A stretch of DNA of 57,070 nucleotides from IMG/VR virus record IMGVR_UViG_3300045988_053137, positions 1 through 57,070 of that record; one strand, given 5' to 3'. This document shows, one piece after another, positions 1-57,070 of this stretch (positions within the stretch are counted from its first letter, which is position 1; the number at the start of each line of letters is the position of its first letter). Under the pieces are notes generated by a model. It did not search any database. It was not told the DNA's origin and saw nothing but the letters and a program-made list of their open reading frames with translations. The stretch comes from a virus. Made by a program: the position numbers and the translations under genes.

Positions 1-141
1 ATTTACAGAAACACCGGTATGCGGTAGCAAATGTATAGTACACAGACAGGGAAGCGGAATTATCAAGCTAAGAGGTATCACAAATCAGTGCAAGGCTAGA
101 TTTTTGGTATCGTATTCCGGCAACATTCAGATTCCGACAGG
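1..141. repeat. Terminal direct repeat, identical to 56930..57070 (circular-assembly overlap or terminal redundancy)
   Basis: nt 1-141 (atttacagaaacaccggtatgcgg...ttccgacagg) recur base-for-base at the window end; unit length 56,929 bp. Confidence 0.95.
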
Positions 142-367
142 TGGTACAGTTGGAGCTATTTCACTTGCCATTGCAGTAGACGGAGAGCCTTTACAGTCAA
201 CACGAATGGTTGTAACACCAGCCGCAGTTGAGAATTTCTTTAATGTATCAGCACAGGCATATGTTGATGTACCTTGTGGCTGTTGCAGTACTGTAGCGGT
301 GCAGAATACATCTACACAGGCTATTGAAGTACAGAACAGTAATTTGATTGCAGTAAGGGAGGCTTGA
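2..367 (+). CDS. 3' part of a 139-aa BclA-C-terminal/C1q-TNF-like jelly-roll protein (gene starts at 56877 and wraps)
   Basis: Frame is open from the window edge and continuous with ATG 56877 through the terminal repeat. Beta-rich sequence (GAISLAIAVDGEPL...NSNLIAVREA) resembles BclA C-terminal domains. Confidence 0.6.
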   Translation, partial: FTETPVCGSKCIVHRQGSGIIKLRGITNQCKARFLVSYSGNIQIPTGGTVGAISLAIAVDGEPLQSTRMVVTPAAVENFFNVSAQAYVDVPCGCCSTVAVQNTSTQAIEVQNSNLIAVREA

Positions 368-371
368 TATT

Positions 372-986
372 ATGCACAAATGGGCTAAACAGATTATGGA
401 ATGTGTCAAGGCAAAAGTTGAAGCAATCGGATTAGATAGCTTTGAGGGGCAGAACCTTGACGATTTAAAGGACTTTACAGAAATAGCGAAGAACATAGCT
501 TGCTTTGACAAGGATTACAGAATTGTTGAAGCTATGGAAAAGTCAGAAGATAACGAAGATATTATGCGTATGCTTGAACAGTACGAAGATTATCCGGACA
601 GAAGATTTTACGACCACTACCGCTATGCAGATGGAAGATTTGCACCGAAAGGACACGGAACATACCGCAGAGGATATGAAGAACCGCCTTATATGCACAT
701 GTACCCAGAAGCAGAGCATATGAGGGATATGGATAGAGATTATGGCAAGATGTACTATACAGAGCCAATGTCCGAAAGCAATTACGACAGAGCAAAGAGA
801 AACTACACAGAAACTAAAGAAATGCACAAGAACAACACACCAGAAGATAAGGAACACAAGATGAAAGCGCTTGACGGATATATTAAGGAGCTTGGCGGCG
901 ATATTACACAGCTTATTGGCGATATGACAGCAGAGGAACGCAATCTTATGCGTACCAAACTTAGTACACTTGTTTCTAAGCTGTAA
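372..986 (+). CDS. Hypothetical protein with a His/Tyr/Met/Asp/Arg-rich centre
   Basis: GGGAGG SD upstream; YRRGYEEPPYMHMYPEAEHMRDMDRDYGKMYY low-complexity segment; no family recognised. Confidence 0.7.
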   Translation: MHKWAKQIMECVKAKVEAIGLDSFEGQNLDDLKDFTEIAKNIACFDKDYRIVEAMEKSEDNEDIMRMLEQYEDYPDRRFYDHYRYADGRFAPKGHGTYRRGYEEPPYMHMYPEAEHMRDMDRDYGKMYYTEPMSESNYDRAKRNYTETKEMHKNNTPEDKEHKMKALDGYIKELGGDITQLIGDMTAEERNLMRTKLSTLVSKL

Positions 987-1045
987 ATTTAAGGGCTATG
1001 AGTAGCAATATTCATAGCCTATTTTATTCAGAAAGGAGCATACAG

Positions 1046-1366
1046 ATGGTTTTTAGTATTAATGGCACAATGTGGCAAGTACAATATAAAAATTCAAATT
1101 CGGGCGAATTAAAGCGGTCAGACAATGTTTCTGTGCTAGGTGTAACAGATAGAAATACACACACAATTTATCTGTCAAATGCCTTGCGTGGATTTATGCA
1201 ACGCAAAGTGCTGATACACGAAGTATGCCACGCAATCTGTATGTCCTACGATGTATATTTGCCTATCGAACAGGAAGAGATATTGTGTGATTTTGTAGCA
1301 ACTTACGGAGATGAAGTGTTTGATATTGTTGATATGGTTTTAGGAGCAGTTAGGAGAGTGGGATGA
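1046..1366 (+). CDS. Small HExxH zinc-metallopeptidase-like protein (106 aa)
   Basis: AAAGGAG SD 7 nt before ATG 1046; LIHEVCHAI motif; start moved from track ORF 998. Confidence 0.6.
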   Translation: MVFSINGTMWQVQYKNSNSGELKRSDNVSVLGVTDRNTHTIYLSNALRGFMQRKVLIHEVCHAICMSYDVYLPIEQEEILCDFVATYGDEVFDIVDMVLGAVRRVG

Positions 1367-1512
1367 TGAGCATTGATGAGTTGCTAAAGATAATTCAAAA
1401 AACTAATCCGACTATGACTAAGGAATTGTTGATATATGAGCTAAGACAATGCCGGTATTCAAGTAAAGCATTGATTTATACAGAAAAATGCTGTATTGAC
1501 AGTAGTGCTTAA
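1363..1512 (+). CDS. Hypothetical 49-aa protein
   Basis: ATGA start/stop overlap with the upstream gene; below the track cutoff; no motif. Confidence 0.35.
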   Translation: MMSIDELLKIIQKTNPTMTKELLIYELRQCRYSSKALIYTEKCCIDSSA

Positions 1513-1587
1513 AAATGCTATTATTTAATAGATGTAAACAATAGATAACTATTATATCATTTTACCTTAATAGAACCATAGTGGAAA

Positions 1588-1631
1588 GTTGCATTGATAC
1601 ATTTTTGTATAGGTGCAACTTATTTTATTTT
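1588..1631 (+). terminator. Hairpin plus T-tract immediately upstream of the Cas5-like gene SD
   Basis: GTTGCA..(ATAC/GTAT inner stem)..TGCAAC followed by TTATTTTATTTT. Confidence 0.45.
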
Positions 1632-1643
1632 GGAGGTTTTGTT

Positions 1644-2342
1644 ATGAGAGTTATTAGGTTAAAAATGTATCAAGAAATGGCTAGATTTAACAATCCATCA
1701 GCGCCAAGAGGCGTAGATTGTTACCCTTTGCCACCATTTAGCACAGTTAACGGATTTATTCATTCAATGTGTCAATGGAAAAAGTATCATAAATTAGATT
1801 ATTTTGTTACTGGCAAAGGTGTTTACAATACCAAAACACAGAAAGAATGGCACGGCGGCAAGCGTTTTAACAAAGTTAGTGATGAAATGCTTAAGCGTTG
1901 GGATATTATAACAGATTATACAGACGGAAGCCACACCGGCTGGGTTAGTACAGTTAAATATCATTTAATGCTAGTTGATTTATACACAACTATATACATC
2001 AAAGCTAATGATAGTGACATAGATGATATATACAATGCGTTACTAAACCCACCGGTATATCCATCATTAGGTGAGTATGGTGATTTATGCAAGATTGAAG
2101 CAGTAGATATTGTGGAACTTAAGGAGCTTGACAAACCTATATCAGCTCTATTAGATATGCAATCTTATATTCCTGTTAATAAAGGCAATTTCGCAGGAAC
2201 TATATATAGAATTAACAACAAATATGAAATCATCAAAGGTCTTAGACGATTCCAGAAAGTTCCTTGTTACTTAGTGGATAAAGGACAGGAAGTTGTTAGT
2301 AATCTTTTTGATGATGATAAACCGATTATTTTTATAGATTAA
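1644..2342 (+). CDS. Orphan Cas5-like RAMP protein (232 aa)
   Basis: GGAGG SD. N-terminus MRVIRLKMYQEMARFNNPSAPRGVDCYPLPPFSTVNGFI fits the Cas5 beta1-alpha1 signature. ALLNPPVYPSLGEYGDLCKIEAV fits the Cas5 LG..E motif. No other cas genes in the window. Confidence 0.55.
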   Translation: MRVIRLKMYQEMARFNNPSAPRGVDCYPLPPFSTVNGFIHSMCQWKKYHKLDYFVTGKGVYNTKTQKEWHGGKRFNKVSDEMLKRWDIITDYTDGSHTGWVSTVKYHLMLVDLYTTIYIKANDSDIDDIYNALLNPPVYPSLGEYGDLCKIEAVDIVELKELDKPISALLDMQSYIPVNKGNFAGTIYRINNKYEIIKGLRRFQKVPCYLVDKGQEVVSNLFDDDKPIIFID

Positions 2343-2348
2343 TTTAAA

Positions 2349-2400
2349 CCCCACGGAATATAATGCAACTTTTTTGCTACCTCCGTGGGGTTCTCTTTTA
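2349..2400 (+). terminator. Hairpin terminator after the Cas5-like gene
   Basis: CCCCACGGA ... TCCGTGGGG 9-bp stem with a large loop, then a T-rich tail. Confidence 0.5.
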
Positions 2401-2940
2401 TATTCGCAATTTCGATTTTGACAATTTTCGAAATTTGGTTCAGATTTTGTTTAAATCTTACTCTAAAAATTGGAAAAATTTTCTCATAAAATATAATGTG
2501 AAATTTTTGAAACCCCCGTCATATGCAATTTTGAAATCCAAAAATCGGTTACACAGAATTTTAATTTTTGCTCCCGATTTCGTTCGGATTTGCCCTGAAA
2601 AATTGATGAAAAACTTTAACGTGGTAAAGCGCCATATATAAACTTTGCCGGCTGCTGTTCGTGCTTGTTTTGGCGTTGTGACTTTGTGATTTGCCTTGTA
2701 CGGTGGTTTTATTATGTCAATGTAGACTTATAAGCCTACGAAACAAAACAGCCTTAAAACGCTTTTAAATGCATTGTGTAAAATGGGTATAATATGCCCT
2801 TGCAAGTCGCGGAAGCTGTCGCTAGTTCTGGAGAATTCACCAGAACGCACACTGCCCGACTGGGTACACTTGTACACCTGAAAAGGCATAAAAAGCCTTA
2901 TATATAAGCATAGCATTATTATATTATTTTTTCAAGGTAC

Positions 2941-2970
2941 GCAAATAAAAGCATATAAAAATATATATGC
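2941..2970 (-). terminator. AT hairpin plus T-run ending the minus-strand transcription unit
   Basis: Minus strand reads GCATATATATTTTTATATGC followed by TTTTATTTGC. Confidence 0.5.
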
Positions 2971-2974
2971 TTAA

Positions 2975-3015
2975 TGCTTGCGGCTGGAATCGAACCAACC
3001 AAACCACAGCAAGCC
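2975..3015 (-). ncRNA. tRNA-like acceptor/T-arm minihelix B (no D stem or anticodon arm)
   Basis: Minus strand: GGCTTGC-TGTGGTTTG-GTTGG-TTCGATT-CCAGC-C-GCAAGC-A; canonical GGTTCGATTCC T-loop. Confidence 0.45.
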
Positions 3016-3039
3016 AAAAAGGGCGCAGATTGTACGCCC
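3016..3039 (-). terminator. Rho-independent terminator after the 58-codon ORF
   Basis: Minus strand GGGCGTACAATCTGCGCCC followed by TTTTT, directly after the stop codon. Confidence 0.6.
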
Positions 3040-3045
3040 TTAAAA

Positions 3046-3222
3046 TTACCAAAATTCTATATATCCGCCGTTTCTGCGGTAATGGAACCACACGCCCGAA
3101 GCGTAACGGATGCATAATATATTATTGCTTTCTTTCCAGCTTTCCACAGGCTCACCGAACCGCCAAACCTCAAAGACGGATTTATGGAAGCTGTAGCACT
3201 CTTTAATGCTTAAATCTGCCAT
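3046..3222 (-). CDS. Hypothetical 58-aa Trp-rich protein (MADLSIKECYSFHKSVFEVWRFGEP...GGYIEFW)
   Basis: GGAGGTG SD 7 nt before the ATG; translated by hand; below the 60-aa track cutoff; own terminator. Confidence 0.5.
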   Translation of the reverse strand: MADLSIKECYSFHKSVFEVWRFGEPVESWKESNNILCIRYASGVWFHYRRNGGYIEFW

Positions 3223-3264
3223 TCTTGCACCTCCGTATTATAATATTATCCCTTGCAGGACAAA

Positions 3265-3305
3265 AGCAAGCCGGGGAATCGAACCCCGGAGGTGCCAGCC
3301 TTGCT
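3265..3305 (-). ncRNA. tRNA-like acceptor/T-arm minihelix A
   Basis: Minus strand: AGCAAG-GCTGGCACCT-CCGGGG-TTCGATT-CCCCGG-CTTGCT then TTTG. It could also act as the terminator of the upstream ORF. Confidence 0.45.
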
Positions 3306-3307
3306 AA

Positions 3308-3562
3308 TTATGCAATTTTTTCAACTTTTCGCCTTTTCTTTTCGTTCTCTGCTCTGCTTATGCTAGAGTCATCAAAAACAATATTATAATTGCTATCTTT
3401 TAAGACTTTAGCCATTTTAAAAGCGTTAATTTTTGGAAAGCTGCAAACGTACTCAATAACATTCATTCTAATATATCCGTTTTCTTTTCCCAGCTTTTCA
3501 AGGTCCTTTTTATAAAAATTGAACATCCTTATTTCTTTCTGTTCTACTGTTTCGTTCATCAT
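3308..3562 (-). CDS. Hypothetical protein (84 aa)
   Basis: AAGGAGGG SD 8 nt upstream; second gene of the minus-strand operon. Confidence 0.65.
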   Translation of the reverse strand: MMNETVEQKEIRMFNFYKKDLEKLGKENGYIRMNVIEYVCSFPKINAFKMAKVLKDSNYNIVFDDSSISRAENEKKRRKVEKIA

Positions 3563-3576
3563 AGTCTTAACCCTCC

Positions 3577-3957
3577 TTATTCTGTAATTCTTTCAAATAT
3601 ATCTATTGTTTTGCGTGCGCTTGATCTCCTCTTTTCAGCCATATAACTATGGCGCTTGCTCTTTAGGGCTTTTTCAGCTTCCTTAAGGTTTACAACTCCC
3701 CAACCTGCGGCCTCTCTTAATAGCTTAACTTCTTTTTTTGGTAGCTTAATGGCTCTTAAAGTGCCGGGATTGATAGAGTAATTATCTTTAATTCCCAGAT
3801 ATAAATCCTGGCAAAGTGGAATATATTCATCGCTCCCCATATTCTCGCCGATATTCCATACATAGAAACCGAATGGAATCTTTTCGACTATCTTATAAAT
3901 ATCTGTTTTCCCTAATGTTTCACTTGTAATTGTGTCATCCTTAACTTCAAATCTCAT
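3577..3957 (-). CDS. Hypothetical protein (126 aa)
   Basis: First gene of the minus-strand operon downstream of a TTGACT/TATTAT promoter; no family recognised. Confidence 0.7.
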   Translation of the reverse strand: MRFEVKDDTITSETLGKTDIYKIVEKIPFGFYVWNIGENMGSDEYIPLCQDLYLGIKDNYSINPGTLRAIKLPKKEVKLLREAAGWGVVNLKEAEKALKSKRHSYMAEKRRSSARKTIDIFERITE

Positions 3958-4016
3958 AACCTTGTACCTTTTCGCCGATTGTGATATAATCGGCTTACCT
4001 TTCTTTTTTGATTGGT

Positions 4017-4056
4017 GGCGGTTGTAAACTTTGGTAGAGTGGCAACCGCCTTTTTG
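4017..4056 (+). terminator. GC hairpin plus TTTTT on the plus strand (also lies in the 5' UTR of the minus operon)
   Basis: GGCGGTTG ... CAACCGCC followed by TTTTTG; no plus-strand CDS ends here. Confidence 0.4.
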
Positions 4057-4077
4057 TATGTCCTCTTGACAGTTATT

Positions 4078-4106
4078 ATAATAAACCTAAAACGGTTTAA
4101 AGTCAA
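4078..4106 (-). promoter_or_regulatory. Sigma-A-type promoter for the minus operon
   Basis: Minus strand TTGACT, 17 nt, TATTAT. Confidence 0.55.
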
Positions 4107-4141
4107 TAGCTAAAATAAACTTTTTTTAGATTATTTTTTAA

Positions 4142-4170
4142 TTGACTTTATAAGCCACAAATTATATAAT
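4142..4170 (+). promoter_or_regulatory. Sigma-A-type promoter for the HTH gene
   Basis: TTGACT, 17 nt, TATAAT. Confidence 0.6.
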
Positions 4171-4201
4171 GTAAGAAAAAAATATAGGAGGGTACAAAGC
4201 T

Positions 4202-4408
4202 ATGCTTGTATATAAAATAGATGTGCTTGATACGCTTAAAGAAAGTGGCTATAATTCCACACGCATATTAAAAGAGAACTTAATCAGTCAATCAGCAGTA
4301 CAGAAAATACGCAAAAATGAAATGGTAGGGATTAAGACGATTGAAAAGCTATGTGAGTTGCTGGATATGCAGCCAGGAAACATCATTAAATATGTAGAGA
4401 AAAAATAA
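4202..4408 (+). CDS. XRE/Cro-like helix-turn-helix regulator (68 aa)
   Basis: SQSAVQKIRKNE..IKTIEKLCELLDMQPGNII is a typical short HTH with an LCELLDCQPGDI-type tail. Confidence 0.8.
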   Translation: MLVYKIDVLDTLKESGYNSTRILKENLISQSAVQKIRKNEMVGIKTIEKLCELLDMQPGNIIKYVEKK

Positions 4409-4431
4409 ACCAAAAAAGATTTTAAAAAGTA

Positions 4432-4460
4432 TTGACAATAAATGATAAATGGTTTATTAT
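4432..4460 (+). promoter_or_regulatory. Promoter upstream of 4517
   Basis: TTGACA, 17 nt, TATTAT (overlapping TATAAT). Confidence 0.5.
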
Positions 4461-4516
4461 AATGGCAGAAACAAAGAAAGGGCAGCGGCAGCCGCAAAGG
4501 CTGGAAGGTGGAAAGG

Positions 4517-4795
4517 ATGAAAACAATAATCATTGACAAGCTCAAGAAAATGAGCTACGAAGATGGAAAAGCATTTTTGTTAAGTGCTGGGTATGTAGCA
4601 CAGGGGAGCGATGAAAGCCCTTGCTATAGCACAGAAGCCGAAAAGATAATAGATGAACATTTTTATCTTTTTGATGAAGATGATGAACAGGTCGATTTAA
4701 TTAATTACACAATTTTGTGTAATTTAAGTGGAGAGCCTAACGACGAACAAGGAATGGAAATTGTAAGAGCATATTGGGAAAGGATAGAAGATTAA
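4517..4795 (+). CDS. Hypothetical acidic protein (92 aa)
   Basis: AAGGTGG SD 5 nt before ATG 4517 (track ORF begins at GTG 4508); Asp/Glu-rich. Confidence 0.65.
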   Translation: MKTIIIDKLKKMSYEDGKAFLLSAGYVAQGSDESPCYSTEAEKIIDEHFYLFDEDDEQVDLINYTILCNLSGEPNDEQGMEIVRAYWERIED

Positions 4796-4808
4796 GGGAG
4801 GTAAAAAT

Positions 4809-5144
4809 ATGAAATATTTAACAGTTAGAAGAAACAAGAATGGAGAACCTAATAAAACGGATATGAAGAGCCTTGCAAAGTTCTTCACAAATGAAAACGC
4901 GAGAAAATATGTAGATTATGATAGCCATTTATTTGCTATTGAAGAAACAAGAAACGCTGGTAAAGAATTTGTCGGATATACATTTAAAATAGCTACAAAG
5001 GCGGAGAAGTCCGGCGGATGTGATTATTATTTCGGTGAAGTTCTTGATACTGGGGATAAAGTTGTTATATCCACAGAAAACGAGTATAAGAGTTTAGACT
5101 GGGCATATAACAAAGCTTTGGAGATAATCAAAAAAGAGTTCTAA
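4809..5144 (+). CDS. Hypothetical protein (111 aa)
   Basis: GGGAGG SD; followed by a terminator. Confidence 0.7.
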   Translation: MKYLTVRRNKNGEPNKTDMKSLAKFFTNENARKYVDYDSHLFAIEETRNAGKEFVGYTFKIATKAEKSGGCDYYFGEVLDTGDKVVISTENEYKSLDWAYNKALEIIKKEF

Positions 5145-5162
5145 AATCGGATAGATAAAATA

Positions 5163-5191
5163 AAAAAGGGGAGCTTAACGTTCCCTTTTTT
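5163..5191 (+). terminator. Rho-independent terminator
   Basis: AAAAAAGGGGAGC..GTTCCCTTTTTT. Confidence 0.7.
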
Positions 5192-5229
5192 CTACGCCGT
5201 GCGTTACTATTTAAGAAATGTAAAAACGT

Positions 5230-5288
5230 ATATTTCAATACATCCAATGTTGTTGTTTAAAAATACAAAATAGCATATTTCAATACAT
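5230..5288. repeat. Two perfect 14-nt direct repeats ATATTTCAATACAT, 45 bp apart
   Basis: Copies at 5230..5243 and 5275..5288, in the spacer upstream of terS. Confidence 0.8.
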
Positions 5289-5354
5289 TTTTGTTACTGT
5301 TTATGTTTTATATAATAAACAGCTTTTTATATTATGTCAAGCTCAAAAATAAAA

Positions 5355-5383
5355 TTGACTTTATAATATATTTATGCTATATT
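5355..5383 (+). promoter_or_regulatory. Promoter upstream of terS
   Basis: TTGACT, 17 nt, TATATT. Confidence 0.55.
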
Positions 5384-5412
5384 ATTTTAATAATTAAATA
5401 TATAAGATTTAC

Positions 5413-5448
5413 ACCCGATAATGTTAATATTGTTATCGGGTTATTTTT
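5413..5448 (+). terminator. Terminator/attenuator-like hairpin between the promoter and terS
   Basis: ACCCGATAA ... TTATCGGGT 9-bp stem followed by TATTTTTAT. Confidence 0.5.
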
Positions 5449-5507
5449 ATGTTATTAATATATATAATATCAGTTAGCTGGATAAGCTCCAGCAGAAAGG
5501 GGAATAT

Positions 5508-6170
5508 ATGGAGAAAGTACAGGAAACACCAGACACGCCCGAAGTATTTCAAAATGACATAGAACTTTATTTGTCACAATTTTGTGAAGAGCACAACATC
5601 GAAGATATGGCCAAAGAACCGCAAAGCAGATGGAACGCCGCTCTAATGTATATAAATAAATATGTTTTTAGTGATAAAAGTATATTAAAGTTAAATAAGA
5701 ATATTAATAAAAATAATACTAACTGTATAATGGATAGTAATTTTTATATGTATGATTTAGATAAATTAGAGTATATATTATATATATATTATTATATGTG
5801 TTCTATGTATGATAAAGAATGTAGTATATTAGGCTTTAGTTTATTAACTGGAATACATAAAGATACTTTTATGGATTGGGGAGCGAATGAAAGAAAGCTA
5901 AGTACAAAGGGCTTCGAATTGGTTCAAAAACTGCGAGATTTTAGAGAAGAAAGCTTGTCAAATAAGCTCGCAACTGGCAATAAAAACCCAGTTGGAATTC
6001 TTGCAATACTCAACAGACATTTCGCTTGGAACTTGCCCGGTGTTAGTAGAGAAAACACTAATAAAACAGCTCTTACAGCCGCAGAAATACGCCAGCAATT
6101 GAGCCAAAATAATAAACAATTAGCAGATAAACAGCAGATAAACGCTGTAAACAATTCTGACACAATTTAA
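5508..6170 (+). CDS. terS: Terminase small subunit
   Basis: MCSMYDKECSILGFSLLTGIHKDTFMDWG ... NKNPVGILAILNRHFAWN matches the HTH plus G.IF.LKN.FGW pattern of Firmicute TerS proteins. Confidence 0.6.
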   Translation: MEKVQETPDTPEVFQNDIELYLSQFCEEHNIEDMAKEPQSRWNAALMYINKYVFSDKSILKLNKNINKNNTNCIMDSNFYMYDLDKLEYILYIYYYMCSMYDKECSILGFSLLTGIHKDTFMDWGANERKLSTKGFELVQKLRDFREESLSNKLATGNKNPVGILAILNRHFAWNLPGVSRENTNKTALTAAEIRQQLSQNNKQLADKQQINAVNNSDTI

Positions 6171-6688
6171 ACAGCTTAGAAGCCGCTTAAATACTAGGTT
6201 TGTGAGTGATAAGTATTTAGATAACGCTGATAAATTAAGGTTTATCGGCGTTATGGTATGGATATGGTGTTAATTGTGTTAATTGTTTGATAATATGGCA
6301 TAAAATAGACACAATTACATAGACAAGGGCGGTGGGGGTTTATTTGCCCCTCAGGACCCGCCCAACTAAGTTGTTCAATTATCCAAAATAACAAAAAGCC
6401 CTTATATATTAATATATATTTATATTATTATCACCACATAATACACATATTATATAATTATATATAAATAGCACCTAACTATTAATCATATAATTAATAC
6501 TAATAAATCACTTATATATTTAATTAAAAATAATCCAATTAACATCTATACATTTAAGCTAATTAGGTGTATAATAAACACATATTAATTAATCACAAGA
6601 TATTCAATAAACACATCAGAGAATCAGCTAGTCGGCTGAATAAATTCCAAAAAAATTTAAAAAATAAAAAAAGAGTTAGGAGTTATAA

Positions 6689-7105
6689 ATGCAGGGCAAT
6701 GAATACCAAAAATTGGCTATGCGTACTAACGATAAAAAGGCATATCTTAGATTATATACTGAATTAACTGGTAAGCTTCCACTTAGTCCTCTAACAGAAA
6801 ACAATGCTAAGTGCAGCAACATAAATGACATAGCAGGACTTCTTAATGGCGTCTTAGGTTTAACTGGTGAAGCTGGCGAAGTATCAGACCTTGTTAAAAA
6901 GGGCATATTCCACGAAAAGGGAATAGACCTAGAATATCTTAAGAAAGAGTGCGGCGATGTAATGTGGTACGTTGCTATGATTTGCGAAGCCTGTGGTTTT
7001 AATCTTGATGATGTAATGCAGACAAACATAGATAAGCTTATAGCACGTTATCCGGATGGCTTTGATTCTTACAGAGCTAATCATAGGCAGGCAGGTGATG
7101 TCTAA
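6689..7105 (+). CDS. mazG: MazG-like nucleoside triphosphate pyrophosphohydrolase
   Basis: YQKLAMRT...GLTGEAGEVSDLVKK...ECGDVMWYVAMICEACGFNLDDVMQTNIDKL, the classic MazG EEXXE/D helices. Confidence 0.85.
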   Translation: MQGNEYQKLAMRTNDKKAYLRLYTELTGKLPLSPLTENNAKCSNINDIAGLLNGVLGLTGEAGEVSDLVKKGIFHEKGIDLEYLKKECGDVMWYVAMICEACGFNLDDVMQTNIDKLIARYPDGFDSYRANHRQAGDV

Positions 7106-7281
7106 TGCTTAAGCCGGAGGAAGATTGCTGTAATTGCTTGTATAAATTTAAAATGTGGTTTGAAACGCCTTGCAAAAATTGCAATGGTAATCCAGACACA
7201 CATCCTAACGGCACAGATAACTTTGTAGAACAGATTGATAGCACAAATGATATTGCAGCACTCTTTGAAGATAAAGAGTAG
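7105..7281 (+). CDS. Hypothetical 58-aa Cys-rich protein
   Basis: TAATG stop/start overlap with mazG; CCNC...CKNC pattern; below the track cutoff. Confidence 0.4.
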   Translation: MLKPEEDCCNCLYKFKMWFETPCKNCNGNPDTHPNGTDNFVEQIDSTNDIAALFEDKE

Positions 7282-7287
7282 CTTAAT

Positions 7288-7359
7288 TGCCCCTTAGCCA
7301 AGCGGTCAAGGCATAAGATTTTGATTCTTACATCATCAGTTCGATTCTGATAGGGGTAG
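7288..7359 (+). tRNA. tRNA-Gln(UUG): tRNA-Gln (anticodon UUG)
   Basis: Hand-folded cloverleaf: acceptor TGCCCCT/AGGGGTA (U1-A72), anticodon loop TTTTGAT, T arm ATCAG-TTCGATT-CTGAT, discriminator G; no encoded CCA. Confidence 0.85.
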
Positions 7360-7775
7360 TTCGCAAGTACTTAATCGTTACTTGCACCTTTGAACTTACT
7401 GGTTTGGTGGAATTACCATGACATTAAGTTCTCCTTTCACCTCATAGCAAGAGCTGTTAAGGACCGTCAGAAAGTCCGTGAGGTTTTACGCATATCCCAC
7501 ACAAATATGCGTAGTAATTATTTCAAATATTTCATAATCAGCAGTTATCCTTAAGGGATAGACAGCGAGCGAAGCCACTTTCTTTGAACAACCAAACTGC
7601 ACGGTGGAATACATCCAGCTTTGCCACGACCTGTTATAGGTGTCATAGCCTATACTGCTGTTAAGGCTAGCACTTTATATTCCCTCAAAACAATATTTTT
7701 AAGCGTATAAATGACCTCTAAAGAATTTATAAATGTGAATTGTTTAATCTCTCTGTGCTAGTCTTTTTATTTTAA
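7360..7775 (+). ncRNA. Hairpin-dense non-coding tract between two tRNAs (candidate large structured RNA)
   Basis: No ORF. Many 6-9-bp stems, for example GCAAGTA/TACTTGC, GAACTTA/TAAGTTC, TACGCATAT/ATATGCGTA and TAGCCT/AGGCTA. Confidence 0.3.
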
Positions 7776-7858
7776 GCCGATATGGGATAAAGGTATTCCA
7801 GTAGCTTGCTAAGCTATCCAACAGAAATGTTGTTCGTGTTCAAGTCACGATGTCGGCG
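7776..7858 (+). tRNA. tRNA-Ser(GCU): tRNA-Ser (anticodon GCU) with a long variable arm
   Basis: Acceptor GCCGATA/TGTCGGC, anticodon loop TTGCTAA, variable arm CCAACAGAAATGTTG, T arm TCGTG-TTCAAGT-CACGA. Confidence 0.85.
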
Positions 7859-7933
7859 TTTTGAAAGCACTTCTTAGGTCTGCGTGCGTAATGCTGTTTG
7901 CGGACTTATCCTAGGTTAAGAGGTGTGAGTAAG

Positions 7934-7977
7934 TTGCTATAAGTGGTGCCGTAAGGTTCGATTCCTTGCATAGCAAT
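7934..7977 (+). ncRNA. tRNA-like acceptor/T-arm minihelix C
   Basis: TTGCTAT-AAGTGGTGCC-GTAAGG-TTCGATT-CCTTGC-ATAGCAA-T; no D stem or anticodon arm. Confidence 0.45.
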
Positions 7978-8098
7978 TACAACAAACTAGGTTAGCTACC
8001 GAAAAGCACTTCCGCTGTGTCTGTTTGTTGTTTTTATCAATCAAGCGGAGCATGTATCACAGGCATACATAAATAATATCAAGCGGAGGTATTCGATT

Positions 8099-9055
8099 AT
8101 GGCAACAATTAGAGTGCATAAAACAAAAAATTACACAGTTATGAGTAATACTCATTTAAGGGATAAGAACTTAAGTCTGAAAGCAAAAGGACTATTGTCT
8201 GTAATGCTTTCATTGCCCGATAATTGGGATTATTCAATAGCTGGGTTAGTTGCAATAAGTAAAGAGAATGAAACAGCTGTTAAATCGGCTTTAAATGAGT
8301 TAAGGGATAATAATTATGTTGTGGTTACTAAAGAAAACCCAACAAAAAGCAATGGTGGAAGAATAAAGTACACCTATGAGGTTTACGAAGAACCATATAA
8401 ACAGAAAATAGAAAAACAAGATACAGAAAATCTAGGGGTTGAATGTCAACAGGTAGAAAACCACGGACAATTAAATACTAATGAATTAAGTACCGATGAA
8501 TTAAATATTAATATACAAAATACTAATGAATTAAATACTAAAAGTAATTCTCTTAACAGAGAACAATGTAATTCTTTTTTACCCAAAAATAAAAAAGTGA
8601 AAGAGTTTAAGCCGATAAGCGAATACTCTCAAAGTGATTGGGAAGTTGCCGAAGAAAGAATGATAAGTAGAGCTGGTAAGATAGCGTATGATTGGACTAA
8701 CGATGAAACACTCAAAGAAAATGTAGAAGCATTCTTTAAATACTTTCTAGATAAACACGGAGAATGCACTGGAGAATATCACTACCCATTAACAGATAAG
8801 GTTTTATCAAGAGTAGTAGATAATTTAACAAAAGAAACCGACATAGAGCGTGATGGATATACAGACACCTATTATGCGGCTATAAGTGATATGGACGATA
8901 ATACAGACTACAAGATGCTAGTTGATGAATATTTCAACACAAAGTTTTCAGCACAATGTGATTACAGCTTAGTTCACTTTTCTTCTGAAAAGGTTTTGAT
9001 TAACATTATGAACCACACTTGTAAGAGCAGTTGGTGCGAAAGTAAGGAATTGTAG
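8099..9055 (+). CDS. Winged-helix DNA-binding, replication-initiator-like protein
   Basis: N-terminus YTVMSNTHLRDKNLSLKAKGLLSVMLSLPDNWDYSIAGL...LNELRDNNYVV, a RepA_N/DnaD-like pattern; internal iteron-like repeats. Confidence 0.6.
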   Translation: MATIRVHKTKNYTVMSNTHLRDKNLSLKAKGLLSVMLSLPDNWDYSIAGLVAISKENETAVKSALNELRDNNYVVVTKENPTKSNGGRIKYTYEVYEEPYKQKIEKQDTENLGVECQQVENHGQLNTNELSTDELNINIQNTNELNTKSNSLNREQCNSFLPKNKKVKEFKPISEYSQSDWEVAEERMISRAGKIAYDWTNDETLKENVEAFFKYFLDKHGECTGEYHYPLTDKVLSRVVDNLTKETDIERDGYTDTYYAAISDMDDNTDYKMLVDEYFNTKFSAQCDYSLVHFSSEKVLINIMNHTCKSSWCESKEL

Positions 9056-9067
9056 GAGGCATTCATT

Positions 9068-9562
9068 ATGAGTTCATATAAAGATTTACAGACCAAGATT
9101 TTTGAAAGAGATAATTATACTTGCAGATATTGCGGAAAGAACAGTAGAGAATACCGGGCGTTGGTAATGGCACATATAAGAACAGCTTCAATGTGCGGTG
9201 ATGATAGAGAGAGCAATTTAATTACATTGTGCAGAGATTGTTACAATCACATTTCTAACAATGAGATTAGGGCAAAGTTTGAAACAAAAGAAAATGCTGA
9301 TTATTTTTGGAGATTATACCACGAAAAAGTCAAAGGATATTGTTATTATACAAACTACATCAAAAAGGTATTTACTGAAAATGGTGTGCTTATGACAAGA
9401 CCGCAGATTGATAAATATGTCAGTATATTTGTTAAAAATGATGATGATTTTAACGCTTTCAAAGCAGAACTTCAAAATACAGGTTATAAGAATATGCCAT
9501 CTAAAATGCGTAGTGATGTAAGAAAATATAATCATCAAGTTGAAAATCAAAGTAAGGAGTGA
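9068..9562 (+). CDS. HNH endonuclease
   Basis: CRYCG...HIRTASMCGDDRESNLITLCRDCYNH; position upstream of terL is typical. Confidence 0.85.
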   Translation: MSSYKDLQTKIFERDNYTCRYCGKNSREYRALVMAHIRTASMCGDDRESNLITLCRDCYNHISNNEIRAKFETKENADYFWRLYHEKVKGYCYYTNYIKKVFTENGVLMTRPQIDKYVSIFVKNDDDFNAFKAELQNTGYKNMPSKMRSDVRKYNHQVENQSKE

Positions 9563-9567
9563 TTATT

Positions 9568-9756
9568 ATGGCAGCAGGCGTACACCCACTAAACAAAGAT
9601 AAGTTTTATGAAGCAATTAACCTGTACATATCGGGGCAGGTTTCACAGGTAAAAGCGGCAAAAGTAGCAGGTTGTAGCGTACCGACATTTAAGAAATACG
9701 CTAATAAGATTTATGGCGGCGAGGAATTACCAGATAATTTATGGGGGAAGAAGTGA
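9568..9756 (+). CDS. Small HTH protein
   Basis: AAGGAG 8 nt before ATG 9568; VSQVKAAKVAGCSVPTFKKY helix-turn-helix. Confidence 0.55.
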   Translation: MAAGVHPLNKDKFYEAINLYISGQVSQVKAAKVAGCSVPTFKKYANKIYGGEELPDNLWGKK

Positions 9757-9757
9757 T

Positions 9758-9952
9758 ATGTGTGAATTTTGCGAAAATCCTACAAAATGGAATACTGATG
9801 ATTATAGCTTAGTTCCGAACAGAAACTTATCAGATGGGATTATGCAAGCGGAAGATAACACGTATCAGATTGGTGTGTTTAACAGTTATTTTGATTTTTG
9901 GGAAGTTATGGATATCAATTATTGCCCTATCTGCGGTAGAAAGTTGGTGTAG
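9758..9952 (+). CDS. Zn-ribbon protein (64 aa)
   Basis: CEFC ... CPICG pairs; start refined to ATG 9758, right after the upstream stop. Confidence 0.6.
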   Translation: MCEFCENPTKWNTDDYSLVPNRNLSDGIMQAEDNTYQIGVFNSYFDFWEVMDINYCPICGRKLV

Positions 9953-9954
9953 TA

Positions 9955-10224
9955 ATGACGGAACCTTTAAGCAAATTAGCAGAAAAATGTAAAAGTTGCC
10001 CTAAATCTGAAAAATGCGACCATAAAAGAATGGAATTATGCGCTTTAGCGGATTTGCCACCACAAAATCTTGCAAGTGCTACACAAGGTATTTTGATAGA
10101 CAATATGTCACCTATATTGAGGGAAGAAATAAAAAGCCCTTTAAGTCCATTTAGGTACAAAGATGAATTAGAAAAAGCGTTAAATGAGCGAATATACAAA
10201 CAGCTTTTTACTTATGGCTCTTAG
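9955..10224 (+). CDS. Hypothetical protein
   Basis: Co-oriented, tightly packed ORF. Confidence 0.55.
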   Translation: MTEPLSKLAEKCKSCPKSEKCDHKRMELCALADLPPQNLASATQGILIDNMSPILREEIKSPLSPFRYKDELEKALNERIYKQLFTYGS

Positions 10225-10588
10225 AAAGTTGGTGGAAGAAATGAAAGAAACAATTTTATATATTTCAAAATCGGAACAGGATATACGAAGTTTTCTGAAA
10301 TATCTCCAATCAAAGCTAAAAGCAGAGCAAAAGGAATGTACCCTAGATAAAAAAAACGATATTTTAAAAGTGCCAAAATATTACGATATTGTCGGAAAGA
10401 GTGTTCATGGGAATATGCTTGGTGTGGGCTATGGATATTGCAAATATTATTGCTTTTCAGAAGCGTACAACAAAGATAAGTATAGCAATACAGAAAAAGA
10501 AAGGCTTAAAGAAATTCTTATGCACACAAGAGAGGGTGCGGAGAGAATATCGGGACTTGATATTTTATGTATGCTAGGGTTGGTTTAA
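10184..10588 (+). CDS. Hypothetical protein
   Basis: Co-oriented ORF; start uncertain (the alternative is ATG 10214). Confidence 0.5.
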   Translation: MSEYTNSFLLMALRKLVEEMKETILYISKSEQDIRSFLKYLQSKLKAEQKECTLDKKNDILKVPKYYDIVGKSVHGNMLGVGYGYCKYYCFSEAYNKDKYSNTEKERLKEILMHTREGAERISGLDILCMLGLV

Positions 10589-10599
10589 AAGGCGGTGGA

Positions 10600-10800
10600 A
10601 TGATGGTTACACAGAAAGATGTCCACAATAATATAGTTGTAAATGCAAGCGTTTGGCAGAAAAGATATTTATCATTACAATGCGGTGGAAGTGTTGAAAA
10701 GATAAAGGAAGTTGAACAGACAATGGCTAATATGATTAACGGCATTAGCAAGGCACTTGAAAATAGTGGAACAGATTATTTGAATAAACTTGATTTGTAA
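10600..10800 (+). CDS. Hypothetical protein (66 aa)
   Basis: GGCGGTGGA SD before ATGATG at 10600. Confidence 0.5.
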   Translation: MMVTQKDVHNNIVVNASVWQKRYLSLQCGGSVEKIKEVEQTMANMINGISKALENSGTDYLNKLDL

Positions 10801-10812
10801 GCGAGGAATTTT

Positions 10813-11058
10813 ATGAAACACGAAAAAGAATGGCACACTTGCGACAGGTGCGGAAAAGAGATAAAGATAAAACCAAGAAACAAGATAAAATTCACTTGGA
10901 TTGCACAATACTCAAGTTTAGAGCCAGCTTTTGAAGATAGTGATATATGGGCAGAAGCTGAAAATATTCATACATTTAGATTACATAACCACAAGTATAA
11001 TTTATGCCCCAAGTGCAGGAAAGATTTTGAGAGGTTTATGAGAAATGAGCGAATGTAA
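10813..11058 (+). CDS. Zn-ribbon protein
   Basis: CDRCGK ... CPKC. Confidence 0.6.
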   Translation: MKHEKEWHTCDRCGKEIKIKPRNKIKFTWIAQYSSLEPAFEDSDIWAEAENIHTFRLHNHKYNLCPKCRKDFERFMRNERM

Positions 11059-11353
11059 TCTGACCACTTGCCGATACAACACAGACGGAAAATACACGAA
11101 TGAGGAAAAGAGAGAAGAATGTGTAAGAGCTTCAAAGGCTGTGCTGATGATTGATGATTTGGTTGATATAGAAGCGCCAGATAATCAGTGGATTAAGAAG
11201 AAAAATCCGTTTAATGTTTGCGACACAAATCCTAATTGTGAGTGCGACCCTGAAACTTGTGGATTTGCTGTTGAATATTCCTCATTTGAAGATGTTAGCA
11301 AAGGAATACATAAATATATGTGCGGTCGTTATAAATGCAAATATCAGAAGTAG
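11045..11353 (+). CDS. Hypothetical Cys-rich protein
   Basis: Co-oriented ORF. Confidence 0.55.
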   Translation: MSECNLTTCRYNTDGKYTNEEKREECVRASKAVLMIDDLVDIEAPDNQWIKKKNPFNVCDTNPNCECDPETCGFAVEYSSFEDVSKGIHKYMCGRYKCKYQK

Positions 11354-11370
11354 AAAGGTGTTTTGTGAAG

Positions 11371-11580
11371 ATGATATATGTACATAATGAACAGACAATA
11401 AGAACATTACAATGGGAATTGAATAAATTTTTGTCAGAAAATAAAAATGATATATTAAAAATTGACAGAAGAGGATTACCAATATCTATTAAACTGAAAA
11501 ACGGAGATACAGTTTTATTTATGACATTTATTGTTTTTCATAAGTGGGAAATTGGAAGAAGAAATTATAAAATAATTTAA
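11371..11580 (+). CDS. Hypothetical protein
   Basis: GAAAGGTG SD upstream of ATG 11371. Confidence 0.45.
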   Translation: MIYVHNEQTIRTLQWELNKFLSENKNDILKIDRRGLPISIKLKNGDTVLFMTFIVFHKWEIGRRNYKII

Positions 11581-11644
11581 TAAAATCACCGGCTAACAAG
11601 CAGAGTTAGTCGCTGACCTAAAACAGTTATAGGCAGAGGTCTAT

Positions 11645-11674
11645 AAGCACCTTTGCTGAAAAGTGGAGGTGCTT
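11645..11674 (+). promoter_or_regulatory. Hairpin sequestering the terL Shine-Dalgarno sequence
   Basis: AAGCACCT (11645-52) pairs with AGGTGCTT (11667-74). The 3' arm overlaps GGAGGTG and is followed by TTCTTT and the ATG. Confidence 0.45.
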
Positions 11675-11680
11675 TTCTTT

Positions 11681-13462
11681 ATGTCTGAATTGGAAAGTTT
11701 AATTTCTGATTGCGAAAAATACATATCCAAAAATGGAATAGACGAAAATATCATAGAAGCCTACTACAACGTGTGCCAGCTTGCCAAGAATGAGGGTGAA
11801 ATTGGCACAATGTTAAAATGTACGGCTAGGGCAAAAGAACTTATAAATGGCTATTGTACAAAACAGTTTAACGGAAAAGATATATGGGAAGTAGAGAAAG
11901 TTGTACAAGAAAGCGATAGTGAATATCCACTACTTAATCAGTTTTACGATGTATTAAAGCTAGAAAGCTATTACAATTTTGAAAGTTTTATGTTTTATAT
12001 GGAACGTAAAAGGCATTGGACTAAAAGATTTTATTTTCCACGCCGTAAAACTCTTAAAGTTGTAGTTAAGGACCTTGAAGACCTTGAAAATGGGATAATC
12101 AAATTTTATGGATTATCAATGCCATCGCGTGTCGGTAAATCGACTATCTGTATTTTCTTTCTTGCGTGGGTAGCTTTGCGCAGACCTAACAGCCATTCGG
12201 CTATGGGCGGTCACTCTGGAATATTGGCAAAAGGCTTTTATAAAGAACTTATGAACTTATTTACTACGGAAGAATATACATTTTCTGAATTATTTTATTT
12301 TTGGAATCCAGAATACGCAAATAAACCACTTGTAACAGATAAAAGTGCTGATGAATTTACAATAACCCTTGGAAATCCAGACAGATTTGCGACAGTTACT
12401 TGCCGTGGTATTGATGGAACTTGGACTGGTGCAGTTGATGTATCAAAAGATGGATATTTGTATGTGGATGATTTGGTAAGAGATAGAGAACATTCATTAT
12501 CACCTATGCGAATGGAAAATACCTATCAAGAGTATCTAAACAAGATGGTTGACCGAAAAAACGATGGTGCAAGAGAATTGATGGTAGGTACATTATGGAA
12601 TGTCCTTGATCCATTGGAACGAATGAGAAAGCAATATGAAAATGACTCTCAATACAGGTTCAGAAGAATACCGGCACTTGATGAAAACGATGAAAGCAAT
12701 TTTGCTTACGAGATAAATGGTTTTTCAACAGCTTATTACAGAGATATGAGAGAAAAACTTGATAAAGCTGAATGGGAAGCTAAATTTATGCAAAGACCTT
12801 TTGTCCGTGAGGGGCTGTTATTCCCAACTGATGAATTAAGATATTTTAATGGAATACTTCCGGATGGAGATTTTAGAAGAATTGGAGTTACGGATATTGC
12901 GTGGGGTGGAGGAGACAGCTTGTCAATGCCTATTGGGGCAGAATACGATAATGGAGATGTATACATTTATGACTGGGTGTTTAATAAAGGACCGAAAGAA
13001 GTAACAATACCACTTGTTGTAGGTAGAATTATAGGTAATCAAATAAGACAGACAAGATTTGAGGGCAATATTGGAGGAGATTTATATTGCCAGTATGTTG
13101 ATGAAAAATTGCAAAATCATGATTATAAATGTTCCTGCACAAGCAGAAAAGCGCCAAATAAAGTTGAAAAGTTATCAAAAATTATTGCATATTCTGGAGA
13201 TATAAAAAGAAAATTTATATTTCTTGATAGCCATAAAATCACACAAGAACAAATGAAAAAAGATGCAGATTTAGGAATTGTTAGATATAGAAGAAATGAA
13301 GAATACCAAGCGGCTATGGACGAATTAACAATGTTTGTTAGCATTGGCGGTAATGAACATGATGATGCTGCAGATGGACTTACACAGCTTGAAATGTTTA
13401 TAGAAAATCCAAATGACGTAGCAAGAGTTGAAGCGACAGAAAATCCATTTAGGAGGTATTGA
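11681..13462 (+). CDS. terL: Terminase large subunit
   Basis: Walker-A-like SMPSRVGKST, YVDDLV, C-terminal nuclease with HDDAADGL; size and position. Confidence 0.9.
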   Translation: MSELESLISDCEKYISKNGIDENIIEAYYNVCQLAKNEGEIGTMLKCTARAKELINGYCTKQFNGKDIWEVEKVVQESDSEYPLLNQFYDVLKLESYYNFESFMFYMERKRHWTKRFYFPRRKTLKVVVKDLEDLENGIIKFYGLSMPSRVGKSTICIFFLAWVALRRPNSHSAMGGHSGILAKGFYKELMNLFTTEEYTFSELFYFWNPEYANKPLVTDKSADEFTITLGNPDRFATVTCRGIDGTWTGAVDVSKDGYLYVDDLVRDREHSLSPMRMENTYQEYLNKMVDRKNDGARELMVGTLWNVLDPLERMRKQYENDSQYRFRRIPALDENDESNFAYEINGFSTAYYRDMREKLDKAEWEAKFMQRPFVREGLLFPTDELRYFNGILPDGDFRRIGVTDIAWGGGDSLSMPIGAEYDNGDVYIYDWVFNKGPKEVTIPLVVGRIIGNQIRQTRFEGNIGGDLYCQYVDEKLQNHDYKCSCTSRKAPNKVEKLSKIIAYSGDIKRKFIFLDSHKITQEQMKKDADLGIVRYRRNEEYQAAMDELTMFVSIGGNEHDDAADGLTQLEMFIENPNDVARVEATENPFRRY

Positions 13463-13466
13463 TATT

Positions 13467-13901
13467 ATGGTAACAAAGGAAGTTTTATCACAATATTCGG
13501 ATTTACAGGAAGAAGTAAAAGAAGTAAGGCTAAAGATAGAACGGCTTGAAAGAGATATAAGTAAAATTGAAGCCGGGGAAATGGTTATAGATTCTGTCAG
13601 TGGTGGCAATGGCGGCAAGCAACATTTTAAGATTGAGGGCATACCATTCCCAGAGTACAGCAGAAAGAAAACACTTCTTTATGCCAGAAAAGCCACATTG
13701 CAGTTACTTGAAGATGATTTATTAGAGAAAACTAACGAGGTTGAGCAATTTATAGCAAGCGTTGATGATAGTAGGATGAGAAGAATAATCAATCTTAGAT
13801 TTTTAGAAAATAAGACTTGGAATGAAGTGGCTGATTATATAGGCGGCGGAAATACAGAGGATAGCGTAAGAAAAAGTTTTGTAAGATTTTTTGAAAAATA
13901 G
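13467..13901 (+). CDS. Sigma-70 region-4-like / RinA-ArpU-like late regulator
   Basis: Coiled N-terminus, C-terminal RRIINLRFLENKTWNEVADYIG HTH. Confidence 0.55.
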   Translation: MVTKEVLSQYSDLQEEVKEVRLKIERLERDISKIEAGEMVIDSVSGGNGGKQHFKIEGIPFPEYSRKKTLLYARKATLQLLEDDLLEKTNEVEQFIASVDDSRMRRIINLRFLENKTWNEVADYIGGGNTEDSVRKSFVRFFEK

Positions 13902-13985
13902 TAAAGTTGTCCGATATGTCCGCTTTTATTAGTTTATTATTATATTGAGCAAAGCGAACTTCATAAACATGTATAATCCTTATCG

Positions 13986-14022
13986 AAAAGCATCGTTATT
14001 TAATTATAGCGGTGCTTTTTGC
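13986..14022 (+). terminator. Rho-independent terminator
   Basis: AAAAGCATCG ... CGGTGCTTTT stem running into a T-run. Confidence 0.55.
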
Positions 14023-14041
14023 TATGCAACGAGGTAGAAAT

Positions 14042-14251
14042 ATGAATTTTTATATGAATAAAGATAAATCAATAATGTGTCCGAACTGCCATAAGTTCTT
14101 AACTAAGGCAGACAGCAAAGACCCACGAACACATAAGTTAGCGTGCAAGCATTGCCACAAATGGGTATGGTATGTGCCTAACGATGATGATAATTTTCAA
14201 ATTAAAGAAATACCGGACAGCAGAAGTTCAAGCGGTATGACATTTTATTAG
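14042..14251 (+). CDS. Com-like zinc-finger protein (Mu Com family pattern)
   Basis: IMCPNCHKFLTKADSKDPRTHKLACKHCHKWVWY parallels Mu Com RCKNCNKLLFKAD...RCPRCK. Confidence 0.5.
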   Translation: MNFYMNKDKSIMCPNCHKFLTKADSKDPRTHKLACKHCHKWVWYVPNDDDNFQIKEIPDSRSSSGMTFY

Positions 14252-14260
14252 GAGCAAGAT

Positions 14261-15697
14261 ATGAACACAATGTATTTTCAAGACCTTGTTAGAGGCTGTT
14301 ATGGTAGAAAAATTGCATACACGAATGTAGATACAATAACTGCTAACAATGTTGTTAAGGTTATTGGAAGTACTATAGGTGTATTTAATTGGAATAAGCC
14401 AGTTATTAAGTATCTGTGGCATTACTACAAGGGTGACCAACCGGTATTATACCGCCGAAAGACAGCTAATCAGGACATAACCAATTACGTTTGTGAGAAC
14501 CATGCATACGAAATTGTGCAATTCCGCGCTGGCCAGACTTACGGCGAACCTATACAATATGTAAGTCGTTCCAAAGATGAAACCATCAATGCGGCGGTTG
14601 ATAAGCTTAATGATTATATGGCGGATGCCAATAAGCAGGAGAAAGATATTAAAGCTGGAGAGTGGCAGTCGGCAATAGGAACATCATTTAAAGCGGTTCA
14701 ACCTAAAAATGGAGATGTACCATTCAGAATTGTAGTACCTACACCAATGAATACTTACGTTGTTTACAATGAAAGCACAGAAGAACCTATGCTTGTTGTG
14801 CAGGAACTTAAAGATGAGGATGGAAACTGGTATAAAATGGCTTTTTCCGACACTATGTCATTCAGAATTGTTGATAGCAAAGTAGTTGAAGCAAAACTAC
14901 ATACATATGGCGAAATTCCTATTGTTGAGTTTCCTAATAACCACGAAAGAATATCTGATATTGAGCTTGTTATAGGTATGTTGGATGCTATTAATAATAT
15001 GCAGTCTAACAGAATGGATAGCATACAGCAGTTTGTTGAGTATTGGGTTAAGTTTGTAAATTGCGAAGTGGATGAAGAGACATTTGCAAAAATGAAAATG
15101 AGCCACGCTCTCACAGTTAAATCTATCAATAAAGACAACAAGTCAGATGTTGAGATTATGACACAGGAGCTTAATCAGACACAATGTCAAGTTGCTAAGG
15201 AAGATTTATGGGATAACACATTATCAATATTGGCAATTCCTAACAAACAAGGTAATACCGGCGGAGATACACAGGGGGCAGTTGAATTAAGAAATGGTTG
15301 GGACTTTTCTAAAACAAGAGCAAAGTTGAAAGACCCTATTGTTAAATCGTGCGAAAAGCGATTAGCTGCGGCAGTTCTTAATATTCTAAGACTTGCGGGA
15401 CAAGATTTAAAGTTGTCAGTCAGAGATTTTGATGTGCAGATTAATCACAGCCCACAGGACAATATGTACACTAAAGCACAGACGTTGCTTTTACTTTTAC
15501 AAGCTGGCATACATCCACTTGTTGCAATTAAGACAGTTGGTTTATGGGGCGATTCTGAAAAAGCATATGTATTATCTAAGCCATATTTAGATAATCTATA
15601 CAAAACTATTAAAGATGTAGAAGAACAAGAAAAGAAAGCACAAGAGATAGTTAATCAACTTAATAATAATCAGCAAAATAAGGCAGTTATCGAATAA
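14261..15697 (+). CDS. Portal protein
   Basis: 478 aa, directly after the terminase module and before the scaffold and capsid genes. Confidence 0.85.
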   Translation: MNTMYFQDLVRGCYGRKIAYTNVDTITANNVVKVIGSTIGVFNWNKPVIKYLWHYYKGDQPVLYRRKTANQDITNYVCENHAYEIVQFRAGQTYGEPIQYVSRSKDETINAAVDKLNDYMADANKQEKDIKAGEWQSAIGTSFKAVQPKNGDVPFRIVVPTPMNTYVVYNESTEEPMLVVQELKDEDGNWYKMAFSDTMSFRIVDSKVVEAKLHTYGEIPIVEFPNNHERISDIELVIGMLDAINNMQSNRMDSIQQFVEYWVKFVNCEVDEETFAKMKMSHALTVKSINKDNKSDVEIMTQELNQTQCQVAKEDLWDNTLSILAIPNKQGNTGGDTQGAVELRNGWDFSKTRAKLKDPIVKSCEKRLAAAVLNILRLAGQDLKLSVRDFDVQINHSPQDNMYTKAQTLLLLLQAGIHPLVAIKTVGLWGDSEKAYVLSKPYLDNLYKTIKDVEEQEKKAQEIVNQLNNNQQNKAVIE

Positions 15698-15804
15698 TCG
15701 GTAGCTGCTTTTATTTTATACATTTGCAGCTATGCGGTAAATAGCAGAAGAACACAGCAGGAGCGACCTGCGGTAACAAAAGCGTGTGTTTAACGGAGGT
15801 AATT

Positions 15805-16359
15805 ATGACAAGAGAAGATGTATTAAAACTTTTCCCAGAGGCAACAGATGAACAGGTTACCAATCTTCTTAATCAGAACAATTCAGAAGTTGCTACGGAG
15901 AAAAACAAGGCAAAGCAGTATAAGGCTAAGGCTGACACAGCAGATGACTTACAGAAGCAGCTTGATGAAATACAGGCTGGCAATCTGACAGAGCTTGAAA
16001 AGGCAAATAAAGCCCTAGATACAGCTAATCAGCAGATAGCCGATTTACAGAAATCTAATGCTATCAGAGACCAGAGGGAAGCAGCTATGACTAATTTTAA
16101 GATTACTGCTGAACAGGCAAAGACAGTTGTTAAAGATGATGGAAGCCTTGATTACACCGAACTTGGCAAGATTATGTCCGAGAAAGAAACAGCTGCGGCA
16201 CAGGCTAAGGAACAGGAGATTGCTAAACATCAGGATATTCCGGGCGGTGGCAGTAATAAAGGTGGTGCAGACAATAAGACAAATGCTGAAAAGATAGCAG
16301 AAAGCCTTATATCTAATGCACCTAAGAACAATGATGTTTTATCACATTACATTCAGTAA
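15805..16359 (+). CDS. Scaffolding protein (DUF4355-like)
   Basis: GGAGGT SD; LFPEATDEQVTNLLNQ N-terminus, coiled-coil, Ala/Gln/Lys-rich. Confidence 0.75.
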   Translation: MTREDVLKLFPEATDEQVTNLLNQNNSEVATEKNKAKQYKAKADTADDLQKQLDEIQAGNLTELEKANKALDTANQQIADLQKSNAIRDQREAAMTNFKITAEQAKTVVKDDGSLDYTELGKIMSEKETAAAQAKEQEIAKHQDIPGGGSNKGGADNKTNAEKIAESLISNAPKNNDVLSHYIQ

Positions 16360-16375
16360 TAACAGGAGGTAAGAA

Positions 16376-16729
16376 ATGGCAAAGGAAATGAATATGCAGT
16401 ATGAAAAGACTTCATACGCAGGAGATGTTCAGATTTTAAAGAGAGAGCCTAACGAAGCAATCCCATTAACACTTGATTTTGATGGTGTAACAACTACAAA
16501 CGCACAGGGCAAGAAGATTGTCAAAGCGGGTACACCAATCGGAACAACCGGCAAGGCTGACAATACAGCCACAGTAGTAGGCATTTTAAGGTTTGATGTA
16601 ACAGAGGACAGACCGCAGGGAGTACTGCTTAAGAAAGCATATCTTAACACAAAGGTAGCAGAAACACACTCAGGCGTTACATATGATGAAACAGTTAAGA
16701 CAGCTCTTCCAATGATTGTATTTGAATAA
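16376..16729 (+). CDS. Head decoration protein (lambda gpD-like)
   Basis: VVGILRFDVTEDRPQG...YDETVKTALPMIVFE parallels lambda D AVGILAVAAD...SDETKKRTAF; lies upstream of an E-like capsid gene. Confidence 0.6.
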   Translation: MAKEMNMQYEKTSYAGDVQILKREPNEAIPLTLDFDGVTTTNAQGKKIVKAGTPIGTTGKADNTATVVGILRFDVTEDRPQGVLLKKAYLNTKVAETHSGVTYDETVKTALPMIVFE

Positions 16730-16746
16730 TAATAGGAGGTAAATAG

Positions 16747-17820
16747 ATGTTAATTAATGAAGTATTAGACAGTAAGTCTATTGCATTATCAGCAACAGAA
16801 AACGCTAGTAATCAGATACCTTATCTTGGCTTACAGTGGTTTCCAGAAAGAAAGAAACAGGGGCTTGATTTAAGCTGGATTAAGACACATAAAGGACTTC
16901 CGGTTTCACTTGCACCATCTAACTTTGACACAATTCCAACACTTAGAGCTAGAGAGGGATTAAGCAAGGAAAAAACACAGATGGCATTTTTCCGCGAGGG
17001 AATGACAGTCGGTGAAGAGGAAATGCTTGAAATCGAGCGTATTCAGTCAGCAGATGACCCTTACCTTGCAAGTGCTTTATCAAGCGTATATGACGATACT
17101 AACAACCTTGTAAGCGGTGCAGAAGTTGTACCAGAAAGAATGAGAATGTCACTTCTTGCAACAAATGCAGGACATCCAGTAATTGCTATCGTGAGTGACG
17201 GCGTTCAGTATGCTTATGATTACGACAAAGACGGCTCATACGCAAAAGACCATTACGCAAAACTTTCTGGCACAAGTATGTGGAGTGATACAGCTAATTC
17301 AAAGCCACTTACAGACCTTAACAACGCAAGAAAGAAGTTACAGAAGCAGGGCAAGATTGCCAGATACGCACTTATGAACAGCAATACATTCCAGTATTTG
17401 CTTGATAATGCGCAGATAAGAAACTCAATCCTTGCACAGAACCTCACAGCAACTATCGAGGTCGATGATGATACTGTTATTTCAGTAGTACAGAAGAGAA
17501 CAAAGCTTACTATCGTGCTTTACGATAAGATGTATATTGACGATGATGGCAAGGAACAGTACTTCTACCCAGATAACAAGGTTACACTTCTTCCAGAAGG
17601 TAGTCTTGGCAGCACTTGGTTTGGCACTACACCGGAAGAAAGAACAGCAAGACAGGTAGCTGATGTAGATGTAACAGTATACGGCACAGGTATCACAGTT
17701 GCTACAAAGACAGAGTACGGACCACCTATGAAGATGTCAACATTTGCTTCCGAGGTTGTTCTTCCATCATACGAAAATATGGATAGCACATTCGTATATG
17801 AGGTTCATAGCGAAGAGTAG
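16747..17820 (+). CDS. Major capsid protein (gpE-like)
   Basis: 357 aa, after the scaffold and decoration genes. Confidence 0.8.
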   Translation: MLINEVLDSKSIALSATENASNQIPYLGLQWFPERKKQGLDLSWIKTHKGLPVSLAPSNFDTIPTLRAREGLSKEKTQMAFFREGMTVGEEEMLEIERIQSADDPYLASALSSVYDDTNNLVSGAEVVPERMRMSLLATNAGHPVIAIVSDGVQYAYDYDKDGSYAKDHYAKLSGTSMWSDTANSKPLTDLNNARKKLQKQGKIARYALMNSNTFQYLLDNAQIRNSILAQNLTATIEVDDDTVISVVQKRTKLTIVLYDKMYIDDDGKEQYFYPDNKVTLLPEGSLGSTWFGTTPEERTARQVADVDVTVYGTGITVATKTEYGPPMKMSTFASEVVLPSYENMDSTFVYEVHSEE

Positions 17821-17832
17821 GGGGGTGCAACT

Positions 17833-18060
17833 ATGAAATATCCATATATAGTAATTCACAATGGTAAATGGTATAACGCGGGTGAAGAAGTTCCAGAAAA
17901 TAACAATTCTGGGGCTTCTTTTGATTATAGCAAGACAACTATTAAGCGTATGCCAACAGCGGACTTACAGACACTTGCCTTAGAACAAGGCATTGAGAAT
18001 GCGATGGAGCTTACAGGAGCAGAACTTAAAGAACTGTTAATTGAGAAATTAGGGTTATAG
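17833..18060 (+). CDS. Hypothetical head-module protein
   Basis: Co-oriented ORF with an SD. Confidence 0.55.
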   Translation: MKYPYIVIHNGKWYNAGEEVPENNNSGASFDYSKTTIKRMPTADLQTLALEQGIENAMELTGAELKELLIEKLGL

Positions 18061-18069
18061 GAGAATGAT

Positions 18070-18396
18070 ATGGATGCACTATCACAACTAAGAGTTCTTT
18101 TAAAAAATAATGGATTAGACCCAGATAGTTACGATGAAGAATATCTTAATTTGCTAATAGAAACAGCTAAAAGCGATTATATAGCAGCAAGAAACTATCC
18201 AAAGTCTTATACAGAACAACAGATACAGGAAGAACTTGAAAAATATCAACTTTTTATTGTTAAAAAAGCATTTGAAGCCGGGTCAAGAACAGGGCAACCA
18301 TTCACAACAGCAGTTACCGAAAATGGCACCAGCAGAACTTTTGAAAAGTTAGATGATTTGCCAAGAGGTGTATTTCCATTCGTTAATCCAGTTTGA
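18070..18396 (+). CDS. Head-tail connector (gp6-like)
   Basis: DSYDEEYLNLLIETAKSDYIAARNYP is a typical N-terminus for this family. Confidence 0.65.
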   Translation: MDALSQLRVLLKNNGLDPDSYDEEYLNLLIETAKSDYIAARNYPKSYTEQQIQEELEKYQLFIVKKAFEAGSRTGQPFTTAVTENGTSRTFEKLDDLPRGVFPFVNPV

Positions 18397-18506
18397 AAAG
18401 AATTGTAAAAAAGTTATAGAAGATTGTGCGTTACCAATATGGTAGCAGGCGGCATACATTAAGCGGTGGTGGGCGGTGTGCCTATTAATTTTGCAGGAGA
18501 TATAAA

Positions 18507-18812
18507 ATGAAAGAATTTTTATTACAAACTTATACCGTAGTATTACCGATATTACTTGGCTATATAGTTTGGCTTCTGAAACAACAGAAAAAGGACAAAG
18601 ACGCCAATAGTAAAGGCACAATGTTGCTTTTGCGAGTACAGCTTATCGAATATCACGATAAGTATATGAAAATAGGTGAAATTCCATCTTACGCCTATGA
18701 TAATTTCGTTGAGATGTATAACGCATATCACGCTTTAGGCGGTAATGGGATGGTAACTAAGATGTATAACGAAATACAGGAAATTCACTTAAAGAATGGA
18801 GGTAAAGACTAA
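18507..18812 (+). CDS. Small membrane protein (holin-associated?)
   Basis: One N-terminal TM segment (TYTVVLPILLGYIVWLL); ATGA-coupled to the holin. Confidence 0.5.
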   Translation: MKEFLLQTYTVVLPILLGYIVWLLKQQKKDKDANSKGTMLLLRVQLIEYHDKYMKIGEIPSYAYDNFVEMYNAYHALGGNGMVTKMYNEIQEIHLKNGGKD

Positions 18813-19138
18813 TGGAAATTATGCAGGTATTAATCACAAATATGACAATCGTGTTAGCAATCATTGGGGCGTTAGCTTTTATGGTGTCTGTAATTACGCA
18901 GGTAATTAAGGGCATTGGAGTATTCAATAAAGTGCCTACAGATATTGTAGTATTTGTCCTGTCAATCGGTATTACTGTAGCGGCGCTTGTTGCCTATATG
19001 CAGTATATTCAGATGACAATACTGTGGTATATGATTCTTGCGGCAATTATGGCAGGATTTGTTGTAGCATTTGTTTCAATGTATGGATGGGAAAAGCTGT
19101 CTGAATTATGGAAGCGATTTGGTAAGGATGTGAAGTAA
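18812..19138 (+). CDS. Holin (three TM segments, charged C-terminus)
   Basis: TM1 MTIVLAIIGALAFMVSVI, TM2 IVVFVLSIGITVAALVAY, TM3 ILWYMILAAIMAGFVVAFV, tail KRFGKDVK. Confidence 0.65.
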   Translation: MEIMQVLITNMTIVLAIIGALAFMVSVITQVIKGIGVFNKVPTDIVVFVLSIGITVAALVAYMQYIQMTILWYMILAAIMAGFVVAFVSMYGWEKLSELWKRFGKDVK

Positions 19139-19139
19139 T

Positions 19140-19598
19140 ATGCTTGACATTAATAAGCAGGCTATGAAGTATTCACTTCAAGGACAGACAGTAATTATCT
19201 ATGAAAGAGATGATGACGGCAATATCTTATATGAGGGATATACCGATACAGAGGGTAACTTTATTCCTTATCTTGATGATGAGGGAAATAAGATACCTAA
19301 AGTTCTTGAAGAAAAAACAGGCTTTTCAGAGCCTACGGATTTCAAAGCTAACATATCATTCAGCGGTGGAGAAGCACAAAGCAAGGAATACGGCTTTGAT
19401 ACGGCTGATTTTGACGCTATTTTGCTGACAGATAGGGATACATTACCTATTCAAAAAGGCGACCTTATATGGCTTAATAGCAAGCCTACATACACATCTG
19501 ACAGTCTTGTTGATGAAACATCAGCAGACTTCACGATTGTAGGCATTAAACCGGCATTGTATTCAACTAAGTATATGCTTAAAGCAGTTGTAAAGTAG
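19140..19598 (+). CDS. Hypothetical structural protein
   Basis: Co-oriented ORF in the head-tail joining region. Confidence 0.55.
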   Translation: MLDINKQAMKYSLQGQTVIIYERDDDGNILYEGYTDTEGNFIPYLDDEGNKIPKVLEEKTGFSEPTDFKANISFSGGEAQSKEYGFDTADFDAILLTDRDTLPIQKGDLIWLNSKPTYTSDSLVDETSADFTIVGIKPALYSTKYMLKAVVK

Positions 19599-19605
19599 GT
19601 GCGTT

Positions 19606-19932
19606 ATGAAAGACACAACGATTAATGTTTTGGGAACAGCATACGCTATCGAGTTAAGGCAACTTAACGATAAAGATATGGACGGCTTTTGCGACAATAC
19701 AGCAAAGCTAATAGTAATCCGTTCTGATAACTATAATGAAGTGGGTAATTTTGTAGAATTGCAGAAGAAACAATTAAGACACGAAATAATACACGCCTTT
19801 CTATCTGAAAGCGGATTACAGTGTAATTGGCAACATATAGAACAATTTGGACACGATGAAACAACTATTGATTGGTTTGCAATTCAATCGCCTAAAATAT
19901 TTAAAGTTTTTGCAGATTTAAAACTGCTTTAA
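19606..19932 (+). CDS. Small HExxH metallopeptidase-like protein
   Basis: LRHEIIHAF motif; same architecture as 1046..1366. Confidence 0.55.
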   Translation: MKDTTINVLGTAYAIELRQLNDKDMDGFCDNTAKLIVIRSDNYNEVGNFVELQKKQLRHEIIHAFLSESGLQCNWQHIEQFGHDETTIDWFAIQSPKIFKVFADLKLL

Positions 19933-19943
19933 GGTGGTGCATT

Positions 19944-20480
19944 ATGGCAAGACATACAATTAATATATCCTTGTCTGAAAAGTCCGTAAATGAAGCTATC
20001 AGACAGCTACAACAGTATAAACAGAGTTTGCAGTATAAATGTGAATTGCTTGTTGAACGATTAGCAGAATTAGGTGACAAAGCGGCAATTATGAGTGTTA
20101 ATGAAAGCCCATTAGGTAAGACAGTAACATTGAGAGTTGACAGAAAGCCTATTCAAGATGGCTACCAAGCTATTTTAATTGCTACCGGTAAAACTATTGA
20201 AGTAGAAGATAGAGAGCCATTTTACACACTATTAGCGATTGAGTTTGGTGCTGGTATTTATTACAACAGCGGTAACGAGAACCCAAAGGCTAATGATTTT
20301 GGCTTGGGCGTAGGAACATACCCAGGGCAGATACACGCATTTGAAGATGGCTGGTACTACTTAGGCAATGATAATCAATGGCACTACACACACGGCGTTA
20401 AAGCTACAATGCCTATGTACAACGCCACAATAGAGATTATTAATCAGTATAAGCAGATAGCAAGAGAGGTGTTTAGTTAA
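19944..20480 (+). CDS. Hypothetical head-tail joining protein
   Basis: Position only. Confidence 0.5.
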   Translation: MARHTINISLSEKSVNEAIRQLQQYKQSLQYKCELLVERLAELGDKAAIMSVNESPLGKTVTLRVDRKPIQDGYQAILIATGKTIEVEDREPFYTLLAIEFGAGIYYNSGNENPKANDFGLGVGTYPGQIHAFEDGWYYLGNDNQWHYTHGVKATMPMYNATIEIINQYKQIAREVFS

Positions 20481-20896
20481 TGGCAAATGCAAACGATTGG
20501 GCGATAGACCTTGAAAATACAGTCACAGCACTTGTCAAGGCTAAAACCCTAACACAGCTTAAAAAGAAATATCCAAAGATAGTCATAACAAATGAGGGAG
20601 AAAACAGCGGTCAAGCAGTATTCCCAACAGTATACATTCATTTACTGCCAGCAGTTGAACAAGGACAAACACTTGACGGACAGACAATTAACGCATTGTT
20701 AGCAACATTTCAAGTGGATGTTACCACTAACACAAGCAAGTCTGACTGTCGCAAGGTTATAGCAGTAATTACAGATACATTCAAGACAATGAGATTTCAA
20801 GGCACATCAATGCCAGAGTTCTCAATCAGCAATAAAGTACATAAGAGCACCGCTAGATTCAGACGAATGATAGCGGCAAATGACAGATTATTGTAA
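20480..20896 (+). CDS. Hypothetical tail-completion protein
   Basis: Position upstream of the major tail gene. Confidence 0.5.
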   Translation: MANANDWAIDLENTVTALVKAKTLTQLKKKYPKIVITNEGENSGQAVFPTVYIHLLPAVEQGQTLDGQTINALLATFQVDVTTNTSKSDCRKVIAVITDTFKTMRFQGTSMPEFSISNKVHKSTARFRRMIAANDRLL

Positions 20897-20946
20897 CGAA
20901 GAGCAGAAATGCTCTTATTTTTTTGCAAATTTTTAGGAGGTAGACA

Positions 20947-21432
20947 ATGGCAGATACAGCAGTAGCAGGACTAAGTACGCTGGGTGTTACTTTCTCTTAT
21001 GGAGTTGAAACAACAGCAGGCACAAAGCCAACATCATTCAAGTTACTTACAAGAATTAATTCTATTGATGAAATTACAGTAACACCAGAAGCAATAGATG
21101 CTTCGGCACTTGAAGATAAGCAGACAAGAAACATTGCAGGTAGAGATACAGTTACAGATACAGTTGCAGTAACAGTTAATAAGACAGACGCAACTATTGA
21201 AGAATGGAAAACTCTTATTACAGCATACAATGGATTAACAGGCGGTAAGAGAATGTGGTTCCAGGAGATTACTCCGGGCATAACAGACGCGGAGTTCTTT
21301 GTAGCACAACCACCATCAAAGTTACCTATCACAAGTAAGGAGCAGAACGGACTTCTTACAATGGCTATCAACCTCATTATTGAGGATATGGTAGGAACAG
21401 ATACAGCAGTAACCCCAACATCGGGGGAATGA
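20947..21432 (+). CDS. Major tail protein
   Basis: 161 aa, Thr/Val-rich; strong SD; followed by a terminator and the chaperone pair. Confidence 0.7.
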   Translation: MADTAVAGLSTLGVTFSYGVETTAGTKPTSFKLLTRINSIDEITVTPEAIDASALEDKQTRNIAGRDTVTDTVAVTVNKTDATIEEWKTLITAYNGLTGGKRMWFQEITPGITDAEFFVAQPPSKLPITSKEQNGLLTMAINLIIEDMVGTDTAVTPTSGE

Positions 21433-21541
21433 TAAGCCAATCGACTAAATCAAAGGCTGTGTCGATTGGTGACACAAACGCCAAAACAGCCGACTACACA
21501 TCATATCTTGATGATGTAACAGAATAATTATTTTAAAAGGT

Positions 21542-21568
21542 AGGTGCGGTGTAAAATCCGCACCTTTC
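21542..21568 (+). terminator. Partial terminator after the major tail gene
   Basis: AGGTGCGG ... CCGCACCT then TTT. Confidence 0.5.
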
Positions 21569-21604
21569 CCTATATGGACGATAGGGTGGGAAAGGGTAAA
21601 AATT

Positions 21605-22093
21605 ATGATGAATATTAATGTAAACGGAAAAGAATACAAAGTTGAGTTCTCTTTTGGTGCGGCAGAGTGTAAAGAGATAGTGCAGAAAATGTTTTCTGTT
21701 GTTAATGGTTCTTACTTACTTGCACAGACAGATAAAAGTGTTGCACAGGCTTCTTTTGACGGATTAGCAAATATGACAGCAGATGTACCAGAGATTTGCA
21801 TTTTAGCCATTTATGCAGGCTGTATTGACAATAACCCTGTAATTATGGATGAAGCAAAGAAACTCACTAGGGCATATATCACAGAGAAGAGAAAAACAGA
21901 TAAGAGTTACGGATATAGAACATTGTTTGAAGAAATCAAGAAAGCGATGGAAGATGATGGTTTTTTCGAGTTGAGCGGAATAACAGCGATGTTAGAGGAG
22001 ATGGCGAACAATGTGGAAGAAGCAACACAGGAGCAGAAGAAGCCGACAGTAGTTCCACAGGACCACAAGAAAAAGCAGACTTCCACAAAATAA
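21605..22093 (+). CDS. Tail assembly chaperone (G-like)
   Basis: Position between the major tail and tape-measure genes; acidic C-terminus. Confidence 0.7.
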   Translation: MMNINVNGKEYKVEFSFGAAECKEIVQKMFSVVNGSYLLAQTDKSVAQASFDGLANMTADVPEICILAIYAGCIDNNPVIMDEAKKLTRAYITEKRKTDKSYGYRTLFEEIKKAMEDDGFFELSGITAMLEEMANNVEEATQEQKKPTVVPQDHKKKQTSTK

Positions 22094-22461
22094 TATGGGA
22101 AGAATACTTTGTTTTAGCCAGCTCACTAGGCGTTAGTTATTCAGACTTTCTAAAAATGACACCTAAAAAGCTATGGGCTGTTGTAGAGGGTAAAAAACTT
22201 GAAAGACAACGAATGGATTCAGATATATGGCTTGCGATAGGTAGTTACATACTCCCAGCAATTAAGATAGGTGTTAGAAGTGGTGCTTGGGGTAAAGGCG
22301 AGCTTGAATACCCAGACAAGCCTATTTATAGAGATATTAACAAAAAAGAGGACAGCAAAGATGAAATACAAAGAAAGAGAGAAGAGTTTGTTTTGAATAT
22401 GAAAATACGAAAAGCAAACTGGGATCTAACACACCCTAAAAATGATAAGCCGGAGGTATAA
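22087..22461 (+). CDS. -1 frameshift extension of the chaperone (GT-like)
   Basis: The -1 frame is open across the stop at 22091. ACA AAA TAA allows tRNA-Lys to re-pair on AAA at 22087. Confidence 0.5.
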   Translation, partial: KIIWEEYFVLASSLGVSYSDFLKMTPKKLWAVVEGKKLERQRMDSDIWLAIGSYILPAIKIGVRSGAWGKGELEYPDKPIYRDINKKEDSKDEIQRKREEFVLNMKIRKANWDLTHPKNDKPEV

Positions 22462-22463
22462 GC

Positions 22464-23735
22464 GTGGAATTAGATTCATTAGAAGTCAAAATTACCGGTA
22501 CTGCCACTAAAGCTATCAATTCTGTTGATAAACTGATAAATCAGCTTACAAGGCTGTCAACATCACTTGCAACTGTGAATGGTTCATCGCTAAGCGGTCT
22601 TGCGAATGGCGTTAATCAGTTAGGTTCTGCTATGCAGAATATGAACGCAGGAACAGCAGATTTTACAAGACTTGCTAAGAACATCACAAAGATAGGTTCG
22701 ATTGACCCTATCGGTGTTAATAATATTGCAACAAGCCTATCTGCTATTGGCAAGGCATTTGATAGCATTAGAACAGTTCCACAAGTGGCGCAAGATGTCG
22801 GAGAACTTGCTAAGTCAATCGGAAAACTTGGCTATAAAAGCGTTGAAAATTCTTTGACTAACATTCCAAAGCTAGGCAATGCTTTAAATGGCTTAATGAC
22901 AACGCTATCAAGAGCACCAACAGTAAGTCAGAATGTTATTCAAATGACTAACGCATTGGCTAATCTTGCTAGTCAAGGTAGCAAGGTGGGTACTTCTTCA
23001 AACTCACTTCAAAAGTCGCTGTATGGCGTTTCTACGAGCGTCAGGACAGCGACTAAGAGCAGTTGGAACTTGGCAAGTGCAATAGGTAAGTTTTATGCCA
23101 CCTATTTTATGGTAATTCGTGGCAGTAAGAAGCTTATAGAAGCCATCAAGTCAACAACAGATTACATTGAAGCATTCAACTATCAAGCGGTTGCGTTTGG
23201 CAAAATCGGTTCAGAATGGGATAAAGATTACGAAAAGTACGGATATGATAACGCAACAGCATATGCAGAGAGCTTCCAAAGCAGAGTAAATGATACTCTC
23301 GGAAAGCTGTCTGGTTTAAAAGTTAATGTTCAAGGCGGTTTGCTTGAAGAAAGCGGAGCAAAGAACTTAGGACTTAACATACAAGAAGTAACACAGTATG
23401 CTTCACAGTTAGCTTCTGTCACTAACTCATTAGGGCAGACAGGCGAAGCAACAACGGCTATAACAAAGTCAATGACAATGCTTGCGGGCGATATAAGCTC
23501 ACTTTTCAATGTGGACTATTCAACAGTAGCACAGAACTTACAAAGCGGTTTAATCGGACAATCGAGGGCATTGTACAAGTATGGTATTGATATTACCAAT
23601 GCTACATTAGCGACGTATGCTTACAACTTAGGCATTTCTAAGTCGGTGTCTGAAATGACACAGATGGAAAAACAACAGTTAAGAGTGTTAGCGATATTAG
23701 ACCAATCAAAAGTATCTTGGGGTGATTTAGCTAAT
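22464..23735 (+). CDS. Tape measure protein, exon 1
   Basis: GTG start with a GGAGGT SD; TMP-type Ala/Ser/Leu-rich helices; ends ...SWGDLAN. Confidence 0.8.
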
Positions 23736-24074
23736 AGACGGAAGAAAGTTAATGATATAGCTTATCTTCCAAGTGTTGCATAAGAATAGAAATATCTTAT
23801 GGCAATCGGGCAAAATCGGCGAAGGCTAAAGTTTTCAACTATGCTAATACCGAGATAACTCAATAGATTACGAACAGGCTATTGAGTATCGTAACGAGTA
23901 GGAATTGAATAAATATAATATTCCCAAGAGTGTCCGACACTACTGCATATAGGGCAGTATGAGGTGGAAGTGGCTACCACCAAACCAAACGTAAAACGTG
24001 GGTGATAATGTACTCTGAACTTATAGGAAACTATAAGAAGTATAGGATAAAGAGCCTATACGATAACAAATTTG
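23736..24074 (+). other. Candidate group I-like self-splicing intron (339 nt, no ORF)
   Basis: Its removal joins ...GDLAN to TINSPSNMLRQ in frame. There is a U before the 5' junction and a G as the last intron base. Several stems are present, including a GAAA-tetraloop hairpin. Confidence 0.55.
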
Positions 24075-26777
24075 ACAATCAACTCCCCAAGTAATATGTT
24101 ACGCCAGTTCAGCAACAATATGAAAGAGGTAGGAATGGTAGCAGGACAGCTATTTATCCCAATTCTTTCAAAGGTTATGCCGGTAGTAAACGGAGTAACT
24201 ATTGCAATCAAAAGATTATTAGTTGGTCTTGCTTCTTTAATGGGCGTTAAGATTGACTTTGAGAGCTTCGGACAAAGTGGCTACAAAGACACATCAGACG
24301 GCTTAGAAGATATTTCAGACGGCTACCAAGATGTAGCTGATTCTGCTAAGAAAGCTACATTATCCCTTATGGGATTTGATGAAATAAATAAATTACAGGA
24401 CGATACAAGCTCAAGCAAAGGCTCAAGCGGTGGTGGCGGTAGCACTATTGATTTGACAGATGATATCGCTAAGGCGGCGGCTGATTATGAAGCTGCATGG
24501 AATAAAGCATTTGCAAATATGGAAAATTCGGCAGTTGCTTGGGCTGACAGAATAGAGAAAGCACTCGAGCCTGTTAAACAGATTTTTAAAGATTTTGCAG
24601 TTGGTGATTTCTTTAAGGCAGGGCAAGATACATCTAACCTAGTAGCAGGAATTTTTGATTGGTTTGCAAAAGCTATAGATGATGTTCCTTGGTTCAAAAT
24701 CGGTCAGAAAATGGGAGATTTCCTTGCAGGCATTAATTGGACTAAGGTGTTTAAATCGGCGGCTAAAGTGCTTGTGCAAGGCTTAAAAGCGGCTATTGAA
24801 TTATACTTAGGTATGCTATCTAAAGCACCTATAGAAACACTTCTCATATCGCTTGTGGCAGTTCCTAAAGTACTTAAGGCAATAGGTGGTTCGAGTGTAG
24901 TAGCAAGCATAACTAAAACGTACAACAAGCTCAACTCCTTAAGTAAAGCAACAGAAGACGTAGTGTTAGCGACAAAACTATCTAAAATGGGATATGATGA
25001 AACAGCAGCTACACTTCTTTCTTTTCACCCTAAACTTGCAAAGGTCACAACAAGCTTTAAGGACTTTGGAAGCGTAGTTAAGGATAAAGGATTATTCACA
25101 GCTTTAAACGGCGGAATAACTGCTGTCAGAGATAATATGACACTATTCCAAAAAGCATTACTTGGCGGAGTATCAGCTTTTGGAGAATTTAAACTTATCG
25201 AGAGCGGTTTTACTGATATAGTTAGAGGAAGTGACAACCTTGTAGCTTCAATAGCTAAGATAGCGGGTGGTGCGGCTATCGGTGCGGCAGGATTATACAC
25301 AGCTTTCGGACCGGCAGGATTGGCTATGGCGGCAGTTGTGGGAATTACAGGTGCAATCAAAGGCTTTATTAAAGTCCAAGAAGAAATACCAGATTACTTG
25401 TCTGGATATGAGAGCGTAAGAAAAGAAGTTAACAAGACTACAAGCGAAATAGAAAAGTCTGTAGCTTCAATAGAGGAAACGTGGAAAAATAATTCCTCTG
25501 TTGATGAAATAGAAGCATTAAAGACAAAATATTTTGAATTAGCAGACCAAACTAACCTAACAACAGAACAGCAAGAATTACTTAAGGATATAGCAGGTAA
25601 ACTTGTTGATAAAGTACCAGAATTATCGAAAGCTATAGATACTAACACAGGATATTATTCTGGAAATAGGCAAGAAATAGAAAAGCTTATAGAAGATAAA
25701 GAAAAAGAATACAAATTAGAAGCTTTAAGAGAAGAATACATTGAATTAGCAAAAGAGGAATATAAAGCTAAGAAGAACCTAAGAGAAATGGAAGATGTAC
25801 TTGCGGACAGCAAAGATAGACTTAACGAAAAGCAACAAGAATATAACGAACTCACTCACAATGGTGCATTATCTGTGCTAGAAATGACACCACAAGAGGC
25901 AGATGCGGTTGCGGGACTGCAAGTAGAAATAAGACAACTTAACGGCGAAGTAAAAAAGAACCAGACGGAAGTTGATAACGCTAGAAACGTAGCAGACAGA
26001 GCAACAAATGATATGCGTTATTGCTATGAAGCATTGGGAGATACTGCACAAGAAGTTGCAGAAAAGACACGACAAGAAGTTAGCAACACAGCCAACACAG
26101 CTAAGTCAGAATTTGAAACAGCTAAAAATGAGATTAACAGCAAGATAAATGCGATAGGCACGAACACAGAAAATGTATTCTCACGTATGGGAAGTGTTGG
26201 TGCTAATGCAGGTTCATCATTAACAAACAATTTTGCTAATAATATTGATGATATACCATATAGAGCTAGAAGCGCATTTAACGCTATTATAGATAGAGTT
26301 AATGCAGGTGATATAGGCTATGATACTGGTACAGAACTTATGAACTCATTGGCAGATACCATTGATAATAATTCTTGGCGAATTCGCAGAGCCTTAAGCA
26401 ACTCATTTGAAAGCAATTTCAGCGGCGAAATACTTGATAGTGAGGGAAATGTATCAAGAAGTGCATTTCAGATAAGAATACCTAGAGCATATGCAACAGG
26501 TGGTTTCCCAGAAGACGGACTTTTCTTTGCTAACCATAATGAAATCGTTGGTAAATTCAGCAATGGTAAGACAGCAGTTGCAAACAACGACCAGATAACA
26601 CAAGGCATTAAGCAAGCTGTTATTGAGGGTATGTCAGAGGTATTTGCTAATGCAAATGTAGGACAGCAAAATGGAAACATTGTTGTACAGATTGACGGAC
26701 AGGAAGTGTTCAGGACAACACAGAGATATGCCAATCAGTATACAGCTATGACAGGACAGCCAGCATTTAACATTTAA
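24075..26777 (+). CDS. Tape measure protein, exon 2
   Basis: Same frame as exon 1; TM helices, long coiled coils, typical TMP length. Confidence 0.8.
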   Translation, partial: TINSPSNMLRQFSNNMKEVGMVAGQLFIPILSKVMPVVNGVTIAIKRLLVGLASLMGVKIDFESFGQSGYKDTSDGLEDISDGYQDVADSAKKATLSLMGFDEINKLQDDTSSSKGSSGGGGSTIDLTDDIAKAAADYEAAWNKAFANMENSAVAWADRIEKALEPVKQIFKDFAVGDFFKAGQDTSNLVAGIFDWFAKAIDDVPWFKIGQKMGDFLAGINWTKVFKSAAKVLVQGLKAAIELYLGMLSKAPIETLLISLVAVPKVLKAIGGSSVVASITKTYNKLNSLSKATEDVVLATKLSKMGYDETAATLLSFHPKLAKVTTSFKDFGSVVKDKGLFTALNGGITAVRDNMTLFQKALLGGVSAFGEFKLIESGFTDIVRGSDNLVASIAKIAGGAAIGAAGLYTAFGPAGLAMAAVVGITGAIKGFIKVQEEIPDYLSGYESVRKEVNKTTSEIEKSVASIEETWKNNSSVDEIEALKTKYFELADQTNLTTEQQELLKDIAGKLVDKVPELSKAIDTNTGYYSGNRQEIEKLIEDKEKEYKLEALREEYIELAKEEYKAKKNLREMEDVLADSKDRLNEKQQEYNELTHNGALSVLEMTPQEADAVAGLQVEIRQLNGEVKKNQTEVDNARNVADRATNDMRYCYEALGDTAQEVAEKTRQEVSNTANTAKSEFETAKNEINSKINAIGTNTENVFSRMGSVGANAGSSLTNNFANNIDDIPYRARSAFNAIIDRVNAGDIGYDTGTELMNSLADTIDNNSWRIRRALSNSFESNFSGEILDSEGNVSRSAFQIRIPRAYATGGFPEDGLFFANHNEIVGKFSNGKTAVANNDQITQGIKQAVIEGMSEVFANANVGQQNGNIVVQIDGQEVFRTTQRYANQYTAMTGQPAFNI

Positions 26778-26839
26778 TTGAATAATCTAATCCATTGTGA
26801 TACACTTTAAGTACTATAAAAGCAAAGGGGCGTATTACA

Positions 26840-27520
26840 ATGGATAAAAAAGATAACAAAAAGAAGCCACAGGAGATAGTGATTGCAGTATTGGCAGGGA
26901 TAGTATTTGTTACAGCGTTATTTATTATTAATAATATAACTGAAAGCGATAATAAAACAATAGCAAATACACAGCCTACAACTACAACACAAAAAGCTAC
27001 TGAAAAAACCACAGCGGCTACAATACAAAAGACAACACAAGATACATATGATAAACTGACAAAATATAAGGCAGGCACTTACAAAGTGGGTGAAGATATT
27101 CCAAACGGCGATTACTATTTGCAGTCATTAACAAGCAAAGGTTCGGCTTATTTTGGCGTATATGCAGACAGCAATAAAACCAAAATAAAGTTTAATGAAA
27201 ACTTCAAAGGCAATATGTTGATAAGTGTAGAAGACGGAGAATATCTTGAACTAAACAAGTGCAATGCGATACCTCTTTTAGAATTCAGACAGTATTACAC
27301 AACTAAAACTACTCTTGATAATTGTATGTTAGAGGTTGGAATTGACATAGAACCAGGAGAATATAAACTGATAGCCACATCATCAAGAGGGTATTATTGT
27401 ATCTATGATGATTTAAGGCAAAGTCACATTGTAAGCAATGATAACTTTGATAATCAGACGTATTGCACAGTTGGAAAAGGTCAATTTTTAATACTTAATA
27501 ATTGCAAAATAGAACAATGA
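26840..27520 (+). CDS. Membrane-anchored protein with a Thr-rich linker (moron)
   Basis: N-terminal TM IVIAVLAGIVFVTALFII, TTTTQKATEKTTAAT linker, repeated G.Y.(V/L)..DI(P/E)xG(D/E)Y motifs. Confidence 0.65.
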   Translation: MDKKDNKKKPQEIVIAVLAGIVFVTALFIINNITESDNKTIANTQPTTTTQKATEKTTAATIQKTTQDTYDKLTKYKAGTYKVGEDIPNGDYYLQSLTSKGSAYFGVYADSNKTKIKFNENFKGNMLISVEDGEYLELNKCNAIPLLEFRQYYTTKTTLDNCMLEVGIDIEPGEYKLIATSSRGYYCIYDDLRQSHIVSNDNFDNQTYCTVGKGQFLILNNCKIEQ

Positions 27521-27540
27521 AAGCAAAGGGGTAACACAAT

Positions 27541-28170
27541 ATGGCAGAAAAGAAAGCAAAGAAAAAAGACAGTAAACTAAGCATAGCGGCGGCAGTAACA
27601 GCACTATTTATATTCACAATTCCAATAGGCTTTATATTGGCTATTGTGGATTTAATTAAAAGTAAAGGCGACAAGTCGCAAAGACACTTAGGCTCTTATT
27701 TTGCGATAGTATCGTTTGCACTATTTCTGATAGTTGCTTTTAGCAACGGAAGCAGTAACAGTAGTAACAATGTTAATGCTACGAAACAAGCCAGTGCAAC
27801 ACAGCAAGATACAGACACAGCAACGAATGATGACACAACGCTTAAATACCTCAAACACGAAGTAATTACAGATAGCAATGACAGAGAAGTTGTTGTTGTC
27901 TATTTTGACTTTACAAATAATTCAAAAGACAACGAAGCATTTATTTACAACTATAATGTCACTTGCTTCCAGAATGGCAAGGAACTTGACTATCCGTTAG
28001 CTAGTTTTGATGTTGACGAATATAACAATGCGGCAAGAGAATTACAGACAGGTACGAATATTACAGTTGCTAGGATATACATACTAGAAGATAAGAGTGA
28101 CGTTGATTTAGAGGTGACAGCTTGGGGTTCAAACAAGAAACTTATGAAGCTGACATTAAAAGTAGAATAA
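27541..28170 (+). CDS. Membrane protein with a DUF4352/DUF5067-like Ig-fold ectodomain (moron)
   Basis: Two TM segments, Ser/Asn linker, VVVVYFDFTNNSKDNEAF...CFQNGKEL. Confidence 0.6.
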   Translation: MAEKKAKKKDSKLSIAAAVTALFIFTIPIGFILAIVDLIKSKGDKSQRHLGSYFAIVSFALFLIVAFSNGSSNSSNNVNATKQASATQQDTDTATNDDTTLKYLKHEVITDSNDREVVVVYFDFTNNSKDNEAFIYNYNVTCFQNGKELDYPLASFDVDEYNNAARELQTGTNITVARIYILEDKSDVDLEVTAWGSNKKLMKLTLKVE

Positions 28171-28268
28171 AAAAATCAGAACAAGTTGGGTAGACCTGTT
28201 CTGATTAGCACGTATGAGTACATATAAGTTGCTCACGTCAATAATAACAAATAAATAGCAAAATGACA

Positions 28269-28303
28269 AGGACATTTCACTTAATTGTGAGGTGTCCTTT
28301 TTG
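28269..28303 (+). terminator. Rho-independent terminator closing the moron cassette
   Basis: AGGACA ... TGTCCT followed by TTTTTG. Confidence 0.65.
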
Positions 28304-28328
28304 TGTGCTTAGGAAGTGAGGTTTTACT

Positions 28329-29210
28329 ATGAATTTTATACAATACATAAAGCAAGCGTGGAAAGCTGGCACTAGCGGCGGTACTCCGTTAAGCCCAGAC
28401 AGACTTAATCATATGGAAGACGGAATTAAGAATAACAATAGTATGATAAGTGAACTAAATAACAACAATATAACTAATAATATTTGCACTAATTTATTAA
28501 ACCCAACACTTAAAACTTCCTCTCGGAATGGAATTACTTGTACCAATAATGGAGATGGTACTTATACTTTGAATGGTACTGCTAGTGATGGGACAGTTTT
28601 TGTACTTGAAAATACGGCTGATATTATAAAAGAAAATGCTAATAAAACATTAAGATTTGTTTCAAGAGGTGATGCCTTAGGAACATACTTCGTTCAAATT
28701 TATTTTAATAACGCAACACCTGCCAAAGATTTAGGCAGTGGAATTACTTTTAAAGTTCCAACAAATGTTTCTGAAACTAATGCGGCAGTTGCTATAATAA
28801 GCGGTACAGTATTATCTAATATAATTATCAAACCAATGCTTACAACTAACCTTAATGCTACATATGATGATTTCGTTCCTTATACTGGTAACACAGGACG
28901 GCTTAATGCAGATGTTGCTCTGTTGAACAACAATATATCAAATACAGATAATAAAATTAAAACTTATTATATATCAACACCTACTGAGTTGACATTTAAA
29001 AAAGGTACTTATTGGGTATTTATTAATAAAACGCAATATTCACAAAGCAGTATTTGGACAGTTGATTCTTCTGCGAATCCACCTGTCGCTCTGGCAAATC
29101 CATCCGGTGAAAAAATGACAAAAGTGTTAAATGATGATAATACTATGACAATTAAGTGGAATAATGCATCATATGCAGCTGTTTCATTACTTAAAGTTGT
29201 TGTTAATTAA
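28329..29210 (+). CDS. Tail-fibre/receptor-binding-like protein
   Basis: N-terminus WKAGTSGGTPLSPDRLNHMEDGIKNNN resembles a fibre N-terminal motif (W..G..GGTP....LN..E.GI). Confidence 0.5.
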   Translation: MNFIQYIKQAWKAGTSGGTPLSPDRLNHMEDGIKNNNSMISELNNNNITNNICTNLLNPTLKTSSRNGITCTNNGDGTYTLNGTASDGTVFVLENTADIIKENANKTLRFVSRGDALGTYFVQIYFNNATPAKDLGSGITFKVPTNVSETNAAVAIISGTVLSNIIIKPMLTTNLNATYDDFVPYTGNTGRLNADVALLNNNISNTDNKIKTYYISTPTELTFKKGTYWVFINKTQYSQSSIWTVDSSANPPVALANPSGEKMTKVLNDDNTMTIKWNNASYAAVSLLKVVVN

Positions 29211-29292
29211 CTTAATGAATAAAAATTCAAAATGGGTATTGAAATAAAATGTTAGCAGTAGGGGCAACTTGAAAATATAAATATATAAAGCT

Positions 29293-29328
29293 AAGGGAAC
29301 GTATCAGAGATGATATGTTCCTTTTTTG
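29293..29328 (+). terminator. Rho-independent terminator
   Basis: AAGGGAAC ... GTTCCTTT running into a T-run. Confidence 0.6.
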
Positions 29329-29360
29329 TTACCCATTTTTAAGCAGAAAGGGGCGATTGA

Positions 29361-29732
29361 ATGATAAATGCTGTAATTATCGAGGGGGTGACATTCCCAG
29401 TAGCATATAACGGCTACACGTACACTAGGGCGAAAATTTGGTCTAAGAACACTGGAAGAAATGATGTCGGAGATTTGGTTGGTACGTTGGTGTGTCTTAA
29501 GGATAAGGTAGAGATACAATTACCGCCGCTAACAGGACAGCAAGCCAAAATACTTGATGATGTAGTAAGTGATGTTAATAACCCATTCCCAACAGCACAA
29601 GTCCTATTTTTAGGCGGTCAGCAAAAGGAAATGACAATATACACAGGAGATGTGACATATCCGTATCTCACAAGGGCAAAGAACGAGGACGGATTAATAG
29701 TCGGAGCAAAATTAAGTTTAATTCAGAAATAA
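29361..29732 (+). CDS. Hypothetical tail protein
   Basis: Position only. Confidence 0.55.
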   Translation: MINAVIIEGVTFPVAYNGYTYTRAKIWSKNTGRNDVGDLVGTLVCLKDKVEIQLPPLTGQQAKILDDVVSDVNNPFPTAQVLFLGGQQKEMTIYTGDVTYPYLTRAKNEDGLIVGAKLSLIQK

Positions 29733-29743
29733 GGAGATTAACT

Positions 29744-30070
29744 ATGAAAATAACAGGAAATGAAGTTTTAGCACATTATGAAGCACTTGCAAGTGTAGCA
29801 CAGCTTAAAATGGGTGGCAGATTAGCAATTATCATTTTGTCTAATATTAAGGCGTTAGAGCCACACTTTAAAGCAGTAGTAGAAACGATAGAAAAGATAC
29901 AGAAAGAAAATAAGGGCGACAGCGATAAGATAAAATCAGAACTTGAAGAATTAGGAGAACAGGAGATAGAAGTATCTGAATATACAAAAGTTGATATAAG
30001 TGCATTTGATAGTTGTGAAGCCATTGAGCCAGCTAACATTATCGCACTTGGCTTTATGATTAACAATTAA
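29744..30070 (+). CDS. Hypothetical tail protein
   Basis: Position only. Confidence 0.55.
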   Translation: MKITGNEVLAHYEALASVAQLKMGGRLAIIILSNIKALEPHFKAVVETIEKIQKENKGDSDKIKSELEELGEQEIEVSEYTKVDISAFDSCEAIEPANIIALGFMINN

Positions 30071-30091
30071 TCATCAGAAAGGAGCAACCTA

Positions 30092-33000
30092 ATGAAAAAT
30101 ATTAGTTGGGGTGCGAACCTGTTATATCCGTCAAACAGCTTATATCCAAGCGATGTTGTATTTCCATTTGAATTTAGCTTGCTTAATGCAAGATATTACA
30201 GCAAATATTTAGTTGACGGAAAAGAATACAATCAGGCACTTAATGAATTTAAGTACAGCAATATAATCAATCCGAATAATAGCATTTCCATAGGTAACAC
30301 TTGCAGTAGTAGTGTTACCTTTTCTATTTATAATCCACAAATTACACTTGAAAATAAGGACATAACTATTTTTGAGGGCGTTAAGGGTAATAGTGGAATT
30401 GAGTATGTACAGATAGGTATATTTACTGTAACAAAAGAAGAAAGTAACGGCGAATACACTAAGTACACAGCTTATGACAAGATGTATAAAGCTGAAAAAG
30501 GTTATTTTTCTAAATTAACCTATCCTAGTACGGACAAGGCTATTTTAGAGGAAATCTGTACAAAATTAGGCATACAGTTAGCAACTAGCATAACGGCTAC
30601 ACATACAATTACAGATAAGCCACAAGGTTATACAATGCGTGAAATGATTGGCTATATGGCTACGTTACAAGGCGGCAATGCGGCTATTAATTCTGACGGA
30701 AACCTTGAAATTAAATGGTATAAGGATAGCGGCTACGTGCTTGACGGACACCAATACTATCAACAAGGGGTTACTTTTACTACTAGCAAGGATTTTACTA
30801 TAAGGAAACTGACTTGCAACAATACAAAGTCTGGCGATAGCAAAACAAGTGAGATAACCGCTGGTGACGGAACGACAGGACTTAGTTTTACTAATCCGTT
30901 TATGACACAAGAAAACTTAAATGAGGTCTACAACAAGATAGGTGGCTTTCAGTTCAGACCGCTAACTGTCAAATTTTTAGGCGATTGGCGATTAGAAGTA
31001 GGCGACATTATAACTGTTAATAAGGGCGGTGTTGATTACAAAGTACCAATAATGCAGATTGAGCACGAATGTGACGGTGGTTTGATGGACACAGTTACAT
31101 CTATCGGACAATCTGACACAGAAAACAGTAATATCGCTAGCGGTCCAATTACTAAGCAAATGGAACGATACTACGCCGATTTAGTCTTAATCAACAAGGC
31201 AGTTATTGAAAATGCTGATATAACTAAGGCTAATATTGAGAACTTAAAAGCACATCAAGCGTATATCGACCAATTAAAAACTAACAAGATTGAAGCTGTC
31301 ACAGCGGAAATTGTTAATTTGACAGCAAGTAAAGCTACAATTAATGAAGCTAATATTGCTAAGTTACAAGCGGATTATGCACATGTAGGTGTGTTAAACG
31401 CAGATGTAGCAGACATTAAGACCTTAATGTTTGGTTCGGCGACAGGCAAGAGCTTAACAACAGAATTTGCTAATGCAGTTGTAAGTGTTATTGGCAATGC
31501 GCAGATTAAGGATGCTATGATTGACAGCATAGCCGCGAGCAAGATTACAGCACTTGACCTTAACACTACTAAATTTAAGGTTCATAGCGAAAATGGAATG
31601 TCTTATTGGCAAGACAATACAATCATCATCAAAGATACTGACAGAATAAGAGTTCAAATAGGTAAAGACGCTAATTCAGACTACAATATGTATGTCTGGG
31701 ATAAAGCTGGAAATCTTATGTTTGATGCCTTAGGACTTACTGAAAAAGGTGTTACAAGAAAAGTTGTTCGTGATGATATTGTTCAAGATAATGCTAATAT
31801 CAATGCAAGCAAGCTAGATATTGAAACACTATTTAATGTTATCAATAACGATAACACACATACACTTAAGAGCAATAAAATTTATCTGGACAACGAGGGA
31901 CAAACACTTAATGTTATTATGCAAGCTATCAAGACTGGCGCTGACAAGGATTACACGCAATGGGGCGGTATGATGAAAGTTGCTAGTGATTTTATAACTA
32001 ACAAGCTGTGGTGGACTAGCAATGTTGATACTGAAAGTATTCAGACTAAGTTTTCTACTGTTAATCAGAAGTTAGATAGCTACGAAATTACGTTATCCGA
32101 CTTATATCAACAAACGAACGATAACTTTATGGTGTATACAGTAACGGAAACACCTAACAAAGATAATTATCCAGCTATGAACTGGCACATACCGATTTAC
32201 CCAGCAAATGATTTATACCCTAGTAATAACCTCGTATGGACTTTTAGCAATGATGAATATGCTAAACATCACGGAGCAATAGCATACAATGAAACAGCTC
32301 AAAAAACTTGGCGATGGGTTAAAGATGATAAAGGTAATTGGAGCTGGAAAGAGGTATCTAACACACAATTAGCTTATATGCTTAATCAGAACGCTAGCCT
32401 TAAGATTAATCTTGATAGCATATCAACAGAATTAACGCAGACAAAGAAAAATCTGACAGATAATTATAGTACAACAACTACTATGATTAACAAGATTACA
32501 CAAGAGATTAATGATAATGGTTCAAGTATTAGTTTGGCACTTAGTGGAACTTACGCTAAGTCGAGCGATTTAAAAAGTTATGCAACCAAAACAAGTCTTG
32601 ATTTATACATCAAAAAAGACCCTAAAACAGGCGAACTTAAGAGCGCTATCGAAGCTATTGCAGACACAATCAATATAACGGCGCGTGGCGGTCTTAACCT
32701 TAGTGGTAATAGGTTTACACTTAGCAGTACTAATACCAGCATTACCGCTGATGGAACAATAACAAGTAATAATATAATTGCAAATTATGGAAAGATTGCG
32801 CAGTGGAATATAGCTAATAATTCTATTAATTCTACTACGCCAGATAGCAAGTATTGGGCAGGAATGACAACTCCATCAAAAGGAACGGATTGGGTATTCG
32901 CTACATTAACAAATGAAGGAAGTTCAATATCAGAAAACTGGAAAGAAAAATGGTATGTACGAGCTGACGGATTAATGTATGCAAGCAACGCTATTATATC

Positions 33001-33853
33001 TGGAACTGGATATTTAACAAGCGGAAAAATTGGAGATTGGAACATCGAGGGATATTTGCAAGCGGACACTTTGGCAAATGATGGATACTTAAGACGTGTA
33101 TGGATATCACCTTATCAGCAAAATTCCGGCGATAGTACTTGGATATATTCTATTCAAAAAGGAATTCAAGCAGGGAATAATCCGCAAAAACTCTCTCCTC
33201 TGTGGACTGTTTACGGCAATGGCAATATGCTAACTCAAGATTTGAGTGTTTATGGTAATCTATTTGCAATTAAAGGTCTTAATGTAGGCGGTGATGGTAA
33301 TCCTCAAATTGCAAACTTTTATTGCAACAATCCTAATTCGGATACGCAAGTTGCAACAAATGTTAGAATTTATAATAATGATACTTCTAAAAATTTTTAC
33401 TCACAGACAGAAGTTTCTTTAATGGGTTCTATGATTGCTAAGTATTCAATTACTGCAATGGGCGGTTTTATTGGTACAATAGCTTCGGACTCCGACAGAA
33501 ATGTAAAAAAAGATATTAAGGCATTAGAAATAGAACGGACTGCTGACTTTATATATAGCTTAATTCCAAGCGAATTTAGGATGAAAGATGGTACTTCCAA
33601 CCGATTACACCACGGCTTTATTGCACAAGAAGTTAAAGAAAAAATGGGCGATAGCGATTGGGGTTTATTTATAGATAAAAAAGTTAATGACGATAACTAC
33701 GAGATACAAGTTTCGGATGAAGACGGAAACACAACTAAAGAATTAACAGCAAGATATGCATTACGTTATGATGAATTAATAGCGGATTTGGTTGCAACTG
33801 TACAATCACAGAATATGCGAATTAAAAAATTAGAAAAGCAATTAAGTAATTAA
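30092..33853 (+). CDS. Large tail tip/fibre protein with a C-terminal intramolecular chaperone (peptidase S74-type) domain
   Basis: C-terminus SDRNVKKDIKAL...HHGFIAQEVKE...RYDELIADLVATVQSQNMRIKKLE is the endosialidase-chaperone signature. Confidence 0.75.
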   Translation: MKNISWGANLLYPSNSLYPSDVVFPFEFSLLNARYYSKYLVDGKEYNQALNEFKYSNIINPNNSISIGNTCSSSVTFSIYNPQITLENKDITIFEGVKGNSGIEYVQIGIFTVTKEESNGEYTKYTAYDKMYKAEKGYFSKLTYPSTDKAILEEICTKLGIQLATSITATHTITDKPQGYTMREMIGYMATLQGGNAAINSDGNLEIKWYKDSGYVLDGHQYYQQGVTFTTSKDFTIRKLTCNNTKSGDSKTSEITAGDGTTGLSFTNPFMTQENLNEVYNKIGGFQFRPLTVKFLGDWRLEVGDIITVNKGGVDYKVPIMQIEHECDGGLMDTVTSIGQSDTENSNIASGPITKQMERYYADLVLINKAVIENADITKANIENLKAHQAYIDQLKTNKIEAVTAEIVNLTASKATINEANIAKLQADYAHVGVLNADVADIKTLMFGSATGKSLTTEFANAVVSVIGNAQIKDAMIDSIAASKITALDLNTTKFKVHSENGMSYWQDNTIIIKDTDRIRVQIGKDANSDYNMYVWDKAGNLMFDALGLTEKGVTRKVVRDDIVQDNANINASKLDIETLFNVINNDNTHTLKSNKIYLDNEGQTLNVIMQAIKTGADKDYTQWGGMMKVASDFITNKLWWTSNVDTESIQTKFSTVNQKLDSYEITLSDLYQQTNDNFMVYTVTETPNKDNYPAMNWHIPIYPANDLYPSNNLVWTFSNDEYAKHHGAIAYNETAQKTWRWVKDDKGNWSWKEVSNTQLAYMLNQNASLKINLDSISTELTQTKKNLTDNYSTTTTMINKITQEINDNGSSISLALSGTYAKSSDLKSYATKTSLDLYIKKDPKTGELKSAIEAIADTINITARGGLNLSGNRFTLSSTNTSITADGTITSNNIIANYGKIAQWNIANNSINSTTPDSKYWAGMTTPSKGTDWVFATLTNEGSSISENWKEKWYVRADGLMYASNAIISGTGYLTSGKIGDWNIEGYLQADTLANDGYLRRVWISPYQQNSGDSTWIYSIQKGIQAGNNPQKLSPLWTVYGNGNMLTQDLSVYGNLFAIKGLNVGGDGNPQIANFYCNNPNSDTQVATNVRIYNNDTSKNFYSQTEVSLMGSMIAKYSITAMGGFIGTIASDSDRNVKKDIKALEIERTADFIYSLIPSEFRMKDGTSNRLHHGFIAQEVKEKMGDSDWGLFIDKKVNDDNYEIQVSDEDGNTTKELTARYALRYDELIADLVATVQSQNMRIKKLEKQLSN

Positions 33854-33878
33854 GGACATCTTCGGGTGTCCTTTTTTA
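33852..33878 (+). terminator. Rho-independent terminator with a UUCG loop
   Basis: AAGGACATC-TTCG-GGTGTCCTT then TTTT. Confidence 0.8.
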
Positions 33879-33902
33879 ATACAAATTAGGAGGTAAAACA
33901 CA

Positions 33903-34202
33903 ATGTTAGACATCAACTCATCAATTCAGAAGAACGGAACATTATCCATTCAAAATTCAGACGGAACACTTAAGCAGGTGGCTTATCTGTCAGCCACAAT
34001 AAGCGAAAGTGGCACAGTTAGTATGTCAGCTAGCTTTAATGATTTTGCGGCATACTTAGCAAATGATACAGCACTAGATGGTGAGCTTAAGAGCTTTCTT
34101 GATGGCGTTAAAAACACATACAAGGCAACATACAGCACAGAAGATAACACAATTAGTTCAGATGTAAATATAACAGGGACAGTAGAAAGTGAGGTATTTT
34201 AG
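33903..34202 (+). CDS. Hypothetical protein
   Basis: GGAGGT SD; precedes the endolysin. Confidence 0.6.
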   Translation: MLDINSSIQKNGTLSIQNSDGTLKQVAYLSATISESGTVSMSASFNDFAAYLANDTALDGELKSFLDGVKNTYKATYSTEDNTISSDVNITGTVESEVF

Positions 34203-34203
34203 T

Positions 34204-35310
34204 ATGATTAAGTGTGGAGATTTTTCAGCGTGGAATGGTGATATTGACTGGGATAGAGTTAAGGCGGCAGGACTTACTCACGCTGTCCTTAAGGTTATCA
34301 GACGTGATTTTGACCCAGATAAGCAGTTTGAAAATAACTGGAAAGGCTGTCAGTTAGCAGGTGTGCATATCTGCGGTGTATACAATTATGTATACACACC
34401 AACAGTAGAAGAAGCTATTGCGGCGGCTAACAGAGTACTTGAAGTGCTTGACGGACGTAAGGTAACTGTCTGGATGGATGTTGAAAATACTTGTATGCAA
34501 AACTTAGGTTCAGAGCTTATCGACATTATCAAGGCTTACAAAGAGGTTATTGAGGGTGCAGGATATGACTTCGGTGTATATACTGGCTTATCATTCTATG
34601 GTAGCTACATCAAACCTTATACAAACCCTAGCGACTTAGATTGTCCGTTCTGGATAGCACGTTATTACTTAGGCTATGATGAAATGCAGTTAAATGATGA
34701 TGTTAATGCAGATAAGACACCCAGTATCGACCATTATCTTGCGGGGTGGCAGTATACTTCTAGCGCAAGAATTGACGGTGTAGACGGAGTTTGCGACTTA
34801 TCAGAATTTTATGGTTTCCACAATGATGAAGATAACGCAGAGGATAACAGCGAAGAGGATAACGCAGAGGATAGCACAGATGAACACGTATATGCTACAT
34901 ATGCCGCTTATACAGACCGCTGGTGGGGCGAAGTAGAGGACAGAGAAGATTGGGCTGGTGCAGGTGACAATAAAGCTATTACAGCACTTATTGTTAAGGT
35001 CAGCAGAGGTTCAGTTAAGTACAGAGTTCATACACTTAATGGCGATTGGCTTCCTTATGTTACTGGCTTTGATTATGATGATTTTGAGAATGGCTTTGCA
35101 GGTGACCAGTGTACACCAATAGACGCCGTAGAAATTATCTACTATACGCCAGAGGGCGAGCCTTGGAAGTATGCAAAGTATATGGTATCTGTATTCAACA
35201 ACCGCAACTTCTATCCAGAACAGATAGATGACGAAACATCAAACGGAATGGACGGATATGCAGGCGTTATAGGTAATGCAATCGACAAGTTCCAGTTAGT
35301 TGTCGAATAG
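34204..35310 (+). CDS. Endolysin: GH25 muramidase with an acidic linker and a C-terminal binding domain
   Basis: GDFSAWNGDIDWDRVKAAGLTHAVLKV...WMDVE is GH25-like; DNAEDNSEEDNAEDSTDE linker. Confidence 0.8.
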   Translation: MIKCGDFSAWNGDIDWDRVKAAGLTHAVLKVIRRDFDPDKQFENNWKGCQLAGVHICGVYNYVYTPTVEEAIAAANRVLEVLDGRKVTVWMDVENTCMQNLGSELIDIIKAYKEVIEGAGYDFGVYTGLSFYGSYIKPYTNPSDLDCPFWIARYYLGYDEMQLNDDVNADKTPSIDHYLAGWQYTSSARIDGVDGVCDLSEFYGFHNDEDNAEDNSEEDNAEDSTDEHVYATYAAYTDRWWGEVEDREDWAGAGDNKAITALIVKVSRGSVKYRVHTLNGDWLPYVTGFDYDDFENGFAGDQCTPIDAVEIIYYTPEGEPWKYAKYMVSVFNNRNFYPEQIDDETSNGMDGYAGVIGNAIDKFQLVVE

Positions 35311-35412
35311 TGTCAGAATAACACGACCGAAAGTATTTGAAATATACTAACGATAAATGTATAATAAACTTGTCTTTGAGAAAAGACCCTTAAACATTTT
35401 CAAGTTCTGGCA

Positions 35413-35447
35413 GGCGATATTGTTTGATTGGCGTTGGCAATATCGCC
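35413..35447. repeat. Perfect 10-bp inverted repeat (hairpin) after the endolysin
   Basis: GGCGATATTG, 15 nt, CAATATCGCC. Confidence 0.7.
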
Positions 35448-35454
35448 GCTACAC

Positions 35455-35483
35455 TTGACACGATAGAACGTGTGTTCTATAAT
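35455..35483 (+). promoter_or_regulatory. Consensus promoter with an embedded palindromic operator
   Basis: TTGACA, 17 nt, TATAAT; the spacer contains ATAGAAC-GTGT-GTTCTAT. Confidence 0.65.
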
Positions 35484-35533
35484 AATCGTATCGCTATCAA
35501 ACGTGCAAGGGCAAGAGAGGGGAGTGCAGGTTT

Positions 35534-35650
35534 ATGAGTAATGAGGAATACAGGCAAAAGATAACAAAATTGATTAATAAAATAGAAGATAACTGGATAT
35601 TAGAACAAATATTTAAGTTTATATGTAATATGACAAAAGAGAGGGTGTAA
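35534..35650 (+). CDS. Hypothetical 38-aa protein
   Basis: GGGGAG SD; convergent with the repressor; below the track cutoff. Confidence 0.4.
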   Translation: MSNEEYRQKITKLINKIEDNWILEQIFKFICNMTKERV

Positions 35651-35665
35651 ACCCTCTCTTTTTTA
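35635..35665. terminator. Bidirectional terminator
   Basis: AAAAGAGAGGG-TGTAAA-CCCTCTCTTTTTT between convergent genes. Confidence 0.8.
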
Positions 35666-36028
35666 CTTCTCGTCTAGCAATTTCTTTGCGATAGCTTCCA
35701 GACATTCCCAATCTTTAGGTTCAAGCCTTGCCAATGCACCAACAAGCTTCTTTTCAAAGCTGTCATCGTTTAATTCCATAACTTCATTAACAAAAGCACC
35801 AATCTCTTGTTCTCTTGTCCTTGATTTAAACATCTTTCCATTGCCGGTTCGCAGCCATTCTTCATTTACATTAAGAATAGAACATAAAACTTTAATTGAT
35901 TGTTCTGAAAGATTTCTATTGCCATTTTCAACTAACGAAATGTAGTTTTTGGTAAGCCCTAGCTTTTCAGCAAATACATCTTGCGACATTTTTAATTCTT
36001 TTCGCAAGGCTTTTATTCGCTCGTTCAC
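35663..36028 (-). CDS. CI-like XRE-family repressor
   Basis: AAGGAGGTG SD then GTG 36028; NERIKALRKELKMSQDVFAEKLGLTKNYISLVENGNRNLS HTH. Confidence 0.85.
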   Translation of the reverse strand: MNERIKALRKELKMSQDVFAEKLGLTKNYISLVENGNRNLSEQSIKVLCSILNVNEEWLRTGNGKMFKSRTREQEIGAFVNEVMELNDDSFEKKLVGALARLEPKDWECLEAIAKKLLDEK

Positions 36029-36051
36029 ACTTCTCACCTCCTTGCATATAT

Positions 36052-36080
36052 ACAATAACATTAAAGTCACACAATGTCAA
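36052..36080 (-). promoter_or_regulatory. Repressor promoter
   Basis: Minus strand TTGACA, 17 nt, TATTGT; the -35 overlaps operator copy 1. Confidence 0.5.
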
Positions 36081-36192
36081 ACTTTTTTGCTAAAATATGT
36101 TGACAGGTATTACTGTGTATGATATTATAATCACACAAAGTCAAATAGAAAGGAAGTGAGAACAAAGAATGAAAAAGTTAAGACTTTGTGAC
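36066..36192. promoter_or_regulatory. Three operator-like sites, TCACA(C)AA(A/T)GTC
   Basis: GTCACACAATGTCAA (36066-80), TCACACAAAGTCAA (36131-44), inverted GACTTTGTGAC (36182-92). Confidence 0.6.
36100..36128 (+). promoter_or_regulatory. Early rightward promoter
   Basis: TTGACA, 17 nt, TATTAT; operator copy 2 sits just downstream. Confidence 0.55.
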
Positions 36193-36273
36193 ATAGCATT
36201 AATAACATCAATAATCGCTGTTGTTATTGCAATATTAAATATTTCACTTACGATAATTGACTTACTATTTTGA
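36169..36273 (+). CDS. 34-aa hydrophobic peptide (MKKLRLCDIALITSIIAVVIAILNISLTIIDLLF)
   Basis: AAAGGAAGTGAG SD; first ORF after the early promoter; contains operator copy 3. Confidence 0.4.
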   Translation: MKKLRLCDIALITSIIAVVIAILNISLTIIDLLF

Positions 36274-36580
36274 TTATTAAATCAGACAAACTGATTATTA
36301 TTGCAATAATTGAAATCACAAGTGAAATTTTTGAGTATTTACTAGAAGAAACAGCATTTTTATTAGCAGTATCTGCTAATGATTGAGCAGATTTAGCAGT
36401 ATCTTGTGCTGATTGAGCCAATTTTTCTAAAACAGGAACAGTATTTTTTAAATATTCTGATTGACTTTCCATCAATTCATATGGAGATTTGCCTTTTTCA
36501 TATTTAGGCATTTCTACATTCGGAATTACTGGTTTAACAAGCATATCATCTAAATTTGGATGATTTGGAACATATTGCAT
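36248..36580 (-). CDS. C-tail-anchored membrane protein, probably prophage-expressed
   Basis: AAGGAG SD; own TGTGATATAAT extended -10; C-terminal TM ISLVISIIAIIISL. Confidence 0.6.
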   Translation of the reverse strand: MQYVPNHPNLDDMLVKPVIPNVEMPKYEKGKSPYELMESQSEYLKNTVPVLEKLAQSAQDTAKSAQSLADTANKNAVSSSKYSKISLVISIIAIIISLSDLIIKIVSQLS

Positions 36581-36606
36581 AGTAGTACTCCTTTGTTTTT
36601 TAACAC

Positions 36607-36617
36607 ATTATATCACA
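36607..36617 (-). promoter_or_regulatory. Extended -10 promoter TGTGATATAAT
   Basis: Reverse complement of attatatcaca, upstream of the 36580 start. Confidence 0.5.
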
Positions 36618-36634
36618 GAAAGGAAGTGAATTGA

Positions 36635-36778
36635 ATGAGTGAAAAGGAAAAGGAAATCATCAAGAAGTTATCCGATACAATACCAAAACTTGATGACAAC
36701 AAGAAAAATTACATTCTTGGTGTCGCCGAGGGAATGGCAATGGTAAGAGATAGTGAAAAGACAGAAAGAAAGGAGTAA
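36635..36778 (+). CDS. Hypothetical 47-aa protein
   Basis: GGAAGTG SD; below the track cutoff. Confidence 0.4.
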   Translation: MSEKEKEIIKKLSDTIPKLDDNKKNYILGVAEGMAMVRDSEKTERKE

Positions 36779-36780
36779 GA

Positions 36781-37038
36781 ATGAGTAAAATCAAAAAATG
36801 TGTAAGCATATTTTTGAATAAGCATTTTGTGAAATGGAAATTTTTACAGAGTACGTTTGTTATTCCATTTCAAAAAAATGGGAAGATGTATTTGCATATT
36901 TCACAAGTTTGTGAAAACGGAACAAGAGTTATAAAAAGAACTTTCCTCATTGAGCATTTGGTTGATGATAACTTGGCGGTTACGAACCAAACACTCGCAG
37001 AGGAAAAAAGAGTGTTTAAAAACCCTACATTATTTTAA
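36781..37038 (+). CDS. Hypothetical protein
   Basis: AAGGAG SD 3-4 nt upstream. Confidence 0.45.
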   Translation: MSKIKKCVSIFLNKHFVKWKFLQSTFVIPFQKNGKMYLHISQVCENGTRVIKRTFLIEHLVDDNLAVTNQTLAEEKRVFKNPTLF

Positions 37039-37201
37039 TCCATGTAGTATATCCACACTCATCACACTCTGGTAATGTTTCACCACGATGTTTTATAGAA
37101 ACAATTCCGTTGTTGTTTTCATTACCACATTGCATACATATATATGTACCACAGTTTACAGTGTCGTATGTATTAAATGTTTCAGAGTAACGATTATCCA
37201 T
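37025..37201 (-). CDS. 58-aa Zn-ribbon protein, reverse-oriented
   Basis: AGAGGTG SD; CGTYICMQCG ... CDECG; translated by hand. Confidence 0.55.
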   Translation of the reverse strand: MDNRYSETFNTYDTVNCGTYICMQCGNENNNGIVSIKHRGETLPECDECGYTTWIKIM

Positions 37202-37233
37202 ATTTTCACCTCTTTTCTCAATAGAATAAGAGG

Positions 37234-37244
37234 ATTATAACACA
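37234..37244 (-). promoter_or_regulatory. Extended -10 promoter TGTGTTATAAT
   Basis: Part of a roughly 45-bp block that is duplicated at 38421..38465. Confidence 0.5.
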
Positions 37245-37264
37245 GAAATGCAGAAAGGAGTTAT

Positions 37265-37993
37265 ATGAATAATTTACAGATTTTTAGCAATTCAGAGTTT
37301 GGAGAAATCCGAACCATTACTAAAGATGATGAACCTATGTTTTGCTTGGCTGATGTATGCAAAGCATTGGAACTTGAACAGGTAAGCAGAGTTAAGGCAA
37401 GGCTTAAAACAGATGGGGTTACTACAAGTAAGGTCACAGACAGATTAGGCAGAGAGCAGGAAGCCACATTTATTAATGAGAGTAACCTTTACAAGACAAT
37501 CTTTCAGAGCCGTAAAGAAAGTGCGGAGAGATTTACAGATTGGGTTACAGGAGAGGTGCTTCCGTCAATCAGAAAGACGGGTAGTTATGGTATGCCAAAG
37601 ACAACAGGCGGTCAGATACAGCTTTTAGCACAGGGCTATACAGAACTTGAACAGGCTGTTAACTCTATCAAAGAAGATATGACAGAGCTTAAGGATAACA
37701 CACCTCTTTACGGCTGTGAGATTGATGAGGTCAAACAGCACGTTAATAGAAAAGGCATAATTGTACTTGGTGGCAAGGATAGCGAAGCTTATAAGAACGG
37801 CAGTATTCGCAGTTCAGTATATTCCGACATATATAAGCAGTTAAAGCGTGAGTTTGGCTGTGTGACAACATATAAGAGCATAAGAAGAAAGTACATTGAT
37901 AATGTACACAAGTTTATAGATGATTATGCGTTGCCTATGGCACTTGCTGAACAGGTAAAAGAAGCTAATGCACAGATAGGTATGAGTTTTTAA
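37265..37993 (+). CDS. Antirepressor (Bro-N domain plus ORF6C-like C-terminus)
   Basis: LQIFSNSEFGEIRTITKDDEPMFCLADVCKALEL is the Bro-N signature. Confidence 0.85.
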   Translation: MNNLQIFSNSEFGEIRTITKDDEPMFCLADVCKALELEQVSRVKARLKTDGVTTSKVTDRLGREQEATFINESNLYKTIFQSRKESAERFTDWVTGEVLPSIRKTGSYGMPKTTGGQIQLLAQGYTELEQAVNSIKEDMTELKDNTPLYGCEIDEVKQHVNRKGIIVLGGKDSEAYKNGSIRSSVYSDIYKQLKREFGCVTTYKSIRRKYIDNVHKFIDDYALPMALAEQVKEANAQIGMSF

Positions 37994-38007
37994 GAAAGGA
38001 GTAAGAG

Positions 38008-38265
38008 TTGGAAAGGCAAAGATACACAATAACAGACAAAAACGGAAAAAGCGTAATTGCCGAGAAAGAAGCTTCTCGTTTTATAAGCATTGATGAATTT
38101 GCACAGCATATCGCTATGGATATTATCGACGATTACAGAGACATTAAGAGTGGCGATAAGCACCTTGAAGAAACTAACATTGAGCTATCAATCAAAGTAC
38201 TTACCGCCATTTCCCCAGTAATCGAAGCATTTAGAAGTACTTCAGGTTACGGAATGGATTGTTAG
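38008..38265 (+). CDS. Hypothetical protein
   Basis: TTG start, AAAGGAG SD. Confidence 0.5.
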   Translation: MERQRYTITDKNGKSVIAEKEASRFISIDEFAQHIAMDIIDDYRDIKSGDKHLEETNIELSIKVLTAISPVIEAFRSTSGYGMDC

Positions 38266-38422
38266 TCGCTTCAGCTTTTGCTAATTGCAGTTCTTCAGCA
38301 GGCACTGAACTGATGATTTCTGAATAGTATTGGTCGTACAGTTTTCTAAAATCATCATATGAGCCATTATAACCACAAATTTTAGCGGTAGCATAAGCTG
38401 ATATATATTTTTCAGCAGTCAT
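38231..38422 (-). CDS. Hypothetical 63-aa protein, reverse-oriented
   Basis: AAGAGGTG SD and own extended -10. Confidence 0.5.
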   Translation of the reverse strand: MTAEKYISAYATAKICGYNGSYDDFRKLYDQYYSEIISSVPAEELQLAKAEATNNPFRNLKYF

Positions 38423-38454
38423 ATTTCACCTCTTTCCTATAAAAAGATAAGAGG

Positions 38455-38465
38455 ATTATATCACA
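38455..38465 (-). promoter_or_regulatory. Extended -10 promoter TGTGATATAAT
   Basis: Reverse complement of attatatcaca. Confidence 0.5.
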
Positions 38466-38488
38466 ATTTTTAAAATAAGGAGAAGCTT

Positions 38489-38680
38489 ATGGAAAAGGAA
38501 GTACAGGCAACACCACAGTATAGCATATCAGTAGAGGAACTGATAGCAGAAAGAAACAAGTTAGAAGTCTCTATTGCGGCATACAAGAAAGCTAAGAGAG
38601 ACAGTAAGATAGCTGAATACTTATGGACGTTATCAGCAATATTATTTATTGTGTCAATGATATTTCAGCTTATTAATTAG
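38489..38680 (+). CDS. Small protein with a C-terminal TM segment
   Basis: AAGGAG SD; WTLSAILFIVSMIFQLI. Confidence 0.55.
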   Translation: MEKEVQATPQYSISVEELIAERNKLEVSIAAYKKAKRDSKIAEYLWTLSAILFIVSMIFQLIN

Positions 38681-38697
38681 AAAGGAGTTTTAGCAGA

Positions 38698-38979
38698 TTG
38701 ATATTTATTATTTCTGAAAAAGGCGAAAGAGAGCAGATTAATGAGGTGGAAAAACTTGAAATCCTGGCACACATTGGCAGAAGAACAAGTTACCTCTTAG
38801 GAAGAAATAAGAATTGTGAACTCTTAAGAAGAGTAGTTGTAAAAGATATTTTAGGGCAGTTAAAGCACGAATACGGGTGTGGTTTGAGTGAACTTAAAAA
38901 GAAGTACATAGCAGACACTCACGATTATATCGACTGCTACGAACTGCCTATGATAATGAAAGAGAGATATAAGCTATGA
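38698..38979 (+). CDS. ORF6C-domain protein (paralogous to the antirepressor C-terminus)
   Basis: LKHEYGCGLSELKKKYIADTHDYIDCYELPM versus LKREFGCVTTYKSIRRKYIDNVHKFIDDYALPM. Confidence 0.5.
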   Translation: MIFIISEKGEREQINEVEKLEILAHIGRRTSYLLGRNKNCELLRRVVVKDILGQLKHEYGCGLSELKKKYIADTHDYIDCYELPMIMKERYKL

Positions 38980-39128
38980 TACAGGGGTTTATGTTGGGCG
39001 TTGTTGTCGGAATGATACTAGAAACTATATGTATTGTAGTTACAACATTAAAGATTAAAGCAAAAGAAAGGAAAGAACAATATGAAACAGGTAAACGAGA
39101 AAGTAATAACAGTACAGGATTGCATTGA
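38976..39128 (+). CDS. Possible 50-aa TM peptide
   Basis: ATGA overlap with the upstream stop; overlaps the next small ORF. Confidence 0.3.
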   Translation: MIQGFMLGVVVGMILETICIVVTTLKIKAKERKEQYETGKRESNNSTGLH

Positions 39129-39210
39129 TATGTACGAGAAAAAGGATATGTATACAGTTATTGACGGCGGTAAAGTTGTTGGATTTGTAGAAAAGAGAGA
39201 GGAGAACTAA
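39082..39210 (+). CDS. Possible 42-aa protein
   Basis: AAAGGAAAG SD. Confidence 0.4.
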   Translation: MKQVNEKVITVQDCIDMYEKKDMYTVIDGGKVVGFVEKREEN

Positions 39211-39212
39211 AG

Positions 39213-39851
39213 ATGAAAGAGAGAAATAACAATATTACAGTTTTTGGGTTAGTTGCGGAAGAGCCAGTTTTCAATCACGAAGTTTTTGGAGAAAAATTCT
39301 TTAAGATGATGATTTCGATTGACAGGGTTAGCGGAGCAGTAGATACACTTCCTGTTCTTATATCTGAAAGAATTGTAGATATGAAAGAATTGAAAACAGG
39401 CACTTGCGTAATGATTACAGGAAGAATAAGAAGCTACAACGAGCATATAGGTGAAAAAAGCAAGTTAATATTAGCAATCTTTACTGAAAATATAGAGATA
39501 TATGAAAACGAGGCAGAACCACCTTTTAATAATGATGTAGTTCTTAGAGGCTTTATTTGCAAAGAACCTATATACAGGCTAACACCACTTGGAAGAGAAA
39601 TAGCAAATGTTATCATAGCTGTTAACAGAGCATATGGCAAGTCAGACTATATACCTTGCATAACTTGGGGCAGAACAGCTAAGTTTGTCGGTCACTTGCC
39701 AGTAGGAACGCATATAGAAATGACAGGCAGGTTTCAGTCAAGACCTTATGCAAAAAAGATAAGCGAAGATGAAATTGAAAACAGAGTAGCTTATGAGGTA
39801 TCAGTAGGCAGAGTTGAGATTATAGAGGAAAAGGAGAATGCTGATGAATAG
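39213..39851 (+). CDS. Tandem OB-fold single-strand DNA-binding-like protein
   Basis: Two repeats of an ITV.G.V...P......G......I.V....... G..I...GR..S pattern. Confidence 0.55.
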   Translation: MKERNNNITVFGLVAEEPVFNHEVFGEKFFKMMISIDRVSGAVDTLPVLISERIVDMKELKTGTCVMITGRIRSYNEHIGEKSKLILAIFTENIEIYENEAEPPFNNDVVLRGFICKEPIYRLTPLGREIANVIIAVNRAYGKSDYIPCITWGRTAKFVGHLPVGTHIEMTGRFQSRPYAKKISEDEIENRVAYEVSVGRVEIIEEKENADE

Positions 39852-40038
39852 TAATATTACAGTTTCGGAATTAGCAGCTATGGCAGCAGACAATGAAAAG
39901 CGTTGTCAAGTATGGCATCCAGTTCAAGGTGTTATATTTGACGGCACGTTTGATGAACTTGACAGACGGCATTATCTTGCAGACAAGGCGGTTGATAACT
40001 TCTCAATAGAAGATGATGTATTCATTATGAATATATAA
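39844..40038 (+). CDS. Hypothetical protein
   Basis: AAGGAG 7 nt before ATG 39844. Confidence 0.5.
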   Translation: MNSNITVSELAAMAADNEKRCQVWHPVQGVIFDGTFDELDRRHYLADKAVDNFSIEDDVFIMNI

Positions 40039-40057
40039 ATAAAGAAAGGATATGTTT

Positions 40058-42004
40058 ATGGAAAGAGCAGTTTTAAAAAAGGTAGTACTTGAAAACTTTA
40101 TGTGTTATGCACACGCAGAATTTGACTTCTATGCCATTACAAAAATTGTGGCTAAGAATGGCAAGGGCAAGTCGACTATTGCAACGGCTTATCTGTGGTG
40201 CTTGTTTAACTGCGATTATGAATTAAAGGATAATCCAGTAGTTAGACGAGAAGTTGACGGAAAATCAGTTGATGATATGGACACAAGTGTTGAACTTACA
40301 CTTGATGTTGACGGAAAAGAAATCACTATGAAGAAAGTTCAGAAGCGTACTTATAAAGAAGCTGTAAAAGATGGAAAAATTGTAACAACTGTCAGTGATA
40401 ATAACTCTTATTACATCAACAGCGTTCCTAAGACTTTAACAGCATTTAATGAGTATCTGGGCATTAATATGAAGATGTTCAAGGCTTGCAGTAATATCAA
40501 TGCTTTTCTTAGTAGAAAGCCAGATGAAATGAGAGAATATCTTTTCAGTTTAATTGAAAGTGTTACGGACTTAGATATGGCAAGGTCAAGAAAAGAGTTG
40601 GCAGAATTAGTACCAATGCTTGAAAAATACACTGTCGAAGAAATCCGCTCAATGAATAAATTGATTTCGTCTAATGTTGACAAGCAATCGCCTGTTATTG
40701 ACGGACAGATTAAGGAAAAGGAAAGAGATATTCAGATTAAATCTGATATTGATGTATCTGACCTTGAATTGCTTAGAAATAGCCTTAAAGAACAGATTAC
40801 TGATTGCATTGCAAAGCAGACTGACAATGACAAGCTGATAGATGAATATGACAAGGCTAGTGCAGATGTTCTTGATTTGAAGTTCAAGCAGGGAGATTTA
40901 TCACGCAAGGCTAACGAGGAGAATATCAAGGTTAGAAGAGAGATTGAGGACAAGATTGCTGATAAGAAGTTTCTTGTTAAGCAGACAAAAAAGACTGTTG
41001 CCGATACCGAAAGATGTATTGTTAGTTCGGAAAAGGCTATTGAGTGCATTAAGGCTTCCTTGCAGACAGAGCGTGATAAGTGGAAAGAAGAAAACGAGCG
41101 CAAGTTTGACGATTCGAGCCTTATCTGTCCTTATTGCGGTAATGAATATAAGGAAGATAAGAAAGAACAGTTAAAGGCTGATTTTGCAAAACATAAGGCT
41201 GATAACTTAAAGACAATTACTGATAATGGCAATATGTACAAGGAAAGGCTTGATAAGGAAAAAGCTAAGCTTGAAAGTCTTAAAGCAGAGTTGCCACAGC
41301 ACAAAGAAAGCCTTGAAATGCTGAATACAGCCATTGCAGACCTTGAAAAGCAGTTATCCGAACTTCCACAGGAAATTGATGTGACAGTAACAGAAGAGTA
41401 CAAGGCACTTGAACAGCAGATTGCCGAAAAAGAAGAAGCTATGCACAAGGCTAATGACATATCGGCAGTTAAGGCTGAATTAAAGGCACAGGAAAGCGAA
41501 CTTAGGCAGCAGCTATCAGAAGTTGAACAGAAGATTGCTGAAAGTAACACAGAGAGAGACGAACAGCGGCTTGAAGAATTAAAGCAGACAAGGATTGATA
41601 GCGAACAGAATAAGGCTAATGCCGAGAAAATTATTGATTTACTTGACGAATTAGACAAAACAAAGAACGAAACCTTGACAGAAGCAGTAAACAGCCATTT
41701 TGGGTTAGTTAAGTGGCAGTTGTTTACTTATACAAAGTCTGGTGGTTACAAGAGTTGTTGCATACCTACAGTTGACGGAAAGAGTATTTTAACAACTATG
41801 TCTAACAAGGGCAACAGGATTTTAGGCAGAGTTGATATTTGCAATTCTATTCAGAAGATTAGTGGTATATCAGTGCCTATTGTTTTAGATAATTCTGAAA
41901 GCCTTAGCACAGATAATCAGAAGAAAGTTGCCGAAATGGTAGATAGTCAGTTGATTATGCTGATTGTTAATGATAGTGAGAAATTAGAGATTGTGGAGGG
42001 ATAA
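40058..42004 (+). CDS. SMC/Rad50-like AAA ATPase with a long coiled coil and a CxxC hook
   Basis: N-terminal KNGKGKST Walker A, roughly 350-aa coiled coil with CPYCG, C-terminal VLDNSESL. Confidence 0.75.
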   Translation: MERAVLKKVVLENFMCYAHAEFDFYAITKIVAKNGKGKSTIATAYLWCLFNCDYELKDNPVVRREVDGKSVDDMDTSVELTLDVDGKEITMKKVQKRTYKEAVKDGKIVTTVSDNNSYYINSVPKTLTAFNEYLGINMKMFKACSNINAFLSRKPDEMREYLFSLIESVTDLDMARSRKELAELVPMLEKYTVEEIRSMNKLISSNVDKQSPVIDGQIKEKERDIQIKSDIDVSDLELLRNSLKEQITDCIAKQTDNDKLIDEYDKASADVLDLKFKQGDLSRKANEENIKVRREIEDKIADKKFLVKQTKKTVADTERCIVSSEKAIECIKASLQTERDKWKEENERKFDDSSLICPYCGNEYKEDKKEQLKADFAKHKADNLKTITDNGNMYKERLDKEKAKLESLKAELPQHKESLEMLNTAIADLEKQLSELPQEIDVTVTEEYKALEQQIAEKEEAMHKANDISAVKAELKAQESELRQQLSEVEQKIAESNTERDEQRLEELKQTRIDSEQNKANAEKIIDLLDELDKTKNETLTEAVNSHFGLVKWQLFTYTKSGGYKSCCIPTVDGKSILTTMSNKGNRILGRVDICNSIQKISGISVPIVLDNSESLSTDNQKKVAEMVDSQLIMLIVNDSEKLEIVEG

Positions 42005-42009
42005 GCGCT

Positions 42010-42549
42010 ATGAATGATAGATATGTTGTAGAGCGTGAGTTTGAACACCTTGGATACAAATGTGTTGTTATATTCGGCGCAATAGGGCATAGATGTGGAT
42101 ATGTTGGCGTTCCAAAGAATCATCCGCTATATGGCAAGAACTATTCAGACTATCTTGAAATTAAAAAGGAAGATTTGAAGAGTAGAGAGATAAGTGGTGT
42201 TTTTCCTTTGCTGGGCACTTGCTTTGATAAGGACGAAAGAATCCGCATTGAAGCATATTTTCAGTGTCACGGTGGCATTACATATGCAGGCGGTGGAGAG
42301 CATTCAAGTTATCCAATCGAGAGTGATTTGTGGCGGTTCGGATTTGATTGCGGACATTACGGTGACGCAAGGGAACTTAAACTTGCTTATGAGAAATTTC
42401 CCAATTATAGAAGCAACCTTGCTATACAGATTGAGTGTGAGGACAGATTCCGTATTGAAGGATTGATAATCCGTACAGAAGAATATGTAGCAGAAGAGTG
42501 CAAGAAGTTAGCGGAACAGTTAAAAGAGTTTGAAGAAAGTGAGGATTAA
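42010..42549 (+). CDS. Conserved phage protein with His-rich motifs
   Basis: GHRCGYVGVP ... CHGGITY ... GFDCGHYGD; family not recognised. Confidence 0.6.
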   Translation: MNDRYVVEREFEHLGYKCVVIFGAIGHRCGYVGVPKNHPLYGKNYSDYLEIKKEDLKSREISGVFPLLGTCFDKDERIRIEAYFQCHGGITYAGGGEHSSYPIESDLWRFGFDCGHYGDARELKLAYEKFPNYRSNLAIQIECEDRFRIEGLIIRTEEYVAEECKKLAEQLKEFEESED

Positions 42550-42551
42550 TT

Positions 42552-43436
42552 ATGGCAGAGAATACAGCAGTTGTGGAAAAGAAAGAAGCTGAAAGCAGAG
42601 AACTTGTAGCAAAGGACTTTACAGAGGGAATGGTTGTAAAAATCAAGCAGAAAGAAAAATTTGGCTTGACATTCCCAAAGGATTATAATTACACAAACGA
42701 ATTTATGTCAGCAATGCTGATTTTACAGGACACAGTAGATATGAATAAGAAGCCTGTATTACAGAGTTGCACTAGGGCAAGTATTGAGAATGCACTTGTT
42801 GAAATGGTTACGAACGGACTTTCAATGCAGAAGAAACAGTGCTACCCGGTTGCTTATGGTGGCAAGCTACAGTGTCAGAAGTCAGTGTATGGAAATACTT
42901 GTATAGCAAGGAGATTTGGACTTAAAGACATTAATGCAGCGGTCATTTACAAGGGAGATGTGTTCAAGTATCACAAAGAGGACGCAAAGACAATTATTGA
43001 TTGCCACGAACAGAGTTTTGAGAACATTGACAATGATAAGATTGTTGGTGCTTATGCGGTAGCTGTTATGGATGGCGGAGAGAAAATATCAGAAGTTATG
43101 ACCATTGCACAGATTAAGCAGGCTTGGAAGCAGGGATATGGGTACAAGGAGAATGGGAACGGCGCTCATCAGAAATTTGCTGACCAGATGGCTATGAAAA
43201 CCGTCAAAAATAGATTACTTAAATATATCAATAATTCCCATAGTGGCAATGAAAATGAGGATTACGAGGAAATCAGCCACGATGAAATGCTTGAACAGGA
43301 TGTAGCTTACGATATTGAACAAAACGCAAACGCAGTAGATTTTGACGAAAGCGACATTATCGACAGCACAGCCACAGAAGCAACCGAAGAACAGGCAGAA
43401 GATAGCACATTACCGCCATTTATGCAGGCAGAATAG
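42552..43436 (+). CDS. recT: RecT-family single-strand annealing recombinase
   Basis: KKQCYPVAYGGKLQCQKSVYG...AVIYKGDVFKY is RecT-like; acidic tail. Confidence 0.8.
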   Translation: MAENTAVVEKKEAESRELVAKDFTEGMVVKIKQKEKFGLTFPKDYNYTNEFMSAMLILQDTVDMNKKPVLQSCTRASIENALVEMVTNGLSMQKKQCYPVAYGGKLQCQKSVYGNTCIARRFGLKDINAAVIYKGDVFKYHKEDAKTIIDCHEQSFENIDNDKIVGAYAVAVMDGGEKISEVMTIAQIKQAWKQGYGYKENGNGAHQKFADQMAMKTVKNRLLKYINNSHSGNENEDYEEISHDEMLEQDVAYDIEQNANAVDFDESDIIDSTATEATEEQAEDSTLPPFMQAE

Positions 43437-43449
43437 GGGGAGATTGAGT

Positions 43450-43806
43450 ATGAGAGTAATTTCACAGGACGGAACAACGGATGTTCCATATGAAAATTTT
43501 GTTTTTTCAATATTAAATAGTGGTGGCGGGAATTTTGGAATTGTTGCAGTTAAAAATGTCGCAGAGCCACCGAAAGTGTTTCTGAACAGTCTTATAGCAA
43601 CCTATTCCACCAAAGAAAAGGCAATTAAGGCTATGGAAATTCTGAGAGAGCAATATTCGAGAATTGAAATTATAAAAGCTCTTGCAAGTGGCACATGCAA
43701 GCATATGGAAGAATCATTAAAGCCGGAAGAGTTCAAAGACATCCTTAAAAAATACATCAATATGGAAGTTTTTCAGTTCCCACAGGATGATGAAATCGAG
43801 GTATAA
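43450..43806 (+). CDS. Hypothetical protein
   Basis: GGGGGAG SD before ATG 43450. Confidence 0.6.
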   Translation: MRVISQDGTTDVPYENFVFSILNSGGGNFGIVAVKNVAEPPKVFLNSLIATYSTKEKAIKAMEILREQYSRIEIIKALASGTCKHMEESLKPEEFKDILKKYINMEVFQFPQDDEIEV

Positions 43807-43808
43807 GT

Positions 43809-44036
43809 ATGTCAGTTGAAGAAATCCGTAAATGTGATAGATGTGGAAAGCCTTTTGAGTACAGTTTGTCTAAATGGGCTGGATATTTTAAATATGGTAT
43901 CAAAAAAGAAAATCGACTGTGCTTTCATTCAATGTTTTATGGCAATCCGGATGGCTATTCATATGTAGATTATAGATACGACCTTTGTGCTGATTGTACA
44001 GAAAAACTATTATTGTTTTTGCGAAGTAGTGAGTAA
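43809..44036 (+). CDS. Zn-ribbon protein
   Basis: CDRCGK ... CADC. Confidence 0.6.
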   Translation: MSVEEIRKCDRCGKPFEYSLSKWAGYFKYGIKKENRLCFHSMFYGNPDGYSYVDYRYDLCADCTEKLLLFLRSSE

Positions 44037-44050
44037 AGGAGAAGATGTAA

Positions 44051-44779
44051 ATGTACTTAAAATGTTTAGGCTCATCGTCAGCCGGAAATTGCTATCTGCT
44101 AACTTCCAGCAGTGGAGAAACACTTATCCTTGATTGCGGAATACCGATTAAGGAGATTAAAAAAGGCTTAGATTGGAACATTAAAGATGTTGTGGGTACG
44201 ATATGTACCCACCACCACCAAGACCATTCGTTATCAGTTTATCCTTTAAGAAGAATGGGAATACCTGTATTCGCACCATACATAAGCAAAAAACCTATGA
44301 AAATTGGTAATGGAGATTTTAGAGTACAGGCATTTGATTTAACAACAATAGACGGAAATTGGACGCATACCAATGCAGACGGAACGCTTTGTCCGATATA
44401 CGGCTTCCTGATAACTCACAAGGAAATGGGGAGAATGCTTTACATTACTGACACAGAGTTAATTAAGTGGAGGTTTAGAGGCATAAACCACATTCTCTTA
44501 GGTGTGAATTATGACAAGGATTTAATCGACAGGGATAACACAGGCAAAACTAATCACGTATTCAGAGGTCACTTAAGCATTGACACGGCTTGTGATTTTG
44601 TTAAGGCAAATTATTCAGACAGCTTGCAGAACGTCATAATGTGTCATTTATCGGCAGAAAATTCTGATAGAGATAGTTTTATCGAGAAGATGAAAAAAGT
44701 TGCTTATGGGGCAAATGTAGATGTTGCAGAGCGTAACAAGGAATGGATTTTAAGGAAAGGAGATGAATGCCCGTTTTGA
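44051..44779 (+). CDS. MBL-fold metallo-hydrolase
   Basis: LGSSSAGNCYLL...LILDCG...THHHQDH (HxHxDH). Confidence 0.8.
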   Translation: MYLKCLGSSSAGNCYLLTSSSGETLILDCGIPIKEIKKGLDWNIKDVVGTICTHHHQDHSLSVYPLRRMGIPVFAPYISKKPMKIGNGDFRVQAFDLTTIDGNWTHTNADGTLCPIYGFLITHKEMGRMLYITDTELIKWRFRGINHILLGVNYDKDLIDRDNTGKTNHVFRGHLSIDTACDFVKANYSDSLQNVIMCHLSAENSDRDSFIEKMKKVAYGANVDVAERNKEWILRKGDECPF

Positions 44780-45153
44780 TTAGTTGGGATATAGTTACAA
44801 AGTTAATGAATTGTTTCCCCAATAGCGTTATAAACCACAACGCAGAGTTTATAGCACATATTAGAAGCAATACATATTTCGGATTAAAAGATTGTGAAAA
44901 TGAAACAGATGTAAAGTGTAAAGTTTTGGAATGGCTATCAAGACCCGCATACAAGACGGAACCATATAACAGTAAACAGAGCAATGATGAATTTCACAGA
45001 TTTATACTTGGCGGTGTAAATCAGTTTTTGGAAACCGATTTTACCGAGAAAGATATGGAGCAGATTTATACATATCTTGGAAACAGGTGCAACCATGCCA
45101 AAACATTGAAGTTTATTGAAAGTGGGTATGATATGTCGGTCTTGAAAGATTAA
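44767..45153 (+). CDS. Hypothetical protein
   Basis: Co-oriented ORF. Confidence 0.55.
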   Translation: MPVLISWDIVTKLMNCFPNSVINHNAEFIAHIRSNTYFGLKDCENETDVKCKVLEWLSRPAYKTEPYNSKQSNDEFHRFILGGVNQFLETDFTEKDMEQIYTYLGNRCNHAKTLKFIESGYDMSVLKD

Positions 45154-45226
45154 AAATCTAATGAGTGTCCTTTTTAGAAAGAAGATTATATGTCAAGAGT
45201 TTCTTTTGGGCAGATTGGAGGTGCGA

Positions 45227-45484
45227 ATGAGAAACTTTTATAGCGGTATCAGTAATGATAAAACACAATTTTTGATAAATATGAATTGGTATAAGGATAA
45301 TGATGTAGAGGCTTGTTTTAGACTTAGCAAAAATTTTCATGGATTGCCTAAAAAATGCCGTATTGAAAAAAATGATTTTGAATTAGTATATTTAAAATTT
45401 GAATGGATTGGTAATACATATTACCCACAAGAAAGCGATAAAAGCGAAGGACAGCCAATTAGGGTATATAAAATCAAGATGTAA
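45227..45484 (+). CDS. Hypothetical protein
   Basis: GGAGGTG SD close to ATG 45227. Confidence 0.45.
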   Translation: MRNFYSGISNDKTQFLINMNWYKDNDVEACFRLSKNFHGLPKKCRIEKNDFELVYLKFEWIGNTYYPQESDKSEGQPIRVYKIKM

Positions 45485-45558
45485 ATAATAAATATATAAT
45501 TCTGAAAAGGAAAAATATCCTAATACAGAACAGAAATACAGATTCGAAAGGCTTAGTG

Positions 45559-45687
45559 ATGTTTTGGTGCGAGAAAGAAAATAGGTGGTGCTCGGTTTGG
45601 AGTTGCGACAGAAAGAAATGCGAATTTGACGAATTTTTAGCACTTGCAGTAGACAATGTGGAAGCAGAAGAAAGTGAGGAAAAATAA
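45559..45687 (+). CDS. Possible 42-aa Cys-rich protein
   Basis: TAATG coupling to ssb; below the track cutoff. Confidence 0.35.
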   Translation: MFWCEKENRWCSVWSCDRKKCEFDEFLALAVDNVEAEESEEK

Positions 45688-46118
45688 TGAACAGAGTAAT
45701 TTTATGTGGGAGGCTGACTAGAGAGCCAGAGATTAGATATTCACAGACAGTAAACGGAAGTATGGCAGTAGCAAAATACACATTAGCCGTTGACAGAACT
45801 TTTAAGAAAGAGGGTGAACAGGCAGCAGACTTTATTAACTGTATCGCATTTGGCAAGAATGGAGAGTTTGCGGAGAAGTATTTGCACCAAGGAACTAAGA
45901 TAATTGTTGAGGGCAGATGGCAGACAGGCAATTACACTAACAAGGACGGACAGAAAGTCTACACTAATGATTGCGTTGTTGAAAAACACGAATTTTGCGA
46001 AAGTCGTGCTAATCAGCAGAATAATAACAGTAACGGAATTATGGGCGGTAATGCTAGTCCAGACAGTTTTATGTCAATTCCAGACAATGTAGCTGACGAG
46101 GGATTACCATTTAATTAA
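45687..46118 (+). CDS. ssb: Single-stranded DNA-binding protein
   Basis: MNRVILCGRLTREPEIRY...FINCIAFGK...GRWQTGNY...C-terminal DEGLPF tail. Confidence 0.9.
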   Translation: MNRVILCGRLTREPEIRYSQTVNGSMAVAKYTLAVDRTFKKEGEQAADFINCIAFGKNGEFAEKYLHQGTKIIVEGRWQTGNYTNKDGQKVYTNDCVVEKHEFCESRANQQNNNSNGIMGGNASPDSFMSIPDNVADEGLPFN

Positions 46119-46130
46119 AGAGGTGTGAGC

Positions 46131-46517
46131 ATGACAGAGAATGAAGCAATTAAAGAGTTTCAACAGAATATTGATATGCCATTTGGAAGTAACATATCAA
46201 GAGAAGCGTCTGAACTTGCAATACAGGCACTTGAAGAAGTACAACAGTACCAGAAAATTGGCACACCGGAAGAATTGCAGGACATGAAAAACAATTATTT
46301 TGAAGCATTAAGTGATTGGCGTCAATATCATAAGATTGGAACTTTGGAAGAATGCCGGACGGCGATAGAAAAGCAAATACCGAAGAAACCAGATTTTACA
46401 GAAGATAAAGAATTTGCTTTATGTCCTTGTTGCAATGGGAAAGGTTTATTTGATAAGCAGAAATATTGTGATAATTGTGGTCAGAAAATAGATTGGTCAG
46501 AAGAAAGTGAGGAATAA
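46131..46517 (+). CDS. Hypothetical Zn-ribbon protein (paralogue 1)
   Basis: NEAIKEF...IQALEE...IPKKP...CPCC...CDNCGQKIDWSEE. Confidence 0.6.
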   Translation: MTENEAIKEFQQNIDMPFGSNISREASELAIQALEEVQQYQKIGTPEELQDMKNNYFEALSDWRQYHKIGTLEECRTAIEKQIPKKPDFTEDKEFALCPCCNGKGLFDKQKYCDNCGQKIDWSEESEE

Positions 46518-46518
46518 T

Positions 46519-46803
46519 ATGGAAGAGAGCGAAGCAATTAAGGAACTACATGGAATAAGACCGAGAGGCGGTATTATTCCGCAAAAGAGAGCCGAGGCTT
46601 TAGATGTGGCAATACAGGCACTTGAAAAACAGATACCCAAGAAACCTATCATGAAGCAGTATTTTGAAGATTTGGAAGAGGAGTACTTGTGCTGTCCAAC
46701 ATGTGGAGAAATTTTAACAGACAGAATACCGGCTGATAATAAGACTTTCTACTTTCATTGCATGAATTGCGGTCAAAAATTAGATTGGAGTGATGAAGGA
46801 TGA
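46519..46803 (+). CDS. Hypothetical Zn-ribbon protein (paralogue 2)
   Basis: SEAIKEL...IQALEKQIPKKP...CPTCG...CMNCGQKLDWSDE. Confidence 0.6.
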   Translation: MEESEAIKELHGIRPRGGIIPQKRAEALDVAIQALEKQIPKKPIMKQYFEDLEEEYLCCPTCGEILTDRIPADNKTFYFHCMNCGQKLDWSDEG

Positions 46804-47111
46804 GATTGATTGATGCAGATAACATTATAAATATATTGAAAGACAGGGCAGAAAACGAAGCAATTTGCGGATATCTGACAGCCTATGATGTTACTAATAG
46901 CATTATAGATGAAATTGATGAGCAGCCAACAGCCTATGATGTAGATAAGGTTGTGGAGCAACTGGAAGAGGAGAGAAAGTTATCATATGCAGATTTTAAC
47001 AGGTATGTTAAAGAGGTAAGTCCTTGCCTTGATGCAGAATATGATGATAGTTTTCAAAGAGGCTTAGAAAGGACAATTAAGATAATAAAGGCAGGTGGAA
47101 TTAATGGATAG
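46800..47111 (+). CDS. Hypothetical protein
   Basis: ATGA-coupled ORF. Confidence 0.55.
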   Translation: MRLIDADNIINILKDRAENEAICGYLTAYDVTNSIIDEIDEQPTAYDVDKVVEQLEEERKLSYADFNRYVKEVSPCLDAEYDDSFQRGLERTIKIIKAGGING

Positions 47112-47310
47112 AGATTGCGATAAATGTATACATCATACTACAGGAGCTTGCAGTACTTTTAACTGTGAGTTTGTAACAGCTGATGATGTAAGAAATAAGG
47201 CTATTGACGATTTTGCAAAGGCTGTTGAAGATGCAGGGTTTATCTTTGTTGATGATATGTTTAAGCTAGAAGAGCTTGCAGAACAGCTAAAGGCGGGTGA
47301 TAACAGTTGA
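47104..47310 (+). CDS. Hypothetical protein
   Basis: AGGTGG SD before ATG 47104. Confidence 0.5.
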   Translation: MDRDCDKCIHHTTGACSTFNCEFVTADDVRNKAIDDFAKAVEDAGFIFVDDMFKLEELAEQLKAGDNS

Positions 47311-47906
47311 ATTATCAGAACATAGCAAGAGCCAAGGCAATAGAACAGGAAAATAAAAAGCGACTGTTGAAGCTGAATCCAAAACTGAATGATAAAAGTG
47401 GGATATACTTCTTACTCCGAGAAGATGAAAACGGATTTAAGTACGCGTATATCGGGCAGGCGGTACATACACTTAGTAGATTGGCAAGCCACCTTGTAGG
47501 CTACGAACAGCACATAGACCTTAGTTTGAAACGCCACAAGCTGTATGACAAAGAGAAAAACCCTTATGGTTGGCGAGTTGAATTTCTGAATTTCCCCGAA
47601 AGTCAGCTTGACGAAAAAGAGAAGTATTACATCAAGTTATATGCCGATAAAGGTTATCAGCTTAGAAATGTCAGTTTAGGCGGTCAAGGAGAAAATCGTG
47701 CTAGTGGTTTAATAGGCGAGAGAAAAGCACCTAAAGGCTATATGCAAGGCATACAGCAAGGCAAAAAGGTGTTAGCGAGGGAATTATCGTCTATCGCAGA
47801 AAAACATCTTAAAATCGAATTGAGAGCGGATAAGGCTAATAATAAGGTATCACAGAAGCAGTATGAGAAGTTTATGGATATATTGAAAGAAGGTAGGAAC
47901 GAATGA
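47307..47906 (+). CDS. GIY-YIG nuclease-domain protein
   Basis: GIYFLLREDENGFKYAYIGQA...EKEKYYIKLYADKGYQLRN. Confidence 0.7.
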   Translation: MNYQNIARAKAIEQENKKRLLKLNPKLNDKSGIYFLLREDENGFKYAYIGQAVHTLSRLASHLVGYEQHIDLSLKRHKLYDKEKNPYGWRVEFLNFPESQLDEKEKYYIKLYADKGYQLRNVSLGGQGENRASGLIGERKAPKGYMQGIQQGKKVLARELSSIAEKHLKIELRADKANNKVSQKQYEKFMDILKEGRNE

Positions 47907-48256
47907 GCGAAATTAAAGGCTATACAGTAGAAGAAATCGCACGAGATACAAAGGAAAAACTTATTAGTGATTATGAATTTTGCAAGTGTGATTTAGCTGA
48001 AATTAGACGGCATGAAAAAGAAATTGCAGATATAAGACTTGAGTACAATTCAAAGATAGTAAAGTACAGGATGGAAAGCGCAAAAAGAGTTCTTGACTTC
48101 GTAAGAAGTGAGTATAGGGCAGGTAGAATTTGCGACCTTGAAATACTATTGTGTCATTGCCAAAACAAGCTGAATGGAAATATTGATGGAACGGAATTAG
48201 ACCTTGATGAGCATTTAAGAGGAGTTCCTTTTGAGAAAGTGGGTGATTCAGAATGA
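47903..48256 (+). CDS. Hypothetical protein
   Basis: ATGA-coupled. Confidence 0.55.
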   Translation: MSEIKGYTVEEIARDTKEKLISDYEFCKCDLAEIRRHEKEIADIRLEYNSKIVKYRMESAKRVLDFVRSEYRAGRICDLEILLCHCQNKLNGNIDGTELDLDEHLRGVPFEKVGDSE

Positions 48257-48513
48257 AGATTTTAAGTAATAAAGAATATTATCGTCTTGTGAACAAGATA
48301 GATATTCTTACTAGAGATAATGACTGTATGAATAGAAAACTTGATGAAATGAAAGAAAATAAACCTAATGATTGTAAAAGCAATGAGGGAAGTGACTTTT
48401 GCAGTATTTGCAAATTTGGCTATTTGAGAACAAGAAATCCGTTTGGGGCAGATTTTTATGCTTGCAGTAAAACAGTGTCTTGTGAAGATTTTAAGAGAAA
48501 AGAAGACAACTAA
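48253..48513 (+). CDS. Hypothetical Cys-containing protein
   Basis: ATGA-coupled. Confidence 0.55.
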   Translation: MKILSNKEYYRLVNKIDILTRDNDCMNRKLDEMKENKPNDCKSNEGSDFCSICKFGYLRTRNPFGADFYACSKTVSCEDFKRKEDN

Positions 48514-48580
48514 CTAAAAATCAAAGAAAGGAATAGGTTGTCGCGACATAAAACCGAGGTTTCCTTTTGGTGGATTTAAA

Positions 48581-49435
48581 ATGTATAAAAAGAAGATTAA
48601 ATGCGAGATATATCGTGATTCAATGCAGAATTACAAGAAATACGCAATACCGCCAGCACAGCTTATTATTGCTGATGTTCCTTACAATGTAGGAACTAAC
48701 TTCTATGGCAGTAACCCTATGTGGTACAACGGTGGTGATAACAAGAATGGCGAGAGCAAACTTGCGAAAAAGGCGGCTTTCAATTCAGATTTTAACTTTA
48801 ATCTGTATGAATACTTCCATTTTTGCTCAAAGATGTTGAAAAAAGAGGACACAAAGCCTATCGCAAGGGGCAGAAGCAGTAATAGCCCTTGTATGATTGT
48901 ATTTTGTTCATTTGAACAGTTATCAACATTGATTGCCGCCGCAAAGAAACACGGATTTGTTAATTACATACCGCTTGTATTCTGTAAAAATTACAGTCCA
49001 CAGGTACTTAAAGCTAATATGCGTATCGTTGGTGCTACGGAATATGCACTTGTGTTGTACAGAAATAAGTTACCGAAATTCAGAAACGGCTTGCAGATTG
49101 ATGAAAACGGAAAGAATATCAGAGGTACAGGACATATGATTTTTAATTGGTTCAACTGGGAGAAAGACGGAAAAGATATACCGAAAATTCATCCAGCACA
49201 AAAGCCCGTAGCAGTCCTTAAAAAGCTGATTGAGATTTTTACAGACGAGGGAGATGTAGTTATTGACCCTTGTTGCGGCAGTGGCAGCACGCTAAGAGCC
49301 GCCGCAGAGCTTGGCAGAAGTGCATACGGATTCGAGATTGACAGAAACTTTTACGAGCGTGCCAAGAATGAAATGATTGTATTTGAAAAGGACGAGCAAA
49401 TGGATATAAGTGATTTTATAGGAGATACAGTATGA
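48581..49435 (+). CDS. Beta-class amino DNA methyltransferase (N6-A or N4-C)
   Basis: Motif IV-like IIADVPY precedes motif I VIDPCCGSGSTLRAA. Confidence 0.85.
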   Translation: MYKKKIKCEIYRDSMQNYKKYAIPPAQLIIADVPYNVGTNFYGSNPMWYNGGDNKNGESKLAKKAAFNSDFNFNLYEYFHFCSKMLKKEDTKPIARGRSSNSPCMIVFCSFEQLSTLIAAAKKHGFVNYIPLVFCKNYSPQVLKANMRIVGATEYALVLYRNKLPKFRNGLQIDENGKNIRGTGHMIFNWFNWEKDGKDIPKIHPAQKPVAVLKKLIEIFTDEGDVVIDPCCGSGSTLRAAAELGRSAYGFEIDRNFYERAKNEMIVFEKDEQMDISDFIGDTV

Positions 49436-50148
49436 TAGTACATTGTTTATTTGAACAGTCAGGCACATTCAAGAATGCTTTCAAAAAGTATGGAATTGAA
49501 GCCTATGACTATGATATTCAGAATGAATTTGACGAAACCGACTATGTTACTGACCTTTTTAAAGAGATAGAGGGGGGGTATCAAGGTAAGCCAAGTTTGT
49601 TTGATAAGATAGGCCCTGATGATTTGATATTTGCGTTTTTTCCTTGCACTTATTTTTCAGACCAAAGCCCTAGGCATTTATGCTGCACAGCTTATCAATA
49701 TAAGAATTACACTATTGAGCAAAAATGTGAGGTGTCAATGAAAAGACATAGGCAGTTAAGTTTGTTCTATGAGATACTTAACAAATTTGTTATTGTCTGT
49801 CAAAGAAAACATCTAAGGCTGATTATAGAAAATCCATTAAGCACTAGCGGAATGCATTATTTAACACATTTTTGGTGCTTAAAGCCCAATGTCATCGACA
49901 AAGACAGGACATTGAACGGAGATTACTATAAAAAGCCTACGCAATATTGGTTCATTGGTTTACAACCTAAGAATAATCTTATTTTTGAACCATTAGAGGT
50001 AGTTGAGGTTATGAAACAAAGATATGTTACAAGCGATAATCCATTGGGAGTAGACAGAAAAACAGCAAGGTCAATGATACACCCACAGTACGCAGATAGA
50101 TTTATTAGGCAATATATTCTTGATGAGGAAATATGGAGAGGTAAATAA
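49432..50148 (+). CDS. Compact C5-cytosine-methyltransferase-like protein with no evident target-recognition domain
   Basis: CLFEQSG (motif I-like), FFPCTYFS (PC motif IV), IIENP (motif VI); only 238 aa. Confidence 0.5.
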   Translation: MIVHCLFEQSGTFKNAFKKYGIEAYDYDIQNEFDETDYVTDLFKEIEGGYQGKPSLFDKIGPDDLIFAFFPCTYFSDQSPRHLCCTAYQYKNYTIEQKCEVSMKRHRQLSLFYEILNKFVIVCQRKHLRLIIENPLSTSGMHYLTHFWCLKPNVIDKDRTLNGDYYKKPTQYWFIGLQPKNNLIFEPLEVVEVMKQRYVTSDNPLGVDRKTARSMIHPQYADRFIRQYILDEEIWRGK

Positions 50149-50339
50149 TGAAAGACGAAACAAAGCAGGAAATACAGATTTTACTTGACCTACTCAAAGG
50201 CAGCCTTACAAGAAATGGTGTAAGTATGGCAACGGACAGAGAAGGTAACTTGATGTTCTTTGACACATCTGTCTATGTTAGAAGTAAAGGCAAGGAATTT
50301 GACGGATTCAGAGTTAATATTAACGATTTAGTGAAGTAA
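50148..50339 (+). CDS. Hypothetical protein
   Basis: Coupled ORF. Confidence 0.55.
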   Translation: MKDETKQEIQILLDLLKGSLTRNGVSMATDREGNLMFFDTSVYVRSKGKEFDGFRVNINDLVK

Positions 50340-50367
50340 TAATGTGGCAGAACTTGAAGAGGTAATT

Positions 50368-51129
50368 ATGGCAGGCAATTTTATTAAAATTGACAGAAAA
50401 ATTTTAAAGTGGGAATGGTGGAGCGATATTAATACATTCAGACTTTTTATGTATATGTTGATAAGTGCCTATTGGAAAGACGGAAATTACAAAGGTAAGA
50501 TAATTGAAAGAGGGTCTTTCCCCTCTTCAATATCTGAATTATCAAAAGAAACTAATTTGTCTGTAATGGAAATTCGTACCTCGCTAAAACACTTACAATT
50601 AACAGGCGAAATAACAAGCAAAGCAACAAACAAATTCACGATATTTACTGTGGTTAACTACAATTTGTATCAAACGGATAACAAGCAAGATAACAAACAA
50701 ATAACAAGTAACTTAACAAACAATCAACAAACAGATAACATTCTATTAACAAACTCTATATTAAAAGAAAGTAAGAATGAAAGAACAGAAGAAATTAAAG
50801 AAGATAAGAATGCAGAAAAAGATATTACTAACGTAATATCCAAAAAGAAAAGTTATTATCCAGATGATGAATTACTTGATGAAGCATTTAACGAGTATGT
50901 GACAATGCGCAAGAGAATTAAAAAACCTATATGCACTGACAAGGCATTGCATAGGGCTATGAATACCCTTGAAAAGCTATCAGGCGGAGATAATGACTTA
51001 GCCATTAAAATTCTTAATCAGTCAGTAGACCATTGCTGGCAAGGCTTGTTCGAGTTGAAAGAAGATAATTCTAATAAACAAGGCAATCAGAATTTCAATA
51101 AGGGTGCTATTGATTGGGATAATGTGTAA
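50368..51129 (+). CDS. Replisome organizer (phage replication initiator, DnaD-like C-terminus)
   Basis: FIKIDRKILKWEWWSDINTFRLFMYML...GSFPSSISELSKETNLS; internal ATAACAA iterons. Confidence 0.7.
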   Translation: MAGNFIKIDRKILKWEWWSDINTFRLFMYMLISAYWKDGNYKGKIIERGSFPSSISELSKETNLSVMEIRTSLKHLQLTGEITSKATNKFTIFTVVNYNLYQTDNKQDNKQITSNLTNNQQTDNILLTNSILKESKNERTEEIKEDKNAEKDITNVISKKKSYYPDDELLDEAFNEYVTMRKRIKKPICTDKALHRAMNTLEKLSGGDNDLAIKILNQSVDHCWQGLFELKEDNSNKQGNQNFNKGAIDWDNV

Positions 51130-51141
51130 AGGAGAAAAATT

Positions 51142-51348
51142 ATGTATTCAGATACAATTTACGAAATCACAGTTAATGATAGTGAAAGAGCAGTTATTGA
51201 AGATATATTAAATATATTAGATAATTGCCCTATTGATTTGGGTAATTGTGATTATGTGGATATTTTTAGAAGCATAGTAAATAAAAGCTCAAATGTAGAC
51301 GCAGATGGTATCAAAATTTTATATGAATCAGGAGGTAGCAACGCTTGA
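51142..51348 (+). CDS. Hypothetical protein
   Basis: AAGGAG SD. Confidence 0.55.
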   Translation: MYSDTIYEITVNDSERAVIEDILNILDNCPIDLGNCDYVDIFRSIVNKSSNVDADGIKILYESGGSNA

Positions 51349-52007
51349 CAAGAGAAGAAACAGTTAAAATCATTCGCATTATGTGTGATTGCTACCCTAA
51401 CTACAAGCCTAACAACTTATCCGAAACAGTAGATGTGTGGAATATGATGTTGGAAAATTACAGTTATGAACAAGTATCAGTCGCACTTAAAGCATACATC
51501 AACTCTAATACAAGCGGATTTGCTCCAAGCATAGGACAGCTGATAGGTAAAATACAGACTATATCACAGCCACAGGAACTTGACGAAATGGCAGCTTGGG
51601 GGTTGGTTAGTAAGGCGTTACGGAATGGCACATATGGGGCAGTTGAAGAATTTAACAAGCTACCACCATTAGTCAGACAAGCGGTTGGCATGCCAGACAA
51701 CCTTAAAAACTGGGCGACATCAGATTATCAGACGATAGAAACAGTAATACAATCGAATTTCTTAAGAACTTACGAAACAGTTGTTAAGCGTGCGAATGAA
51801 ATAAATCGTATGCCGGACAATATTAAATCACTTATCGAAAAGACGAATGCAAATTCGTATAAGGCTCAAATCGAGCAAAAATTCCAAAGAGATATAAATA
51901 CATTACAAATTAAAGGAAATGCCCTTATTGGTCAAAATACAAACGCAGAAGAGTATATTGAAGCACCTAAAGAAGTACAAGATAGAATTGACAGAATGAG
52001 AGGTTGA
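51345..52007 (+). CDS. G39P-like helicase loader/inhibitor
   Basis: TTG start with a GGAGGT SD; IIRIMCDCYPNYKP...VDVWNMML...FAPSIGQLI pattern. Confidence 0.6.
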   Translation: MTREETVKIIRIMCDCYPNYKPNNLSETVDVWNMMLENYSYEQVSVALKAYINSNTSGFAPSIGQLIGKIQTISQPQELDEMAAWGLVSKALRNGTYGAVEEFNKLPPLVRQAVGMPDNLKNWATSDYQTIETVIQSNFLRTYETVVKRANEINRMPDNIKSLIEKTNANSYKAQIEQKFQRDINTLQIKGNALIGQNTNAEEYIEAPKEVQDRIDRMRG

Positions 52008-52013
52008 TTTTTA

Positions 52014-52658
52014 GTGGAAACAACGCCAATTAGTCCACAGAAGAAATTATATAATTATCGCCGAGATAATGGATTGTGTCCTAAATGTGGCAAGCCACTT
52101 GATAGAAAAGGCTTTTATTGCGAAGAATGTAAAGAAAAGCATACAGCTTATCAAAGAGAAACTAGAGAATTATGTAGATGGCTTAGGATATGTCCGGAAT
52201 GCCGTAAAAATAAGCTTGCAGGCGAAGAAAAGATATGCCTGGAATGTTTAGCTAAGAAAGCAGAATACAGAGCCAGTCACCCAATAAGTGATGATAAGCG
52301 AAGACAAAACAACGAAGCGTTTAAACGGTATTCAAGAAACTTATACGCTGAACGCAAGAAAACCGGCACATGTGTTAGATGTGGAAAGGCTAAAGCTGTT
52401 AAGGGTAAAGCGAAGTGTTTTGCATGTCAGAGCAAAGATAATGCTATCCACAGAAAAAGAATTGAAAATAGGCAGAATATAAAAGAATATCGCAAAGAAA
52501 ATTACTTGTGCTATCGTTGTGGAGAACCTATTGACAGACCGCAAGGACAGTTGTGTCAGAAATGCTGGCAGACAGACTATGAAAGGGGTAAAAGCCTTAA
52601 GAATGATAATAGCAAGCATTTATGGCGGTATGATAATCAATTTTTAAGAAAGCGGTGA
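52014..52658 (+). CDS. Multi-CxxC zinc-ribbon protein
   Basis: At least six CxxC pairs (CPKCG, CEEC, CPEC, CLEC, CVRCG, CFAC, CYRCG, CQKC). Confidence 0.6.
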   Translation: METTPISPQKKLYNYRRDNGLCPKCGKPLDRKGFYCEECKEKHTAYQRETRELCRWLRICPECRKNKLAGEEKICLECLAKKAEYRASHPISDDKRRQNNEAFKRYSRNLYAERKKTGTCVRCGKAKAVKGKAKCFACQSKDNAIHRKRIENRQNIKEYRKENYLCYRCGEPIDRPQGQLCQKCWQTDYERGKSLKNDNSKHLWRYDNQFLRKR

Positions 52659-52662
52659 ACGA

Positions 52663-52833
52663 ATGGAAGAAGAGAAAGATGAAATTATGCAAAGAATACA
52701 AGAATTAGAGTACTCAATGCATATCCACACTATAATTCTGAAAGAAATGCAAAAAGTTTTAGAAGAAAATGCTCAAAACCAAGTTTCAGTACAAAAAATA
52801 ATAAAGAAAATTGTCAAAATACTTGATAAATAA
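52663..52833 (+). CDS. Hypothetical 56-aa coiled protein
   Basis: Below the track cutoff; fills an intergenic gap. Confidence 0.45.
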   Translation: MEEEKDEIMQRIQELEYSMHIHTIILKEMQKVLEENAQNQVSVQKIIKKIVKILDK

Positions 52834-52842
52834 GGAGTATGT

Positions 52843-53121
52843 ATGAGTAAGTCAGAACAGAAAAAGTTTAAGGAACAAATGTTACGTGTTCAGATGAATA
52901 GAATTAGCAATGAACAGCAGAAGAAAAATTTTGAATCGGCATTAATATTAATTTTATGGGTGCTACACGATAAGTTTGGTTTCGGACAGCAGAGATTAAC
53001 AAAAGTACAAAAAGAGCTTAAAGTACTTATAGATAACTACAATGACGGATTATTCACAGCAGAGGAGCTTGTTAATCAGTTATACGAAGAAACAGGAATA
53101 GAACATATTAAGTTTAAATAA
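52843..53121 (+). CDS. Hypothetical protein
   Basis: AAGGAG SD. Confidence 0.6.
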   Translation: MSKSEQKKFKEQMLRVQMNRISNEQQKKNFESALILILWVLHDKFGFGQQRLTKVQKELKVLIDNYNDGLFTAEELVNQLYEETGIEHIKFK

Positions 53122-53133
53122 GGAGATTGGCTT

Positions 53134-53346
53134 ATGAAGTTTTCAGAACTGACTAAGCCGGAACTTGATGAGATAATTAAAAATGCCAATTTTACAGAAG
53201 AAGAATTGAGAATATTCAAGTTACTATCACAAGGCAGAAGCATTACAGAAATTGCTATGCGGCTGTCCGTGTGTGATAGAACAGTCAATCGCAAGATAAA
53301 CAAAATTAAAAAGAAAATAAGTAAGTTGGAGGTTATAAATGATTAG
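53134..53346 (+). CDS. Sigma-70 region-4 / LuxR-type HTH regulator
   Basis: FTEEELRIFKLLSQGRSITEIAMRLSVCDRTVNRKINKIKKK. Confidence 0.65.
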   Translation: MKFSELTKPELDEIIKNANFTEEELRIFKLLSQGRSITEIAMRLSVCDRTVNRKINKIKKKISKLEVIND

Positions 53347-53440
53347 GGTTACTCAAAATGGCGAAGACGTAAAAACAGAAAACATAACTCTTTCAGACAG
53401 CTTACTAAAGATAATTGCAGAGATAATTGACAACAAGTAA
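53339..53440 (+). CDS. Possible 33-aa protein
   Basis: GGAGGT 5 nt upstream. Confidence 0.4.
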   Translation: MIRVTQNGEDVKTENITLSDSLLKIIAEIIDNK

Positions 53441-53463
53441 ATATGTGTTACAATGTGCCGTAG

Positions 53464-53481
53464 AACGTGATAAATGCGGCA
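53464..53481. repeat. Left copy of an 18-bp inverted repeat flanking the integrase gene
   Basis: AACGTGATAAATGCGGCA; its reverse complement occurs at 54917..54934 with one mismatch. Confidence 0.85.
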
Positions 53482-53512
53482 CATTTATTTATATTATAAG
53501 GAGATAAAATAT

Positions 53513-54874
53513 ATGGAATGTGTTGCTTATATGAGAGTATCTACTGAAAAACAGGCTGTTGAGGGCAATGGACTTGATAGCCAAAAAAGAGACATTGAAA
53601 ATTATTGTAGGAAAAATGAGCTTGTAATAACAGATTGGTATATTGACGATGGTTACACAGGTACAAATATGGATAGACCGGAACTTCAAAGACTTGTGAA
53701 TGATTGTAGCCGCAAAAGAGTAAGTTGTGTTGTTGCTTTTAAGCTTGACCGATTATCAAGAAATATGATTGACGGAATATATCTAATTGAAAAAGTATTT
53801 CAAAAATATAATGTTGTGTTTAAATGTGTACACGATAGTGTGAATTATGACAGTCCGATGGAGCAGGCATACACACAGATGATGGCTGTTTTTGCGCAGC
53901 TTGATAAAAATACTATGATGTTGCGTATGCGTGGCGGTATGCTTGAAAGAATTAAGCAGGGTTACTGGATGGGTGGTGGCAATTTGCCGTATTGTTATTC
54001 CTACAGTAAGGAGCAAGGCATATTAATACCTATCCCGGAACGTGCAGAACAGGCAAGAAAAGGTCTTGAATTGTTCATATCTGGCTATTCAGATGCGAAA
54101 ATTAAAGGAATTTGTGGCTTTAAGTCTGAACTTGTTACTAGAAGCATTTTGACCGGCGTTGTAAATATCGGAATGATACCTTACAAAGGCAAAATATATC
54201 AAGGAAAACACGAACCTGTTTTTGATAAAGATAGGTTTAATCTTGGATTAGAACTAAGAAAGTCAAGGTGTTCAGCAAAAACTTACTGCATAACCGAACC
54301 TAATTTACTGACCGGATTATGTTATTGTGGCATTTGCGGCTGCAAAATGCGTTATCAAAAATGGGGTAGTGAAAAGCACAAGATTTATTGCTGTTCAAGA
54401 AATAAATCACTTTCATATCTGCCCAATTATAATGCAAGCTGTAATAATTCACTTGAATGGGCGGACGAGATAGAAAAGCAAGTAGAAGAAGAAATCCTTA
54501 AAATATCACTTGATTTATCATCTTACAAGCCAAAAGAAAAGGCGACAAAACTTGAAATTATGCAATCACAGCTTGAAAAAGAGCAGATTAAACTAAAAAG
54601 ATTATACAATCTGTATGCTGACGGAAACGATACTGTCTTAGAAATGATTAAAGAACTGGAAGCACAGATTAAAGAAATGAAATTAAACATTACTGCTGAA
54701 AGCAAAAACGCAATCAATACGCAGAAAAAGGAATTTGTTTATGAGAACATAAAAAAACTTGCCGACATTTGGGATAAGGTCGACAAGAAACAAAAGAACT
54801 TGATACTAAAGACTATAATTGACAAGATAGTAATTGTCAATGGAAATATTGAAATACAGCTTAAGAATTTTTAG
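53513..54874 (+). CDS. int: Large serine recombinase (integrase)
   Basis: MECVAYMRVSTEKQ...DSQ...DDGYTGTNMDRPELQRL...KLDRLSRN; Cys-rich zinc ribbon and C-terminal coiled coil. Confidence 0.9.
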   Translation: MECVAYMRVSTEKQAVEGNGLDSQKRDIENYCRKNELVITDWYIDDGYTGTNMDRPELQRLVNDCSRKRVSCVVAFKLDRLSRNMIDGIYLIEKVFQKYNVVFKCVHDSVNYDSPMEQAYTQMMAVFAQLDKNTMMLRMRGGMLERIKQGYWMGGGNLPYCYSYSKEQGILIPIPERAEQARKGLELFISGYSDAKIKGICGFKSELVTRSILTGVVNIGMIPYKGKIYQGKHEPVFDKDRFNLGLELRKSRCSAKTYCITEPNLLTGLCYCGICGCKMRYQKWGSEKHKIYCCSRNKSLSYLPNYNASCNNSLEWADEIEKQVEEEILKISLDLSSYKPKEKATKLEIMQSQLEKEQIKLKRLYNLYADGNDTVLEMIKELEAQIKEMKLNITAESKNAINTQKKEFVYENIKKLADIWDKVDKKQKNLILKTIIDKIVIVNGNIEIQLKNF

Positions 54875-54916
54875 CACAAACTTAATGCAGTTCCTATAGC
54901 ATATAGGAAGTGCTAA

Positions 54917-54934
54917 TGCCGCATTTATCGCGTT
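54917..54934. repeat. Right copy of the integrase-flanking inverted repeat
   Basis: TGCCGCATTTATCGCGTT. Confidence 0.85.
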
Positions 54935-55048
54935 TTACAATTATATAATTTCAGCATTGTCGCTTATATGTCGCACATATGTCTATTATGTGTCGCTATA
55001 AGTGATTTTTTTTATGCAAAAATATAATCAGAAAGAGAGGTAATGTGT

Positions 55049-55201
55049 ATGTTTTCTGATGAAGTTAGAGAAAAAATCTTAAGCAAAGAAGAATTACAAA
55101 AACTTGACTTAGTGACATTATCTCTTGTTATCCACGCAATCGAGGAAGTTTTAGAGGAGGCAGACAATGAACAATCCTTATCAGCAACCGATTATGAGTA
55201 A
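55049..55201 (+). CDS. Possible 50-aa protein
   Basis: AGAGAGG SD; overlaps the next gene by 35 nt. Confidence 0.35.
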   Translation: MFSDEVREKILSKEELQKLDLVTLSLVIHAIEEVLEEADNEQSLSATDYE

Positions 55202-55688
55202 TTATGTACCTCAATATGCAGCATATCAATATAATCCTATGGCAAATATACAGAGATTTCAGCCGCAGGAACAGATACAACCACAAATCCAACAACCTAT
55301 GCCACAGCAGATAGCAGGCATTAACGGAAGAATTGTACAGGCGGTCGAAAATATTAATGCAAATGAAGTACCTATGGATGGCTCAATGGCATTTTTCCCT
55401 AAGCAGGATATGTCGGAAATTTATGTTAAGGGTTGGAATGCTGACGGAACAATTAAGACGGTTGTGTATAAGCCTTATACAGCCCCTAAAGATAATCAGA
55501 CAGTAAATTCTATGGCTAATACAGAAAACGCTAAATTTACCCTATCAGACGAAAGCACACAGCTATTTCTGAATAAGTTTGAGGAATTATCGGAGAAAAT
55601 AGGGCAGTTGGAAAATAGATTTGATAAATCTTTAGGAACACAGAGAAAAACATCAAGAACTCAAAGTAAGGGCGGTGATGAAGAATGA
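55167..55688 (+). CDS. Protein with a Gln/Pro/Tyr-rich N-terminus (moron)
   Basis: GAGGAGG SD; NNPYQQPIMSNYVPQYAAYQYNP...QPQEQIQPQIQQPMPQQ. Confidence 0.7.
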   Translation: MNNPYQQPIMSNYVPQYAAYQYNPMANIQRFQPQEQIQPQIQQPMPQQIAGINGRIVQAVENINANEVPMDGSMAFFPKQDMSEIYVKGWNADGTIKTVVYKPYTAPKDNQTVNSMANTENAKFTLSDESTQLFLNKFEELSEKIGQLENRFDKSLGTQRKTSRTQSKGGDEE

Positions 55689-55912
55689 ATCAGCAGTTAA
55701 TTCAAACTATAAATCAACTTAAGTCAATTCGGAATCCACAGCAAATGGCAATGAATTGTTTACAACAGTCGGCACAGCGTGGAAATCCTATGGCAAAAAA
55801 CTTGCTTAATCAGATAAACAGTGGAAACACGCAAGGCGCAGAGCAAATTTTAAGTAATTTTATGAATACACAAGGAATAAACCTTAATGATATTAAGGGT
55901 ATGATGAATTAG
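55685..55912 (+). CDS. Hypothetical Gln/Asn-rich 75-aa protein
   Basis: ATGA-coupled. Confidence 0.6.
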   Translation: MNQQLIQTINQLKSIRNPQQMAMNCLQQSAQRGNPMAKNLLNQINSGNTQGAEQILSNFMNTQGINLNDIKGMMN

Positions 55913-55983
55913 GACATTTTGGGTTGTGCGCACATAATGACCGGTTATCCCATTTGTTAATAAAATAAATGGAGGTAAACAAG

Positions 55984-56754
55984 ATGTTTAATTCAAACGG
56001 AGTTAGTCTCGCAGATATTGCCGCAGTAACAGGCAATAATCGTAATAACGATGGTATGTGGGGCGATGGTGCATGGTGGATTGTAATTCTCTTAATCTTT
56101 GGCTGGGGCAATAACGGCTGGGGCGGTTTCGGTGGAAATGGCAACGGCGCAGGCTACACTGATTCAGCTATACAAAGAGGTTTTGACAATCAGGCAGTTA
56201 TCAGCAAGTTAGATGGCATTTCTAACGGACTTTGTGACGGCTTCTATGCTATGAACAATAGTATGCTCACAGGTTTCAATGGTATTAACACAAATATCAT
56301 GCAGACCGGATTCGGTATCCAGCAAGCTATTAACGCTGATACAGTCGCTAATATGCAGAATACAAACGCATTACAGGCACAGCTTGCTAACTGTTGCTGT
56401 GAGACAAGAGAAGCTATTCAAGGCGTAAACTACAACATGGCAACTAACACTTGTGCTTTACAGAACACAATGTGCAACAACACAAGAGATATTATCGACA
56501 GCCAGCAGGCAGGAACGAGAGCTATCCTTGATTTCTTAACAAATGATAAGATAGCAACACTTACAGCAGAGAACAACGATTTACGCAGAGCCGCATCACA
56601 GGATAGACAGAACGCACTTCTTACAACTCAGATGGCAGCTCAGACACAGCAGATTATCAACTCTGTAAATCCTACGGCTATTCCAGCTTATGTTGTGCCT
56701 AATCCTAATGCTTATGCTTATGGATGTGGTTGCAATACAGGATGCGGCTGCTAA
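55984..56754 (+). CDS. Gly/Asn/Trp-rich membrane-associated protein with Cys clusters
   Basis: GGAGGT SD; WWIVILLIFGWGNNGWGGFGGNGNG, CCC, C-terminal YGCGCNTGCGC. Confidence 0.7.
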   Translation: MFNSNGVSLADIAAVTGNNRNNDGMWGDGAWWIVILLIFGWGNNGWGGFGGNGNGAGYTDSAIQRGFDNQAVISKLDGISNGLCDGFYAMNNSMLTGFNGINTNIMQTGFGIQQAINADTVANMQNTNALQAQLANCCCETREAIQGVNYNMATNTCALQNTMCNNTRDIIDSQQAGTRAILDFLTNDKIATLTAENNDLRRAASQDRQNALLTTQMAAQTQQIINSVNPTAIPAYVVPNPNAYAYGCGCNTGCGC

Positions 56755-56824
56755 AACTGAATAATTGAGTATCTTAATTGAGTTTAACTCGATTATGTCT
56801 GCTAAGCAGTATTACTTATAATCA

Positions 56825-56858
56825 AAGGGCAGACTATAATGTTTGCCCTTATTTTTTT
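56825..56858 (+). terminator. Rho-independent terminator
   Basis: AAGGGCA ... TGCCCTT then ATTTTTTT. Confidence 0.75.
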
Positions 56859-56876
56859 GAAAGAGAGGTAAAGATA

Positions 56877-57070
56877 ATGGAAATAACAGGAATTGCATTA
56901 CAAACAGTTGCCGCCGGAGAAGATGTTGCATTTACAGAAACACCGGTATGCGGTAGCAAATGTATAGTACACAGACAGGGAAGCGGAATTATCAAGCTAA
57001 GAGGTATCACAAATCAGTGCAAGGCTAGATTTTTGGTATCGTATTCCGGCAACATTCAGATTCCGACAGG
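56877..57070 (+). CDS. 5' part of the BclA-CTD/C1q-like protein gene (continues at nt 142..367 of the window)
   Basis: AGAGAGG SD, ATG 56877; runs into the terminal repeat in frame. Confidence 0.6.
   Translation, partial: MEITGIALQTVAAGEDVAFTETPVCGSKCIVHRQGSGIIKLRGITNQCKARFLVSYSGNIQIPT
56930..57070. repeat. Second copy of the terminal direct repeat
   Basis: Identical to nt 1..141. Confidence 0.95.

Follow-up and report, generated by a model that had tools for sequence, protein, structure and literature searches.

The validated anti-CRISPR AcrIB3, a homologue of Cas5, is incorporated into Cascade and prevents the binding of DNA (Katz et al., bioRxiv 10.1101/2023.06.24.545427). The hook of Cas5, a stretch of 18 residues needed for Cas8b binding, is missing in this protein (PMC13131331). 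Other viral elements resemble the RNA of the complex. Racr RNAs are solitary repeat units, one of which forms the bicistron racrIC1-acrIC5, and RacrIF1 acts by lacking the 5' handle, without which it does not recruit Cas5 or Cas8 (Camara-Wilpert et al. 2023, PMC10651486). Cracr RNAs are virus-encoded and consist of a handle, a short pseudo-spacer (24 nt in CracrIE1) and a pseudo-repeat. They cooperate with co-encoded Acrs and are defined by at least 9 PAM-proximal bp that match the spacer of a host CreR or CreA RNA, or a cas or creT promoter. CreR RNAs have themselves been described as mediators of autorepression in host type I-B systems (bioRxiv 10.1101/2023.03.10.532045).

Here we have compared with these systems a locus in a viral stretch of 57,070 nucleotides (the window). 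It contains a gene for a Cas5b homologue (cas5v), preceded by a leader with the parts of a crRNA. Judging from the sequence, the locus is rather likely to be a two-part unit directed against type I-B CRISPR systems, in which a Cas5 mimic and a crRNA-like RNA share one promoter.

The orphan Cas5b homologue and its relatives

The phage genome is complete (ca. 56.9 kb) and temperate, and its host is a spore-forming gut Firmicute. The phage is of a common gut type. The first 8 kb of the window gave no megablast match among GenBank phages, and the best match in the species-representative genomes searched for the host was 36% identical and operon-borne.

The product of cas5v has 232 aa (1644..2342, + strand, like all the leader and terminator features given below) and its gene follows a strong Shine-Dalgarno (SD) sequence, GGAGG at 1632-1636. 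An earlier note on this DNA had already pointed to this open reading frame, its SD and two Cas5 motifs within it, and both motifs fall on invariant columns (P28, L29, P30, P31, S33, G37 and H40; P136, S141, L142, G143 and D147). The NCBIfam profile TIGR01895 (cas_Cas5t) matched with E=1.8e-22 and 80 bits, residues 1-218 aligning with profile positions 1-204 of 217, and the PADLOC Cas5b profile with 4.8e-23. Since the 80 bits fall under the curated cutoff of 96.7 bits, cas5v is to be regarded as a homologue, not an equivalog, of Cas5b. Pfam and a PDB sequence search returned no match to the protein. The best Foldseek matches of its AF2 model (pLDDT 80, pTM 0.72) were chains of the Cascade entries 9cro, 8fcj, 9cp1 and 4tvx (TM 0.45-0.53, E down to 4e-5), which are of types I-A, I-B-CAST and I-E and support a Cas5/RAMP fold. 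The profile and structure comparisons had been suggested by the note and bear it out: the homology to type I-B Cas5 is genuine and extends over the full length. Its dN/dS of 0.08-0.17 indicates purifying selection.

The gene is solitary, as had been claimed. Searches by tblastn with Cas6, Cas8b, Cas7, Cas5, Cas3, Cas4, Cas1 and Cas2 from two I-B loci matched this ORF alone, PADLOC over the 65 ORFs found cas5v without cas partners, and the cas8b-cas7-cas5-cas3 operon expected of Cas5b was present neither in the window nor beside any close relative. The window also has no genuine CRISPR array, in which repeats would recur every ca. 65-66 nt (spacers of ca. 36 nt). The note was right on this point but had overlooked a repeat-derived unit at 1532-1586, made of one partial repeat and a 24-nt pseudo-spacer. 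A hairpin with a T-tract does lie on each side of the gene, the upstream one (1587-1620, with a U-run) belonging to the leader and the downstream one being a terminator that closes the unit (2347..2400), with perfect 11-nt arms at 2347-2357/2382-2392 followed by the T-run TCTCTTTT; the latter was found in 49 of 80 relatives at 98% identity. The integrase, a serine recombinase (53474..54874), is not adjacent as had been thought: between the two are ca. 3.7 kb, six ORFs and the circular junction. IMG/VR contained 218 relatives, many of them from one large sample. Relatives adjoin ArdA and Lar, or occupy acr-aca-like operons beside lysis genes.

Seven orphan cas5 lineages, all without cas7, cas8 or cas3 nearby, were monophyletic in 93 of 100 bootstraps. 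The clade is full-length and conserved, and spans 34-100% identity. A survey of homologues, also proposed in the note, found the close ones always orphan and phage-borne, while every match at 36% identity or less belonged to a cas8b-cas7-cas5-cas3 operon. A search of IMG/VR with one of the orphan lineages (P0014) gave no match. Two tblastn matches labelled as Listeria phage were discarded as viral orphans or AcrIB3, being in fact a full cas8b-cas7-cas5-cas3 operon in UNVERIFIED_ORG records.

The suggestion in the note of a defective Cascade subunit has a direct precedent in AcrIB3 (Katz et al., bioRxiv 10.1101/2023.06.24.545427). Both proteins are full-length Cas5b homologues of ca. 230 aa encoded on mobile elements outside cas loci. 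In the alignment, the loop between Y(I/V)P and GT.Y has 24 aa in Listeria Cas5, 7 aa in cas5v and 6 aa in AcrIB3, which is exactly 18 aa short at this site. With the hook located by alignment rather than by structure, cas5v and AcrIB3 appear to share its loss, and cas5v is predicted to be a defective Cascade subunit too. The two are only 28% identical. AcrIB3 is closer to the Cas5 proteins of Listeria-type operons (44-46% identity), and its relatives have been reported in Listeria only (Katz et al., bioRxiv 10.1101/2023.06.24.545427), in contrast to the gut Firmicute host of this phage. AcrIB3 retains an RHQ motif and lacks the conserved 4-aa insertion W-x-G-G of the orphan clade, which is located at a site other than that of AcrIB3's own insertion. 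The segment aligned to the latter, an extra loop predicted to contact Cas7, is also found in some operon Cas5 proteins. No RNA partner has been reported for AcrIB3, whereas cas5v is preceded by a crRNA-like leader. Since AcrIB3 joined the orphans in just 29 of 100 bootstraps and the orphan clade stood apart with the support given above, the tree suggests that this clade arose independently of AcrIB3.

The crRNA-like leader

A sigma-70-type promoter (1496..1524) has the boxes TTGACA and TATTAT, 17 nt apart and the latter preceded by TG; it agrees with the consensus at 11 of 12 positions and is kept in all relatives. The predicted transcription start, 7 nt past the -10 box, coincides with an 8-nt crRNA 5' handle, ATGTAAAC (1532..1539). 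These 8 nt are those with which type I-B repeats end (ATGTAAAG/T), and a host CreR-like RNA in the I-B locus L226 has an identical handle. The same 7-nt spacing was found in a lineage at 64% identity (L175/L186), and in a third lineage a full 31-nt repeat takes the place of the handle after the promoter. The handle is followed by the 24-nt pseudo-spacer AATAGATAACTATTATATCATTTT (1540..1563), which occurs in two variants among the relatives, differing at positions 4, 10 and 13, all within the first 13 nt. The pseudo-repeat ACCTTAATAGAACCATAGTGGAA (1564..1586), 40 nt downstream of the promoter, comprises the first 23 nt of a I-B repeat, including a CCAnnnTGG hairpin and a Cas6 processing site that is intact by sequence. 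This was the best match in the whole window to a PSSM of I-B repeats, both over repeat positions 1-23 (22.0 bits vs. a shuffle maximum of 21.1) and over positions 8-23 (23.5 vs. 19.8), and its stretch TTAATAGAACCATAGTGGAA (repeat positions 4-23) agrees in 20/20 nt with the array repeats GATTTAATAGAACCATAGTGGAATGTAAAG of gut metagenomes. The last 8 nt of the pseudo-repeat are replaced by an intrinsic terminator (1587..1631; stem 1587-1620, U-run 1621-1631). A pseudo-repeat followed by a terminator recurs in the units of L011, L233, L328 and L353; in the L011 lineage the first repeat is full and processing-competent. Taken as a whole, the leader RNA looks like a complete crRNA-like unit (handle, pseudo-spacer and repeat) rather than a bare repeat.

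The leader folds with a z of -4.5, and its terminator stem is retained in the L175 lineage through compensatory and wobble changes. A long-range helix (P1, 1568..1644), predicted both in the window and in L175, pairs the 5' half of the pseudo-repeat (1568-1577) with a stretch that begins at the end of the SD and reaches the first base of the start codon (1635-1644). In the covariation analysis 99% of cells were paired, vs. 37-51% when slid. Two pairs changed on both sides with full compensation (AA:UU to UU:AA), and no variant on one side alone broke the pairing. P1 may have a regulatory role. Among the relatives, the leader is more conserved (95.3% identity) than the coding sequence (92.2%).

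Four of six lineages have orphan cas5 physically coupled to a pseudo-array, and the arrangement takes two forms. In the lineage at 34% identity the gene is followed by a multi-unit pseudo-array with 18-20-nt spacers that has a promoter and a terminator of its own. The pairing of RNA and cas5 is modular and not obligate, since the layout of promoter, RNA, hairpin and RBS also precedes unrelated genes in other phages and the repeat unit was not found in the orphan lineages P0013 and P0014. No 6-nt periodicity was found in the handle-to-hairpin distance across lineages (36, 29, 27, 31 and 27 nt, counted by hand). A broad pattern for short-spacer mini-arrays in viral contigs was unspecific, 6 of the first 120 matches being real units.

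Host CreR-like genes and candidate targets

CreR-like genes with the anatomy of the viral RNA were found in four host I-B loci, divergently oriented upstream of cas6. Apart from the flipped positions 6 and 12, their pseudo-spacers match their own promoter without mismatch, at a site that is flanked by CCT and directly adjoins the -35 box of the cas6 promoter. The viral pseudo-spacer has the same length as the host ones, the same AATTG start (variant 2) and the same TCA..TTTT tail. As in the host type I-B CreR (bioRxiv 10.1101/2023.03.10.532045), these features are combined with the handle ATGTAAAC and with a second pseudo-repeat cut short by 8 nt at its end, but the viral copy lies in a phage, upstream of an orphan cas5.

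Because it resembles CreR-type RNAs located upstream of cas6 in four host I-B loci, the viral RNA is closest to the viral Cracr and Racr RNAs. With the former it shares a handle, a 24-nt pseudo-spacer as in CracrIE1 and a pseudo-repeat akin to host repeats, all carried by a virus outside a cas locus, besides the likeness to host CreR genes, the possible occurrence of multi-unit arrays with related pseudo-spacers (e.g., L233) and co-encoding with a protein Acr, for which cas5v is the candidate. It departs from Cracr RNAs in that, in the lineage of the window, a promoter is predicted to start the RNA at the handle, instead of a first pseudo-repeat, and in that the RNA leads a cas5 homologue; the word 'Cas5' is absent from the Cracr paper. 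Racr RNAs are likewise promoter-proximal, repeat-derived phage RNAs in which the Cas6-binding part of the repeat is intact, and racrIC1-acrIC5 offers a parallel for a transcript common to an RNA and a protein Acr (here a candidate). However, the viral leader keeps the conserved handle that RacrIF1 lacks, and contains a pseudo-spacer where Racr RNAs are bare repeats.

No target of the pseudo-spacer was found in the phage genome, and a low-stringency search of 80 host I-B loci and 55 metagenome loci gave AT-rich noise only. Against the promoter targets of the four host loci, the viral pseudo-spacers matched at 6-9 of 14 informative positions, to be compared with the PAM-proximal match by which Cracr RNAs are defined. 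If the RNA acts as Cracr RNAs do, its cognate site would be CCT followed by AATAGATAACTATTAT or AATTGATAATTAATAT, near a cas6 promoter. The nearest host locus with a matching repeat is L226; its Cas5 is just 27% identical to cas5v, so that the viral protein may not fit an L226-type Cascade.

Proposed mechanism and alternative readings

We infer the transcription start, Cas6 processing, every protein-RNA contact and any inhibition of CRISPR from sequence, in the following way. The RNA part (ca. 100 nt, 1532-1631) would be a virus-borne copy of a host CreR-type regulatory crRNA-like RNA, with the 8-nt 5' handle, the 24-nt pseudo-spacer, the Cas6-binding part of a I-B repeat and the terminator in this order. 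Once made, it would displace immune crRNAs and be loaded onto host Cas6, Cas7 and Cas5. A 24-nt guide would bind DNA but should not license Cas3, so that the captured complexes would be steered to a promoter, probably that of the host cas6, as for viral Cracr RNAs; its minimum effect would be to sequester Cas proteins, as Racr RNAs do. The protein would be made from transcripts that read through the leader terminator and, without the loop that holds Cas8b, is predicted to replace Cas5 in Cascade in the manner of AcrIB3, so that the resulting complexes would fail to engage target DNA. If the hook-less Cas5 does block the binding of DNA, the RNA would lose its repression of the promoter as well, and the two parts may be in conflict unless they are separated in time or by the pool on which they act.

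The earlier note had also proposed a Cas5 mimic, but with a decoy RNA from the tract downstream of the gene (2391..2640), described as rich in repeats. This tract is indeed non-coding, is present in 70-76 of 80 relatives and contains a promoter-like site (2470-2497). The repeat motif CAATTTTGAAAT, allowing up to two mismatches, occurs 21 times window-wide vs. 24.5 expected and just once in the tract, the flagged TTTGAAAC and palindrome are not conserved in 92%-identical relatives, and neither the PSSM of real I-B repeats, a comparison the note had called for, nor Rfam gave any match there. Tract A is the least conserved segment (83.5% identity), and in L001 the tract is wholly replaced. We have discarded it as a CRISPR-repeat mimic, and an RNA decoy from this region is extremely improbable; a repeat-mimic RNA that acts together with the protein is probable, but its source would be the 5' leader (1532-1631). 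A 92-aa ORF at 2363..2641 was rejected as a gene, its frame being broken by indels in relatives. It is very unlikely, too, that the function of cas5v lies outside CRISPR or that the gene is a passenger fragment in decay, left over from the capture of a cas operon; the NCBIfam score under the cutoff and the lack of a Pfam match could be invoked for this view. Neutrality fails because of the low dN/dS, and decay, which the note had named as a possible refutation, because close homologues are orphan and operon context is confined to matches at 36% identity or less; the clade is, besides, full-length, conserved and linked to a CRISPR-derived RNA and to anti-defence neighbours.

An unlikely alternative is that the viral Cas5 works as an adaptor. 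It would cap the promoter-defined 5'-triphosphate handle of the viral RNA and recruit host Cas7, Cas8b and Cas6 into a virus-host hybrid complex, which would silence a competing phage or a host promoter, whether that of cas, of a CreT-like toxin or of another gene. The handle exactly at the predicted start in two lineages, the coupling of gene and pseudo-array in most lineages, the clade's own W-x-G-G insertion and a pseudo-spacer suited to binding without cleavage, with variants confined to its first 13 nt, would all suit such a hijack. The loss of the hook loop speaks against productive Cas8b docking and hence against PAM-dependent DNA binding, the identical RNA architecture precedes unrelated genes, and no target was found in the phage, the host loci or the four host promoters. 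Purely cis-acting regulation, in which termination or translation depends, through P1, on the binding of host Cas6 or Cas5v to the leader and the RNA has no role in trans, seems quite improbable: the pairing of the pseudo-repeat with the SD-AUG region, its two compensatory pairs and the terminator between promoter and RBS agree with it, but the most divergent lineage has its pseudo-array downstream of the gene, L011 keeps a processing-competent first repeat, and P1 alone fails to explain the conservation of handle and pseudo-spacer. A doubtful, speculative combination would make the leader a sensor and effector at once: the pseudo-repeat, immediately next to a terminator, would lock the cas5v RBS through P1, Cas5v would be made only after Cas6b binds or cuts the leader, i.e., in cells with an active I-B system, and the released handle-bearing RNA, capped by the viral Cas5, would form a hybrid Cascade that shuts the host cas promoter. 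If true, the unit would act as an anti-CRISPR switch that responds to CRISPR itself, and in which a Cas subunit from the virus serves only the viral guide.

Returning to the two-part unit that we favor, Cas-protein mimics such as AcrIB3 and crRNA-like RNAs such as Racr and Cracr are recent and separate discoveries, which here would meet in one transcription unit. It would be a concrete case of a Cascade-disabling protein beside an RNA that needs Cascade. Type I-B tools could make use of its components, either as off-switches or as compact guide scaffolds. Obtaining the handle by transcription initiation, and not by Cas6 cleavage, suggests a route to a crRNA-like 5' end. An independent origin together with the same loop loss as in AcrIB3 would be convergent evidence for a Cascade subunit turning into an inhibitor. 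On the host side, the CreR-like genes suggest that autorepression through a target with PAM CCT abutting the cas6 -35 box is common in the gut Firmicute I-B systems that face these phages.

Genome context and the orphan cas5 gene

The window covers the whole genome of a temperate, siphovirus-type phage. Its first ~141 nt (1-141) recur at 56930-57070, so the record, with a unit length of ~56.9 kb and its cut point inside a 139-aa ORF, is complete and either circularly closed or terminally redundant. The gene content includes an SPP1-type portal, major capsid protein E, RecT, SSB, a GH25 lysin and a large serine recombinase (int, 53474..54874). A near-identical prophage was found in a 407-kb metagenomic contig with spoIIAA, spoIIAB and a truncated sigma-factor gene as neighbors, and the host is therefore a spore-forming Firmicute. 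The related prophage (locus L001, 5175-5565) interrupts a sigma-factor gene downstream of spoIIAA and spoIIAB, where the host ORF continues past ...FSTYAVP into phage DNA; the common core ATGCAGTTCCTAT adjoins the phage serine recombinase gene (window ~54879-54930). The arrangement resembles that of an intervening element within a sigma gene for sporulation. Also present in the window are tRNA-Gln(TTG) (7287-7360), tRNA-Ser(GCT) (7776-7858) and an int-alpA RNA match (Rfam, 42.5 bits, 7980-8046), the last directly before a replication-initiator-like gene (8099..9055).

The cas5v unit ends a rightward gene string that begins just past the attachment region, in the order int, ORFs of 173, 261, 139, 204, 106 and 49 aa, and the unit itself; the integrase, which an earlier note had placed beside the gene, is separated from it by ~3.7 kb and six ORFs. 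The 106-aa product (1046-1366), second upstream of the unit with the 49-aa ORF between, is an ImmA/IrrE-like metallopeptidase fragment (Peptidase_M78, E=1e-4) with no partner HTH repressor adjoining its gene.

The same note had recognized ORF 1644..2342 (+) as a solitary Cas5-like gene from sequence motifs, and both the gene call and the orphan status hold. The motifs are located on invariant columns of the family alignment, and the 232-aa protein matches TIGR01895 (type I-B Cas5) end to end (E=1.8e-22, residues 1-218 on profile positions 1-204 of 217), with a score of 80 bits that lies below the curated 96.7-bit cutoff. Several PADLOC Cas5/Cas5b models also match, while a Pfam search of the protein gave no match. 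The best PDB matches of its AlphaFold2 model (pLDDT 80, pTM 0.72) are chains of type I-A, I-B-CAST, I-E and I-C Cascade entries (TM ~0.45-0.53), which, judging by chain length, we take to be Cas5 subunits. In tblastn searches of the window, neither the full set of eight Cas proteins from a cognate-type I-B locus nor four from a Listeria locus hit anything except the cas5v ORF, and a search of the window for CRISPR arrays found none.

Survey of the homologues separates two contexts. Matches in species-representative genomes (<=36% identity) are all flanked by cas8b, cas7 and cas3, whereas the closer relatives are all in phage DNA and all lack these flanking genes. IMG/VR contains 218 relatives of the gene, with identities of 89% or more among the best 80, and dN/dS against nine relatives is 0.08-0.17. 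The orphan lineages include the window type, L175/L186 (64% identity), L011/L177/L181-185 (54%), L179 (41%), L007 (36%) and L233 (34%); seven such lineages form a single clade in 93/100 NJ bootstraps. ArdA and Lar adjoin cas5 in some relatives, and others show an acr-aca-like operon (90-aa gene, HTH gene, then cas5) beside lysis genes at the prophage end. In L001 (10001-10858) the homologue has 285 aa, its last residues being swapped for a ~60-aa acidic extension. Two GenBank "Listeria phage" records marked UNVERIFIED_ORG (OR846720.1 and OR848150.1) carry part of a type I-B locus, cas8b-cas7-cas5-cas3, which is probably host DNA and not a phage-borne system.

A Cas5 homologue of Listeria mobile elements, AcrIB3, inhibits type I-B systems, prevents DNA binding and co-purifies with Cascade (Katz et al., bioRxiv 10.1101/2023.06.24.545427). 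It lacks an 18-residue hook required for Cas8b binding, and restoring the hook abolishes its activity (review, PMC13131331). By the sequence in Table S2 of Katz et al., AcrIB3 shares 28% identity with the window protein and 44-46% with Cas5 proteins of Listeria-type operons; it groups with the orphan clade in just 29/100 bootstraps. The alignment shows AcrIB3 to be shorter than Listeria Cas5 by exactly 18 residues in the interval from Y(V/I)P to G(T/A).(Y/F). This interval spans 7 residues in the window protein, compared with 24 for Listeria Cas5 and 39 for the Cas5 encoded at L226, a host-type I-B locus. The orphan clade has features of its own, a 4-residue W-x-G-G insertion and RW or RF where RHQ is otherwise conserved. 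Our reading of these alignments is that Cas5b was co-opted in this clade independently, or very early, with the same loop lost convergently.

The tract downstream of cas5v

A repeat-like RNA decoy had been proposed in the non-coding tract at 2391-2640. The tract is indeed non-coding, but the decoy reading is wrong. The repeat motif occurs at chance level (21 matches vs 24.5 expected), TTTGAAAC, the palindrome and the other flagged copies are altered in 92%-identical relatives, and neither a PSSM of 31 real I-B repeats nor Rfam gave a match within the tract. It is kept as DNA in most relatives with the lowest conservation locally (83.5% for 2401-2520) and is not present in the L001 prophage, where a 228-aa gene stands in place of terminator and tract.

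The wider stretch at 2401-3060, ~650 nt without a credible ORF, is present in most relatives at 84-94% identity. It contains a promoter-like site at 2470-2497 and another (TTTAAA, 18 nt, TATAAT) followed by a 110-nt well-folding stretch at 2764-2905 (+) (-35.2 kcal/mol, z = -3.3); the latter element was found in 56/80 relatives, matches no Rfam family and may be a small RNA. Beyond it are two tRNA-like pieces (2968-3016 and 3250-3302, both (-)), each with GGTTCGATTCC (T-arm and acceptor-like stem), and between them an ORF of 58 aa (3046..3222, (-)) that has a good SD. ARAGORN called no tRNA in either piece, and an Rfam tRNA-Sec-like match at 2980-3068 (-) is weak and below threshold (E=0.009). 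One of the pieces doubles as a terminator-like hairpin of the upstream gene.

A crRNA-like element in the leader

The leader, not the downstream tract, is the real CRISPR-derived element. Arrays beside operon-encoded relatives have repeats of the class GTTTTAATCTAACCATAGTGGAATGTAAAT, and the top match in the window to the part retained in mature crRNA lies directly 5' of cas5v at 1564-1586, scoring 22.0 bits by PSSM vs a maximum of 21.1 in 200 shuffles (23.5 vs 19.8 bits for repeat positions 8-23). A metagenome scan yielded real arrays of up to 61 copies, several of them on contigs that carry the label human gut metagenome. Their repeats are GATTTAATAGAACCATA[C/G]TGGAATGTAAAG and GTATTAATAGAACCATATTGGAATGTAAAG, and the window sequence TTAATAGAACCATAGTGGAA is identical to these repeats at 20/20 nt. 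The terminal 8 nt of the repeat, which give the crRNA its 5' handle, do not follow at 1587. They occur instead as ATGTAAAC at 1532-1539, 24 nt upstream of the pseudo-repeat and exactly 7 nt past the -10 box of an extended -10 promoter close to consensus (1496-1524). The leader thus reads promoter, handle, 24-nt pseudo-spacer, 23-nt pseudo-repeat, terminator, SD, ATG.

Conservation is 95.3% in the leader vs 92.2% in the coding sequence, and the leader folds with z = -4.5. In a predicted long-range helix, P1, the region from SD to AUG is base-paired with the 5' half of the pseudo-repeat. Terminator and P1 are 99% paired across 13 distinct leaders, with three compensatory pairs and a score reached in 0/500 shuffles; support is moderate, since the structure was derived from one of the tested sequences and only two deep lineages contribute.

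Related units accompany other orphan cas5 genes. Layout and 7-nt spacing are unchanged in the 64%-identity lineage, and the 54%-identity lineage has a complete 31-nt repeat before the pseudo-spacer, one member (L196) carrying three units upstream of cas5. In the 34%-identity lineage (L233, 3540-3800) an array of five repeats and four related 18-20-nt pseudo-spacers lies directly 3' of cas5, with its own promoter before it and a truncated last repeat followed by a terminator. Two orphan cas5 lineages show no repeat-derived unit.

Host autorepression circuits and the probable role of the locus

Locus L226 (cas6-cas8b-cas7-cas5-cas3-cas4-cas1-cas2-array), whose repeat matches that of the leader, carries a divergent mini-array upstream of cas6 (700-870): a pseudo-repeat ending ATGTAAAC, then 24 nt of pseudo-spacer and another pseudo-repeat without the last 8 nt. 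The pseudo-spacer target has a CCT PAM and directly adjoins the -35 box of the promoter of cas6, matching at 14 consecutive informative positions with flipped position 6 as the sole early mismatch. Three more host loci, fetched via Cas6 homologues, have the same divergent circuit upstream of cas6 (L363, 183-570; L364, 2023-2505; L365, 1367-1635), with runs of 10-14 matches and mismatches at 6 and 12; pseudo-spacers and targets vary between loci yet covary. These are CreR-type autorepression RNAs, known in I-B systems (bioRxiv 10.1101/2023.03.10.532045). The viral RNA shares with them the handle, the 24-nt pseudo-spacer length, the AATTG(A) start, the TCA..TTTT tail and the truncated second repeat.

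Viral CreR/CreA mimics, some with 24-nt pseudo-spacers, have been described as Cracr; they include multi-unit arrays against related strains and cooperate with co-encoded Acr proteins, and the paper does not mention Cas5 (bioRxiv 10.1101/2024.10.29.618823). Judged by homology, the viral RNA likely belongs to Cracr, a class defined by a match between pseudo-spacer and host target. The viral pseudo-spacers match the four available host targets at just 6-9/14 positions, and no convincing target was found in the phage genome, 80 host I-B loci or 55 metagenome loci. The RNA could possibly sequester Cas proteins in the manner of Racr, although Racr action as described relies on the absence of a handle (PMC10651486) and the viral RNA carries one.

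The best-supported reading of the locus is an RNA and protein anti-I-B unit. Most transcripts would stop at the terminator as a ~100-nt small RNA and a minority would read through into cas5v. The RNA would rival immune crRNAs in binding Cas6, Cas7 and Cas5, its 24-nt guide would steer any functional complex to a promoter and not to cleavage, and poisoning of the remaining complexes would fall to the hook-less Cas5. In CreR-regulated hosts, Cascade inhibition alone de-represses the cas operon (bioRxiv 10.1101/2024.10.29.618823), which makes a CreR mimic a logical companion of a Cascade poison. There is, however, a conflict within this two-part reading, as a poisoned Cascade is unable to repress either.

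The same layout (promoter, I-B crRNA-like unit, hairpin, RBS) also precedes unrelated small genes in other phages (L353, ~5440-5700; L271, ~1310-1570; L328, minus strand, ~4670-5050), so the RNA and cas5v may be modular neighbors rather than a dedicated pair. These small genes may be unrecognized anti-CRISPR candidates. The proposed role of cas5v as an anti-CRISPR mimic is plausible and has precedent; the crRNA-like gene upstream of it is unreported and is the more interesting feature of the locus.

Follow-up and report, generated by a model that had tools for sequence, protein, structure and literature searches.

Conserved tRNA-like minihelices at gene boundaries in the early operon of a gut phage, and their candidate role in RNA processing

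The phage genome studied here carries a tRNA array, and in its early operon two elements that resemble only the top half of a tRNA lie on either side of a small gene. What do such incomplete tRNAs do between genes? The stretch of DNA analysed (57,070 nt, hereafter the window) comes from a temperate Lachnospiraceae siphovirus, and both elements, A and B, lie on the coding strand of a leftward early operon whose gene content is highly variable across relatives. Transcription of the operon is read from gene orientation and a promoter-like site at 4106-4078. From comparison with related phages, we consider it rather likely that A and B act in cis, as signals for processing of the leftward transcript. 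The best reading is that they serve as RNase P/RNase Z punctuation, a phage analogue of the t-elements of plant mitochondria; we infer both the cleavage and the enzymes.

Architecture and identity of the elements

The features of the locus, in the order of leftward transcription, are as follows.

3308..3562, minus strand: ORF84, which lies upstream of A in the leftward operon and whose stop codon (TAA, 3310-3308) abuts it
3265..3305, minus strand: element A, a tRNA top-half minihelix that begins 2 nt past the ORF84 stop codon
3305-3300 and 3270-3265, minus strand: 5' and 3' acceptor strands of A; linker at 3299-3290, its GG at 3296-3295
3289-3284 and 3276-3271, minus strand: T stem of A; T loop TTCGATT at 3283-3277
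3246..3263, minus strand: small hairpin UUGUCCU GCAA GGGAUAA, 2-4 nt 3' of A, in the 5' UTR of the next gene
3046..3222, minus strand: ORF58, the variable cargo gene between A and B; SD GGAGGTG at 3234-3228
3015..3041, minus strand: terminator-like hairpin AAGGGCGTACAATCTGCGCCCTT plus U run, abutting B
2976..3014, minus strand: element B, a tRNA top-half minihelix (z = -4.1 in context)
3014-3009 and 2981-2976, minus strand: 5' and 3' acceptor strands of B; linker at 3008-3001, its GG at 3005-3004
3000-2995 and 2987-2982, minus strand: T stem of B; T loop at 2994-2988
2947..2970, minus strand: AT-rich hairpin GCATATATATTTTTATATGC plus UUUU, directly 3' of B
7932..7978, plus strand: element C, a third minihelix (9-bp acceptor, 6-bp T stem), in the tRNA array
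7980..8046, plus strand: int-alpA RNA (RF02996; 42.5 bits, gathering score 35.8), 1 nt past C

On the minus strand, A (3305->3265) reads AGCAAG / GCTGGCACCT / CCGGGG / TTCGATT / CCCCGG / CTTGCT and B (3014->2976) reads GCTTGC / TGTGGTTT / GGTTGG / TTCGATT / CCAGCC / GCAAGC. In both, the acceptor and T stems total 6 + 6 = 12 bp, equal to the tRNA value, and are stacked flush, with the 3' strand running uninterrupted from the T stem into the acceptor. The acceptor/T-arm architecture proposed in the initial annotation is real, as judged by the folds, the flush stacks and their rarity in shuffles; the minihelix it drew at B stands, without the extra G and A at its two ends, which are unpaired. Also correct was its statement that no CCA is encoded 3' of either element (A continues with TTTG, B with ATTA). 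C (7932-7978, plus strand) reads AGTTGCTAT / AAGTGGTGCC / GTAAGG / TTCGATT / CCTTGC / ATAGCAATT. The three share a common plan, in which a 6-bp T stem sits on a 6–9-bp acceptor-like stem and an 8–10-nt 5' linker contains GG, and the minimum-energy fold of each isolated element is the minihelix. In the local minimum-energy fold of the window, the A linker can pair alternatively with the SD of ORF58.

The 11-nt sequence around the T loop, GGTTCGATTCC, occurs exactly three times in the window (2986-2996 and 3275-3285 on the minus strand, 7955-7965 on the plus strand). As had been claimed, all three copies fall outside the true tRNAs, which lie at 7287-7360 and 7776-7858 by ARAGORN and Rfam. Allowing up to one mismatch, dinucleotide shuffles contain 0.28 copies on average, and 2 of 100 reach three. 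Random flanks around a given 11-mer complete the architecture with P = 9e-4, and three full minihelix structures are observed against 0.02 per whole-window shuffle.

Standard searches do not report these elements. ARAGORN calls only the two tRNAs above in the window, the Rfam tRNA model calls only 7288-7359, and in 30 relatives no tRNA call falls on the A or B slots; the sole tRNA-clan match on B, to tRNA-Sec, reaches 28.1 bits where the gathering score is 47. For annotation, this means that the minihelices are invisible to tRNA finders and Rfam. The tRNA-like domain of tmRNA or Y RNA, to which they were initially likened, is not supported as an identity. For tmRNA, ARAGORN and Rfam (E up to 10) give no match, and the acceptor strands are separated by 8-10 nt plus the T arm. 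For YrlA, Rfam gives no match up to E = 10 in 2600-3700, a 41-nt element cannot hold the Ro-binding helix, and no Ro/TROVE family member was found in the part of all ORFs that was scanned. Nor do the elements belong to mascRNA-menRNA (RF01684), because the score is 16.3 bits (E = 3.5) against a gathering score of 42.5. The suggestion that A and B pair with each other to loop out the gene between them was also set aside as a designed feature, because the pairing would form a pseudoknot and is not common to other element pairs: the types D and F found in relatives are not complementary to A.

The elements could also be relics of tRNA-embedded attachment sites, left by integration into host tRNA genes, as the initial annotation had considered. 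Integrases that target tRNA genes typically use the T arm and acceptor 3' strand as their identity block, and C adjoins int-alpA, an RNA motif whose name reflects its occurrence with integrase and alpA genes. Counter to this, the 21-nt 3' half of A, the part used for the host-genome tRNA scan, has five exact matches in 185,579 species genomes, none of them in a tRNA gene; four are this minihelix again, in surroundings that look phage-like. The integrase encoded by the phage belongs to the large serine recombinases. A relic would not include a complementary 5' acceptor strand and linker, and the direct repeats between A and B are limited to stretches of 11 nt and 8 nt. Because no tRNA gene in those genomes shares the A 3' half and the integrase is a serine recombinase, we regard an attachment-site origin as highly improbable.

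C occupies a slot that in most relatives holds a complete tRNA (Sup-UUA, Gln or Leu), and int-alpA in relatives begins 3-4 nt past a tRNA 3' end. C itself recurs in two further loci (L165, L229), with changes that preserve pairing (U.G to U-A, U-A to U.G). It may have the same cleavage role as A and B, upstream of the int-alpA small RNA and in place of a full tRNA. In the literature, we found 'int-alpA' mentioned in one unrelated paper only.

Conservation and exchange of cargo among related phages

Well over 100 related gut phages of Lachnospiraceae have A and B conserved on the operon's coding strand. A is present in more than 120 metagenome contigs and the B 3' half in 92 IMG/VR contigs; INPHARED (GenBank phage records) has no match to the region or to the A or B module, and no annotated relative. 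Across relatives, A lies 0–5 nt past the upstream stop codon and B 370–950 nt further downstream, and all elements are, without exception, intergenic and on the coding strand of the operon. Among the 49 loci homologous to ORF84, A follows the gene in 46, one of which carries an A/B hybrid (L018).

The gene cargo between A and B changes from phage to phage. ORF58 is a real gene, with homologues 74-83% identical in six viral contigs; the terminator first assigned to it belongs to the B module, as a terminator-like hairpin precedes B whichever cargo is present. Because B is sited behind this hairpin, it would be transcribed by read-through only. ORF58, ORF84 and ORF126 match no Pfam or PHROG family, and a Pfam search with cargo proteins of relatives (n = 10) was likewise without match. 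In the bracket formed by A and B, two conserved boundary modules enclose cargo that varies, with shared sequences at which crossover has occurred, an aspect that the initial annotation had overlooked. The hairpin 3' of A keeps its pairing as its stem sequence varies (CCC-GTAA-GGG, CCCG-GAAA-CGGG, CCCGG-ATAA-CCGGG and CCTC-ATAA-GAGG in relatives), and the hairpin 3' of B is in some relatives swapped for another, followed by an SD and a further gene. For the conserved ~330-nt non-coding stretch 3' of B, RNAalifold gives no clear strand preference or structure.

Element types A, B, C, D and F share one architecture with unrelated helix sequences. When the types are aligned by fitting to the model, pairing holds in 97.7% of cells and both partners change in 9 of 12 pairs, values that none of 500 shuffles reaches, although this alignment was fitted to the structure and the element types are possibly non-homologous. 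We took pair statistics from direct parsing and the model-fitted alignment because MAFFT, applied to all element types, misplaced the 5' acceptor strands. The covariance model R1, built from A, C and F, is too A-specific, and B types score only 16-17 bits with it.

Covariation in related phages is seen between types, in the stems of long-linker variants and in the hairpin 3' of A, with little within type A. The type A stems are near-invariant (CCGGGG in 120 of 131 contexts), so the compensatory evidence comes mostly from comparison between types. Changes in the acceptor 5' strand of A keep the pair in about 33 contexts and break it in about 7; for B the counts are 6 and 1. These transitions mostly retain G.U-compatible pairing, as would suit a paired RNA made from this strand. 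The B T stem has an uncompensated A.C mismatch (GACTGG) in 11 of its 34 contexts, and some A variants (L032-L036) have degenerate loops that are not T loops (ATCGAGT, ATCGTG); in the large majority of element copies the T loop is exact. The linker GG, proposed at the outset as an analogue of the D-loop GG, is kept while neighbouring positions vary: of 40 unique A linkers 10 nt in length, 39 have G at position 4 and 34 have G at position 5. In long-linker variants the linker folds into a D-arm-like hairpin of 4 bp, with GG in its loop and a stem that covaries, in further agreement with that proposal.

Several loci record recombination at the elements. L018 is a cargo-less hybrid in which the A 5' part and the B 3' part are joined within the T loop; L261 is a cargo-less A-B composite with its junction at GGCTTGCT, an 8-nt sequence shared by A and B; and L205 retains the 3' half of A alone, after an unrelated gene. 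Apart from GGCTTGCT and the 11-nt T-loop stretch, A and B have no further direct repeat. The junctions indicate that the shared T loop and GGCTTGCT double as DNA crossover points for gain and loss of cargo, and the L018 sequence shows that the elements can be dispensed with when cargo is absent.

These breakpoints could mean that the elements work at the DNA level alone, as mosaic boundaries: conserved short stretches where cargo is swapped or deleted by phage recombination, with a functionless RNA fold. The genome does encode RecT and a Rad50-like ATPase (40052-43436), and type A is conserved in sequence with few compensatory changes. This explanation leaves unaccounted for at least five unrelated types with the same 12-bp geometry, T loop and linker GG, the coding-strand bias, the covarying D-arm-like and downstream hairpins, and the presence of ribozymes in the same slots, described below. 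An RNA function can coexist with recombination at the elements and is not made redundant by it, and we consider a role confined to DNA unlikely.

Hammerhead ribozymes in the same slots and a model of processing

The same operon in relatives holds type II hammerhead ribozymes (RF02276). In A's slot after ORF84 homologues, a type II hammerhead (Rfam-scored or core-complete) is found in 3 of the 49 loci, and hammerhead cores occur in 19 of 71 B-carrying loci. RF02276 scores are 58.9-66.9 bits in L027, L032, L033, L039, L047 and L048; a second hammerhead subtype, at 27.3 bits, is under the gathering score and has a complete core. In one locus (L136), two hammerheads are followed by A and then by F, with 350-560 nt from one to the next. 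Upstream of one gene with the same SD, A plus hairpin is present in L186 and L190 and a hammerhead in L213. Minihelix and hammerhead modules appear interchangeable. A, B and C themselves do not contain the hammerhead core CUGAUGA...GAAA...UH, and the whole window has no hammerhead.

Because the minihelices share slots with self-cleaving hammerheads, a cutting signal is the most likely reading, and among the four interpretations initially offered it is processing punctuation that the comparative data favour. Two marks of t-elements are also present. The GGTTCRANYCC motif forms the T arm of a tRNA-like fold with an acceptor-like stem, and the elements lie between genes of a polycistronic unit, on the strand read as transcribed, with A past the ORF84 stop and B past the cargo, here and in relatives. 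We propose that each element presents the top half of a tRNA, namely a 12-bp coaxial helix, a canonical T loop and a linker GG that would mimic the D-loop contact at the elbow. Host RNase P would cut at the 5' edge (T3306/A3305 for A, G3015/G3014 for B) and RNase Z past the discriminator on the CCA-less 3' side. The dual cut would free a ~40-nt minihelix and split the polycistronic RNA into cassette-length mRNAs, and the flanking hairpins, now terminal, may stabilise the new 3' and 5' ends. The job would be the same as that of the type II hammerheads at equivalent intergenic positions in sister phages. As a secondary, DNA-level effect, the shared 11-nt T loop and 8-nt GGCTTGCT would offer crossover points for A-B cargo. 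Several observations count against the model: the scarce covariation within type A, the mismatch in the B T stem and the degenerate loops of some A variants, the read-through that B would need, so that it may be poorly transcribed, the competing fold of the A linker, and the loss of the elements from cargo-less L018.

The window encodes an MBL-fold protein (44051-44779) whose top NCBIfam matches are RNase Z models and which has no PDB sequence match. We do not count it as evidence for a phage RNase Z: the scores, 21-22 bits, are far under the cut-offs of 252-293, and we read the protein as a recombination nuclease because of its location in the RecT/SSB module.

Alternatively, the minihelices may act in trans as small tRNA-like RNAs. 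They could divert tRNA-directed host nucleases or nucleotidyltransferase toxins, in the manner of a decoy or sponge, or be substrates of CCA-adding or modification enzymes, with release from the operon as a production route only. Anti-defence functions are often found in phage early operons. Also consistent with a product that acts in trans are the A T arm, conserved beyond the needs of pairing, the conserved elbow-mimicking GG, and the position of C in a tRNA array. However, the elements have no anticodon arm, so anticodon nucleases could not be decoyed by them; their placement follows gene boundaries and not a dedicated promoter; the same slot can be filled by a hammerhead, whose cleavage gives nothing tRNA-like; and L018 loses the elements along with the cargo. 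We see a trans-acting role as unlikely.

Could the elements simply be structural stabilisers, or weak terminators or attenuators, that pause or stop polymerase or block exonucleases, with no part for RNase P or RNase Z and a T loop inherited from a tRNA ancestor? A consensus scan flags the T arm of the window's A as terminator-like, UUU(U) often follows A, and B is sandwiched by two terminator-like hairpins. Some A variants have lost the T-loop sequence, and related 'E-type' elements combine non-T-loop loops with a run of 5-7 U. Against this, many A variants lack a U tract and are followed by CUACCC or AAAAUAAAAG, and B is followed by AUUAAGC or ACUAAGC. The 10-nt bulge in the stem is atypical of intrinsic terminators, the T loop is mostly exact and the linker GG conserved, and genes downstream of A must still be transcribed. 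We think that a purely stabilising or terminating function is improbable.

A wider view of the processing model is that early operons of gut phages may consist of cassettes bounded by interchangeable RNA-cutting modules, each a self-cleaving hammerhead or a minimal tRNA top half that relies on host RNase P and RNase Z. The modules would give each mRNA independence of its context, acting as natural 'insulators', and the nucleotides they share would double as crossover points for gain, loss and exchange of cassettes; the substitution would then be the first comparative evidence that phage and bacterial hammerheads, long unexplained, act as mRNA punctuation. This generalization is speculative, and we hold it as possible while doubting it.

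Comparison with known processing systems

In our literature search, we found no description of tRNA-like minihelices in phage operons or beside hammerheads. The closest natural parallel may be the t-elements of plant mitochondria, found through the GGTTCRANYCC motif, where RNase P and RNase Z cuts make mRNA ends (Forner et al. 2007, PMC1920247). Like the minihelices, they are tRNA-like, have a GGTTCRANYCC T arm, are embedded in mRNA precursors at gene boundaries and encode no CCA. RNase P cuts them on the 5' side and RNase Z on the 3' side, and the released element can gain a non-templated C or CA. They differ in being organellar and mostly degenerate cloverleaves, compared to the minimal acceptor/T helix of the phage, and in having no known interchange with ribozymes or bracketing of variable cargo; cleavage has been mapped there and is predicted for the phage elements.

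In the mascRNA and MEN-beta systems of MALAT1 and NEAT1 (RF01684), a tRNA-like module also lies within a long transcript. The RNase P cut makes the 3' end of the upstream RNA, which is protected by an adjacent structure, and RNase Z frees the small RNA. These systems are eukaryotic, with a near-complete cloverleaf. If the phage elements are cut as proposed, they would extend the tRNA-punctuation mode of processing, known from mitochondria and MALAT1, to bacteriophages. tmRNA and YrlA likewise have an acceptor/T-arm domain with no anticodon arm and a contact between the T loop and a D-loop-like element. Their ends are joined across a large body (pseudoknots and tag ORF in tmRNA, the Ro-binding helix in YrlA), whereas the 'body' of a minihelix is a mere 8-10-nt linker.

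Engineered RNA insulators follow the same logic: RiboJ (a hammerhead plus hairpin) is cleaved by its ribozyme, and polycistronic tRNA-gRNA arrays are cleaved at tRNAs by RNase P and RNase Z. As at the phage elements, the cleavage module is followed by a small hairpin and gives each downstream gene a defined, context-independent 5' end. Those designs are synthetic; the phage arrangement is natural, and its insulating effect is a prediction. If borne out, it would provide a ~40-nt natural RNase P/Z cassette usable as an insulator in Bacillota.

Hairpins made of an acceptor stem and T stem-loop are established RNase P substrates (PMC11143913). In model substrates of the AT-1 type, an acceptor stem, T stem and T loop suffice for correct cleavage, although these are artificial and usually have a 3' CCA (PMC11143913). 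phi80 M3 RNA and the P1/P7 C4 RNA precursor are precedents for RNase P-processed phage RNAs other than tRNAs; both are single small RNAs and not repeated operon punctuation (PMC11143913).

For hammerheads that occur in clusters in prophages, among them those of C. scindens, a member of the Lachnospiraceae, a role in cutting long phage transcripts to mRNAs of gene length has been proposed (PMC3088659). These type II ribozymes (Perreault et al. 2011, PMC3088659; RF02276) come, like the minihelices, from Lachnospiraceae prophages, with C. scindens tested in that study. Both kinds of element share operon, strand and intergenic slots, and flank single genes or short blocks of changing identity. They differ in chemistry: hammerheads cleave themselves and leave 2',3'-cyclic phosphate and 5'-OH ends, whereas the minihelices have no catalytic core and would need host enzymes, leaving 3'-OH and 5'-phosphate.

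The role of the hundreds of hammerheads and other self-cleaving ribozymes of bacteria and phages is still open (PMC6765202). A host-enzyme-dependent signal and a ribozyme that share a slot, once before the same gene, make this question testable for hammerheads. Should RNase P and RNase Z prove to cut the minihelices, the exchange is a natural substitution experiment, and the job of the ribozymes would be plain punctuation of transcripts, not ligation, circularisation or sensing. In addition, RNA modules of this kind would seed mosaic recombination in phage genomes.

Anatomy and variation of the top-half elements

Minimal elements built from the top half of a tRNA, the acceptor stem and T arm, are a real, conserved and previously unannotated class in gut-phage operons. 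Their shared 11-mer, GGTTCGATTCC, occurs three times in the window (2986-2996 (-), 3275-3285 (-) and 7955-7965 (+)) against a shuffle expectation of 0.28, and every copy lies outside both tRNA calls (7287-7360, 7776-7858), as first noticed from the sequence. Reading by eye and a mechanical scan agree on three elements, given here from acceptor strand to acceptor strand:

A, 3305 to 3265, minus strand: AGCAAG / GCTGGCACCT / CCGGGG / TTCGATT / CCCCGG / CTTGCT
B, 3014 to 2976, minus strand: GCTTGC / TGTGGTTT / GGTTGG / TTCGATT / CCAGCC / GCAAGC
C, 7932 to 7978, plus strand: AGTTGCTAT / AAGTGGTGCC / GTAAGG / TTCGATT / CCTTGC / ATAGCAATT

The acceptor/T-arm architecture proposed in the initial annotation is also the minimum-energy structure of each isolated element. 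In A and B the two helices sum to 12 bp with an unbroken 3' strand, as in the tRNA acceptor-plus-T stack. The 11-mer with random flanks completes this architecture with P = 9e-4, and the window holds 3 such structures versus 0.02 in shuffled windows. Rfam gave no family at threshold for A or B, the best scores being 28 bits for tRNA-Sec (threshold 47) and 16 bits for mascRNA (42.5). The defining features of tRNA, tmRNA, Y RNA and mascRNA were tested and found lacking, and the earlier likening to a tmRNA or Y-RNA-type domain is not supported.

Related loci carry other element kinds, D and F types, at the second position; these match in layout but have unrelated helix sequences. In an alignment of 33 distinct sequences, model-fitted to the structure, pairing holds in 97.7% of cells and both partners vary in 9 of 12 pairs, exceeding all 500 shuffles and every slid control; the double changes arise from comparison between types. 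The covariation sought in related phages is found mainly between types, with little within type A, whose stems are near-invariant. The commonest A variant, AGCAAG to GGCAAG (30 contexts), keeps a terminal G.U pair on the coding strand. A few A variants have degenerate loops, and the T stem of B carries an uncompensated A.C mismatch (GACTGG) in 11 of 34 contexts. Among 40 unique 10-nt A linkers the consensus is G-Y-Y-G-G-C-N-Y-T-T, with G at position 4 in 39 and at position 5 in 34. Long linkers form a D-arm-like feature, a hairpin of 4 bp whose 5-nt loop contains GG and whose stems covary (TAAG/CTTA, TGCA/TGCA, CGTA/TACG). The conserved GG and these hairpins support the suggested analogy with D-loop G18-G19.

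Two further sets of sequences resemble the elements in part. E-type elements (L047 3839-3880, L048 3840-3881, L213 about 1893-1940, L046 about 3640-3690) have a conserved linker, AGAGGATGCG, in common, together with an acceptor-like stem that shows a single compensatory change (CTGCCG/CGGCAG versus CCGCCG/CGGCGG). These elements have non-T loops (ATCGTTA, ACCGATG) and a trailing run of 5-7 U, and may act as bulged terminators instead of mimicking tRNA. Three JGI non-gut metagenome loci (L262, L294, L302) contain the 21-nt 3' half of A in a high-G+C context, with a mismatched T stem and without the 5' acceptor strand; ARAGORN called no tRNA at these sites, and the matches are probably unrelated to A.

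Boundary modules around variable cargo

The window phage is temperate and siphovirus-type (~57 kb, 36% G+C), and encodes an SPP1-type portal, an E-type capsid protein, RecT, SSB, a Rad50-like ATPase, a DNA methylase and, as integrase, a large serine recombinase. A leftward operon on the minus strand contains A and B, in the order ORF126 (3957-3577), ORF84 (3562-3308), A, ORF58 (3222-3046), hairpin, B, hairpin. A Cro-like HTH gene (4202-4408) diverges from it, with back-to-back promoter-like sites at 4106-4078 (-) and 4142-4170 (+). No similar sequence was found among deposited phage genomes; relatives number in the hundreds in IMG/VR and gut metagenomes (52-60 kb). The host probably belongs to the Lachnospiraceae, since the element also occurs on a 91-kb contig of that family and on a Clostridium sp. 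CAG:510 scaffold. Two gut-metagenome CRISPR arrays (L287 1362-1430; L340, whole locus), one with 35 copies of the repeat GTTTCAATACATCTCATGTTGTAGTTTATC and the other with 53 of ATTTACATTCCACTATGGTTCTATTCTAAT, each hold one spacer matching A, and a further L340 spacer matches the conserved region downstream of B. Such arrays could serve as host identifiers.

ORF84 homologues are followed by an A-type element in 46 of 49 cases, counting the A/B hybrid of locus L018, and at least five other unrelated genes also precede A-type elements, always with the element 0-5 nt after the stop codon or overlapping it. The 3' half of B is found on 92 viral contigs; where enough sequence lies upstream of it, an A-type T arm occurs 368-945 nt upstream of B in 59 of 71. 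What lies between A and B varies by genome, from ORF58 in the window to a 240-aa protein or one to three ORFs of 41-94 aa, and no Pfam family was found for any of these proteins. The terminator-like hairpin before B is constant under any cargo and is therefore part of the B module, not ORF58's own terminator as initially annotated. Another small hairpin begins 2-4 nt past A and keeps its pairing as its stem varies (CCC-GTAA-GGG, CCCG-GAAA-CGGG, CCCGG-ATAA-CCGGG, CCTC-ATAA-GAGG); an A-rich stretch, an SD and the next gene follow. Downstream of B comes either an AT-rich hairpin and the operon end, or a different hairpin, an SD and a further gene. In the window only, A's linker and T-stem start (GCACCUCC, 3292-3299) exactly complement the ORF58 SD region (GGAGGUGC, 3227-3234) on the minus strand, displacing acceptor-stem closure in the local minimum-energy fold; this complementarity is not kept in relatives.

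The region at 2642-2950 (-), downstream of B, is a ~330-nt non-coding stretch, ~84% conserved, with indel lengths not divisible by 3 and a promoter-like TTGAAA-17-TATGCT at 2935-2907. RNAalifold indicated no clear strand preference or structure, and ORF62 and ORF63, annotated in this stretch, are probably not real genes.

The T loop is common to all elements, and the direct repeat GGCTTGCT occurs at both A's 3' end and B's 5' end. Locus L018 is a cargo-less hybrid of A's 5' and B's 3' parts joined in the T loop, L261 a cargo-less A-B composite joined at GGCTTGCT, and L205 keeps nothing of A but its 3' half, which follows an unrelated gene. The shared short sequences therefore serve as crossover points, a secondary role as recombination joints that is directly visible in the sequence data and plausibly aids cargo turnover in a RecT-encoding phage. 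It accounts for GGCTTGCT better than the A:B RNA pairing once suggested, which would be a pseudoknot and is not common to A-D or A-F pairs.

Hammerheads in element slots and a proposed processing model

Three ORF84 loci, the most distant ones (L047-L049), have a type II hammerhead directly after the stop codon in place of A. Two of these hammerheads score 61 bits (L047) and 58.9 bits (L048) against a gathering score of 37; the L049 copy falls below it and is counted on a catalytic-core regular-expression match alone. Many relatives have hammerheads of two type II subtypes at other intergenic positions of the operon, without exception on the coding strand, and locus L136 carries hammerhead, hammerhead, A-type and F-type in series at spacings of 350-560 nt. 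When the first gene downstream of every element was clustered into families, one family (MNYKKHAKH...), with an identical SD region, was preceded by A and its hairpin in L186 and L190 and by a hammerhead in L213, of a low-scoring subtype (27.3 bits, under the gathering score) with a complete core. Hammerheads standing in the slots of the elements are the decisive comparative clue. According to Perreault et al., clustered prophage hammerheads also flank changing genes, including in the Lachnospiraceae member C. scindens, and were proposed to divide long phage transcripts into mRNAs the length of a gene (PMC3088659); their function is still given as open in a later review (PMC6765202).

Three other readings are less likely. 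The elements may act as decoys or trans-acting small RNAs, but that role would not lead one to expect ribozymes in their place. As terminators, the elements should end in a U tract, which is missing after many A variants and all B variants. Relics of tRNA-embedded att sites are also improbable: across 185,579 species genomes, A's 21-nt 3' half is matched exactly at only 5 sites, 4 of them the same element and none within a tRNA gene, and a serine recombinase serves as integrase. We therefore set aside the initial att-relic proposal.

In Bacillota, CCA-less precursors are usually processed by RNase Z. A hairpin of acceptor stem and T-stem-loop is enough to make an RNase P substrate, and phage non-tRNA RNAs are known to be processed by RNase P (PMC11143913). 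In plant mitochondria, mRNA ends arise where RNase P and RNase Z cut t-elements, which carry the same GGTTCRANYCC motif and can gain non-templated C/CA (PMC1920247). From these precedents we propose that RNase P would cleave the 5' edge of A and B and RNase Z past their CCA-less 3' end, which would free the minihelix and leave the neighbouring hairpins terminal, protecting the flanking mRNAs. On balance, and with modest confidence, we take the elements most likely to be host-dependent processing punctuation equivalent to hammerhead ribozymes.

An MBL-fold hydrolase (44051-44779 (+)) lies inside the RecT/SSB/Rad50-like module. Its top NCBIfam hits are RNase Z models at 21-22 bits, far under the cut-offs of 252-293, and no PDB sequence matches it; a recombination nuclease is its probable identity.

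Element C and comparison with known systems

Most of 80 relatives carry a complete tRNA (Sup-UUA, Gln or Leu) 1-4 nt upstream of the int-alpA RNA; in the window, L165 and L229, C fills this slot.

7980-8046, plus strand: int-alpA RNA (RF02996), starting after minihelix C
L073 2382-2448, L057 2381-2448, L100 1808-1873, L123 2012-2077: int-alpA RNA in relatives
L073 2307-2378, L057 2306-2377, L106 1937-2008, L100 1733-1804, L113 1990-2061: Sup-UUA tRNA

The constant 1-4 nt from the 3' end of the tRNA (or C) to int-alpA suggests that tRNA 3' processing makes its 5' end. Variants of C retain pairing (CCTTGC to CCTTAC, ATAGCAA to GTAGCAA), and a top half is apparently enough to set the downstream RNA's 5' end, usually the task of a tRNA. 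C fits the same processing logic as proposed for A and B.

The surrounding array varies. The suppressor tRNA found in C's slot in many relatives (anticodon UUA, reading the UAA stop) is absent from the window; elsewhere the occupant is tRNA-Gln (L123) or tRNA-Leu(UAA) (L097), and L152 has two int-alpA RNAs. Long tRNA-like genes missed by ARAGORN (L073 2046-2163; L059 1943-2100 and 2242-2378) have proper acceptor and T arms, with 50-100 nt extra replacing or interrupting the anticodon region; the acceptor of the L073 gene, TTGCTATG/CATAGCAA, is identical to C's. The window's tRNA-Ser(GCU) (7776-7858 (+), by ARAGORN) has a diverged T arm and falls under the gathering score of the Rfam tRNA model, which its ortholog in relatives passes (L073 1890-1972, 56 bits). 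Between tRNA-Gln and tRNA-Ser, ~400 nt (7361-7775 (+)) without a convincing ORF or an Rfam match at gathering threshold are 75-99% identical in about 38 of the 80 relatives, and may be another structured RNA.

The main value of the top-half elements is that they make the function of phage hammerheads experimentally testable. In GGCAAG-type A variants (e.g. L246, L137; TTATTTAGGCAAGC) the upstream ORF's TAG stop overlaps acceptor base 1, so RNase P cleavage at the edge of the helix would fall within the stop codon, recalling the incomplete stop codons of mitochondrial tRNA punctuation. As processing signals, the phage elements would be of the same known kind as t-elements and mascRNA.

Follow-up and report, generated by a model that had tools for sequence, protein, structure and literature searches.

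Conserved structured RNA modules interleaved with the tRNA genes of an uncultured human gut phage

The IMG/VR record IMGVR_UViG_3300045988_053137 is a complete 57-kb phage record with direct terminal repeats, whose source is an uncultured phage of the human gut; the whole stretch analysed, 57,070 nucleotides, is called here the window. Between terS and terL, and directly 5′ of a rep-like gene, there is a tract in which all flanking genes and both tRNAs lie on the + strand, in the order tRNA-Gln, trailer RNA (7360-7775), tRNA-Ser, spacer hairpin, tRNA-like minihelix, int-alpA motif and rep-like gene. Both tRNA-Gln(UUG) (7288..7359, +) and tRNA-Ser(GCU) (7776..7858, +) were called by ARAGORN and score 59.4 and 50.1 bits, respectively, with the Rfam tRNA model. 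Neither has an encoded CCA and both abut neighbouring RNAs, the trailer RNA beginning at the very next base after tRNA-Gln. The rep-like gene (8099-9055, +) opens with the ATG at 8099, carries a Shine-Dalgarno (SD) sequence, GGAGG, at 8085-89, and matches HTH_36. When the tract and gene region was compared by blastn with GenBank phages, the sole match was to the rep gene, annotated as a replication protein, and the trailer RNA had none.

As the earlier note had stated, there is no credible open reading frame in 7360-8098: none is conserved between tRNA-Gln and the ATG at 8099. The longest one in the gap is a 54-codon frame opening with TTG (7390-7554), and one class of relatives keeps this frame open over 70 codons, which is what could be said for a tract encoding one or more small proteins. 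Such a coding role is hardly tenable, considering that the frame has neither an ATG nor an SD sequence, that it measures anywhere between 6 and 70 codons among relatives, with the start motif missing in 69 of 99 distinct spacers, that no homologous frame occurs in the spacers of the short class, and that the substitutions are compensating pairs rather than codon-position changes. A simple consensus scan of the tract called no promoter and no terminator inside it, including at any of the hairpins followed by U-runs. BLAST breakpoints at 7487, 7672, 7775 and 7940 describe a recombination mosaic, and the modules of the region are present, absent or swapped independently among relatives.

On the + strand, 7360-7775 folds with z = -3.0, none of 100 shuffled sequences folding as well, whereas the - strand folds less well (z = -2.1). 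Single modules have folding z-scores from -1.4 to -4.9, and the tract consists of several local domains, not of a single fold; a long-range closing helix is absent. Alignment of the whole trailer by MAFFT and RNAalifold was uninformative because the modules differ among relatives, and each module was therefore modelled separately. The view that the tract is structured, and more generally that a structured non-coding RNA is interleaved with phage tRNAs, is borne out, since the sequence folds better than its shuffled versions and the helices are kept by covariation. Seven of the eight stems proposed beforehand are real and maintained in relatives through compensatory changes: GCAAGTA/TACTTGC (hairpin H1, 7363..7385), GAACTTA/TAAGTTC (hairpin H2, 7392..7431), CCTCA/TGAGG together with the GGAC/GTCC that it encloses (7440-83), TACGCATAT/ATATGCGTA (hairpin H4, 7487..7513), TATCC/GGATA (7547-60) and GTCTGC/GCGGAC, the last one in the spacer 3′ of tRNA-Ser. 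The eighth, TAGCCT/AGGCTA, lacks support: nearly all relatives read AAGACTAGCA, which introduces a C.A mismatch and breaks this stem, yet improves an alternative closing stem, GGCTAGCAC/GTGCTAGTC. Both the int-alpA motif at 7980-8046 and the multi-domain nature of the tract had been missed in the first reading.

The segment 7360-7775 encodes a structured RNA on the + strand, the tRNA-Gln trailer RNA, of 416 nt. It belongs to no Rfam family and is made up of H1, H2, a linker, a three-way junction, H4, a domain B and a closing domain P5. The slot that it occupies measures at least 211 nt in every relative, and its three length classes share one common architecture. For each of H1, H2, H4 and P5, three to six unrelated sequence versions are maintained. 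In other classes H1 reads CAAGTGT/ACACTTG or CGGGG/CCCCG; the short class lacks it. The 3′ strand of H2 runs into the pyrimidine linker, and five unrelated versions of this hairpin (GAACTTA/TAAGTTC, GGACTTA/TAAGTCC, GACTACC/GGTAGTC, CTGTTC/GAACAG and TCTATCTT/AAGATGGA) all end exactly there. The linker itself (7429..7439, +) is single-stranded and anti-Shine-Dalgarno-like; it reads UUCUCCUUUCA in the window and UCCUCCUUUCA in most relatives. Among 46 distinct sequences, conservation of its CUCCUUUC segment is 90% or higher, the best of any unpaired stretch. The window version contains CUCCU, not CCUCC, and CUACUUUCA, CUUCUUUCA or UUCCUUUCG stands there in a few relatives, so that the linker cannot everywhere be read as a strict anti-SD. 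Pseudoknot partners for the linker, of the GUGAAA type, occur in some classes and are absent in others, and this pairing was therefore dropped.

Next to the linker stands the three-way junction (7440..7483, +), with an outer stem CCUCAU/GUGAGG, a small hairpin AGC/GCU, the sequence GUUAAG, and an inner hairpin GGAC/GUCC. GUUAAG is invariant, and very little variation affects CUCCUUUC and GUUAA, both of them unpaired. In the universal core of the trailer, a hairpin is thus followed by the near-invariant, unpaired CUCCUUUC and this in turn by the three-way junction that contains GUUAAG. The covariance model of this core, R2, matches the window once (7422-7489, 74.5 bits) and gives a single match per locus in 99 of 100 related loci. 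In this set 98.1% of the cells are paired, 10 of the 16 pairs have changed on both sides, and the covariation score reaches 0.506, as against 0.203 for shuffled alignments and at most 0.11 when the partners are slid. An independent set of 60 further contigs, gathered by a pattern scan, behaves similarly (96.5% paired, score 0.396 against 0.154) and adds two new lineages, in which the core lies either about 55 nt after tRNA-Gln or about 90 nt before tRNA-Met. In at least three gut-phage lineages, the core is always found beside tRNA-Gln or tRNA-Met at the head of tRNA arrays. The core family is new in the sense that it is absent from Rfam; the 8,495 unnamed IMG/VR candidates of PMC10690425 stand outside that comparison.

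The type of pairs conserved also bears on whether these hairpins act as DNA, being a replication origin, a pac site or an attachment site beside the rep gene. The position of the tract between terS and terL, immediately 5′ of the rep-like gene, would suit such a role, as would the presence of tRNA genes, which are common integration sites. However, G.U pairs make up about 12% of the paired cells of the core, one U.G being invariant, and they fit the + strand only, since on the other strand they become A.C mismatches; the same applies to domain B. Covariation preserves RNA-type pairs, the - strand folds less well, and the int-alpA loop described below pairs with a box adjacent to an SD sequence, which is meaningful in mRNA only. 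A DNA-level function is therefore highly unlikely.

Beyond gut phages, a pattern scan of bacterial and archaeal genomes returned 120 stretches, 80 of which were taken as loci, and R2 matched none of these 80 at E<0.3, so that the bacterial and archaeal pattern matches are due to chance. The nearest isolate is Clostridium phage Maintenon, which infects [Clostridium] innocuum and whose TerL is 40% identical. Its genome has a gap of about 250 nt after tRNA-Gln, in which C-rich tracts are present; R2 did not match this gap even with filters off. Gene callers place small spurious ORFs in it.

Downstream of the core, H4 (+ strand, z = -4.9) exists in at least six stem versions, including ACGTGT/ACACGT, GCGTAT/ATACGC, GCTGCA/TGCAGC, ACCTC/GAGGT and GGCRTG/CAYAGYC; a search for loop/box partners of its loops, carried out as for int-alpA, gave no consistent partner. 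Domain B (7538..7662, +) is a 125-nt four-way junction with the shape of a cloverleaf, and its model, R1, scores 144 bits. Its helices are P1 (7539-45/7654-60), P2 (7547-51/7556-60), a long arm (7561-65/7630-34 and 7569-75/7618-24) and P6 (7636-40/7649-53), all on the + strand, and the minimum free energy fold has the same helices as R1. Overall, 96.4% of the cells are paired, G.U pairs fit the + strand only, and 7 of the 29 pairs have changed on both sides, these double changes coming mostly from one divergent lineage. Domain B is a lineage-specific, cloverleaf-shaped insertion, found in 57 of 100 loci and in this lineage only. The closing domain P5 (7663..7775, +, z = -3.2) is formed by the stem GGCTAGCAC (7665-73) with GTGCTAGTC (7755-63), which encloses a loop with UAUAUUCCCUC and is followed by UUUUUAUUUUAA. 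The closing stem occurs in six unrelated sequence versions, each around a loop of the AUAYCCCC type.

The identity of the tract must be considered in the light of the large ornate RNAs of phages. ROOL and GOLLD are structured non-coding RNAs of phages and prophages, often located near tRNA islands and of unknown function; GOLLD reportedly pulls down ribosomes (PMC12286853, PMC5737381), and lengths above 800 nt are common among GOLLD RNAs (PMC12286853). The earlier note had put forward, as a hypothesis, that the 740-nt tract is one such RNA, and had proposed a covariance-model search to check it; the tract could also be a divergent member missed by the Rfam models. Location in a phage and interleaving with tRNAs, as is often the case for ROOL and GOLLD (PMC12286853), together with an ORF-free tract that folds well, favour this idea, and the trailer RNA does share with them the condition of a structured non-coding phage RNA near tRNAs. 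Nevertheless, the models of ROOL (RF03087), GOLLD (RF01998), HEARO, raiA and the group I intron gave no match at E<=10 in 7200-8200, nor at E<=0.5 in nine diverse relatives; only tRNA and int-alpA reached Rfam thresholds. A permissive Rfam search of 7360-7775 gave chance-level matches only, such as PsrR1 (E = 0.47), explained by a stem followed by a U-run. Furthermore, the trailer consists of 416 nt of local domains without a long-range closing helix, whereas ROOL and GOLLD measure 581 nt or more than 800 nt and have multistem junctions and pseudoknots; likeness to ROOL fails on structure as well, the trailer having two junctions only, and the trailer is far smaller than the GOLLD members, which have a conserved 3′ region. 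Its modules are optional and interchangeable, being lost or replaced independently down to about 211 nt in the short relatives, and the tract is broken up by a tRNA, a minihelix and a separate Rfam motif. A ROOL/GOLLD-like identity is thus not sustained, and a single ornate RNA spanning the tract is very improbable.

Between tRNA-Ser and the int-alpA motif there are two smaller elements. The spacer hairpin (7867..7926, +; z = -2.4) has the core GGTCTGC/GCGGACT, represented in relatives by GTCTGC/GCAGAC, GTTTGC/GCGGAC or AGTTTGC/GCGAACT. The tRNA-like minihelix (7934..7977, +), read from the sequence, comprises 43 nt with a 7-bp acceptor stem, TTGCTAT/ATAGCAA, and a T arm with GGTTCGATTCC that has a canonical T loop; it possesses neither a D arm nor an anticodon arm. 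In most relatives the same slot is occupied by a 72-nt tRNA placed directly before int-alpA, 3-4 nt 5′ of its P1, and the acceptor stem of the minihelix is common to a tRNA-like gene of about 115 nt in three relatives (L013, L044 and L070). The minihelix fits the structure of a t-element processing signal, with putative cleavage by RNase P and RNase Z suggested by its position.

This element, clearly a cut-down tRNA-like gene, and the mosaic character of the region raise the question of whether the tract could consist of decayed tRNA genes and neutral spacer, the hairpins being leftovers or simple terminators conserved by close kinship only. Domain B has the outline of a cloverleaf, with a 7-bp closing stem and a 5-bp arm, and in one class of relatives (L098) it shows a 7-nt loop of the UUCG type. 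Even so, the tRNA model and ARAGORN leave domain B unscored; numerous double substitutions have left the helices intact, although loops and spacers have diverged; lineages with unrelated flanks still carry the core; and hardly any change is seen in the unpaired CUCCUUUC and GUUAA. Decay is accordingly an improbable explanation.

The last module before the rep-like gene is the int-alpA RNA motif (RF02996; 7980..8046, +), whose 42.5 bits exceed the gathering score of 35.8. It has the three-stem junction of its family, with P1 (7980-87/8023-30), P2 (7990-92/7998-8000) and P3 (8006-09/8017-20, loop UUCCGCU at 8010-16), and its closing stem is followed by a U-run (8031-37); in the consensus alignment all three stems are paired, with UUUUUAU after P1. 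The motif is present in about 128 of 160 loci and scores 35-53 bits in relatives (maximum 53.3), with P2 as GGU/ACC, GCU/AGC or GGUGA/GACC. The usual place of int-alpA is upstream of integrase or alpA genes. Here, by contrast, the motif stands immediately 3′ of a tRNA or minihelix; the gene after it is the rep-like HTH_36 gene in the window, other loop classes in relatives preceding other early genes with unrelated N-termini.

Two boxes further downstream co-vary with the P3 loop; the one nearer the rep gene is fused to the SD sequence of that gene. In the window these complements of the loop are box 1, AAGCGGAG (8043..8050, +), and box 2, AAGCGGAGG (8081..8089, +), which includes the GGAGG. 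The loop exists in five sequence classes, each with its complement twice downstream at fixed places, one copy being fused to the SD sequence of the next gene. The complements are exact over 6-8 nt, with one box-2 copy of only 5 nt, whereas across classes the complementarity is mostly of 3-4 nt; the two-site shuffle probability per loop class is 0.0014-0.045. Pairing between loop and tail fits the int-alpA family, as in the Rfam consensus a loop CCuU faces a tail AgGG. These five classes with duplicated boxes were found in this analysis, and may have an earlier description in the literature. A hairpin read from the sequence between the boxes (8052..8070, +; AUGUAU-CACAGGC-AUACAU) has a loop that matches the box of another loop class.

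The pairing is very probably functional, int-alpA controlling rep translation through contact of its loop with box 2. How this would operate is a matter on which we offer one possible scheme, at clearly less than even odds: a transcript terminated at the U-run would be a small RNA whose free loop acts on box 2, and in the read-through mRNA box 1 would occupy the loop in cis. Comparable arrangements exist in plasmids, where IncB repA and IncI-alpha repZ are controlled by the Inc antisense RNA and a pseudoknot activates translation. There too, the loop of an upstream hairpin pairs beside the SD sequence of a replication-initiator gene, and a loop of 6-8 nt sets specificity. In contrast, the plasmid regulator is antisense and any small RNA here would be a terminated transcript of the same sense; moreover, the decoy box is duplicated here, and the phage pairing may either repress or activate, whereas the plasmid pseudoknot activates. 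Through the loop/box covariation, an uncharacterised Rfam motif becomes a riboregulator testable by compensatory mutants, and its five specificity classes resemble the determinants that set plasmid incompatibility.

Altogether, we read the tract as belonging to a rightward phage tRNA operon, of which it forms the portion other than tRNA; it is composed of separate, conserved, independently folding + strand RNA modules that lie between tRNA-shaped processing sites, are distinct from ROOL and GOLLD, and include the int-alpA loop/box pairing. To this reading, which concerns structure and not functions, we give a probability of about 70%. Transcription would probably start in the mazG promoter region, and RNase Z and RNase P, cutting at tRNA-Gln, tRNA-Ser and the minihelix, would release a trailer RNA of about 416 nt, a spacer RNA of about 75 nt and the int-alpA leader.

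The function of the trailer RNA can be approached only tentatively. We suggest, with limited confidence, that it may act on translation via exposed pyrimidine tracts: CUCCUUUC resembles the anti-SD tail of 16S rRNA and lies beside a pyrimidine/purine helix, a second loop, AUAUYCCC, is also exposed, and the RNA would either bind SD regions by base pairing or imitate the SD/anti-SD helix. RsaE and RoxS are base-pairing small RNAs with a C-rich seed, and unpaired, conserved C-rich motifs of this type are found here in the CUCCUUUC linker and in the AUAYCCCC loop of all P5 versions. RNAs of tRNA operons include species 1 and 2, the stable RNAs of phage T4, and the 3′ETS-leuZ sponge RNA of E. coli; likened by description alone, they are also RNAs between or after tRNAs, for which release by tRNA processing would be expected and action in trans would be possible.

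Nearly as likely is a role exclusively in cis, with no function as a free RNA, in which the trailer would be a leader or spacer controlling the tRNA operon, either by processive antitermination through hairpins followed by U-runs or by guiding and ordering RNase processing. The core heads tRNA arrays in all three lineages, and three stems are followed by U-runs (H3 by UUUU, P5 by UUUUUAUUUU and int-alpA P1 by UUUUUAU). The succession of a hairpin, a conserved linear element and a structured element resembles the boxB-boxA-boxC order of rRNA operon leaders, and in every class the linker could instead pair with the 3′ strand of the outer stem, judging from the sequences. Yet the linker is a poor match to boxA, the alternative pairing has no covariation in its favour because the linker is invariant, and the U-run hairpins were not called as terminators in the consensus scan. 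Besides, in two lineages tRNA-Gln lies upstream of the core and is therefore not under its control.

A more specific version of the translation hypothesis is decidedly speculative, and we consider its chances small. The RNA at the head of the array might be a phage decoy of the ribosomal mRNA-binding site, in which CUCCUUUC would be a near-invariant copy of the 16S 3′ tail beside a helix imitating the SD/anti-SD duplex. Excised in large amounts by tRNA-processing enzymes, it would capture bS21, 30S subunits or SD-bearing host mRNAs and turn translation towards the phage. The model for this idea is P6 of OLE RNA, an SD/anti-SD mimic that binds the ribosomal protein bS21 (PMC12054373). The resemblance is one of sequence only: in both RNAs a pyrimidine/purine helix contains or adjoins a copy of the 16S 3′ tail, which is CCUCCU in OLE and CCUCCUUUC in most of the phage relatives; the helix of the phage RNA is CCUCAU/GUGAGG, CCUCUU/GAGAGG or CUUUCU/GGAAAG. 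They differ in that OLE pairs its anti-SD copy with an SD-like strand, whereas the phage RNA leaves its exact copy single-stranded and has a degenerate second one in a helix, and in that the window linker has CUCCU rather than CCUCC. An S21 gene was looked for in the phage and none is encoded. If the decoy were real, viruses would possess an equivalent of the bS21-binding site of OLE RNA, and the association of structured RNAs with phage tRNA arrays would have a first functional handle.

Structured RNAs travelling with phage tRNAs, such as ROOL, GOLLD and the T4 stable RNAs, constitute a long-standing puzzle. The trailer RNA represents a third kind, much smaller and modular, present in hundreds of human-gut phage contigs of at least three lineages; its core of about 55 nt is small enough for direct biochemistry, and its near-invariant anti-SD-like strand leads to a specific hypothesis about translation. 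Within the phage no specific target emerged: the terS start was considered as a target of the C-rich loop and rejected, its 9-nt complement (5500-5508) showing no co-variation in relatives. In the same target search, the complements of the linker turned out to be ordinary SD sequences.

The 416 nt without annotation between tRNA-Gln(UUG) (7288-7359) and tRNA-Ser(GCU) (7776-7858), here called the trailer RNA (7360-7775), are neither a ROOL nor a GOLLD RNA, the identity that the earlier note had proposed for the whole tract at 7360-8098. Among 4,227 Rfam families, cmscan brought only the two tRNAs and the int-alpA motif to gathering thresholds; at E<=10 nothing credible matched 7360-7775 in any Rfam model, and nine relatives spanning all variant classes gave the same outcome, again with no ROOL or GOLLD. 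Structure prediction gives one local domain after another. Other parts of that proposal stood: no ORF of the tract is conserved among relatives, in agreement with the absence of a credible one that the note had stated for the tract, and the tract does fold better than shuffled sequence (z = -3.0 for the + strand, the stronger of the two, and -2.1 for the - strand). Of the eight stems listed at that time, seven are real and conserved in relatives; TAGCCT/AGGCTA is contradicted, being broken by AAGACTAGCA, the reading in nearly all relatives, which changes a G.U into an A-U pair within an alternative closing stem (7665-73/7755-63).

All the annotated neighbors lie on the + strand, like the trailer RNA: mazG (6689-7105), a 58-codon ORF (7105-7281) and tRNA-Gln on one side; tRNA-Ser, a further 121 nt without annotation (7859-7979), int-alpA (7980-8046, from Rfam) and a rep-like HTH_36 gene (8099-9055) on the other. 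The AT-rich spacer 5' of mazG holds a sigma-70-like promoter match, TATACA-17-TATAAT (6547-6575), the sole good one by consensus on the + strand near the tract and the likely start of a mazG-tRNA operon. Upstream of mazG in one relative, L108, there is a type II hammerhead ribozyme (61 bits; 287-354, - strand). The record is that of a complete virus of 57,070 bp with direct terminal repeats (IMG/VR), about 36% G+C and nearly all its long ORFs on the + strand. The terminase large subunit shares 46-48% identity with those of unannotated phage contigs from human faeces and 40% with its counterpart in Clostridium phage Maintenon (57 kb, infecting [Clostridium] innocuum), which makes this an uncultured gut phage, probably with a Bacillota host.

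A protein-anchored search (208 Rep and 357 MazG relatives) yielded 160 loci from related viral contigs, and their comparison reveals a mosaic region with breakpoints at about 7487, 7672, 7775 and 7940. The spacer from tRNA-Gln to the next tRNA measures at least 211 nt in every relative and falls into three length classes with one architecture: one or two 5' hairpins (H1, H2), the last ending exactly at a pyrimidine linker, a three-way junction, a variable hairpin H4, an optional domain B, and a closing stem enclosing a loop that contains AUAYCCCC, after which the next tRNA begins. For each of H1, H2, H4 and the closing stem, the relatives show three to six versions that are unrelated in sequence yet preserve the hairpin.

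The three-way junction is the core of this architecture. A covariance model built from 16 diverse sequences (R2) finds exactly one match in 99 of 100 sources, at 7422-7489 in the window, with E-values that are rough, the calibration having been short. Across 46 distinct sequences, 98.1% of the cells are standard pairs, and both sides have changed in 10 of the 16 pairs; the covariation score is 0.506 against 0.203 after shuffling (0 of 500 shuffles reach it), and, although model-fitted alignments lean towards the model structure, the controls with slid partners (at most 0.11) and raw MAFFT alignments give the same pairs. Since one U.G pair is invariant and G.U makes up about 12% of paired cells, the molecule that folds is the + strand, as RNA or single-stranded DNA. 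The most conserved columns are the unpaired CUCCUUUC and GUUAA. Furthermore, a sequence pattern derived from the core, which matched each known locus once, retrieved 80 further loci from viral contigs, 60 of them true R2 matches, with 96.5% of cells paired and a score of 0.396 (0.154 shuffled); in bacterial and archaeal genomes it gave chance matches only among the 80 loci listed. The 60 viral R2 matches bring in two further lineages whose stems come in versions of their own, one with the core about 55 nt 3' of tRNA-Gln, heading arrays of three to six tRNAs, and another with the core about 90 nt 5' of tRNA-Met.

A separate covariance model, R1, detects domain B (7538-7662) in 57 of 100 loci and nowhere in the other lineages. 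It is a four-way junction with a 7-bp P1, a P2 hairpin, a long two-helix arm and P6, a 5-bp hairpin abutting P1. Its cells are paired in 96.4% of cases, its G.U pairs fit the + strand only, and the inner helix GCGAAGC/GCUUUGC becomes GCGAAAGC/GCUUUUGC through a one-base insertion on each side that keeps the helix. Covariation support is moderate, because most of the double changes, which affect 7 of 29 pairs in all, come from a single divergent lineage. P1 and P6 stack into 12 bp, as do the acceptor and T arms of tRNA, and the P6 loop of the divergent class reads UUCGUAC; by this likeness, descent from a tRNA gene is possible. Models of tRNA gave domain B no score.

The trailer RNA abuts CCA-less tRNAs on both sides, and cleavage by RNase Z and RNase P would be the simplest route to a discrete molecule. 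Of its unpaired elements, the two that are best conserved are both pyrimidine tracts. The 3' tail of Bacillota 16S rRNA is CCUCCUUUCU, to which CUCCUUUC corresponds at 8/8 positions in the window and 9/9 in most relatives. Directly 3' of CUCCUUUC stands a helix with a pyrimidine-rich 5' strand and a 3' strand that resembles a Shine-Dalgarno sequence (GUGAGG, GAGAGG, GGAAAG). In OLE RNA, a comparable mimic of the Shine-Dalgarno/anti-Shine-Dalgarno pair binds bS21 (PMC12054373), and GOLLD was reported to pull down ribosomes (PMC12286853). The conserved tracts, the match to the 16S tail and these two parallels lead us to favor, tentatively and with a probability of roughly 0.3, an action on translation. 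A purely cis role within the tRNA operon is ranked next, with a slightly lower probability. As to the favored action on translation, a search for a specific target found none, and the window phage does not encode an S21 gene.

In Maintenon, the nearest cultured relative (L282; ON453900.1 29286-29560), tRNA-Gln is followed by about 250 nt with the pyrimidine tracts UUUCUCCUCC and AUAUACCUCCCUUUCUG, annotated as two tiny hypothetical proteins; R2 does not match this stretch, and an apparently unannotated tRNA-Met-like gene lies 3' of it (about 1190-1262 of L282).

The int-alpA motif occurs in about 128 of the 160 loci and scores as high as 53 bits. In 54 distinct versions the P1 and P3 stems are constant, P2 has three versions and the P3 loop five classes; each class has two exact loop complements of 6-8 nt (one copy of box 2 having just 5 nt) within the following ~70 nt. 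The first, box 1, lies 8-13 nt 3' of P1, and the second, box 2, is fused with the Shine-Dalgarno sequence (GGAGG or GCAGG) of the gene that follows. The window has the loop UUCCGCU (8010-16), box 1 AAGCGGAG (8043-50) and box 2 AAGCGGAGG (8081-89), ahead of the ATG at 8099. Against the downstream sequence of a class other than its own, a loop mostly matches over just 3-4 nt, and shuffled downstream sequence holds two sites with a probability of 0.0014-0.045 in each class (five-class product ~1e-10). What emerges is a covarying interaction of the loop with the ribosome-binding site, and we infer that it controls the gene downstream at the level of translation. Transcription could terminate at the closing stem and its U-run to give an RNA of about 58 nt whose free loop would be able to act on box 2, and in the read-through mRNA the loop would be taken up by box 1. 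A pairing of the loop CCuU with the tail AgGG is already part of the Rfam consensus, so the interaction is probably general to the family.

Between the two boxes, a hairpin (8052-8070, with equivalents in the relatives L137 and L146) shows in its loop the box of another class: CACAGGC in the window matches the box of the class GACCTGTGAAC, AAGCGGA in L137 matches that of the window class, and L146 carries both TAAGGC and GCGGAA. These foreign boxes could reflect cross-talk between co-infecting phages or be a trace of how new classes originate.

Between tRNA-Ser and int-alpA, a conserved hairpin with compensatory variants (7867-7926) precedes a tRNA-like minihelix (7934-7977) that consists solely of an acceptor stem plus a T arm containing GGTTCGATTCC. 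Most relatives have a complete tRNA of 72 nt at this place, ending 3-4 nt before int-alpA P1, and a few have a tRNA-like gene of about 115 nt that shares its acceptor stem with the window's minihelix. From these occupants, the minihelix reads as a cut-down tRNA-like element retaining only the parts recognized by RNase P and RNase Z, and its position would fit a processing signal. In some relatives, unusually long tRNA-like genes of 115-230 nt also lie between tRNA-Ser and the last tRNA (L013, L044, L070, L116, L154 and others), with a normal acceptor stem, D arm (GGCGGAATGGGTAAACGC) and T arm (GTGGTTCAAATCCAC) and a large structured insertion replacing the anticodon arm; they receive no ARAGORN call and match no Rfam family.

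The last tRNA before int-alpA in relatives such as L128, L131 and L064 (slot 7905-7977 of the window) uses one scaffold, CGGATAGTAGTTCAG...CTATCCGA, also in long-insertion versions, with three anticodons: the ochre suppressor TTA (about 85 loci), the opal suppressor TCA (about 20) and TTG for Gln (2). The suppressors look like derivatives of tRNA-Gln through single anticodon changes, and might point to read-through or recoding of TAA and TGA in those phages; the window lacks a tRNA of this scaffold and reads well under code 11. Finally, the tRNA-Ser(GCU) gene of the relative L035 is split after the anticodon arm by an insertion (about 1830-2700) with a Shine-Dalgarno sequence and an ORF of about 230 codons, possibly an invader of the homing-endonuclease type.
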